The position numbers and the translations under genes were made by a program. Shown piece by piece: positions 1-64,000 of a DNA stretch of 64,000 nucleotides. Every line of letters begins with the position of its first letter. The stretch's first letter is position 1. This DNA comes from Squalus acanthias. Its lineage: Eukaryota. The stretch covers positions 6,324,001 to 6,388,000 of the forward strand of contig CM059453.1 of assembly GCA_030390025.1 (NCBI GenBank), read 5' to 3'. The notes beneath the pieces were generated by a model. It was not told where the DNA came from. It searched no databases and saw nothing but the letters and a program-made list of their open reading frames with translations.

Positions 1-722
1 AGTACTTAAAAAGCGTTGAATTAATGCAGTCTTTGTTCGTGCCTTTCCCTATCCAGCGCTCATTTACCCGCTTTTAATTAGATCTTAATTAAAAATTAGA
101 TATTTCAATAACGTGAAAATCAGTTCAAGTTATGATTTCTTTGATCATTCCAATCCCACGGCTACAAATGCTATTTCTGCTGAAGCCTTCTTCAGATTGA
201 CACTTGAGGAACCTGCTCTGCTTCTCCCACAGAAGGTGGTTTTAACCGTCCTTTCTCTGGTCTGTCCATGTCTTGAGCATTGTCGTTCGATATTGACGTT
301 TCTTGACAACAGAATCGAGATCTCTCTGGTTCTGCATTAATCTCCATCACATAGGCAATTGCTGGTGCCGAACGAGGTATACGAGAGGATGAAATACTCG
401 TGACATTTGAGGAGTTAACGTTAATTCTAAGTCCAGCGTGCAAAATTTGTTCACTGGACAATATCCATGATACAAATCATTTGGAGATATAACGACTAAT
501 GTTTAAATAAGTGTTGCCATATTTTACCCGATGAGGCATAAAACTGCATTACAACTGCGAGGAGTAATTCAGAATGGTGACACACTTGCAACACGTGGCA
601 GAGAAAAATTAACAAAATTTGATTTTCTTGTTATTTCTTTCACAGATTTAATTGTAAGCCATCGATCACCCGTTTTAACCCTGAAATGTACCTAACAAGC
701 TGGTTTTCTCCCGTTTTTATAG

Positions 723-1034
723 AAAAGCCAGAGATTTCAGGTTCTGGGGAATTGATCGCTGGACAAACTGCACGATTGACCTGTTCCGTCACGCACAACT
801 GCCCGGATGGCAACCTGAAACTGAAGTGGATTAATTACAATGTGTCCCTTCCTCCCCCAATGGATACTCAAAATGGAGCAGAAATTAAAAATGAAAGTTC
901 AGGTTCTCGGAAAGTTTCATCCGTCATCATCTTCACACCATCATCTGCTCATGACGGGAAAATTCTGGGATGCTCAATTCTAATTGATGGTATCCCAACT
1001 CCTTCAGCACAAAATCTTACCTTGGAGATTGAAG
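723..1034 (+). CDS. Gene A Ig domain 2 exon
   Basis: tag|AAAAGCCA..GAAG|gtaagt; [28 protein letters not shown]. Confidence 0.88.
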
Positions 1035-4000
1035 GTAAGTGTCCTGTCTAAAGTAAACAGATTTATCCTATCGGACAACCGGCTCCAAATTTTCACTTTT
1101 ACCACAAGTAATTTATCAGGGGTTAGAACTGCATCAACGGATGCATCATGAAAAGCTCAGCCTCTGTACCAGGAGAGCTCACTTCGATAATCAATGGTTC
1201 GGAATGGCTCTCATCTAATTCTCATCAGTCAGATTACATTAGAAACATTCATATCCATGAATCAATGATGCTGCCTCCAACAGATATTTTAATGTGATTG
1301 TTAATCTTTATTCTATGAACTTCCAGTCAGGTTCTGAGTTTAGTCAGTCATAAATGGAAGAAACAAAGGCCATGCCGAGTTACGATCTGAAGCTCGGACA
1401 CCAGATCTCAGCTCTGGTTGGGCTTAATAAAAACTTAAGATTTAGGAAAATGACTTCGCCATACGGCCCATTCGAGCCTGCACCGCCACTCCGGCAAACT
1501 TGTCTGATCATCGAACTCAACACCAATTTCCCGTCCGATCCCCATACCCAATACAATGAATTAATGAAGAACTCAATTATGCTTATTCGACAATCACGTT
1601 TTGCATTAACGCCTGTTTCAGATGGACTGGAAATCCCAACCGTCAACTCCTCTATAGTAGCTGTGGAAGGAAGTTCATTATTATTATACTGCACGGCCTG
1701 TGGGAAACCCCTGGTCAGTTTAAGATTTGTGAAAAATGGTGAAGAGATGAGCAAATCATCCACCGGTGAACTAAAGCAGTTATTCCCCAGCATTCGTTCT
1801 GAAGACGACGGTGAATATTGGTGCATAGCTGAAAATGCTGTGGGCACCAAAAACCGCTCCACACAGATTTCTGTACAATGTAAGTATGCATGAATCTTCA
1901 ATTAGATAGTAGCCTTTCATTTCAAGAATTCTGCATTAAATTCCAATTTTCTCTTGCCTGCTTGCTGGAAGGCCCCCGTGTGCATGAGTTCTGGATAGTT
2001 TCACCACTTCCCGAGGAAATAGCGGCACACTACCTCGATGGATCCAATAATGTAAACTACCCTGGCATCTCGCTCAGTATGACAGGAGTGGAAACTGGCA
2101 CAATGTCTCATAAATGCAGCAGGTCTTATATTTATGAGGTGACGACAAGGCCACATTTACTGGGAACTTTACTCAACATCTAATTGTTAATAAATTATAC
2201 TCGTAGTCTGAAGTAAACAATTTTCCAATCCTTAGAACTGACATGCAGAAATTTGATGAGCAGAAGTTCTGCAAAACAACTGTGATAAAATGGTGTTAAG
2301 CCAACTTCTGTTAATTGTATTAATGTTGTGTTAACAGTGTAATATTCCGAGACAAGGTACTTTGAGCTGTCGCCTTGTTAGCCGAACATTTATTGAAGAA
2401 TCACTTCAGTCCAACACAAACGAAGATGTTGAAAACAGTACACAAAGTGAAGAAATTGAAATTAATTGACCCGTTAAAATAGTGACGGGTGAATCACGTT
2501 TGTGGGTATATTATAGATAATTAACACGCTGAGCTTGCTCCGTCTGAGGAACCGCCCACAATATCTGTCAGGACAGGTCTGGTTGGACTGAACACCAATT
2601 AGTTTTAAAATGAAATTGTTCCTAACGAGCTCACCTGTTATAAGTGAAAATATAATGAGCCATCAACTGGTGCAACATATGCTGCTTCATCTTAAAATAT
2701 ATCTACCAGAACTATTATGCTAACTTCAACTCATGAATTAATTGTACTTCGACACTGCAACTACTTACATGAGCATTTACTATTGAAGTTTCCATTTTTT
2801 TTCGATAAACCCACAATCTTAGCAGGCCCGACATGCACCAATTCTGTGAATTGGACGAATTGTAGCTGCCGGATCAGAGCCAACCCCCCGGGAAACATCA
2901 CGTGGAGCCTCAATGGGAGAATCCTCACTGGGGACAGGTCAGATGCGGAAATCAGCTCCAGGGCGGTGAATAGTCACCTCATGGAGAGCTCCCTGAGATT
3001 GACTCACTCAACAGGAACTGGACAAATGATCTCATGTGTTGCAGCAAATGAGCACGGTGATTCTGTCAGTAAATACCAGCTCCACTCTGAGGGTACATGT
3101 TTAATCTATCTTTAATGTAAAACTATAAGCGAGTTCTTCCATCATGATCAGTCACTAACTGAACGGTGTTAGTGTCTGCAAATACTAGCAACATTCAGCA
3201 GAAATCTATCTCAAATTAGTGTAAGGACCTACTTTAATCAGTGGTCAATCACCAACTGAAAGGTGAGGTCGGCATTATCCATTTTAACTTTCATTCTTCG
3301 GCAACTTGTTCGGTTTATATTTTCAAGATAAGTTGACATTATCTGAGCACCAGAAATAGCCAATGATCTTGGAAAACAAATTCTTCTGAATTAAGATAAA
3401 CCCTTTAGAAAATCCGAAATTATCTCAATACATGATAGCAAACTGAAATCTACCCTTTTGTAGCTACATTCTCATTTCTATCTTGTTCAGACGCATTGGT
3501 GTATGTAGAGCCGATATTCAATAGCCTAAGCAAAATTGAATTACCGCTATAGACTATAAAACTTACCGCTGCAACTGGTGACCTTGCCGGGCCTGAATTC
3601 CGCTCACATTAAGTCCACTGTTTTTCCTAGGGTGGGTTGTGGAGTGAACTTAATTTGTCAATTGAGATTTTTTCATCAGTGAATCTTAATTTATTAATTG
3701 CAATTCATGCCAGGCCGCAACACAGGAATAAAATGCTTTTACGCAAGGATCATCAGGTTGAGACAAGTGGAGTACATAATTTACCATTAGCTTTCTGATC
3801 CGAACAAAAAGGAAACTTGCTTCATCACACTTTTAAGTGTGCTTCCAAGATTGTTGTTTTACCCCAAATTCCTAATATAGAGCAATGTTATCCAACATTT
3901 TAGGAATAATCTCCAGGACAATCTTCCTCATAATAGGAGGAGGAACCATTGGGCTTGTTATTCTAATTGCAGTCGTACTCACGCTGAAAATAAAAAGGTA

Positions 4001-7000
4001 GGTGTGATTATTCATTATACAGAATTAAGTTTCAAAGGAAAACTGCATCAGAACGTCCGTGTATCAAAATCTCCTTTAAATTAAACTCCCATGAGTACAG
4101 TGGGCATCAGCCTAAACTGGTGCGTAAAGTAGGAAGGCCAATCATCCCTGACCAGTCGCTCGCATCTCCAAGCATCAAATACAGAGTAATATTAGTGTCT
4201 GCTTGAATCAGGCTGTCTGTACATTCTTCCTGTTATGTTCCTGGGGTCTGTTTTCTTCTGTTTAAAGTGGACATTTTTGGACTTCTGATCGCTGGCGCTC
4301 TTTGTGCCAGGGAGGGTTTACATTTCCCGTGCAATCTGGATAAAGTTTTCAGCATGCTCAAATATTGGGCATACAAGCCCTTTCAGTTTTTTTCTGCTGC
4401 TGGTTTCATGAGGCGCCCTCACACGAGCCTCCTTGTCATGACTGACTCTCAGCATAACACTACACCAGATTGACACTTAACTTCTATCAATCAAGCTAGT
4501 CCAGCAAACAGTAAAACAACAAGCAAATAGTAAAATAAACGTGACACATATGTTTACAGTAGTTGTTAAGTTTGTTTGGCTCAAGGAGTAAAACATTATA
4601 TTTCAAAATTGGGTGTGAGTGATGTGCTAAAATATGATATTAGCAGTTATTTATGTTGCGCTTGTTATCTTAATCTTACCAGTGATTTCATTTATTTGGA
4701 CTGACTAGCTCTCTTTGAAAGCTTTAGAAAGACTCGCTGCTTCTAATAGACAGGCTGATAATTTTCTTCAGAATTGTGACCGGCTCCAACTGAATTCAAA
4801 TAACACTGAGTTAGGTTTACAATCTGCTGCCAATGAAATTTGTCCTTCGACCGATCGGACAGGATGTTTACAATTGAAATCTATGACGTTACTTATCGGA
4901 TAGGCGCCGCCCCTCAACAGCCAATTTATCGACAACAACCGCAACAACATGAGCCAGAACACTCTTGTGAGTGGTGCTAGCTTTTAACCCTTCATGTAGC
5001 ATGATATATTTAAATAAGGCAATTCCATGTTTACTAATATCAACTAAGCAATGATCGCAAAATGATTGATGAGGAATATAGATGTATTCCTAATTTCTAA
5101 CTCCAATGTGTTGAAGTGGTCTACCTAATAATAGAAAGGACTGCGTTGACAAATTGAAACAATTGCATCTGCAATTGCCCTGTTTGAAATCATTAATAAA
5201 CCTCCCACTGACCGTTATTTATCACAATCAACTTTCACCTTGAGCAATCAGCACCGTATCATTAACGTATATTAATGCCAATCATAGATAAAGTAAAATG
5301 TTCCCTTTTGAAATGCTGGCTGGTGGAAATTGAAAAGAATTGGGTTGCGGATCTGGTCTGTGCTAATCGGGAGATGTAAAAGACACAAGGTGCCACTTAA
5401 AAGGTTATTACATAACATTAGGGCTCATGGGGTTGGGTTAATATACTTGCATGGATAGAGGATTGGTTGACAGGGAGAAAACAGAGAGTAGGTATAAACG
5501 GATCTTTTTCAGGTTGGCAGGCTACAGCTAGTGGGGTGCCGCAATGATCAGTGTTGAGGCCTCAGCTATTTACAATCTATATTAATGATCTAGATGAAGG
5601 GACCGAGTGTAATGTATCCAATTTTGTTGATGATACAAAGCTAGGTGGGACAGTAAGCTGTGAGTAGAAGACAAAGGGGTAAAAATTCACTTGGTTGCGC
5701 CTCCCGTTAGCGCCGTAAGAGGGCGCTAATGGGGCGCAAAGCCGCTAACGCCCGGGCGCAGCGATGTTTGCGCCGCTCGAGAACTTAACTTGAGATTGTG
5801 CGGCGGCGCTAAAACTTACCGCTGCGACCACCTGCGCGCGCAGATTGTGACGTCATTCCATGGTGCAACGCCCTTGTGGCGCCCCGTAGCGGAAATTGAG
5901 TGGCGCCCCCTGCCTTACCGCCTGGCGCTTCCAATGACCAGAAGACTGGAACGCTATCAATCGCTGTGGGGCTGGGGGGGCGCTATTTAAAGGGGGCCTC
6001 TTCCTGTCTTTTATTGTTGGTGGCATTTTTGAACTACGCATTCTGAGAGAGAGAGGGAGAGACTTCTGGAGAGATTCAACGTTGTGTGAAGGAGTTTTGG
6101 GTACTGAGCAGTACTTTGCAGGTTCCTTTTGATTTGCCATTCCTTGTATCGATTTAGCAGAGACTGTGGGAGCTGCACTCTGAGCTCTTTGCCTGGTACT
6201 CTCCATTGTTCTTTCCAGCACATTTGATGTGCAAGTCTCTCCAGGCCGAGATTCAAGGCAGCAATGAACAGGATGTGGATGGAAAGCAAGATTAACCATC
6301 CCCTTTAAGAACTGGCCCGTGCCATTGTGTGTGTGTTCCATTGCTGACTGACATTACATGAGCTTCGCCAGCGCTCCTAGTTAGCGCCTCACTGCTCGGC
6401 CTTTGTGCCTTAAGAGAGGTGTGCAGCGCCTGCTTTAGCGCTCCACTCACCTCCCGGGGCGGTAAAAGTGAAGTTTCCTGTCAGTGCCGATAATTAGCGC
6501 CAGGTGCTAATATTTGCGTCCGGACGATATTTGCGCCCCAAATGGGGCGCGACCTAATTTCTACCCCCAAGAGTCTGCTAAGGTATATAGATAGACTAAC
6601 CTTCACTTACCTAGCGCACGAGCCATTGTGCTGTGGGCTCGCATGTGATACCAGTCCTGGTTCTCCTCCAGCTGCAGGTGTGCCGTGCTTGCGTATCCCA
6701 GGGGCGCTGTTATTTCGAACCGTGCCCTGGGATCACGTGGGCCATGGAGAGCCAATCGGAGTAGGGAATCTCTATTCATAGATTTGACATGAAGACTTGT
6801 CAAATCTATGAATAGAAATCACTCCCAAAACCGAACTAAAACTTCAAATCAATTAAGAAAAAAAGTAACATTTTAAAAATAACTATAAGTTACATAAATT
6901 AACTATTTTAAACAAAAATTTACATTTTTGAAAACATTAATTGCTGTTTTTAACGGGGCAAAAAATAAACTTTCCTTTCATTAAAGTATTTAAAAAAGAT

Positions 7001-10000
7001 AAACCTGTGGAAAAAAAAAAAAATTGCACTTAATTCATCACTTACCTTATTAAAAGCAGGCCTTGCGCCTGCTCTTTCCACGCGCAGCGGCCAGGGACTT
7101 AGCCACACTTCAAAACCTGTAATAAAAAACGGAAGTTCGCTGCGTGCGCGCTGCCTTTCCGGCGCACGCGTTTTACTTCCGAAACCCTTCATTCAAGGGA
7201 ACGGAAGTTCCGGTTTCCAGCGCATGCGCAGTGCATACTCGAAACCGGCACTTTCGTTGGGTTTGCGGGTGAGCACACAGCGAGTACTCACCCGTGGAGT
7301 CCCGAATTTTTGGCCCAGAGTGGGCTGTTAGGAGGCAGATGGAGAATAATGTAGGGAAATGTGAGGTTATTCACTTTGGTAGAATGAATAGCAAAACAGA
7401 ATATTTTTTAAATGGTGAGTAACTTTGAAATGTTGGTATTCAGAGTGATTTCGCTGTCCTCGTTCAAGAAACACAGAAAGCTAGCATACAGATACAGCAA
7501 GCAATAAGGAAGGCAATGGTATGTTGACCTTTATTGCAAGTGGGTTGGAGTATAAGAGTAAGGAAGTCTTGCTAAAAGTGTACAGGGCCATAGTGAGACC
7601 ACACCTGGAGTACTGTGCTCAGTTTTCTTCTCCTTTTCTAAGGAAGAATATACTTGCCATTAAGGCGATCCAAGGAATGTTCAGTAGGTTCATTCCTGAG
7701 ATGAGAGTGCTGTCCAATGATGAGAGATTGTGAATAATGGGACTGCATTATCTGGAGTTTAGAAGAACGAGAGGTGATCTCTTTGAAACATACACGATTC
7801 TGAAGGGGATTGACAGGCTAGATGCTGACAGGTTGTTTCTCACGACTGGAGTGTCTAGAAAAAGGGGGTATAGTCCCCGGATAAGGGGTAGGCCATTTAA
7901 GACCGAGATGAGGACGACATTCTTCGCTCAGAGGGTTGTGAATCTTTGGAATTCTCTGCCCCAGAGGGCTGTGGCTGCTCAGTCTTTGAGTAAATTCATG
8001 GCTGAGATAGATAGATTTTTGGACTCCAGGGGAATCAAGGGATGTCCGACGGGAAAGTGAGGTTGAGGTCGAAGTTCAGCCATGACCTTATTGAATGGCG
8101 GAAAAGTCTCCAGGGGCCGTATGGCCGACTCCTGCTCCTATTTCTTATTTCTTATGTTCTTAAATCTTTCCTGACCCACTGACGTCCTCATCGCGCAGGC
8201 GCTGTGTGCTTTCACTAAACATACCAGTTAATTAAGTCAAGTGCCTCGTTTGCTTTTGTTATTATTCAGGAAGAAACACGGAGAAGCTGCACGTGTCTCC
8301 GAAGCACACGATGATTTGATGATTTACAGTCGGGTGCAGTACGCACGAAAGGCAGACGTAAGTGATGCAAAGCTGGGCTGACAATTGAAGGATGTTTGAG
8401 GTGCTTTCAAACAGCAATGACTCATAACGTGCAATACCCAACAGATAAACTGGAGTGTCAGAAACTTGTTGACCATTAAGGGAGGATTAACCGCCTCACT
8501 TCGCTAAGAGTGAAACCTAGCTACAGACTATACGTGTAGTGACCGACTAAATCCAATTAGGGAGCATTTCTCACCTTGGAGTTCCTTCAAAAGACACATT
8601 CTTAATATAAGAATGCGTTTCCAATGTCATCTTACCCCCTACCAATTAGGTCTCATCTGTTAAATGCCCAACAAGATCACAAAGTGTCAGCGACCCAGAG
8701 GGGATAATCGTTGCCATTCCTCAGGTTTATGTGCAACTTCCGAGTTGCATCTTGCTGCCGATGTGGGCCCCGTGTTCCCCACCTTTGGGTAAGAAGGTTG
8801 TGGCTTCAGGCTTCGCTCCAGCATTTGAACCTATAATCTGGGCTGATACTTCACTTCAACACTGAAGGTCTGCAGCATTGCCGGATGACCCGTCCTTTCG
8901 ATTAGATGTTAAACGAGTCCCCGTTTGTTTCCTCCTATGGAGGGAAACGATCATATGGTCCTATTGTGGGGTCGGATGAGAGGTGTCCCAGTGCCCTTGC
9001 TAACATTTTTCCCTCAATGAACACCAGCTAAAACAGATTAATTCGCCATTCACCCAATTAACTGGTTGCTGCATTTTTCCTACAATAGCGGCAGGAATTC
9101 TAAAGTTATTATTTGCATAGCAGCGCTTCGGTCTTAATAATCACAGAATCATACAGCCCAGAAGGAAGCCATTCAGCCCATGGTGCCTGACCTGGCTGTT
9201 TGAAAGAGCTAAATAATTAGTCACACTACACTGCTTTTTCCCCTTAGCCCTGATTTAATGTTTTTTTTCATATTCACGCATATATCAATTTTCCCTTTGA
9301 AAGTCACGATTGAATCTGCTGCCACCGCCCTTTCAGATGTGCATTCCAGATCACAACAACCCGCTGAGTTTAAAAAAAACCTTCTCACCTCTCATTTTGT
9401 TCTTAACTCAAATATCTTCAATCTGTGTTATCTGGTTAGCGAAGCTCCTGCCAGTGGAAACAATCTCTCCTGATTTACTGTATCAAAATTCTGCAGAATT
9501 TGGATCACCAATATCTAATCTCCCTTTATCATTCTCTACACTAAGGAGAACAACTCCAGTTACCCTAGACTTTCCGTTTAAGGGCGGTCCCCCATTTCTC
9601 CTATAATTCTAGTAAATTTGCACTGTATGCTCTCTAATGCATTGACATCCTTTTGACAGTGTTATGCAAGAATTGGACACAATACTCCAGCCGGGCATAA
9701 CCACTGATGTGCAAAGATTCAGCGTATCTTCCTTGTTTTCATAATCTGTACCTCAATTTATAAAAACCCGGATCAAGTATGCTATTTAGAAGCCTAGAAT
9801 CATAGATTTTTACAGCACAGAAAGCGACCTTTCGGCCAGTAGTACCTGTGCTGGCTGTTTGAAAGAGGTTCCCAATTTAGTGGCACACCCCAGCCTTATC
9901 GACTCGTTCGAATATACAATTTCACGTTCTTTATTTCTTGCATCAAGACTTAACAACGCTCATTTCATGGATCAGTACCATTAGAAAACTTACAAGTGAT

Positions 10001-10269
10001 AAAATAGTGAGATTTTTTCTGTTGCAGACAGCACTCTCCCATCGCATTCTGCTCCATATCTGCAATAACTCCACATCCAACACAAATACCTTCCGTTACA
10101 GAGGGACCAACAGTGTACAGAGGCTGGTCGTGGCGCCGCACAATCGACTAAACCAGCTCAGACTGACGAGATTGCGTACGCGACCGTCAATGTCTCCAAC
10201 TTCGGCAAACATCATCAATATATTCAAAATGAGGAGACCTGCGAATATGCAGCAATTAAACAGAACTGA
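723..10269 (+). CDS. Gene A: paralogous Siglec-like receptor, 5' end outside the window; join(723..1034,1622..1879,2805..3092,3904..3997,8270..8357,10102..10269); possibly decaying
   Basis: Exon-for-exon match to gene B (312/258/288/94/88/168 nt) with open frames, but the Ig4 acceptor is CG instead of AG and the Ig3 C-strand Trp is Phe. Confidence 0.8.
1622..1879 (+). CDS. Gene A Ig domain 3 exon
   Basis: cag|ATGGA..CAAT|gtaagt; [12 protein letters not shown]. Confidence 0.88.
2805..3092 (+). CDS. Gene A Ig domain 4 exon (canonical acceptor mutated)
   Basis: Homologous to 43399-43686. Preceded by tcg rather than tag; donor G|gtacat is intact. Confidence 0.7.
3904..3997 (+). CDS. Gene A transmembrane exon
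   Basis: tag|GAATA..AAAG|gtaggt; [31 protein letters not shown]. Confidence 0.88.
4904..4966 (+). other. Candidate 63-nt alternative cassette exon with in-frame TGA (gene A)
   Basis: tag|GCGCCG..CTCTT|gtgagt; in phase 2 it reads [16 protein letters not shown]; 61/63 identical to 45200-45262. Confidence 0.55.
5676..6567. mobile_element. MITE-like non-autonomous DNA transposon, specific to copy A
   Basis: Terminal inverted repeats GGGGTAAAAATT / AATTTCTACCCC. The CR1 sequence resumes on both sides and the element is absent from paralogue B. Confidence 0.75.
6600..7317. mobile_element. MITE-like element (CACGTG-GGCC..CCAAT family), specific to copy A
   Basis: Ends GAATTTTTGGCCC, AT-rich core, shares motifs with 10650-11378 and 11873-12617. 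Confidence 0.6.
8270..8357 (+). CDS. Gene A cytoplasmic exon ([29 protein letters not shown])
   Basis: ttcag|G..GAC|gtaagt, 88 nt. Confidence 0.82.
8785..9130 (+). mobile_element. Degenerate DeuSINE
   Basis: Diverged match to 13965-14435. Confidence 0.55.
10102..10269 (+). CDS. Gene A last coding exon with ITIM IAYATV and distal TCEYAAI
   Basis: ttacag|AGGGAC..TGA, 168 nt, phase 0. Confidence 0.88.
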   Translation, partial: RDQQCTEAGRGAAQSTKPAQTDEIAYATVNVSNFGKHHQYIQNEETCEYAAIKQN

Positions 10270-10649
10270 AAGTTAACAGGAGTTATACTGTCAGCGCGGA
10301 TGGTCTTGAGAAAGACAATACTTCAAAACACCTGATGACATAAAGTAAATCAAACAACTTTGCATTGCAACAAGGACTATGAGAATGGTGGTCGTTCAGA
10401 AAATCAGTCGCATGTTTTTCTTTACGTTCCCAAAGTAGAGTTCATTGGAATAGTTTTGACAGTGTGAATTTTTCATTGATGTAACTTTTCAAATTGTTTT
10501 ATATATTCTTTGAAAATATCAATTTTACGAACCATTACTAAGTTCGTCTCTGTCTGTTAACCTATTGAAATCCATTGGCCCGCAGTATGAACCCGCACAA
10601 CCGGGGACCAGGTTGCCAAAAAAGTTTGCAATGAAACACCAGAGACAAT

Positions 10650-11378
10650 GGCCCTGAATTTCCGTTCGGAGGCTTCCTTCGGGCGGATGACTCCGATCCG
10701 AAAAATATCGACCAACTTACCTGCTGGTTTCGTAGATACCGAGGCTTGCGATCCTGGGTCTCTCTTCTTTGAAATGCGCAGAAGCCAACGTATCCCAATG
10801 GGTGCATTCGCTGCGCAAGCGCCCCTGGGTTCACGTGGGCCAGCCGAACCAATGGAATAAGGGAATCCCACTTCACACCTTTGAAAGTTCCGTACGCACA
10901 GAACTGTCAAAATTATGAATGGGGATGACTAAAAAAATGCACCAACACACTGAAATAAATAAAGAAAAAACATTACATATATAACATTGATTGAAAAGCC
11001 ATTTATTTAAATATAAAGGAAAAATTTAATTTGTTGAAAAATATATTTAAATGTTTTAAATTGGCTAAAAATAACCTTACCTTTTTGCACAGGTTAGTTA
11101 ATGTTGAAATGATTGAAAGAAAAATTATGTTATTTTAAACTCTTCTGCTGGTAATAATTATTTGGACTTTCAGCGGGCGGAAGTTGTGCAAAAAGCGTAA
11201 CTTTCCACCACAGAGGCCCATCTTCCGGGGATGCGGAGGATCTGTCCAGAATATTCTTGACAGATCGCAAGTGCCAGGTATGAGCGCATGCCCTTCGCAT
11301 GCCTAAACTCGGCACGTGCGCGGCCCCTACGGGTGCGGAAACCTGGTGCGTACCAGTAGGATCGCAAAATTCGGCCCC
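10650..11378. mobile_element. MITE-like element (paralogous copy at ~49625-50395)
   Basis: Imperfect TIRs GGCCCTGAATTT / AAATTCGGCCC; GC-rich arms around an AT-rich centre. Confidence 0.65.
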
Positions 11379-11872
11379 TAAACTTTACTTGCTGGTGCGC
11401 CTAAAAATCGGACCCTAATTTAAAAAGATCCATAATTATGCGCTTAGACGAGTTCTGGCGAGAGATCCAAATAATTTGAATTTGTCAGCCCTGGAATTGC
11501 GGTGTCTGAGATGGCAAAGTATGCCGTCGTAATCCCTTTGAGATGCGCTGTAATTCCAGATTTCTGGAACTTGCGGCTTGTTAACCTAACTATTGACAGG
11601 CCATCCGCAGGGGCTCTGATGCAGCAATCGCTGACGCTGAGTTGGGCTATTTGCCGAGCGACTGGCCAGCAATTGCCCACGTAAGTCGTACAGTTGAAGC
11701 AAGTAGGTAAGGGTCTGTTTACATCAGCGTAAGGACATATCTAAGGCTAAAATAAAACATTTAAAAATCCAAATTTTATGCACATACATTATACTAAATG
11801 TGTTTATGCAAATATAGGCCCGATTACAGTTTTAAAGATGTATGAAATTTGTATCAAAAAATAATTTTTATT

Positions 11873-12617
11873 GGCCCTGAATTTGCGGTCGGAGGCGCAC
11901 TTCCGGAGTAAACCTCCCACCTGTGAAATATTTCCGAACTTACCCCATGGCTCCACAGCTGAGGAGAATTCGGATCCTGGGCCTCCCAGCGTACGCATGC
12001 TAAAGGCTCATGGATCTCAGGGACGCAGACGGCCCGGAAGCGTCCCTGGGATCACGTAGGCCGGGTCCTCCAATGAGAATGGGGGATTCCATTGCAGTCA
12101 TTTACGAAGGAAATCCACTAAGGATATGCAAGGTAATCCATAAATAATGATACAATTCAGACAACTCTAATAAATTGATACCAAATTTCCTGAATCACAC
12201 CAAATGCAATGAAAATGTATTTTTTTGAAAAATAATTTTAAACATTTAAAGTTGGACCAATATTTGCACAAACTAATTTTAAGTGTTTGTGCATAATTTG
12301 TTTTTATTCTTGAATCAAATTTTATTTAATCCCCTGCGCTAGTGAAAGCAGGCCCGATGCCTGCATTTTACAGCCATCTGTGTTTCGTGGTCAATTGCTG
12401 TGCAGTAGTTGGGCAAATAGCCTAACTGTGCGCCAGCGAAGGTGATTTATCTGTCGTTTCTTTAGATCTGTCCAGGCGTACCATGACAGTTCACAAGTTC
12501 CGCGTTTGCGCGCATGCGCAACGCATTTGTAGACCCGGAATTTGCGGTGTCCAAACTGAAGGATTAGGATGGCATAGGCTGTGCGTATGCCGTCAAAGAC
12601 ATCATAAATTCAGGCCC
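11873..12617. mobile_element. MITE-like element (the copy in B, ~50588-53103, is split by a CR1)
   Basis: TIRs GGCCCTGAATTT / AAATTCAGGCCC. Confidence 0.65.
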
Positions 12618-13964
12618 ATTGAGTTTGGTGGAATGAAGGTAATTATGAATAAAATTCAAATTCTGATAATTGTGTAAGTTTTACATTTGGGATTGCACCG
12701 CATGTCAATAGGGGATTCCCGTCGTAAATGACTGCAATGTAATTCTCCTTTGTCATTGGAGGACCAGGCTCATGTGATCCCAGGTACGCTTCCGCATCGC
12801 CTGTGTCCCTGGGAAACGTGGGCCATTAGGCTGCACTCCGACACGAGGCCTGAGAACGCATCTTTTCGCAGCCTGGCCGCCAGCAGGTAATTTCGTAATT
12901 GTTTGGCGGGTCGGAGGCGTACACTGGAGGTACGCCTCTGACCTCAATTTCCAGCCCATCATTTATTTGGACATTTTTGATTTGAGCCCCCAATGTGCAT
13001 CTGGGCAAAAAAAAATCACAGCACCTGTCAATCTCTTTTCCAAACACTCCCGACAGACAACACGTGAATTTCTGCAAGCTTTTATTGATGATTTAATTGG
13101 CTCCAATCAGGCTCCGCCCGCAAAGCTGGCCGTGCATCAGGGTGAAATTGTGAGATTCGGCCAAGGCAGTACAAGATATCATGGAAATTTAAACGTAATT
13201 CAGCTACATGCAGGACGACTTACGCTCATGTTTTCCATCGTCGTTTACGCTGTTTCAAGATTTAATTTGCCCCAATCAGGATCCACCCAGAGAACTGGCC
13301 TTGCCCCCAGGGCGAAATCGCGAGATTGCGGTTGTTCTGCAATGAGCTTAAAATTGCTTTCATCTTCTTTGGTGTACAGGCAGTAGTCGGCATATTTTAA
13401 AAGTTTCCTCATGACAAAAATATTTAATTTTGAAGAAAACAACAAGACCAGTAAATGTATTAAATGTTTCAGGATCATATTTTCAGTCATTTGAAATCAG
13501 GTTACTCACAGGTGGAAGTCTGGTCACCCGTACGAAATAAGTTTACTTTTACTGATGAATCCATATTTACCTGTATTCATAAAACTGCACCAGTTGACAT
13601 TCTTAAAAGGAATTATATTTGATGGCAAAACAACTAATAATTGCATTCTAGTATAATCCCCAATTGTGCTGGTTCATGTATGATTTTATGTTTGTGATCT
13701 GCAAATGAATTTTAGCGGAAACCTGAAGCCTAACGTAAGCAGCGCAATTTTAAGTGCAACATTTCCTCTTTGGGCGTAATCTGGAAATTGCAACCGAATA
13801 CGCTTCAAATTGCGCTGGTTAGGTTTAGTATTTCCATATGTCAATGATTAATTCCTATCTCCACCTATATACCGGAAATAACTTATGGAAAGATGAATCA
13901 CTGTAATTTTACCCTGCTGGGATTAGTGGGACTGCAGTGCTTCAACTTCCGGGAGGGTGCAATT

Positions 13965-14435
13965 GGAGTGTCAGCTATGGCTCAGTTGGTAGCCCACTCG
14001 TCTCTGAATTAGAAGGTTGTGGATTCAAGTCTCACTCCAGGGACTTGAGCACCTAAAGCTAGGCTGACACTCCATTGCAGTGCTGAAGGAGTGCTGCACT
14101 GTCGGAGGTGCCGTCTTTCGGATGAGACTTTAAACCGAGGCCCCGTCTGCTCTCTCAGGTGGATGTAAAAGATCCTATGGCACTATTTCGAAGAGAGGCA
14201 GGGGAGTTATCGCTGGTGTCTTGGCCAATATTTATCCCTCAAGCGACGTAACAAAAACAGATTATCTGTTCATTATCACATTGCGGTTTGTGGGAGCTTG
14301 CTGTGCCCAAATTTGCTGCCGCATTTCCCACGTTACAACAGTGACTACACTCCAAAAGTACTTCATTGACTCCAAAGCGGTTTGAGACGTCCGGTAGTCG
14401 TGTAAGGCGCTATATAAATGCAAGTCTTCCTTTTT
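13965..14435 (+). mobile_element. DeuSINE (SacSINE1-like), near full length
   Basis: tRNA-like head with A/B boxes (TGGCTCAGTTGG; GATTCAAGTC), Deu core (GGAGGTGCCGTCTTTCGGATGAGAC..), tail GCGCTATATAAATGCAAGTC. Confidence 0.8.
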
Positions 14436-15204
14436 TTGAGTATCTACAGACAGTTCTCTTTAGAAATGAGGGCAAAAGTTTGACTGGAATTGCATCAGAT
14501 GCATTTTTTGAAACTTTATTAGTCTATCTTCCCAGTCACACGACGCGTGGTAGGTCAGAGAGTGTGGTAAACATTACCTGTCTCTGAGGACTTCTCATTG
14601 CCATTTTGCACCCTCTATTTCCTCTTTCGCTTCTCTCCCTCTCTCGTTCAATCGTTCTCTGATTCCTTGTGCTTCTCACCCATTAACTCTTTCCACTTCT
14701 GTCTCGCCCCCGTCTAACTCTCTGTATTTCTGTAACTTTCTTATGTCCTTTCAGTGTCACTGCTATTACAAGGTCCGGTGCGGAAAGTAGTCACCAATGC
14801 CTGTATTTTGAATTTGTCCTGAAAATTCAGGCAAAATGCGGTGACAACAACATCCTTCCCACCTGTTCCCCAATCATTTATGCTTCCCCAATCTCCTCAA
14901 TCCAATTACATCGCCTACTCCATCACCTTCTCACAACTCCCTCACGTTGCTATAATAGCCACACTACTAGAATTAACCATACCTCAGTCAACTTCCACTT
15001 GCTCCTTTAGTAGCCACCCTTCACTAGAACAGTTTGTCATAAGGGTAAAACCAGAGCTCCTTCTCTCGAAAATTGTTTTCCCGGTCTCCTTTCCCTCATG
15101 ATCCTATCCTGCTTTCCTCTTTCTGCCCCTCAAAGATGCACAGTTCGATCTCCAAATAAAACATTTTTTTATGAAAGCAAATTACCTTACAGTATTGAAG
15201 TAAA

Positions 15205-15511
15205 CCAGACAGACAGCCGATGATAGATAAATACATACAGGCATACAAAGAGAGAGAGAGAGAGAGATGAATAGATAGAAAGATAGATAGTCACAACAGC
15301 AAAGAAGGAGGGCATTCGGCCCATCGACTCCATGCCGGAAAAGTCGTCCCAGCTTTCGGGGAATTGAACCACGGTCTCCCACGGAACAGGCGTGGATACT
15401 CTCTACTACACTAACGAGAAAAATGACAGATAGATAGACAGAGAGAGAGACAGAGCGAGAGACAGAGAGACAGAGAGAGAGAGACAGACAGACAGGCAGA
15501 CACAGCCTGGC
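15205..15511. repeat. Compound GA/GATA/GACA microsatellite next to an assembly gap (N 15512-15642; paralogous gap 54470-55118)
   Basis: Seen directly in the sequence. Confidence 0.9.
15351..15420 (-). tRNA. tRNA-Asp-derived pseudogene (anticodon GTC changed to GTT)
   Basis: Minus strand TTCTCGTTAGTGTAGTAGAGAGTATCCACGCCTGTTCCGTGGGAGACCGTGGTTCAATTCCCCGA aligns without gaps to vertebrate tRNA-Asp(GTC). D-loop GG, anticodon loop and acceptor stem are damaged. Confidence 0.75.
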
Positions 15512-17529
15512 NNNNNNNNNNNNNNNNNNNNNNNNNNNNNNNNNNNNNNNNNNNNNNNNNNNNNNNNNNNNNNNNNNNNNNNNNNNNNNNNNNNNNNNNN
15601 NNNNNNNNNNNNNNNNNNNNNNNNNNNNNNNNNNNNNNNNNNTAGTAATCCATTGTGCTATATCTTCAATTACAACCCGCCACAAAAGTGGAGCTATGGA
15701 TTTTCCGTTAATTTGTTTAATATTAATGGACATTCCAATTACAACGGCCGAGCTCATGTTAATAATCTACAACGATGTATTTTCAATGTGCTAATTAGAA
15801 TTCCTATGCTATTCTGACACAGTGATATCACAACACTAGTTTCTCCCTTGTACCGATTCTCAGATTACCATTTCAAGTTGTGTATGTGTTTAGCATTGGT
15901 CAGTTATTTTCACACAATATTAATCTAAGGCTAGTAAATTATTCATGCACAACTATCACACCGCGCCATTTAAAACCATTTGTACATGGTCAAACAATAT
16001 AATTTAAAGGCTCTAAATGTTCCATTTCTTATCGTGCAATCAAAACTCGGTTAATCAAAGAGAAGAATTCCATCTGTATCACTTGAATGAAGCTTTGAGC
16101 TCATCGGTTCTCATTTTGAATATGCATGAATCTATGGACTGCTGCATGTTGGAAATGCAGAACCAGCAATAAACTAATGCGAATATTGTCGATTCTTATT
16201 AATAGTCTTAATTCAGGAAAAGACTGGGTCCAATGGGCAAACATTGCGCTTGGAGGTGTACCTCCAGCGAACGCCTCCGACTGGTGAAAAAAAATATGCA
16301 CCTAACTGATGGCGACGAGGCTGCAAAAACTTGCGGTGTTAGGATGCGAGGCGGAGGGCTGTGAAAGGGCTTTAAGATTCCAGGGAAGTCGGCCTCAGTG
16401 TACCTGGAGTCACGTGGGCCTGGTCCTCCACTCACAAAGCAGAATTCGATTTTAATCATTTCTGAGTGGAATCCCGTAATGAGATGTAATAGAATCCCGA
16501 AATCTAATCTAATTACAATTTACAAAAATTGGAGTTCAGACCGTAATTAGCTTCATTCCACCAATATTTAATTTTTTCATAATAATTTTCAACGTCTTTA
16601 AAAGTCTAATCTGGGACAATATTTGCGGAAACTCATTTTATACAGTGTACGTGGAGAATTTACGATCTTAAAATGTTTCAATCATGCCTGAAAAATCCCC
16701 TTACGCAGATGCACACATACCCTTCGCCTGTGCGCATCAACCTTAAAATTTCCGTGTGCAATTTCTGGCAAGCAATTGCTTTCTCTTGGTCCGTGCGGCT
16801 GTCCTGTCAACACGTAAGCTGACAGACCGCAAAATCCAGAAAGCGCATGCAGAAATCCCGAACTTGCGGTGGATTTCAAAGTAGGAATTGCACCATAACA
16901 AACCCCGCAACACCAACTACAAAATCCGAGCCAGTATAATATATTGTGGCAAAAGTGCAAAGTGAGAGAACGAATCATTACATCGCCTATCTTCAGCAAT
17001 TGAAAACTAACTCAGTGAAATGCGATGGGATATATTTTTGTTGATAGCTTTAAGAGTTTGATATGGAGAGTTTGAGCAGTGCCATGGATAGGGAATAGGA
17101 CAAACATCAAAATGGGTCATCTATAATTCATCGTTAAACTGACAGTAATTCAGAGCGAGGCGACAAAGGCGTGAAACTATTTAAATGTCAAACTTCTGCA
17201 GGAGAGCTGTTGAACTGGGACTGTTGTAAACGTAACTGAGACAAGAGATGCAACGTGTGATGTGTGCATTGGCACCAGCAATGGTCCCTGAAGATTATCT
17301 CCAATTTGTATTCCCACTGAAATCGAAAAGATTTGAAGACAGACCGCAAACCAGACAAAAGTATTGTCTAATGGATCCAATCTAGCAGTTTGCACTGTTT
17401 ATAAATGGGGAAAAGCACAACTAAATATCGGTCATATGCTGAAATCTAACTCAGAGATTCGAATGCCTTATGTGTACATTATCACATATCGAACAAGGAC
17501 TTCGCGATTGGATTCTGATATAATGTTTT

Positions 17530-18012
17530 GGGTGTTTTATATGTAGAATAACAGATACCTGGGAGTGAGTTACAGGCTGGAATCTAATGGAGTGTTATGG
17601 GGGTTTATATATAGAATAACAGATACCTGGGAGTGAGTTACAAGCTGGAATCTAATCGAGGATTTCGGGTGGTTTATATACAGAATAATAGAAACCCGGG
17701 AGTGAGTTACAGGCTGGAAACTAATCGAGTGGTTCGGGGGGTTTATATATAGAATAACAGATACCCGGTAGTGAGTTAGAGGCTGGAATCTAATCGAGGG
17801 TTTCGGGGGGTTTATATATAGAATAATAGATACCTGGGACTGAGTTCCAGGCTGGAATCTAATCGAGGGGTTCGGGGGTTGATATACAGAACTACAGAAA
17901 CCCAGGAGTGAGTTACAGGCTGGAATCTAATCGTGCAGTCGGGGGATTTATATATAGAATAACAGATACCCGGGAGTGAGTTACAGTTTGGAATCTAATC
18001 GAGGGGTTCGGG
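17530..18012 (+). repeat. ~68-bp minisatellite, ~7 copies
   Basis: Unit TAGAATAACAGATACCCGGGAGTGAGTTACAGGCTGGAATCTAATCGAGGGGTTCGGGGGTTTATATA. Confidence 0.92.
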
Positions 18013-18622
18013 TTAATTATATCCTAATTGCCTCGCTGGTTTATATCACACCTAACACATGAGGTCTGAGAGTGAAGTCTGAGCCATGTATAATCTGCTA
18101 CCATGCTTCAATCGCAGGTCTGTGCCAGGCTGGCAGCCACCGCACTATGAATGACATCGACGTTGAATGGAATGAAACAGCCACTGATCCAATTCCTGAT
18201 CACTGTCGAGTGACCCCTTCCCACCTGTTCACCGTGCCCGTATCTTGGCTGAGTAAATCCAGGACCAGGAACAACTGTGAGTACGGAGCTCACTGGCAGT
18301 CAGTGCGCTTGAGGAACCAACGTCCACTGGATCCAAGAGAACAATTGAAAGTCCTATAACCGTGCGCTGGCGGAGTAGAAATTAATCGCAGGCGGTAGCG
18401 TAAAACTGGCTTTATCGCATCGCAGGGAATTAAATAGTAAGAGTGGCGTATGAGAGGCGACCGTTCCGTTATGCGCTTCTATGCAAGACAAATCCCAATC
18501 CTATGTGTTCTGAAACGGAAGGATACATTTGGAAGGGAAAAGAACAGTCAGTTGGTTGTAAATAGCTTTCGATCTCCCGTGTACTGACAGTGTGTCACGT
18601 GATTAAATACGGTGGACACACC

Positions 18623-18654
18623 GCGCCACCTACTGGTCGTAGCCAGGTACTGCA
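18623..18654 (-). promoter_or_regulatory. Candidate CTCF site with upstream motif
   Basis: Minus strand TGCAGTACC-TGGCTA-CGACCAGTAGGTGGCGC matches the core CCASYAGRKGGCRC plus the ZF9-11 upstream motif. Confidence 0.7.
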
Positions 18655-18814
18655 CATCCATCCGAACTCGCCATAATAACTATATTTACATGTCGCTAAC
18701 AAACAGAATGCCAAGGTAAGAGAGACCACTGTGAGTCTCTCTATCCCCGTATGTTTTGTTTCCTAACAATGATTCTGTTTAAATCGAAGCAGAAAACGTT
18801 TTTGGTACCGTTTT

Positions 18815-19260
18815 ACCACGTGTTCTTTGTGCATCTCTATCACGTGTTCTTTATCTATCTGTACCCCATGTTCTTATTGGATCTGTACCACGTTTCCTTT
18901 GTGTAACTGTACCACGTGTTCTTTGTGCACCTGTACCTCCTGTTCTTTGTCTATCACTAACACGTGTTCTTATTGGATCAGTACCAAGTGTTATTTTGTA
19001 TCTGTACTACGTGTTCTATGAGTATCTGTACCACCTGTTCTTTGTTTATCTCTACCAGGTGTTCTTATTGGATCGGTACCACGTGTTCTTGGTGTATATG
19101 TACCACGTGTTCTTTGTGTATCTGTACCACGTGCTCTTATTGGATCGGTTCCACGTTTTCTTGGTGTATCTGTACCAAGTGTTCTTCGTCTACCTGTAGC
19201 ACGTGTTATTTCTGTATCTGTACCAAGTGTTCTCTTTTATATGCAGCACGTGTTCTTTCT
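18815..19260 (+). repeat. 24-bp minisatellite, ~18 copies
   Basis: Unit TGTACCACGTGTTCTTTGTGTATC. Confidence 0.92.
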
Positions 19261-19711
19261 GTTGCCAAAACACGAGCGAATATGCAGCTATTAAATTTAC
19301 CTGAAAAGGACCAGAACTTATAGAGGACGCTTCCCTGAATTTCTAAAATTTCAGTTTATTTGTAAAAAGGAACCAATTATTACAACGAAGAGATACGACA
19401 AGCTTTTACATTCAAGACATTGGAAAAGCTCGTTGTTCTTGCTTGCAGTATTTTCCCTAATATTCTCCACTTCCAACTTGAACGCTTGCTGGAGTACGAT
19501 TTCTCCAATCTCTCGCTTAAGCTGCTCTTTTGCAGATGCATTGCTTCACCATGACGTTTCTCCCGCGGCCCAATACCTCGGAGTCTGCTCCTGTCCTCAC
19601 TGGATATCGAAAAGGCTACTTGCAGCAGTCTTCACTGAACAGCGATAAATACTATGGATGAATTGCCCCTCTCTAACCCAGGGCTCCGAGTCCATTTGGA
19701 TTCCCTCAGCC

Positions 19712-20100
19712 AAGATAAAATTCTGACAGCGCTAGACAGACTGGATGCAGGGAGGAAGTTTCCTCTGGCTGGGGGCTCTAGACCGAGGTGTCACAGTCTC
19801 AGGATAGGGGGTAGGACATTTAGGGCTGAGATGAGGAGAAATGTCTTCACTCAGAGGGTAGTGAACCTGTGGAATTCTCTACCACAGAAGGCTGTCGAGG
19901 CCAAGTCACTGAATATATTTAAGAAGGAGATAGATATATTTCCAGACGCAAAAGAGGTCAAGGGGTATGGGGAGAGAGCGTGAATATGGTATTCAGATAC
20001 AGGATCAGCCATGATCATAATAAATGGCGGAGCAGGCTCGAAGGGCCGAATCGCCTACTTCAGCTCCTATTTCTCCATGTTTCTTTCTAGGTTTCTATGA
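19712..20100 (+). mobile_element. CR1 LINE 3' fragment
   Basis: [19 protein letters not shown] plus tail AATGGCGGAGCAGGCTCGAAGGGCCGAAT. Confidence 0.85.
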
Positions 20101-20624
20101 GCGACTTGATTACTTTCGGAACTGCATTGCTCAACTGCATCGGTTAAAGCCATTGAGAGCAATTGTGCGATGCAACTCACTGGCACCCCCCGTGCAACCT
20201 AAAGCTGTTTTAATGCATAAGGAGGAAGCGTCCGCGAACGAAGGAAAGGGGAGTAACGGGAAACCGTGCATTCTGGCCTCAAAGATGCCACATTTCAAAG
20301 TGTCCAACCGATAGATACAATGTAAGGGAAGTCTGACGGACACTTCACAGCCTTCTCATCGGATTAGACATGTTAAACAAGCTGTACACTTATGGAAGTT
20401 TTGGACCAATCGGTGCAGTGCAGACCCATGTTGCGGCCTGTGAACACAAAAAAATTCAAGCTACTTACTTTGTGCTGACTATTGCCTGTTATTGAATTAC
20501 TCTGAGCTGCTTCAACCTTATTATGCAATGTATTAATAGACTATTAAACAGGAGAGACAACCGGGATATTAAAGTGCTTTCACTGTAAGGATGATTCGTA
20601 AACATTTTTAGGGCAATTTGCAGT

Positions 20625-21018
20625 TCCCCATAGTGGTTGTGTTGCTGCAGTAGTAAACCAGAGGCCTGGACGTCTGATCCGGAGACATGAGTTCAAATCC
20701 ACCACGGCAGCTGGTGGAATTCCAATTCAGTTCATTAAATAAATCTGGAATAGAAAGCTAGTATCAGTAATGCTGACCATGAAACTACCGGATAGTCGGA
20801 AAAACCCAATTGGTTCACTAATGTCCTTTAGGGAAGGAAATCTGCCGTTCAAACACGGTCTGGCCTGCATGTGACTCCCGAACCCCAGCAATGTGGTTAA
20901 CTTTTAACTGCCCTCTGAAATGGTGTAGCAAGCCACTCAGTTAAGGGCAATTAGGGTTAGGCAATAAATGCTGGCCTTGACAGCGACGCCCACATCCCGT
21001 GAAGGAATAAAAAAAAAT
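20625..21018 (+). mobile_element. tRNA-derived SINE whose 3' tail matches the LINE at 47907-48512
   Basis: B-box GAGTTCAAATCC, core GGTTCACTAATGTCCTTTAGGGAAGG, tail GGGCAATTAGGG..GCAATAAATGCTGGCC..GCCCACATCCC followed by polyA. Confidence 0.7.
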
Positions 21019-21469
21019 ATTGCACCTGTTTTAAGAAGGCGCCTCAGCACCACCTTCTCAAGGGAAACTTGGGATGCCGGATTTGCCAGCGACACCCACT
21101 GCCGAGACTCATTTTTAAAATGTCCCTGCATTTTTCCACTGCCAATTTTAGAATTATGCCCCCTTCTGATCATCTTGTTTCTTCTTGAAATGTGATTCCA
21201 GCCGGTAGCTCTCCAATAATCAGATCTCAGCTTGCAAGCATCAAAGCGAGTGTCAGCAGGATTTTTAACAGGAGCGGGAGCCCTGACTGACCTTTAAGTG
21301 CCTAACCCAGTTGAGCTAGACAGCGGACAGACTAATTGCTGTAGTGGTCCTTGGTTTTTCAACTGTTGGACAAACTAAAATCGCAATTTAAATTGCAGTT
21401 TGTTGTAATTTCTCTGATTCCTCCTGCAGCTCGAGCTCTTGCTTGTTCCATGTTCTGTGTGAATGAAGG

Positions 21470-22109
21470 TCACCGTATGAATGGACATCGCGCAACAATC
21501 ACCAGGCAGGAGTGTTCCCTCCCAGTCGGGGAGCACTTCAGCAGTCAAGGACATTCAGCCTCGGATCTGCGGGTAAGCGTTCTCCAAGCCGGCCTTAGAA
21601 ACACACGACAACGCAAAATCATCGAGCAGAAACTGATAGCCAAGTTCCGTACTCATGAGGACGGCCTCAACCGGGATCTTGGGTTTATGTCACGATACAT
21701 GACGTGATCCAGACTCGACTCGTCGCTGGCTTGTACACAGATGTGATTCCCAGTAAAAAAGTACAAATTTTAAAATTTATCGTTTCCCATACCGACTGCG
21801 GCTTTTGACACATTGGACCCCCTGTGACTCCACCTCATTGTCTCAGTTGTATCATGCTATGTCTTTGATGTGGTACCTTCCTGGCTGACCTGATTGCCTT
21901 TTGTCACACCTCGGCAGATAAACAGTCAGGAGGATTAAATGTATTCGTCTGCCATTGTAAGTTACACATGCATTGTTCTCTATCTATATATGCTTTGGCG
22001 ATTCTGCATTTCTTTACTTCACCTGAGGAAGGGGCCACGTAAGCTCCGAAAGCTTGTGATTTCAAATAAAACTGTAGGACTATAACCTGGCGTTGTGCGA
22101 CTTCTCATT
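21470..22109 (+). mobile_element. Penelope-like element 3' fragment with 14-bp target-site duplication
   Basis: GIY-YIG C-terminus (RMNGHR..EQKLIAKFRTHEDGLNRD); TGTGTGAATGAAGG at 21456-21469 and 22110-22123. Confidence 0.88.
22019..22059 (+). ncRNA. Minimal hammerhead ribozyme motif (Penelope)
   Basis: TCAC-CTGAGGA-A-GGGGC..GCTCC-GAAAGCTT-GTGA. Confidence 0.7.
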
Positions 22110-22194
22110 TGTGTGAATGAAGGCTTCGCAACCCAACAACGCCACGCCGACAGCATCACAAAGGCGTACTTTCACTGTATCATCAGACACATCT

Positions 22195-22510
22195 CACAGA
22201 ATCACAGAATCCCCACAGTGCAGATAGAGGCCATTTCGGCCCATTGAGCCTGCACCGACACATATCCCACCCTGTCCCCGTAACCCCACTTATTTAATCT
22301 CCCCCTAACACTAAGGGTAAATTTATCATAGCAAATCAACATAACCCGCACATCTTTGGACTGTGGGAGGAAACCGGAGCACCCGGAGGAAACCCACACA
22401 GACACGGGGAGAATGTGCAAACTCCACACAGACAGTCACCCGAGGCCGGATTCGAACTCGGGTCCCTGGCGCTGTGAGGCAACAGTGCTAACCACTATGC
22501 CACCGTGCTG
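22195..22510 (-). mobile_element. HE1-like V-SINE
   Basis: tRNA head, V-domain GTGTGGGTTTCCTCCGGGTGCTCCGGTTTCCTCCCACAGTCCAAAGA, CR1-type tail. Confidence 0.88.
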
Positions 22511-23059
22511 ATTCCAACAAGGGCAGAAATCCCCCATCTTGCGCAGACAAACTGCCAGTTTACCTCACCCTCCCCAACATCGACTGTTTAATATGTACAG
22601 GTGCGTTGACCGAAGCAGATGTGGCTGGAGAATGTGCTCTGCTTGATGCGATGCACTTGCTTCCTTTGTCCGTTATATGGCGTGCGCTGTGATCTGGTCG
22701 CTTTGTGCACAACCTGTCGAAGCGCCACCAAAGACCATTTAAACCAATTTGCAGAGCAAGCACAGGAAGATTCAGTTAGCTGAAGGGTATCTTAACCAGG
22801 AAACACAGTAAATCTTGCAAAGCTCCTGTCGGAATGTCTGTTCCGTTTATCAATACCTCCTGGGTGCATTATGTTGAATTAACGCTATGTTTGGCGATTT
22901 AACAAGGTGACTCTTTGCTTCACTTCATGAATAATATCTGGTTGCCGTTTGAACACTGAGTCATTTTATGGCAATCAACCTGCTTTCTAAATGTAATGGG
23001 GATATTGGAATCTGTGACACTGTGGCGGCAAATAAATTGATGCAAACAAATACAAAAGC

Positions 23060-23605
23060 AAATTATTGTGCAGGCTGGAAATCTGAAATTAAAACAAAAA
23101 ATTCTGGACATACTCAACAGCTCAGGTAGCATCCGTGGAGAGAGAAACAGAGTTAACGTTTCAGGTCGATGAGCTTTTGTCAGAACTGGAAAACTTTTGA
23201 GATGTAACAGGTTTTAAGCAAGTGCAGATGCAGGGAAAGGGGGAGGGGAGGAAAGAACAAAAGGGAAGGTGTGTGAAAGGGTGGAAGGCAGGCGAGATTT
23301 TATGACAAAAAGCATGATGGTGCGAGGCGAAAGGAGGTGGTAATGGAGCAAGTAAATAAAGAGAAGATGGATTTAGAGGAGGTGTAAATGGGAATAGCAG
23401 AATCACCAGCAACAGCTTCCGTCCGAAAAAATGCGGGCAGAGGTAATGGACTGAAAATTGGAACTCAATGTTGAGTCCGGAACGCTGTAAAGTGCCTAAT
23501 CGAAAGATGAGGTGCTGTTCCTCGAGCTTCCATTGAGCTTCATTGGAACAGTGTAGGAGGCGGAGGACAGAGAGGTCAGAGTGGGAATGGGGAGCTGAAT
23601 TAAAG
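23060..23605 (-). mobile_element. Second Penelope-like family, 3' fragment
   Basis: KLEEQHLIFRLGTLQRSGLNIEF; degenerate hammerhead at 23151-23187. Confidence 0.78.
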
Positions 23606-24084
23606 TTTGTTTCTTGCTTTACAAACCGGTAGGGAATGTAGTGAGAGTAATCCAGAGAACAAGAGTTCAAATCCAAACATGGCAGTTTGAGAATGTGAAA
23701 GCAGGTTTTACAAATCTGCACATAAAAAAGCTGGAATCTCTGCACTTGCTTGTAGCTGGTGAATGCCACTCAGTCGAATCAAACTCAGTGCGGCCATGGA
23801 TGAGAATTAAATACATTCTTTGCCATCGTCTATCTAGGTAGCGTGTCGAAAATTATTCTAATCATGAAGCTCATGTTGAATTAATCGCAGACCCGCCTCT
23901 TTATAATTCCAACCTTTCAGAATGATACCGATGGAATCAAAATAAATAGAAAGTTTAGCTGCAGTAGTGAAGGAAACTGGTGGAAGTTGACTGGAAGGTG
24001 TAGGTTTATTACACTGGGCTGTGAGAGTGTGCAAATCGAACCCCACAACCGACAGAGAGAGTCAACGGTATCCGGCAGGGCTAT

Positions 24085-24745
24085 TTAACTGCATGCAGTT
24101 TTGGTGTCCATACTTAAGAAAAGACATACTTGCTCTCGAGGCAGTACAAAGAAGGTTCACTCGGTTAATCCCGGGGATGAGGAGGTGGACATATGAGGAG
24201 AGGTTGAGTAGATTGGAACTCTACTCATTGGAGTTCAGAAGAATGAGAGGCGATCTTATTGAAACATATCAGATTGTGAAGGGGCTTGATTGGGTGGATG
24301 CGGTAAGGATGTTCCCAAGGTTGGGTGGAACTAGAACTAGGGGGCATAGTCTTAGAATAAGGGGCTGCTGTTTCAAAACTGAGATGAGGAGAAACTTCTT
24401 CAGTCAGAGGGTAGTAGGTCTGTGGAATTTGCTGCCCCAGGAAGCTGTGGAAGCTACATCATTAAATAAATGTAAAGCAGAAATAGATCGTTTCCCAGAG
24501 GTAAAGGGAATTATGGGTTACGGGGAGCGGGCAGGAAATTGGACATGAGGCTGAGTTCGGATCGGTAAAGGCCCTGTGGGTGGCGAGGCGGACCCAGGGG
24601 CTGAGTGGCTGGGTCCTGCTCCTAATTCTTGTGTCTTGGATTTGAGGTTAGGATCAGATCAGCCATGATCTTATTGAATGGCGGAGCAGGCTCGAGCGGC
24701 CGATTGGCCTACTCCTACTCCTATTTCTTATGTTCTTATCTTCTT
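24085..24745 (+). mobile_element. CR1 LINE 3' fragment
   Basis: QFWCPYLRKDILALEAVQRRFTRLIPG..RGDLIETY; tail ends in a TTCTTATG repeat. Confidence 0.88.
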
Positions 24746-24769
24746 GTGTTAACAACATAATAGGGAGGG

Positions 24770-38163: not shown

Positions 38164-41100
38164 GTACATTTCTGATGCTTTTTTTTACAATTTCTGCAAG
38201 TGATTTATAACTTGTGGGAAAGGAACAGCAAAATAAAGAATATAAATGATTTTGTTGTTGTTAGTTTTAGAACTTGTGAAATAGGAATTTCATGATTGTT
38301 TAACTTGTGCGTTGTTGTTGTATTGTAGCGGGAACAGCCTATTCAAATAATAATTAAATATAGGAATTTTCAAATTATTTTTTATTTTAAAGCACATTTA
38401 ATAAAATTTACTTCATAATGATTGAGTGATTCAAAGGAGATTCAATAGATGTTTAAAATATATTTTGTTCAATATTTTAATGTATATTTAAAGAGCACTT
38501 TTAATGGGCGTTCGCTTACTTGTTAGTGGAAATGTATTCGGTTTTTAAACGGGTATTAAATATGTATATTACAGGTTCATAAATCTCCCATCAAATAGGT
38601 ATTCCTATGACCATTTCAGCAGGTGTTGTGATTGGAATTTATTTAGTATTTTTTCTTGATTTTGAAAAGACCTTCACTGATATTTTAATTGCTATTGTGA
38701 ATGGCGATTATTTGTCAATTAACAAATACTTTAATGGATTCTAAAATGCTGAAATGCATTTTGAATGACTAATTAAAGGGTGTCTATTTTTTTTCTAAGT
38801 TGTTTTTAGTGCTGCATTCTCTGTGATGATACCAAAAGTTATGTCGGCGGTGGCCGGTTCATGTGCAGAGATCCGGTGTACGTTTGATTATCCAGTCTAT
38901 CAGAGAATCACTGATGTGAGGTGGTTAAAGAGGAACCCTGTTCCTGCTATCCCAGGCTTCTCCATTCTCTATGATTCTAAAGATCCATACATGCAGCATT
39001 ATAACTATGGTGGAAGAGCTGAGTTCACGGGCAACATTGCAAAGCAACAATGTTCCCTCCTGCTAAATGATATCAGGAAGAGTGATGAGGGCACATACCA
39101 ATTCAGCATGGAGATCGCTTTGGACAGAAATTTTGGTAGACTTCGGACTCTGCGTGCTGACGTCTTTCTTTCTGTTTTAGGTGAGTTTTCTCTTTGTTCC
39201 TTTTGTACATTTTCACTCCAGTGCTTCAGTATGATTCAACCTATGTGCAAAGTGGGCAAATATTATAACGTCCCTGACCGATCTCAAAGGGTAGTTGAAA
39301 CATAGGATGCAGGGATACTGATAAGGGTCGCAGATGTCTGATATCCTAAACACAGAGGTATATAAAAATTACAACATTAAAATAGGCCGTTCGGCCCAGC
39401 CAGTCCGTGTTGCTGTTTATCCTTCACATGAGCAACACTCCGAATCGGAATTGCCTGGTCAGTTCCCATAACCCTTCATTGCAATTCCCTTCAAACACCT
39501 GTCGAGCCTATTCTGAAAATGTCCACATGAGGATAGATTAGTACTTGTTGACTGAACCTAAAACTAACGTTGTTGGTCGTACATACAATATATAAACCAG
39601 CAGCTCATTATTTCCAGTGAAATGAAAGGGAATGAAACTAAAGCGTTTGCTAAAATGGGTGATCTGTCTGGAATGAGAAATTTGACCAGGGCGGCCATTT
39701 CAAATTCTACTTCAGTCTCCTTCTATGTCCTCTGTCCCGTTGCCTAATAAGTTTAAGCACTTCAGTCAAATTATCATTAAATCAGTTTTAAACTCATAAG
39801 ATCTTCACTAATTTTTAAATATTTTCTTGTTATTTAAACTTCCTCATACCGGCCAGAATCTACGCGAATCCGCCGTAAATTCTTCCGATAGAGTGGAGCC
39901 CAATACCCGCATTCTGACTCCAACTGTGAACTAACTCCTGTACGCATCAGAACCTCCACTAATCTCGTATTTATATGATTGATCTCTTGCCATTAAACCC
40001 AGAACTCTAGAAACATCTTCATACACTTTCCCACTGGAGCTGCTACTTTTACTGTCTCATGAACCTGACCCCAAATTCCTCTGCTCTTCCACATCTCCCA
40101 GCTTCCAACGGTTCAAATGAACTTCTATGACCTCATATTTTCTGACCTTTAATTATATCTGCCTCTTATGTCCACAATCTACTATATCTACAGTATCCGT
40201 TTGAAACTCGCTTTATTTCTCTTGTTATATCCTGGGAGTTGTACTTGCAAGGTTGGCATATGTGTCAAACTGGCGATATTGGATGTGCCTCTCATTGTAC
40301 ACCCCGCCCAATTTTCATTTTGGTGGAATCCAATTAATTCCTGTTGGAAATTTTGAAATCACTCTCTTTAACGCCATCTCCAAATTATTGATATACACAG
40401 TGAGTAGAAGCAATTCCACAGCACAACCCTCTGGGACACCGTACTGGGATCCAACTATTCTGAGCAACTGCGCTTAACGGCGACTCGCTGCATCGTCCCT
40501 TCTAAACAGTTTGTATTGCAATTTCTACCTTATCCTTAAATCCAAACCTCTTAATATCTTCTCCAATTATCTCCTGTGTTTACCGTCGGCAATGTCTGTC
40601 TGATTACATTTCAAGTTACTTATTGGTGATGCGTCTTTTGACGTCGCGTAGACTTAAAAAGCGGTGAATTAATGCAGTCTTTGTTCGTGCCTTTCCCGTT
40701 CCAGAGCTCATTTACCCCGCTTTAATTAGATCTTAATTAAAAAGTAGATATTTCAGTAGCGTGAAAATCAGTTCAAGTTATAATTTATGTGTTCATCCAA
40801 ATCCCACGTCAACAAATGTTATTTCTGCTGAAGCCTTCCTCAGATTTACACGTGAGGAACTTGCTCTGCTTCTCCCACACAAGGTGTTGTTACGCGTCCT
40901 TTTTTGGTCTGTCCATGTCTTGAGTATTGCCGTTCTATATTGAGGTTTCTTGACTACAGAATCGAGATCTCTCTGGGTCTGCATTAATCGCCATCACATA
41001 GATCAGTGCAGGTGCAGAACGAGGTATATGAGTGGATGACATATTCGTGAGATTTGAGTAGTTAACGTTGATTCAAATTCTAGCTTGCAAAATTTGTTCA

Positions 41101-44100
41101 CTGAACAATATCCATGATACAAATAATTTAGGAGAAAAACGACAAATAGTTAAGTAAGTTGGGCCATATGTTACCCGATGAAGCATAAAACTACATTTCA
41201 ACTGCGAGGAGTAATTCAGAATGGTGAACACACTTGCAGCACGTAGCAGAGAAAAATGAACAAAATGTGATTTTCTTGTTGATTCAGATTTATTTGGAAG
41301 CCATCACTCGCCCGTTCTAACATTGAACTGTACCTAACACGCTGGTCTTCTCCCGTTTTCATAGACAAGCCGGAGATTTCAGGTTATGGGGAATTGATCG
41401 CTGGACAAACAGCACGACTGACCTGTTCCATCACACACAACTGCCCGAATGGCAACCTGCAAGTGAAGTGGATTAATTACAATGTGCCCCTTCCTCCCCC
41501 AATGGTTACTCAAGATGGAGCAGAAATTAGCAATGAAAATTCAGGTTCCCGAACAGTTTCATCCGTGATCACATTTACACCATCATCTGCTCATCACGGG
41601 AAAATTCTGGGATGCACAATTCTAATTCATGGTATCCCAACACCTTCACGACAAAATCTTACCTTGAAGATTAAATGTAAGTGTCCGGTCTAACGTAAAC
41701 AGACTTATTCAGACGGCCAACGGGCTCTAAAGTTATACGTTTACCTGAAGTAATTTATTCGGAGTTAGAATCTCATCAAATAATGCTTCATGAAACGCTC
41801 AGCCCCTGTACCAGGAGAGCTCACTTCGATTATCAATGGTTCGAAATGGCTCTCATCTAATTCTCGTCAGTCAGATTACATTAGGAACATTCACATCCAT
41901 GAATCAATGATGGTGCCTCCAAGAGATTGTTTTTTATGTGATAGTTTATCTTTATTCTAATGAAGCAACAAAGGCCATGCCGTGTTAAGATCTGCAGCTA
42001 TGACAGCAGATATCAGCTCTGGTTGGGCTTAATAAAAACACAAGTATTAGGAACAGGAGTAGGCCATACGGACCTTCGAGCTTGCTCCGCCTCTACACCA
42101 AACATGGCTCGTCGTCGAACTAAACTCGAATTTCCCGCCCGATCCCCAGACCCAATATAATGAATAAATTAGGAGCTCAATTATGCTTATTCGGCAATCA
42201 CGTTTTGCATTAACGCCTGTTTCAGATGGACTGGAAATCCCAACCGTCAACTCCTCTATAGTAGCTGCGGAAGGAAGTTCATTATTATTATACTGCACGA
42301 CCTGGGGTATACCCCAGGTCAGTTTAAGATGGGTGAAAAATGGTGAAGAGATCAGCAGGTCTTCCACTGGTGAACTTAAGCATATATTCCACAACATTCG
42401 TTCTGAGGACGACGGTGAATATTGGTGCATAGCGGAAAATGCCCTGGGCACCACAAACCGCTCCACACAGATTTCAGTACAATGTAAGTATGTATTAAAA
42501 TATCAATTAAGTAGTAGCTTTTCATTTCACGAACTCTGGATTAAATTCCAATGTCCTCTTGCCTGCTTGCTTGAAGGCGCCCATGTGCATGAGTTCGGGA
42601 TATTTTAACCCCTTCCCGCGGAAATAGCGGCAAACTACCTCGATGGCTCCAATAATGGAAACTAACCTGGCATCTCGCTCAGTATGACAGTAGTGGAATA
42701 TGGCACAATGTCTCCTAAATGCAGCATGTCTTATATTTATGCAGTTGCGACAGGAGCACATTTACTGGGACCTTTAATCTACAACTAATTGTACAAAAAT
42801 AATACACGTAGCCTAAAATAAACAATTTTCCAATCATTTGAAAGGACTTGCAGCAATTTGATGAGCACAAATTCTCTTGAAAAAAATCTAATAAAATGGT
42901 GTTAAGCCAATTCCTGTTACTTGTATTAATTTTGAGCTAATAGTGTAATATTCTCCAGACTTGGTTCTTTGAAGTGTCGCCTTGTTTATTGAAGAATCAC
43001 GTCAGTCCAAAACAAATGAAGATGTTTAAAACAGTACACAAATTGAAGATATTGACATGAATTGATATTTTAAAACAGTGACGGATGAGACACGTTTGTG
43101 GGTATATTATACATAATCAAATCTCTGAGCTAGCTCCGTCTGAGCGTCCTCACAACATCTGTCAGGAGAGGTATTGACGGACTTAACACTCGTTGGATTT
43201 AATATGGACTTGTTCCTAACAAGCTCACCTGTTATAAGTGAAGATATAATAAGCCACGAACTGGTGTAACATAGGCTGTTTCATCCTAAAATATAACAAC
43301 CAGAACTATTATGATTAGTTCAACTCATTACTTAATTGTATTTCGACAGTACAACTGTTTACATGATAATTTCCTAATGAAATTTTCATTTTTTTTAGAT
43401 AAACCCACAATTTTAGCAGGACCGACATGCACCAGCTATGATAATTGGGCGAATTGTAGCTGCCGGATCAGAGCCAATCCCCCGGGAAACATCACGTGGG
43501 GCCTCAATGGGAGAATCCTCACTAGGGACAGGTCAGATGTGGAGGTCATCTCCTGGGCGTGGAATAGTCACCTCATGGAGAGCTCCGTGAGATTTACTCA
43601 CCCAAACGGAACCGGAAAACTGATCTCTTGTGTTGCAGCAAACGAGCACGGTGATTCTGTCAGCAAATACCAGCTCCACTCTAAGGGTACGTGTTTAGTC
43701 TATCTGTAATGTAATACTATAAGGGAGTTGGTCCATCACTGGTCAGTCACTAACTGAAAGGTATTAATGTCAGCAAATACCAGCTACATTCAGCAGGTCC
43801 ATACTGAATCTCACTCGAATTAGTGTAAGGACCTACTTTCATCAGTGGTCAATCACCAACTGAAAGGTGCGGTCGGCATTATCCATTTTAACTTTCAGTC
43901 TTCTGCAACTTGTTCGGTTTATATTTTAAAGATAAGTTGAAAGTATCTGAGCACCAGAAATTGTAAGTGATCTTTGAAAACAAAATCTTCTGAATTAAGA
44001 TAAACCCTTTCGAAAATCCTAAATTATCTCAATACATGATAGCAAACTGCAATCTACCATTTTGTAGCTACATGCTCATTTCTATCTTGTTCAGACTCAT

Positions 44101-47100
44101 TTAGGTATGCAGAGCCGATATTCAATAACCTAAGCAAAATCTGCATTCCGATCAGATTTAGCCCACTGTTTTTCGGAGGGTGGGTTGTGGAGTGAACTTA
44201 ATTTGTCAATTGAGATTTTTACATCAGTTAATCTTCAACTATTAATTCCAATTTACACCAGGGTGCAACACAGGAATAAAAGGTTTTTACGCAAGGATCA
44301 TAAGGTTGAGACAAGTGGAGTACCTAATTTACCACGAGCTTTGAATCCGAGCTTAAAGGAAACTTGCTTCCTCACACTCATAAAAGTGCTTCTAAGATTG
44401 TTGTTTAAACCCAACGTCGTAATGTACATCAATGTTTTTTCCCCCAACATTTCAGGAATATTATCCACAACAATCGTCCTCATAATAGGAGGAGGAGCCA
44501 CAGGGCTTGTTATTCTAATTGCAGTCGTGCTCACGCTGAAGATACAAAGGTATGTGTGATTCTTAATTCGATAGAATTGAATTTTAAAGATGACCCTATA
44601 GGCCAGTGATTGTTTTCACCTCCGGTGTAATCTGGATAAAGTATGCAGCATGCTCAAAGAATAGGCGGAGAATCCCTTTAAGTTTGTTCATGCTGCTAGT
44701 TTTAAGGGGCACCCTCACACGAGCCTGCTTGCCATGTCAAGCTCTAAGGATAGTACTACACAAGAATGATACTTAAATTCTAACAACCAAGCTGGTCCAG
44801 CAAACAGCAAAACAACAAGCAAATAGTAAAAGTAATGTGACACAAATGTTTACAGCACGTGTTAAGTTTGTTTGGCTCCAGGAATAGAAGATTAGATTTC
44901 CAAATTGGATGTGAATGATGTACTAAAGTATGAAACAAGCAATTATATATGTTGCCCTTGTTATCTTATTCTTACCAGTGACTTAAGCTATTTGATCTGA
45001 CTAGCTCTCACTGAAAGCCGCAGACAGACACCCTTCTTTTAAAAGGCAGGCTGATAATTACCTTCAGAATTGTGAACGGCTCCCAGTGAATTCAAATAAC
45101 AACCAGATCGGTTTATAATCTGCTGCCAATCATATTTATCCTTCAACGAATATGCCAGGATGTTTACAATTGAAATCTATGACGTTGCTCCTCGGATAGG
45201 CGCCGCCCCTCAACAGCCAATGTTTCGACAACAACCGCAACAACATGAGCCAGAACACTCTTGTGAGTGTTGCTAGCTTTTCCCCCTTCATGTACCATGA
45301 TATAATTTAATAAGGCAATTCCATGCTTAATAATATGAACTAATCAATGATTGCAAAAAGATTGATGAGGAATATTGATTCATTCCTGATTTCTAACTCC
45401 AATGTGTTGAGGTCGTCTACCTAAAAAAAGGAAGGACTGCGTTGACACATTGAAACACTTGCATCTGCTATTTACCCAGCTTCAAATCATGAATGAACCT
45501 CCCACTGACCGTTATTTATCACACTCAACTTTCACCTAGAGCAATTAGCATCGTGCCGTTAACGTATATCAAAGATAAAGCAAAATGTTCCCTTTTGAAA
45601 TGTTGGCTGATGGAAATTGAAAATAATTGGTTTTCGGATCTGGTCTGTGCTAATCGGGAGAAGTAAAAGCCCAAGGCGCCACATTAAAGGTTAGAACACA
45701 AGATTAGGACTCATGGGGTTGAGGCTAATATAATAGCACAGATATAGGGTTGGATAACGGACAGAAAACAAAGAGTTGGGATAAGCGAATCTTTTTCAGG
45801 TTGGCAGGCTGCAACTAGTGGGGTGCCGCAATGATCAGTGTTTGGGCCGCAGCTATTTACAATCTATATTAATGAACATGCTGAAGGGACCGAGTGCAAT
45901 GTATCCAAGTTTGTTGATACAAAACTTGGTGGTACAGTAAGCTGTGAGGAGAACACAAAGAGTCTGCAAAGAAATAAAGATAGATTAAGTGAGTGGGCAG
46001 TAAGATGGAGTATAATGTAGGGAAATGTTGATGTTCAGAGCGATTTGGCTGTCCTAGTGCAAGAAACACAGAAAGCTTCCATGCAGGTATAGCAAGCAAT
46101 AAGGAAGGCAAATGGCATGTTGGCCTTTATTGCAAGGGGTTTGGAGTAGAAGAGTAAGGAAGTCTTGCTACAAATGTACAGGTAATACCACACCTGGAGT
46201 ACTGTGCACAATTTTCGTCTCCTCTAAGGAAGGATAGATTTGCATTCGTGACAGTGCAACGAAGTTTCATTAGATTGATTCCTGGGATGAAAGGGCTGTC
46301 TTATGGTCAGAGATTGTGTAGAATGGGCCTATTGTCTCTGGAGTTTAGAAGAATGAGAGGTGATCTCTCTGAAACATACAAGATTCTGAATGGGAATGTC
46401 AGGGTAGATGCTGAGAGGTTGTTTTCCCGGGCTGGAGTTTCTGCAACACTGGGAGTTAGTCTCAGGATAAGGCGTCGTCTATTCAAGACCGAGAGGAGGA
46501 GGAATTTCTTCACTCAGAGGGTTGCGAATTTTTGGAATTTCCTGCCTCAGAGGGAATTTTGAGTACTTTCAAGGCCGAGATAAATAAATGTTTGTACTCT
46601 AGGAGAGTCAACGTGTACGGAGATGGGTTGGGAAAGTAAAGTTGTTGTATGTGATCAGTCATGATCTTATTCAATGGCGCAGCAGGCTCGAGTGGCCGTC
46701 TGGCAAACTCCTGCTCCTATTACTTATATTTGTATGTTGTTAAGTCTTTCGTGACCTACTGACGTCCTTCATCGCGCAGGCGCCGTGTCCTTTCACTAAA
46801 TATTCCAGTTAATTATGAGAAGTGCCTAATTTGCATGTTTTTTTGTTCAGAAAGAAACACGGAGATGCTGCACGTGTCTCCGAAACACACGGTGATTTGT
46901 TGATTTACAGTACGGCGCAGAAGGCACTAAACACTGACGTAAGTGACGCCAAGCTGGGCTGCCAATTGTAGGTTGTTTTGTTCGGTCTTAATAATCATAG
47001 AACCAGACAGCCCAAATGGAGCCGTTCAGCCCACGGTGCCTGTGTTGGCTCTTTTAAAGAGCTATCCAATTAGTTACATTACTCTGCTCTTTGACCTTAG

Positions 47101-49246
47101 CCTTGATCTGATTTTTTTTTTCCATATTCACGCGTATATCCAATTCCCTTTTGAAAGTCACTATTGATTCTGCTGCCACGGACCTACAGGCAGCGCATTC
47201 CACATCACAACTCGCTGAGCTAAAAAAAAACTTCTCACCTCTTATTTGGTTCTTGTCCCAAATATCTTCAATCTGTGTCCTCTGGTTAGCGACACTCCTG
47301 ACAGTGGAAACAGTTTCTCCTTAATGTTGGATCAAAATTCTGCAGGAATTTGATCACCAATATCTAATCTCCCTTTAATATTCTCTACACTCAGGACAAC
47401 AACCCCAGTTTCGCTGAACTGTCTGTTTAAGTTCAGTCCCTCATTCCTCCTATAATTATAGTAAATATGCTCTGTATCCTCTCCAATGCATTGACATCCT
47501 TTCGACAGTGTTATGCACAGAATTGGACAGAATACTCCAGCCGAGGCCTAACAACTGATGTATAAATGTTCAGCTTATCTTCGTTGTTTTCTTAATCTGT
47601 AACACAATTTGTAAAAACCCGGATCAAGTCTGCAATTTCGAAGCTTTAGAATTATTTTACAGTACAGAAGGCGAATATTCGGCCCGTTGTACCTGTGCCA
47701 GCTCTCTGAAAAATGTTTCAAATTTAGTCCCACACCCCAGCTTTATCGAGTCGTCCGGATATACAATTGCACGTTCTTTATTTATTGCATCAAGACTTAA
47801 CAACGCACGTCTCATGCATCAGGGCCATTATAAAACTTGCCAGGGATAAAATAGTAAGATTTTTACTGGTGCAGACAGCACACTGCCATTGCATTCGGGT
47901 CCATATTTTTTTTATTCGTTTATGGGACGTGGGCGACGCTGGCAAGGGGCAAGGCCAGCATTTATTGACCATCCCTAAATGCCCTTGAGAATGTGGTGGT
48001 GAGCCGCCTTCTTGAACCGCTGCAGTCCGTGTGGTGAAGGTAGTTCACAGTGCTGTTAGGGAAGTAGTTCCAGGATTTTGACCCAGCGACGATGAAGGAT
48101 CGGCGATATACTTCTAAGTGAGGAGGGGAACTTGGAGGTGGTGGTGTTCCAATAGGCCTGCCGCCCTTGTCCTTCGAGGTGGAAGTGGTCGCGTGTTTGT
48201 TAGGTGCAGCGGAAGGAGCCTTGGCGAGTTGCTGCAGTGCATCTTGTAGATGGTACACACTGCAGCCACGGTACGCCGGTGGTTGAGGGGGTGAATGTTT
48301 ACGGTGCTGGATGGGGTGCCAATCAAGAGGGCTGCTTTGTCCTGGATGGTGTCGAGCTTCTTGAGTGTTGTTGGAGCTGCACTCAACCAGGCAAGTGGAG
48401 AGTATTCCATCACACTCCTGACTTGTGCCTTGCAGATGGCAGAAAGGCTTTGGGGAGTCGGGAGGTGAGACACACGCCACAGAATACCCAGCCTCTGACG
48501 TGCTCTTCTTACCATACATCTGCAATAGCTCTGTTGTGGAGTATTTTAAACCAACACTCGACACAAGGGTTTAGATCGATAGTCAAGTTGTCTTTATTAA
48601 ACCGGTGGGGAAACAGTCTGCTCTGTCCTAGCCAGACTTCTCCAAATTGTAAAAGCAAACACTACATTTTTATACATTACAAAACACATGGCCATCTCAT
48701 GTTCAATTTATTCCTGCCACCTGATTGGATTTTGGCCAGCATACACCTGTATGGATTGGTTCCGAATCTTAATAAAAACATGTATAAGCTGCCTCTTCAA
48801 ACAATCACTCAAACTGAGGAATGCTGATTAAATGATACCTTATTATGCGACCTAGATAATAACGTTCTTACGGGCAGTTGGAATGCTGGACATCCTGTCT
48901 TCATTTTAAATGTTTTCTATCTTTCCAAAGTTCAGCTATCGTTGACCACATCTTTATGGAATTGGCCCTCCATGTTAGCCCCTGCCTTTTTACACTATTC
49001 AGAGAAAGTGCCAGCAATGTGATTTTAACTCTTCCCCCACTGCAGCTCCACATCTAATACAAATGCCTTCCTTTACAGAGAGACCATCAGTGTACAGAGG
49101 CTGGTCATGGCGCCGCTCAATCGACGAAACCAGCTCAGAATGACGAGATTGTGTACGCGACCGTCAATTTCTCAAACTTACGCAAACATGATCAATATAT
49201 TCAAAATGAGGAGTCCTGCAAATATGCAGCAATGAAACATAACTGA
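38121..49246 (+). CDS. Gene B: complete Siglec-like (MAG/CD33-related-like) inhibitory receptor, V-set + 3 C2 Ig + TM + ITIM tail; join(38121..38163,38800..39180,41365..41676,42226..42483,43399..43686,44456..44549,46851..46938,49079..49246)
   Basis: Eight exons with AG/GT boundaries and compatible phases (1,1,1,1,1,2,0) sum to 1632 nt with no internal stop. Siglec Cys pattern in V-set (GSCAEIRC..QQCSL), domain 2 (TCSITHNCP) and domain 4 (GPTC..NCSC). Tail carries IVYATV. Confidence 0.88.
38800..39180 (+). CDS. Gene B exon 2, Siglec-type V-set Ig domain
   Basis: GSCAEIRCTFDYP...W...GRAEFTGNIAKQQCSLLLNDIRKSDEGTYQF; donor G|gtgagt at 39180. The phase-1 acceptor is the AAG at 38797-38799, so the start is less certain. 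Confidence 0.88.
41365..41676 (+). CDS. Gene B exon 3, Ig domain 2 (C2-type)
   Basis: tag|ACAAGCCG..AAAT|gtaagt, 312 nt; LTCSITHNCP..W..ITFTPSSAHHGKILGC. Confidence 0.9.
42226..42483 (+). CDS. Gene B exon 4, Ig domain 3
   Basis: cag|ATGGA..CAAT|gtaagt, 258 nt; [27 protein letters not shown]. Confidence 0.9.
43399..43686 (+). CDS. Gene B exon 5, membrane-proximal Ig domain 4 (C..CxC type)
   Basis: tag|ATAAAC..AAGG|gtacgt, 288 nt; [24 protein letters not shown]. Confidence 0.9.
44456..44549 (+). CDS. Gene B exon 6, transmembrane helix
   Basis: cag|GAATA..AAAG|gtatgt; [31 protein letters not shown], with no charged residue in the helix. Confidence 0.9.
45200..45262 (+). other. Candidate 63-nt alternative cassette exon with in-frame TGA (gene B)
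   Basis: tag|GCGCCG..CTCTT|gtgagt; reads [16 protein letters not shown]. Confidence 0.55.
45670..46740 (+). mobile_element. Degenerate CR1 3' part, shared with copy A (predates the duplication)
   Basis: [20 protein letters not shown]1 tail. Confidence 0.82.
46851..46938 (+). CDS. Gene B exon 7, cytoplasmic (KKHGDAARVSETHGDLLIYSTAQKALNTD)
   Basis: ttcag|A..GAC|gtaagt, 88 nt, phase 2 to 0; paralogous to 8270-8357. Confidence 0.82.
47907..48512 (-). mobile_element. LINE 3' fragment of a distinct CR1/L2-group family, specific to copy B
   Basis: KAQVRSVMEYSPLAW..LNHRRTVAAVCTIYKMH; polyA end; CCATA on both flanks. Confidence 0.8.
48532..49044 (-). mobile_element. Probable solo LTR, specific to copy B
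   Basis: TG..CA termini, imperfect terminal inverted repeat (TGTTGTGG/CCACTGCA), GCTC duplicated on both flanks, absent from copy A. Confidence 0.65.
49079..49246 (+). CDS. Gene B last coding exon with ITIM IVYATV and distal SCKYAAM
   Basis: ttacag|AGAGAC..TGA, 168 nt, the same length as the last exons of A and C. Confidence 0.88.
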   Translation, partial: RDHQCTEAGHGAAQSTKPAQNDEIVYATVNFSNLRKHDQYIQNEESCKYAAMKHN

Positions 49247-63560: not shown

Positions 63561-64000
63561 TGCTGCGCAACCAATGGTTTAACTATGGCCTAATTGCCTC
63601 GCTGGTTTATATCAGAGCTAACACATGCGGTCTGAAGGTGAAGTCTGCTCCAGTGGTAAAGGGTCCCATGCTTTATTCGCAGGTCTGTGCGAGGCTGGCA
63701 GCGGCCGCACTATCAATGACATCGACGATAAATGGAATGAAACAGCCAGTGAACCAATTCCTGATCATTGCCGCTTGACCCCTTTCCACCTGGTCACCGG
63801 GCCCGTATTTTGGCCGCGTAAGCCCAGGGTCAGGCACAACTGTGTGCACGGAGCCCACTGGCAACCAGAGCGCTGGAGTTAACAATTTCCACTGGATCCC
63901 AGTGAACAATTGAAAGCCCTATAAACGTGCGCTACCCAGATTCGAAATTAATCACGGGCGCTAACCTAAAACTGGCGTTATCGCATCGCAGGGAATTAAA

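Follow-up and report, generated by a model that had tools for sequence, protein, structure and literature searches.

The window, a 64,000-nt stretch of the Squalus acanthias genome (GCA_030390025.1, contig CM059453.1, forward-strand positions 6,324,001 to 6,388,000), contains an intact gene for a Siglec-shaped receptor (gene B), a second such gene from its C2 exon onwards (gene A) and, on the opposite strand, a pseudogene of another subfamily (pseudogene C). Gene B has eight exons with a total of 1632 nt encoding 543 amino acids, a single terminal stop and AG/GT sites at all introns. The features are as follows.

723..10269, + strand: gene A, C2 exon to last exon (approximate ends)
25623..27467, - strand: pseudogene C, C2 exon, broken I-set exon and stop-bearing last exon (approximate ends)
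31141..31519, - strand: pseudogene C, V exon of the other subfamily, with two 1-nt deletions and two stops
38121..38163, + strand: gene B exon 1, signal peptide (gene model, ATG at 38121)
38800..39180, + strand: gene B exon 2, Siglec-type V-set domain (sequence, domain and fold matches)
39105..39107, + strand: Ser99 of the gene B V domain (AGC), in the column of the essential Arg (sialoadhesin Arg97)
39123..39155, + strand: FG loop and top of the G strand, D105-R115, with selected D105, R106, N107, R110 and L114 around a conserved Arg112
39144..39146, + strand: Arg112 (CGG)
41365..41676, + strand: gene B exon 3, C2-set domain, with an extra Cys as the expected partner of V-domain Cys18
42226..42483, + strand: gene B exon 4, I-set domain, intact in B, with joints to both neighbours in contigs of relatives
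43399..43686, + strand: gene B exon 5, membrane-proximal (fourth) Ig domain (joint 42483-43399, GT..AG)
44456..44549, + strand: gene B exon 6, transmembrane (TM) segment without a charged residue in its hydrophobic core
46851..46938, + strand: gene B exon 7, first cytoplasmic exon (gene model)
49079..49246, + strand: gene B exon 8, with the ITIM IVYATV, the distal tyrosine motif CKYAAM and the stop

The gene B product has the type I membrane layout of Siglecs, that is, an N-terminal V-set domain followed by C2-set domains and a TM segment, and by sequence its V domain has the Siglec cysteine pattern (Cys18, Cys23 and Cys81, with no F-strand Cys), the extra Cys of the C2 domain lying at position 168 of the full protein. 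By this pattern, one bond would join strands B and E within the sheet and another would link the V and C2 domains. All 34 V exons compared in the subfamily have the three V-domain cysteines. A Pfam search gave no match for the Ig domain of exon 5. The initial annotation had described gene B as having an intact frame, intact cysteines and an ITIM, and this stands, with an open frame of 543 codons and motifs that were read directly; its call of C as a pseudogene likewise agrees with the lesions of the V exon and with the stops in later exons. In gene A, the acceptor of the membrane-proximal Ig exon is CG instead of AG. The exon model is supported at the family level by contigs of related organisms, which join leader to V, V to C2, C2 to I-set (this exon being included in the joints seen) and I-set to the fourth domain at the predicted sites or a few bases away from them; at the leader-V splice, contigs from two related organisms have loose ends at 38797. 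These contigs are RNA by guess, mostly 80-95% alike with a small word share, and represent transcripts of the family rather than of gene B.

The canonical sialic acid site of gene B

In sialoadhesin, the carboxylate of sialic acid is bound by Arg97 (see the relevant parts of PMC8161119 and PMC10122656). By direct translation, positions 39090-39113 (+) of gene B read GTYQFSME, with AGC (Ser) at 39105-39107, and in pseudogene C the minus strand has ATA (Ile) at 31216-31214, in the context RD*GDYYFILMN. The phmmer alignment matches QFSMEI of gene B to NFRFEI of sialoadhesin (ending at residue 100) and so places Ser99 in the Arg97 column, where it was placed again by a profile built from 34 paralogues. 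The letters and both alignments therefore agree with the initial reading of Ser in B and Ile in C at the Siglec Arg column, and the F strand of the gene B V domain has no Arg, the residue that enters the functional definition of Siglecs.

The AlphaFold model of the V domain (pLDDT 90) has its F strand at residues 94-103 and its G strand at 111-122, and in the VIA fold search its best match was sialoadhesin/Siglec-1 (1qfo; Z 17.6, rmsd 1.7, 111 aligned residues), with MAG/Siglec-4 (5lfr) at Z 16.8; Foldseek placed sialoadhesin at rank 1-2. Sialoadhesin is also the best sequence match (E 5e-12), and the model points to a sialoadhesin-type fold. Gene B shares with sialoadhesin and MAG the pair of B-strand cysteines and the E-strand Cys, the lack of an F-strand Cys and an A-strand aromatic (Phe3 at the Trp2 column, which in the subfamily is F in 21, C in 9, S in 3 and L in 1 of 34 V exons), but differs from them in having Ser for Arg97/Arg118, in its four Ig domains and in the missing G-strand aromatic (Trp106/Tyr127/Trp128 column), the two candidate columns being occupied by Leu111 and Arg112; its FG loop is four residues longer than those of the sialoadhesins compared. 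In the section of PMC7226832 on MAG, R118 and Y127/T128 are given as conserved from fish to mammals, a signature that gene B lacks, with Ser at the Arg column and no G aromatic. Moreover, sialoadhesin and MAG are single conserved genes, whereas the gene B family comprises about 90 tandem copies. By its descent and its fold gene B counts as a Siglec, but as it has neither the F-strand Arg nor the G-strand aromatic, we refer to it as Siglec-like.

The Arg column in the cluster and in other sharks

A genome search with the gene B V exon gave 150 matches, most of which lie in the 2-Mb tandem cluster that surrounds the window. The codon census covers 91 V exons, namely those of 90 loci (B and A among them) and that of C, with some 15 fragmentary matches left out, and haplotype duplicates may account for some of those that lie on small contigs. 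The Arg column holds Ile in 33, Ser in 24, Lys in 12, Arg in nine and Leu in five of these exons, with Asn, Val and Thr in two each and Phe and Ala in one each. The initial annotation had proposed reading this codon in gene A and in other paralogues; the V exon of gene A (locus L005), 1.5-1.8 kb before the window start, has Ser (AGC), and Arg is absent in 82 of the 91 V exons. The control consisted of V domains from Siglec-like families outside the cluster, encoded on different contigs of this genome (17 of 20 loci were translated, including one sialoadhesin-like gene); 16 of the 17 have Arg, so the canonical site has been abandoned by this cluster and not by the animal.

In a tree of the V exons, built after removal of the Arg-column codon, two starred clades and one outlier are found. 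Clade I (41 rows, including C) has Ile in 15, Lys in 12, Arg in six, Leu in five, Val in two and Thr in one, and clade II (49 rows, including A and B) has Ser in 24, Ile in 18, Arg in three, Asn in two, Thr in one and Phe in one. Within clade II, the Ser genes are nested inside the Ile genes across several starred branches, and the three Arg genes (L026-28) are nested inside the Ser genes. The simplest history read from this nesting would be a loss of Arg, followed by Ile, then Ser, and by a single regain of Arg, which may be due to drift. The observation that the gene B codon is one substitution away from AGA is thus correct for the letters but fails as history, since the Ser of gene B sits in an Ile-bearing clade and its path was likely Ile (ATC) to Ser (AGC). 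An assembly error behind the AGC is very unlikely, because 24 of the 91 paralogous V exons have Ser, 22 of them as AGC.

The closest named relatives of gene B are all shark proteins. In the gene B clade of other sharks, all six orthologues are Arg-less (I, I and I in Heterodontus, L in Pristiophorus, S and F in Heptranchias), and five of them group with gene B on a starred branch (96/93), the sixth, P0009, lying outside that tree together with the other domains missed by the motif filter (P0020, P0021, P0037, P0039, P0049, P0052, P0059, P0112 and P0136). The public models of the three genera, named SIGLEC8/12/13-like or MAG-like on automatic grounds only, form an orthologous subfamily with V domains 46-56% identical, and ITIM-type tails are kept in this Arg-less clade in all three. 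The initial idea that gene B itself lost the Arg has to be given up, as the loss is common to the 82 paralogues and to the six orthologues. Clade-I-type V domains with Arg were found in Heptranchias (three), Mustelus, Chiloscyllium and rays (four), the four ray V domains found being all Arg-bearing and all outside the gene B clade. P0051 contributes two Arg-bearing domains inside the gene B clade on a very long branch (1.7), a placement that is probably an artefact. P0037 is Arg-bearing and may be an Arg-keeping basal member. When the tree is rooted near the sialoadhesins, with an outgroup that does not form one clean side, the gene B clade falls among Arg-bearing shark and ray V domains. On these sequence comparisons, the gene B lineage descends from Arg-bearing Siglec-type V domains, and the loss of Arg predates the split of the two major shark groups. 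Heterodontus, Pristiophorus and Heptranchias together represent both of these groups, which separated some 250-300 million years ago.

Selection, exon integrity and activating-type siblings

For 34 V exons, the codon model M2a was preferred over M1a (LRT 30.2, p=2.7e-7), with 26% of sites at an omega of 2.5, a signal from our own implementation on one tree that gene conversion, evident in the cluster, can inflate. A dN/dS analysis of the V exons had been proposed in the initial annotation, and it points to diversifying selection in the subfamily. The sites above 0.9 are A15, V29, Q31, N42, F50, D105, R106, N107, R110 and L114, mainly in the BC, CC' and FG loops and at the top of G. The same comparison of models was not significant for the C2 exon (p=0.69) and gave a weak signal at one site for the fourth Ig domain (p=0.034). 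Averaged over whole exons, omega did not differ from 1 in V (1.02) or in C2 (0.88), and purifying selection on both domains is therefore weak; the membrane-proximal exon has a value of 0.63 (p=6e-4). IQ-TREE tests of omega=1 on framework and loop partitions were not significant. Between genes B and A, the V exon has 41.7 replacement against 6.3 silent changes, versus about 72 and 36 in five other exons (Fisher p=0.006), and the comparison of B with its nearest paralogue, again V exon against other exons, gave only p=0.08.

The Arg-rich stretch just downstream of Ser99 (LDRNFGRLRTLR) had been put forward as an alternative anion-binding site. It is mostly hypervariable and harbours the selected D105, R106, N107, R110 and L114, which does not fit the stretch as a whole, but Arg112, the only conserved residue in it, is kept in 32 of 34 clade II V exons, so this residue may still mark a candidate anion site. 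The same column is Tyr or Phe in clade I, and among 11 Arg-less members of other species it is Arg or Lys in five and preceded by Tyr in six. In the model of a V construct ending at residue 114, the G strand is unfolded, with a pLDDT below 50 for residues 107-114.

The integrity census is DNA-based and started from 62 genes whose V exon first looked open, a selection bias for the V exon only. The downstream exons could be read in 36 clade II genes. Damage affects the C2 exon in none of them, the fourth Ig exon in two and the TM exon in none of the 35 found, whereas 17 of the 36 have a damaged or absent I-set exon, with 10 distinct lesions; as gene copies are non-independent, counts alone are given. 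L036 has a frameshift. Since the lesions avoid the C2 and TM exons and concentrate in the I-set exon, uniform decay does not fit. As the I-set exon can be skipped in frame, and as public gene models from Heterodontus and Chiloscyllium do without it, it is probably dispensable, with the remaining frame being kept, and the damaged genes would skip it in splicing; none of the joints listed for the contigs of relatives bypasses it, which speaks neither for nor against such skipping. Five clade II genes are clean from V to the last exon (B, L002, L029, L030 and L035), and eight further ones are clean as far as their sequence was examined, seven of these with an unbroken last-exon match; none of the thirteen has Arg.

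Seven of the clade II genes for which the TM and last exons could both be read (L003, L018, L019, L026-28 and L033) carry an Arg in the TM segment, close to its outer end. These seven have no first cytoplasmic exon, and a splice from the TM exon directly to the last one leaves a tail a few residues long. By sequence, this is the build of activating partners. A TM Arg near the outer end is typical of the FcR-gamma-coupled LILRA, NKp46, GPVI and FcaRI. The cluster thus has the feature of paired receptors, that is, siblings with similar V domains, a charged TM residue and no ITIM tail. The three genes that regained Arg (L026-28) are all of this activating type and have a common 1-nt deletion in the I-set exon; we considered them as plain pseudogenes, a view that is softened by their sole ectodomain lesion lying in this often-dead exon that can be skipped in frame. 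In the six clade I Arg genes the C2 exon is dead: its acceptor is lost in all six, four copies have a stop and two are interrupted by a repeat-like sequence. Consequently, each of the nine Arg-bearing copies has a dead ectodomain exon, and none is an undamaged V-C2-ITIM receptor.

Ligand and function of the Arg-less receptors

Losses of the Arg have been described in human Siglec-XII (R122C) and in great-ape Siglec-5/14 (in the portion of PMC6288428 that deals with them). These receptors, like gene B, have an intact frame without the Arg; however, those losses are recent and concern single genes, whereas that of the gene B family spans both shark groups, precedes the expansion and is accompanied by a selected ligand face. 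In Siglec-6, an Arg122-independent ligand pocket and binding have been reported (a passage of PMC10122656), and in Siglec-10 the G-strand R127 touches the carboxylate and assists R119 but is no substitute for it (in the part of bioRxiv 10.1101/2025.06.10.658867 on this site). According to the same accounts, a non-canonical Arg contributes to binding in both, and both keep the canonical Arg, unlike gene B. The CD33-related paired Siglecs (Siglec-5/14 and -11/16) resemble the gene B cluster in their tandem arrangement, rapid V evolution, ITIM with distal tyrosine motif, mosaic genes and coexistence of inhibitory and activating-type receptors that have similar V domains, but the Arg near the outer end of the TM segment in the shark genes differs from the DAP12-type Lys. 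A TM Lys is noted for Siglec-15 in a section of PMC7226832. In the parts available, PMC8455134 and PMC13262535 touch on Siglecs just in passing, and no published description of Arg-less shark Siglecs was found in a search that had subscription journals and supplements outside its range.

Taken together, the cluster likely represents an old, expanded and paired receptor family, derived from Siglecs, with a non-sialic ligand. Gene B is an intact member of this old, much-expanded, Arg-less subfamily and probably an inhibitory receptor whose ligand is not ordinary sialic acid (we put this reading at about 0.6). Since the loss of Arg is common to most of the approximately 90 copies and to the shark relatives, the family likely senses a different, fast-changing target. 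Of the original proposal of an inhibitory receptor that had switched to a non-sialic ligand, the non-sialic ligand appears the likeliest part, but the switch was not specific to B. The face around the old sugar site, lined by the loops, would still have a binding partner, and the most likely one is a protein surface mimicked or bound by pathogens. Its engagement would lead to phosphorylation of the gene B ITIM and recruitment of SHP-1/2-type phosphatases. Siglec ITIMs recruit phosphatases of this type when phosphorylated. The role of the activating-type siblings would be to act against pathogens making use of the inhibitory brake, and Siglec-like families that are encoded elsewhere and still bear the Arg would be left with the sensing of sialic acid.

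Several alternatives have to be weighed against this. A recent switch in B alone from AGA to AGC, or an assembly error, draws on the single letter that separates the two codons and is extremely improbable, given that gene A and 22 more paralogues have Ser, that the Ser lies inside the Ile clade over several starred branches and that the orthologues in three genera have no Arg. It is unlikely, if worth considering, that the F-strand guanidinium has moved to Arg112 on the G strand and that gene B has thereby kept its binding to sialic acid, or to sulfate or some other anionic glycan, with the ligand in a displaced pose. In favour of such a shift are the retention of Arg112 next to the positively selected 110 and 114, the Tyr or Phe of clade I in this column, and the Arg/Lys and preceding Tyr in part of the outside Arg-less members, where the Tyr would match the Siglec G-strand aromatic, which would leave the basic residue facing the place of the lost Arg; a G-strand Arg also contacts sialic acid in Siglec-10 (R127) and CD22 (R131; the CD22 part of PMC7226832). 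Yet six of the 11 outside members have no Arg or Lys there, gene B has no aromatic at 111 or 112, and the models give the ranges of the F and G strands alone and not their register, with G unfolded in the truncated construct. In the C-terminal register, Arg112 would take the position of the sialoadhesin G-strand Trp, which we take to be Trp106, and would point between the sheets. Moreover, R119A kills the binding of Siglec-10 in solution despite R127 (from the binding experiments in bioRxiv 10.1101/2025.06.10.658867), and as the G-strand Arg does not rescue the mutant of the canonical one, we lowered our estimate for a shifted Arg.

It is also possible, if rather doubtful, that the family is relaxed or dying, the Arg having been lost through decay or because no specific ligand is needed (tonic or cis signalling), with B simply not yet broken. 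An omega near 1 for V and C2, the many pseudogenes and damaged exons and the ten different residues at the Arg site would all fit, as would the inhibition of CAR-T cells by Siglec-10 without its binding arginines (reported in a portion of bioRxiv 10.1101/2025.06.10.658867). However, the lesions spare the C2 and TM exons and gather in one skippable exon, the membrane-proximal exon is constrained (omega 0.63) and the V cysteines are invariant, the selected sites cluster in loops, and the Arg-less clade with ITIM-type tails persists in three other shark genera. Finally, the Arg could be a switch tied to the type of signalling, an idea that we hold only tentatively and consider improbable: the intact inhibitory receptors examined, all of them Arg-less, would use a relocated G-strand Arg for another anionic ligand, and the activating-type L026-28, having re-evolved Arg (AGC to AGA), would detect microbes cloaked in sialic acid. 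If this were true, sialylated pathogen mimics could not press the Arg-less brake.

Returning to the reading of gene B as a member of an Arg-less family with a non-sialic ligand, the loss at the level of the family is more interesting than the single codon of gene B. The F-strand Arg is regarded as the defining conserved residue of Siglecs, and its known losses are recent, single-gene events in primates; single losses being already known, the new part is an old, expanded, selected and paired Arg-less lineage. The automatic naming of these shark genes as sialic acid-binding lectins is probably misleading. In addition, an ITIM-bearing cluster in a shark contrasts with the statement, in a part of PMC7226832, that fish lack ITIM-bearing CD33-related Siglecs. 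The question of the ligand is directly testable, because natural Ser, Ile, Lys and regained-Arg variants are present on near-identical scaffolds. If the reading is true, the Siglec scaffold would have been reused for a different ligand early in the evolution of jawed vertebrates.

Copies with Arg or Lys at the sialic-acid-binding site

The spiny dogfish genome holds a second large Siglec-like family in which the canonical Arg is kept (loci L191-L210; contigs C3542, C17, C3, C3426, C1048 and C3486). Alongside it are a V domain of the sialoadhesin-like type (L203) and another with Tyr at the site (L206). On the contig that carries the window, more copies of the cluster around genes A, B and C lie at a distance of 6 Mb (G000:C30:178000-326000), and others are on the small contigs C240, C3212, C3276, C3493, C3509, C3674, C756 and C152; these distant and small-contig copies would be either a second cluster or haplotype duplicates.

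Within clade I, the subfamily of pseudogene C, all six genes with Arg (L044, L046, L050-L052, L061) have lost the C2 exon acceptor, and in L044 and L050, the two that were checked, the first cytoplasmic exon contains a stop that cuts the tail off directly after an ITIM-like motif. Lys occupies the Arg column in 12 clade I V exons (a subset of L040-L070). In one of them, L040, V through TM is undamaged, and weak anion binding could be retained.

Activating-type siblings in clade II

Seven clade II V exons belong to genes that carry a TM Arg, lack the first cytoplasmic exon and have the last exon out of frame.

Activating-type siblings
V exons: L003, L018, L019, L026-L028, L033
Gene stretches: L131, L145, L146, L123-L125, L157/L187

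The same TM is found in L006 and L014. L008, L009 and L012 also have the TM Arg, despite which the tail is probably kept.

Genes A and B and their surroundings

The window also contains the following features; by their motifs, the reverse-transcriptase fragments appear to be Penelope-like and CR1/L2-like.

59131-61745, 51054-52981, 56965-58724, 29778-30900: decayed retroelements with reverse-transcriptase fragments
15512-15642, 54470-55118: N runs, neither of them within an exon of A, B or C

In gene A, the membrane-proximal Ig exon has CG in place of AG at its acceptor (about 2803-2805) and could be skipped in frame.

Gene B and its nearest paralogue are mosaic (window 44420-49246, TM and tail of B, compared with L092-L097). 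Their V exon derives from the Ser clade, whereas the TM exon is 93-96% alike to the distant Ile subclade (L029-L035) versus 83% to the neighbouring A, and the last exon 83-93% versus 80%. This pattern suggests that paralogues have undergone recombination or conversion.

Follow-up and report, generated by a model that had tools for sequence, protein, structure and literature searches.

The window, meaning the whole 64,000-nucleotide stretch of Squalus acanthias DNA analysed here, contains a tandem pair of receptor genes on one strand. Gene A occupies positions 1 to about 10270 of the plus strand, with its V exon beyond the window edge, and gene B spans 38800-49246 on the same strand. The exons of gene B were modelled from tblastn matches to shark homologues and by examining the splice sites. 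They are a V-set exon (38800..39180), Ig exon 2 (41365..41676; 723-1034 in A), Ig exon 3 (42226..42483; 1622-1879 in A), a membrane-proximal Ig-like exon (43399..43686; 2805-3092 in A), a transmembrane (TM) exon of 94 nt and phase 1-2 (44456..44549; 3904-3997 in A), a first cytoplasmic exon, cyt1, of 88 nt and phase 2-0 (46851..46938; 8270-8357 in A) and a last coding exon (49079..49246; 10102-10269 in A), all on the plus strand. The last exon carries an ITIM (IVYATV in B, IAYATV in A) and a distal tyrosine motif; each gene has one match to the ITIM signature [IVLS]xYxx[LV] (PMC7226832). The TM exons of both genes end in phase 2. Joining TM exon to cyt1 gives an 85-residue ITIM tail, a structure found in most of the retrieved homologues.

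The membrane-proximal Ig exon of gene A has CG (2803-2804) at its acceptor position, where gene B has AG. AGs lying 18 and 21 nt inside this exon preserve the frame, and so would skipping of the whole 288-nt exon; gene A therefore need not be a pseudogene. The CG could also be an assembly error. A third family member lies between A and B on the minus strand (25628-31964). It is a decayed copy with stops in the V, Ig and last exons, its membrane-proximal Ig, TM and cyt1 exons were not detected by tblastn within the window, and it is classed as a pseudogene. At 58780-62094, two inverted copies of a presumably Penelope-like reverse-transcriptase element are 92% identical over 1.3 kb, and many CR1-like LINE pieces lie nearby.

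A Siglec-like receptor family of sharks and rays

The receptor scored above the Pfam cut-offs for V-set and Ig_CD22, and its order of parts is that of Siglecs: an N-terminal V-set, then Ig domains, a TM segment and tyrosine motifs. The best solved match of the gene B V domain is sialoadhesin (E 5e-12). On the F strand, the Arg of the sialoadhesin motif NFRFEI, which we take to be the sialic-acid-binding residue, is replaced in gene B by Ser. As this essential Arg is absent from the F strand of the gene B V-set, the gene is called Siglec-like here, not a Siglec. Most of the shark relatives also have a V-set without the Arg, which is present in one Heptranchias gene (P0025/P0062/P0063). Judged by sequence, the shark family is probably for the most part not sialic-acid-binding.

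Homologue, profile and cluster searches retrieved 208 proteins, 49 of which are family members from sharks and rays. Closest to A and B, at 64-71% identity in the membrane-proximal domain, are shark models annotated as 'MAG-like' or 'SIGLEC-like'. Such chondrichthyan receptors, among them Pristiophorus P0003 and Heptranchias P0005/P0006, share with A and B the V-set and Ig domains, the TM segment, two cytoplasmic exons and the ITIM with a distal tyrosine motif. In a midpoint-rooted tree of 26 rows built on the C-terminal 225 residues, A and B are sister duplicates (support 100/99) adjoining a Pristiophorus protein. Mammalian MAG, together with two proteins whose tails are MAG-like, is separated from the chondrichthyan group (100/100); A and B fall outside the MAG clade of this tree and are not MAG orthologues. 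Among the Siglec, elasmobranch, MAG and CD22 papers listed from a mostly open-access library, none describes this shark family in its title or abstract opening.

A conserved exon-like block between the TM exon and cyt1

Between the TM exon and cyt1 of both genes lies a block of 63 nt on the plus strand (45200..45262 in B, 4904..4966 in A), 650 nt (B) and 906 nt (A) past the TM-exon end. It is bordered by canonical AG and GT dinucleotides, with TAG before and GTGAGT after it in both copies, which are identical at 61/63 positions. Within the window, the block has no copy other than that of the paralogue. Read in phase 2, it encodes RRPSTAN(L/V)STTTATT-stop, while the other two phases are open. 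The TGA (45246-45248 in B) stands 14 nt before the block end and 102 nt before the junction of cyt1 with the last exon. Each copy has four CpGs, the flanks having about 0.9-1.3 per 63 nt; the block keeps all 4, and the introns keep 79/208 (P about 0.02). In these respects, as in the exon-junction coordinates of both genes, the original prediction, which took the block for a stop-containing cassette exon, was accurate. Two of its arguments do not carry over. The basic residues that were read as a stop-transfer sign are not diagnostic, since the AG left by the TM exon makes the first Arg codon after the helix with any purine, and the ordinary tail formed with cyt1 itself starts R-K-K. The 2-2 phase symmetry is of no advantage to an exon that bears a stop.

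Introns of A and B are 85.0% identical (5162/6073 ungapped columns) and coding exons 89.5% (1081/1208). The block, at 96.8%, is above any individual real coding exon of the pair (84-91%). A single 63-mer chosen beforehand would reach 61 matches with P = 0.003, but the whole alignment was the pool from which this block was selected. When the columns of the aligned non-exonic DNA were shuffled 1000 times, an average of 1.9 non-overlapping windows of 63 columns reached at least 61 matches (P of at least one 0.90), compared with 3 observed (P = 0.28). Besides the block, these are two stretches of plain intron, at A 3237 and 3383. For 104-column tracts with at least 99 matches, 4 were observed vs 0.76 expected (P = 0.003); three of the four, including the top one at A 3220-3323, are simply intron, so similarity is patchy in general here. 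Moreover, conservation extends about 40 nt into each flank (38/41 upstream, 36/40 downstream). Conservation alone thus fails to single out the block, and the excess over the flanking intron claimed in the original prediction was not established beyond chance. As A and B are sister duplicates, their likeness reflects inheritance from one ancestral copy and not independent conservation. Both differences between the block copies fall in one codon and change its residue (L/V), and the other third positions are unchanged; any constraint would therefore act on nucleotides, not on the peptide.

Conservation equal to or above that of the block is also seen in A+T-rich intron tracts at 3215-3490/43820-44095 and 1167-1270/41809-41912 (100/104 and 99/104). 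These tracts are candidates for a conversion tract or a regulatory element. A donor-like site at 3262/43866, inside conserved A+T-rich sequence, scores 7.2 and 4.7. The longest identical run of A and B (73 bases, 1549-1621/42153-42225) spans the last part of the intron that precedes Ig exon 3 and continues into the exon.

The block differs from other conserved intron in its composition, with a G+C content of 52-54% vs 39%. The other intron windows number 5142, and 144 of them match it in G+C content (at least 52% in both copies); with a mean of 50.8/63 and a maximum of 58 they are less conserved than average. Donor-like sites that score as well in either copy number 15, and at least 61/63 matches lie upstream of the block donor only. 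Such upstream conservation occurs at 37/5593 positions, giving a joint P for conservation and donor of about 0.09. The block also holds four WCWWC motifs, the SRSF3/A-C-rich enhancer motif; none of 2486 intron windows has four, the motif having been picked post hoc. The G+C, donor, CpG and WCWWC signals overlap and were sought after the block had been chosen. Taken in combination, a G+C-rich, conserved sequence with its donor kept appears to do somewhat better than conservation alone. Neither a structured RNA family nor a transcribed high-copy repeat was indicated at the block by Rfam (0 matches for the region at E<=1), by the fold of the surrounding 151 nt (z -0.24, no stable structure), by RNA cover or by copy number.

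Splice sites and predicted forms

Splice sites were scored with a rounded weight matrix. The block donor matches the consensus at +1..+6 and scores 2.3, real donors ranging from -0.1 to 8.1; decoy GTs as good as it number 11/367 in B and 17/418 in A. The acceptor of the 63-nt form is weak, at 0.2 (B) and -3.0 (A), and is matched or beaten by 33/409 decoy AGs in B and 127/497 in A. Real acceptors range from -3.4 to 7.2, the lowest being that of the TM exon of A. In gene B, 11 AG..GT pairs have both scores at least equal to those of the block. Two belong to the block itself, and the 9 pairs elsewhere use 7 other donors. Eight pseudo-exons are kept in both copies; six of them use the block's donor, and the block is the most conserved.

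The 5' end of the block is not fixed, as AGs at 45159/4863 and 45217/4921 share its donor and score equally or better. Use of the upstream CAG would give a 104-nt form (45159..45262, plus strand; 4863-4966 in A; 99/104 identical), which has an open frame and acquires its stop at the cyt1 junction, 86 nt before the last junction. The internal CAG would give a 46-nt form (45217..45262, plus strand; 4921-4966 in A), which shifts the frame; its stop falls at one and the same position of cyt1 in both genes, 43 nt before the last junction. With a score of 1.2 in each gene, its acceptor outdoes the other two, and no other form at the block has positive scores for both sites in both copies. Nonsense-mediated decay (NMD) concerns stops that precede a downstream junction by more than 50-55 nt, as given in the available text of PMC11062102. 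By this rule, the 63-nt (102 nt) and 104-nt (86 nt) forms are predicted NMD targets and the 46-nt form (43 nt) would escape. The original prediction had proposed a tail-less decoy or an NMD-based dosage control for the 63-nt exon. The latter stands with the stop 102 nt from the downstream junction, the former is disfavoured for that form, and the alternative acceptors with their opposite NMD outcomes were missed.

A TGAC at 45180..45183 (plus strand; kept in gene A), which we take to be of the branch-point consensus type, places its A 18 nt before the 63-nt form. Since the first AG past the branch point normally wins on the scanning model, this position favours the 63-nt form. The AG-free 41 nt, the TGAC and the donor are kept in both copies.

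A stem-loop is predicted over the donor (45248..45278, plus strand; 4952-4982 in A, with one pair broken), the GT lying in a 4-nt loop and bases +3 to +9 being paired. Its predicted stability is -13.3 kcal/mol in B (z -2.9; 1/200 shuffles as stable) and -10.2 kcal/mol in A (z -1.4; 19/200). The hairpins at 10 real donors are all weaker (-0.9 to -7.0 kcal/mol). Averaged over the block donor, the probability of being unpaired is 0.44-0.45; real donors span 0.26-0.71, a range that includes it. No covariation was found in the hairpin, the lone A/B difference there breaking a pair. Two further arrangements were set aside as unsupported, namely an in-frame micro-exon of 9 nt (score -8.7 for its acceptor at 45254/4958) and a soluble form that skips the TM exon and terminates at a stop created by the junction.

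Three RNA runs labelled with the same species, which contain 0.02 of the sequence words, were aligned to 38500-50000 at 84% likeness. Their depth is 0 over 43492-45411, the TM exon and the block included, and so says nothing for or against inclusion of the block. Depth reached thousands in intronic repeats, in contrast to the block, which had no cover at this likeness; the 15 RNA joints among those listed, of 60, are all in such repeats and none is at the block. On Ig exon 2 lie two low-depth contigs with 21/170 and 19/189 mismatches to B, about as many as separate A from B there (19 and 20), so they come from a paralogue.

A block-like tail, in any frame, was found in none of the 49 family proteins, a comparison of the A/B candidate with chondrichthyan Siglec-like receptors at the protein level. 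Nine of the 49 end within 60 residues past the membrane-proximal Ig domain, and Heptranchias XP_067831325.1 is an isoform stopping four residues past the TM exon, all being unchecked gene models. These short tails differ in sequence from the block, and two fit intron read-through. The N-G-R-stop of the Heptranchias type is absent after an AG from both TM-cyt1 introns. When the three frames of the block were compared with the 208 proteins, one match to a sturgeon protein (E 0.059) was rejected as lying in the V domain region. In metagenomes, no related locus was found (55 pattern matches, none confirmed) and a 25-mer of the block had no match; the ESM Atlas gave no usable match for the 34 residues that the 104-nt form encodes in its open frame. 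Isoforms of the NMD type are usually missing from protein records, and the protein search therefore cannot test unproductive inclusion. It counts a little against a stable short tail, whether from the 46-nt or the 63-nt form.

Origin and possible uses of the block

The block is a real sequence feature and a candidate exon, and whichever reading holds, the mechanism is of a known kind. The explanation preferred here, though tentatively, is an inherited pseudo-exon. An exon-like intron segment with a weak acceptor and a consensus donor would have predated the tandem duplication and drifted slightly less than average since then, by chance or through a short gene-conversion tract. The spliceosome would by default join the TM exon straight to cyt1 and make the 85-residue ITIM tail, the block being skipped through its weak acceptor and the folding of donor bases +3..+9 in the hairpin. 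Rare inclusion of the 63 nt would be removed by NMD and have no selected role. There may be ten times as many pseudo-exons as real ones, and a donor can be blocked by a stem, according to the available part of PMC1935003. For this reading speak the chance-level number of 61/63 windows, the patchy tracts with at least 99/104 matches, the nine equal-scoring AG..GT pairs in gene B, the weak acceptor, a donor hairpin stronger than at 10 real donors and the 0/49 tails. Against it stand an identity above every real exon, the G+C-rich outlier position, the CpG and WCWWC counts, the block's rank as the most conserved of the 8 kept pseudo-exons and the equally low acceptor of a real exon, the TM exon of A; the modelled mean pairing of the donor, of the order seen at real ones, would also argue against it. 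Selected use of the block as an exon, all forms together, is a serious possibility that falls short of probable. The sequence gives the alternative exon of the original prediction less support than was claimed for it. The weights given to these readings are a judgement from the counts, not a computed posterior.

Of the uses that may be considered, a poison cassette exon is a real but minor possibility. Regulated inclusion of the 63-nt (or 104-nt) form would lead to NMD and less inhibitory receptor; the A/C-rich enhancers would raise inclusion and the donor hairpin would lower it. The nucleotide conservation reaching about 40 nt into both flanks, the block's place as the sole G+C-rich intron window conserved above 58/63, and the keeping of donor, TGAC and AG-free stretch in both copies are consistent with this, and the stops of both forms satisfy the distance rule. 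The protein search would be blind to such isoforms. On the other side, conservation alone is within chance and the joint P is about 0.09, and the hairpin has no compensatory change. Known poison exons resemble the block in being internal, in carrying a stop that precedes a junction by more than 50-55 nt and in lying in a conserved intronic tract, and a conserved intronic tract in BRD3 turned out to be a poison exon (cited in the available text of PMC11062102). The same text describes unproductive splicing as most typical of genes for RNA-binding proteins. Here, in contrast, conservation comes from one young paralogue pair, and inclusion and NMD sensitivity are predicted.

A DNA-level element, such as an intronic enhancer, with a G+C- and CpG-rich core for factor binding and with incidental AG and GTGAGT, is doubtful. 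It would account for conservation that disregards the exon borders, for CpGs kept on either side of the acceptor and for comparable conserved tracts in other introns without an exon signature. The GC-box-like stretch on the minus strand of the block was, however, noted only by eye.

It is unlikely, slightly more so than a DNA element, that the 46-nt form serves as a tail-switching exon. Through the frameshift in cyt1 it would make a membrane-anchored, ITIM-less receptor that extends some 30 residues beyond the TM exon, has a Cys-rich end and no tyrosine motif, and comes from an mRNA escaping NMD. Its acceptor and donor scores, open frame and shared stop position fit this proposal. However, the TAG 17 nt upstream would be the first AG past the likely branch point on the scanning model, the scores come from the rounded matrix, both A/B differences are non-synonymous in its frame, and no such tail occurs in the 49 family proteins, though it could have been annotated as coding. 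The two outcomes could be combined in a switch of one donor, three acceptors and three frames, where the 63- and 104-nt forms lead to NMD, the 46-nt form yields the stable ITIM-less, Cys-tailed receptor and the donor hairpin sets the inclusion level; this is improbable. A decoy, in which the 63-nt form is a stable ligand-binding receptor with a 16-residue Ser/Thr tail and no signalling, has the predicted frame and stop and the short-tailed family models on its side but is highly improbable, its stop making the mRNA a predicted NMD target, no AATAAA common to both copies following the block (A 5195; none in B before 45683), and the relatives' short tails being other sequences; only the 46-nt form would give an ITIM-less membrane isoform escaping NMD.

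S-MAG arises from a stop-bearing penultimate exon. MAG resembles A and B in its Siglec-type ectodomain and in splicing that alters the C terminus, and it had been invoked in the original prediction as precedent. The available text of PMC7072810, however, gives S-MAG as stable and S- and L-MAG as sharing 37 cytoplasmic residues, so S-MAG is not tail-less and, with A and B outside the MAG clade and the block preceding cyt1, MAG is no precedent for a tail-less form. By analogy, CD150 Cyt-new and CD33-E7a appear closer. Cyt-new of CD150/SLAMF1 (nCD150) was likewise an unrecognised AG/GT-flanked exon after the TM exon, 510 bp past it, of 83 nt and lineage-restricted, and its inclusion removes signalling motifs, as described in the part of PMC4339833 available. 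It differs in being shown by cDNA, the block being known here from sequence alone, in acting by frameshift (as the 46-nt form would, and not the 63-nt form) and in belonging to another receptor family (same text of PMC4339833). CD33-E7a is a Siglec isoform in which an early stop in an alternative exon removes most of the intracellular domain and which is displayed at the cell surface, according to the accessible text of PMC5190023; unlike the block, it replaces the last exon after the ordinary cytoplasmic exon 6 (same text of PMC5190023). The block is an internal cassette candidate that directly follows the TM exon and has two junctions downstream of it.

If the block is used, a shark leukocyte receptor could tune or drop its inhibitory tail through splicing, a matter of interest to comparative immunologists. 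The trick of mammalian CD33, CD150 and MAG would then have arisen separately in cartilaginous fish, with no new mechanism. Should the switch be true, a chondrichthyan family that has been little studied would have evolved, independently and in its own lineage, a counterpart of Cyt-new and CD33-E7a. If the block is unused, it is a caution that 61/63 identity between young paralogues is no proof of an exon.

Other routes to receptors without a tail are suggested by the same genes and their relatives. Read-through of the TM donor (44550-44558 in B, 3998-4001 in A) ends the protein with R-Y-V-stop in B and R-stop in A, and the Scyliorhinus model P0013 ends in the same R-Y-V as gene B. Intron retention or intronic polyadenylation may thus be another tail-less route. 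The Heptranchias and Narcine models P0025 and P0206 are without a TM segment, so that soluble forms are predicted in the family.
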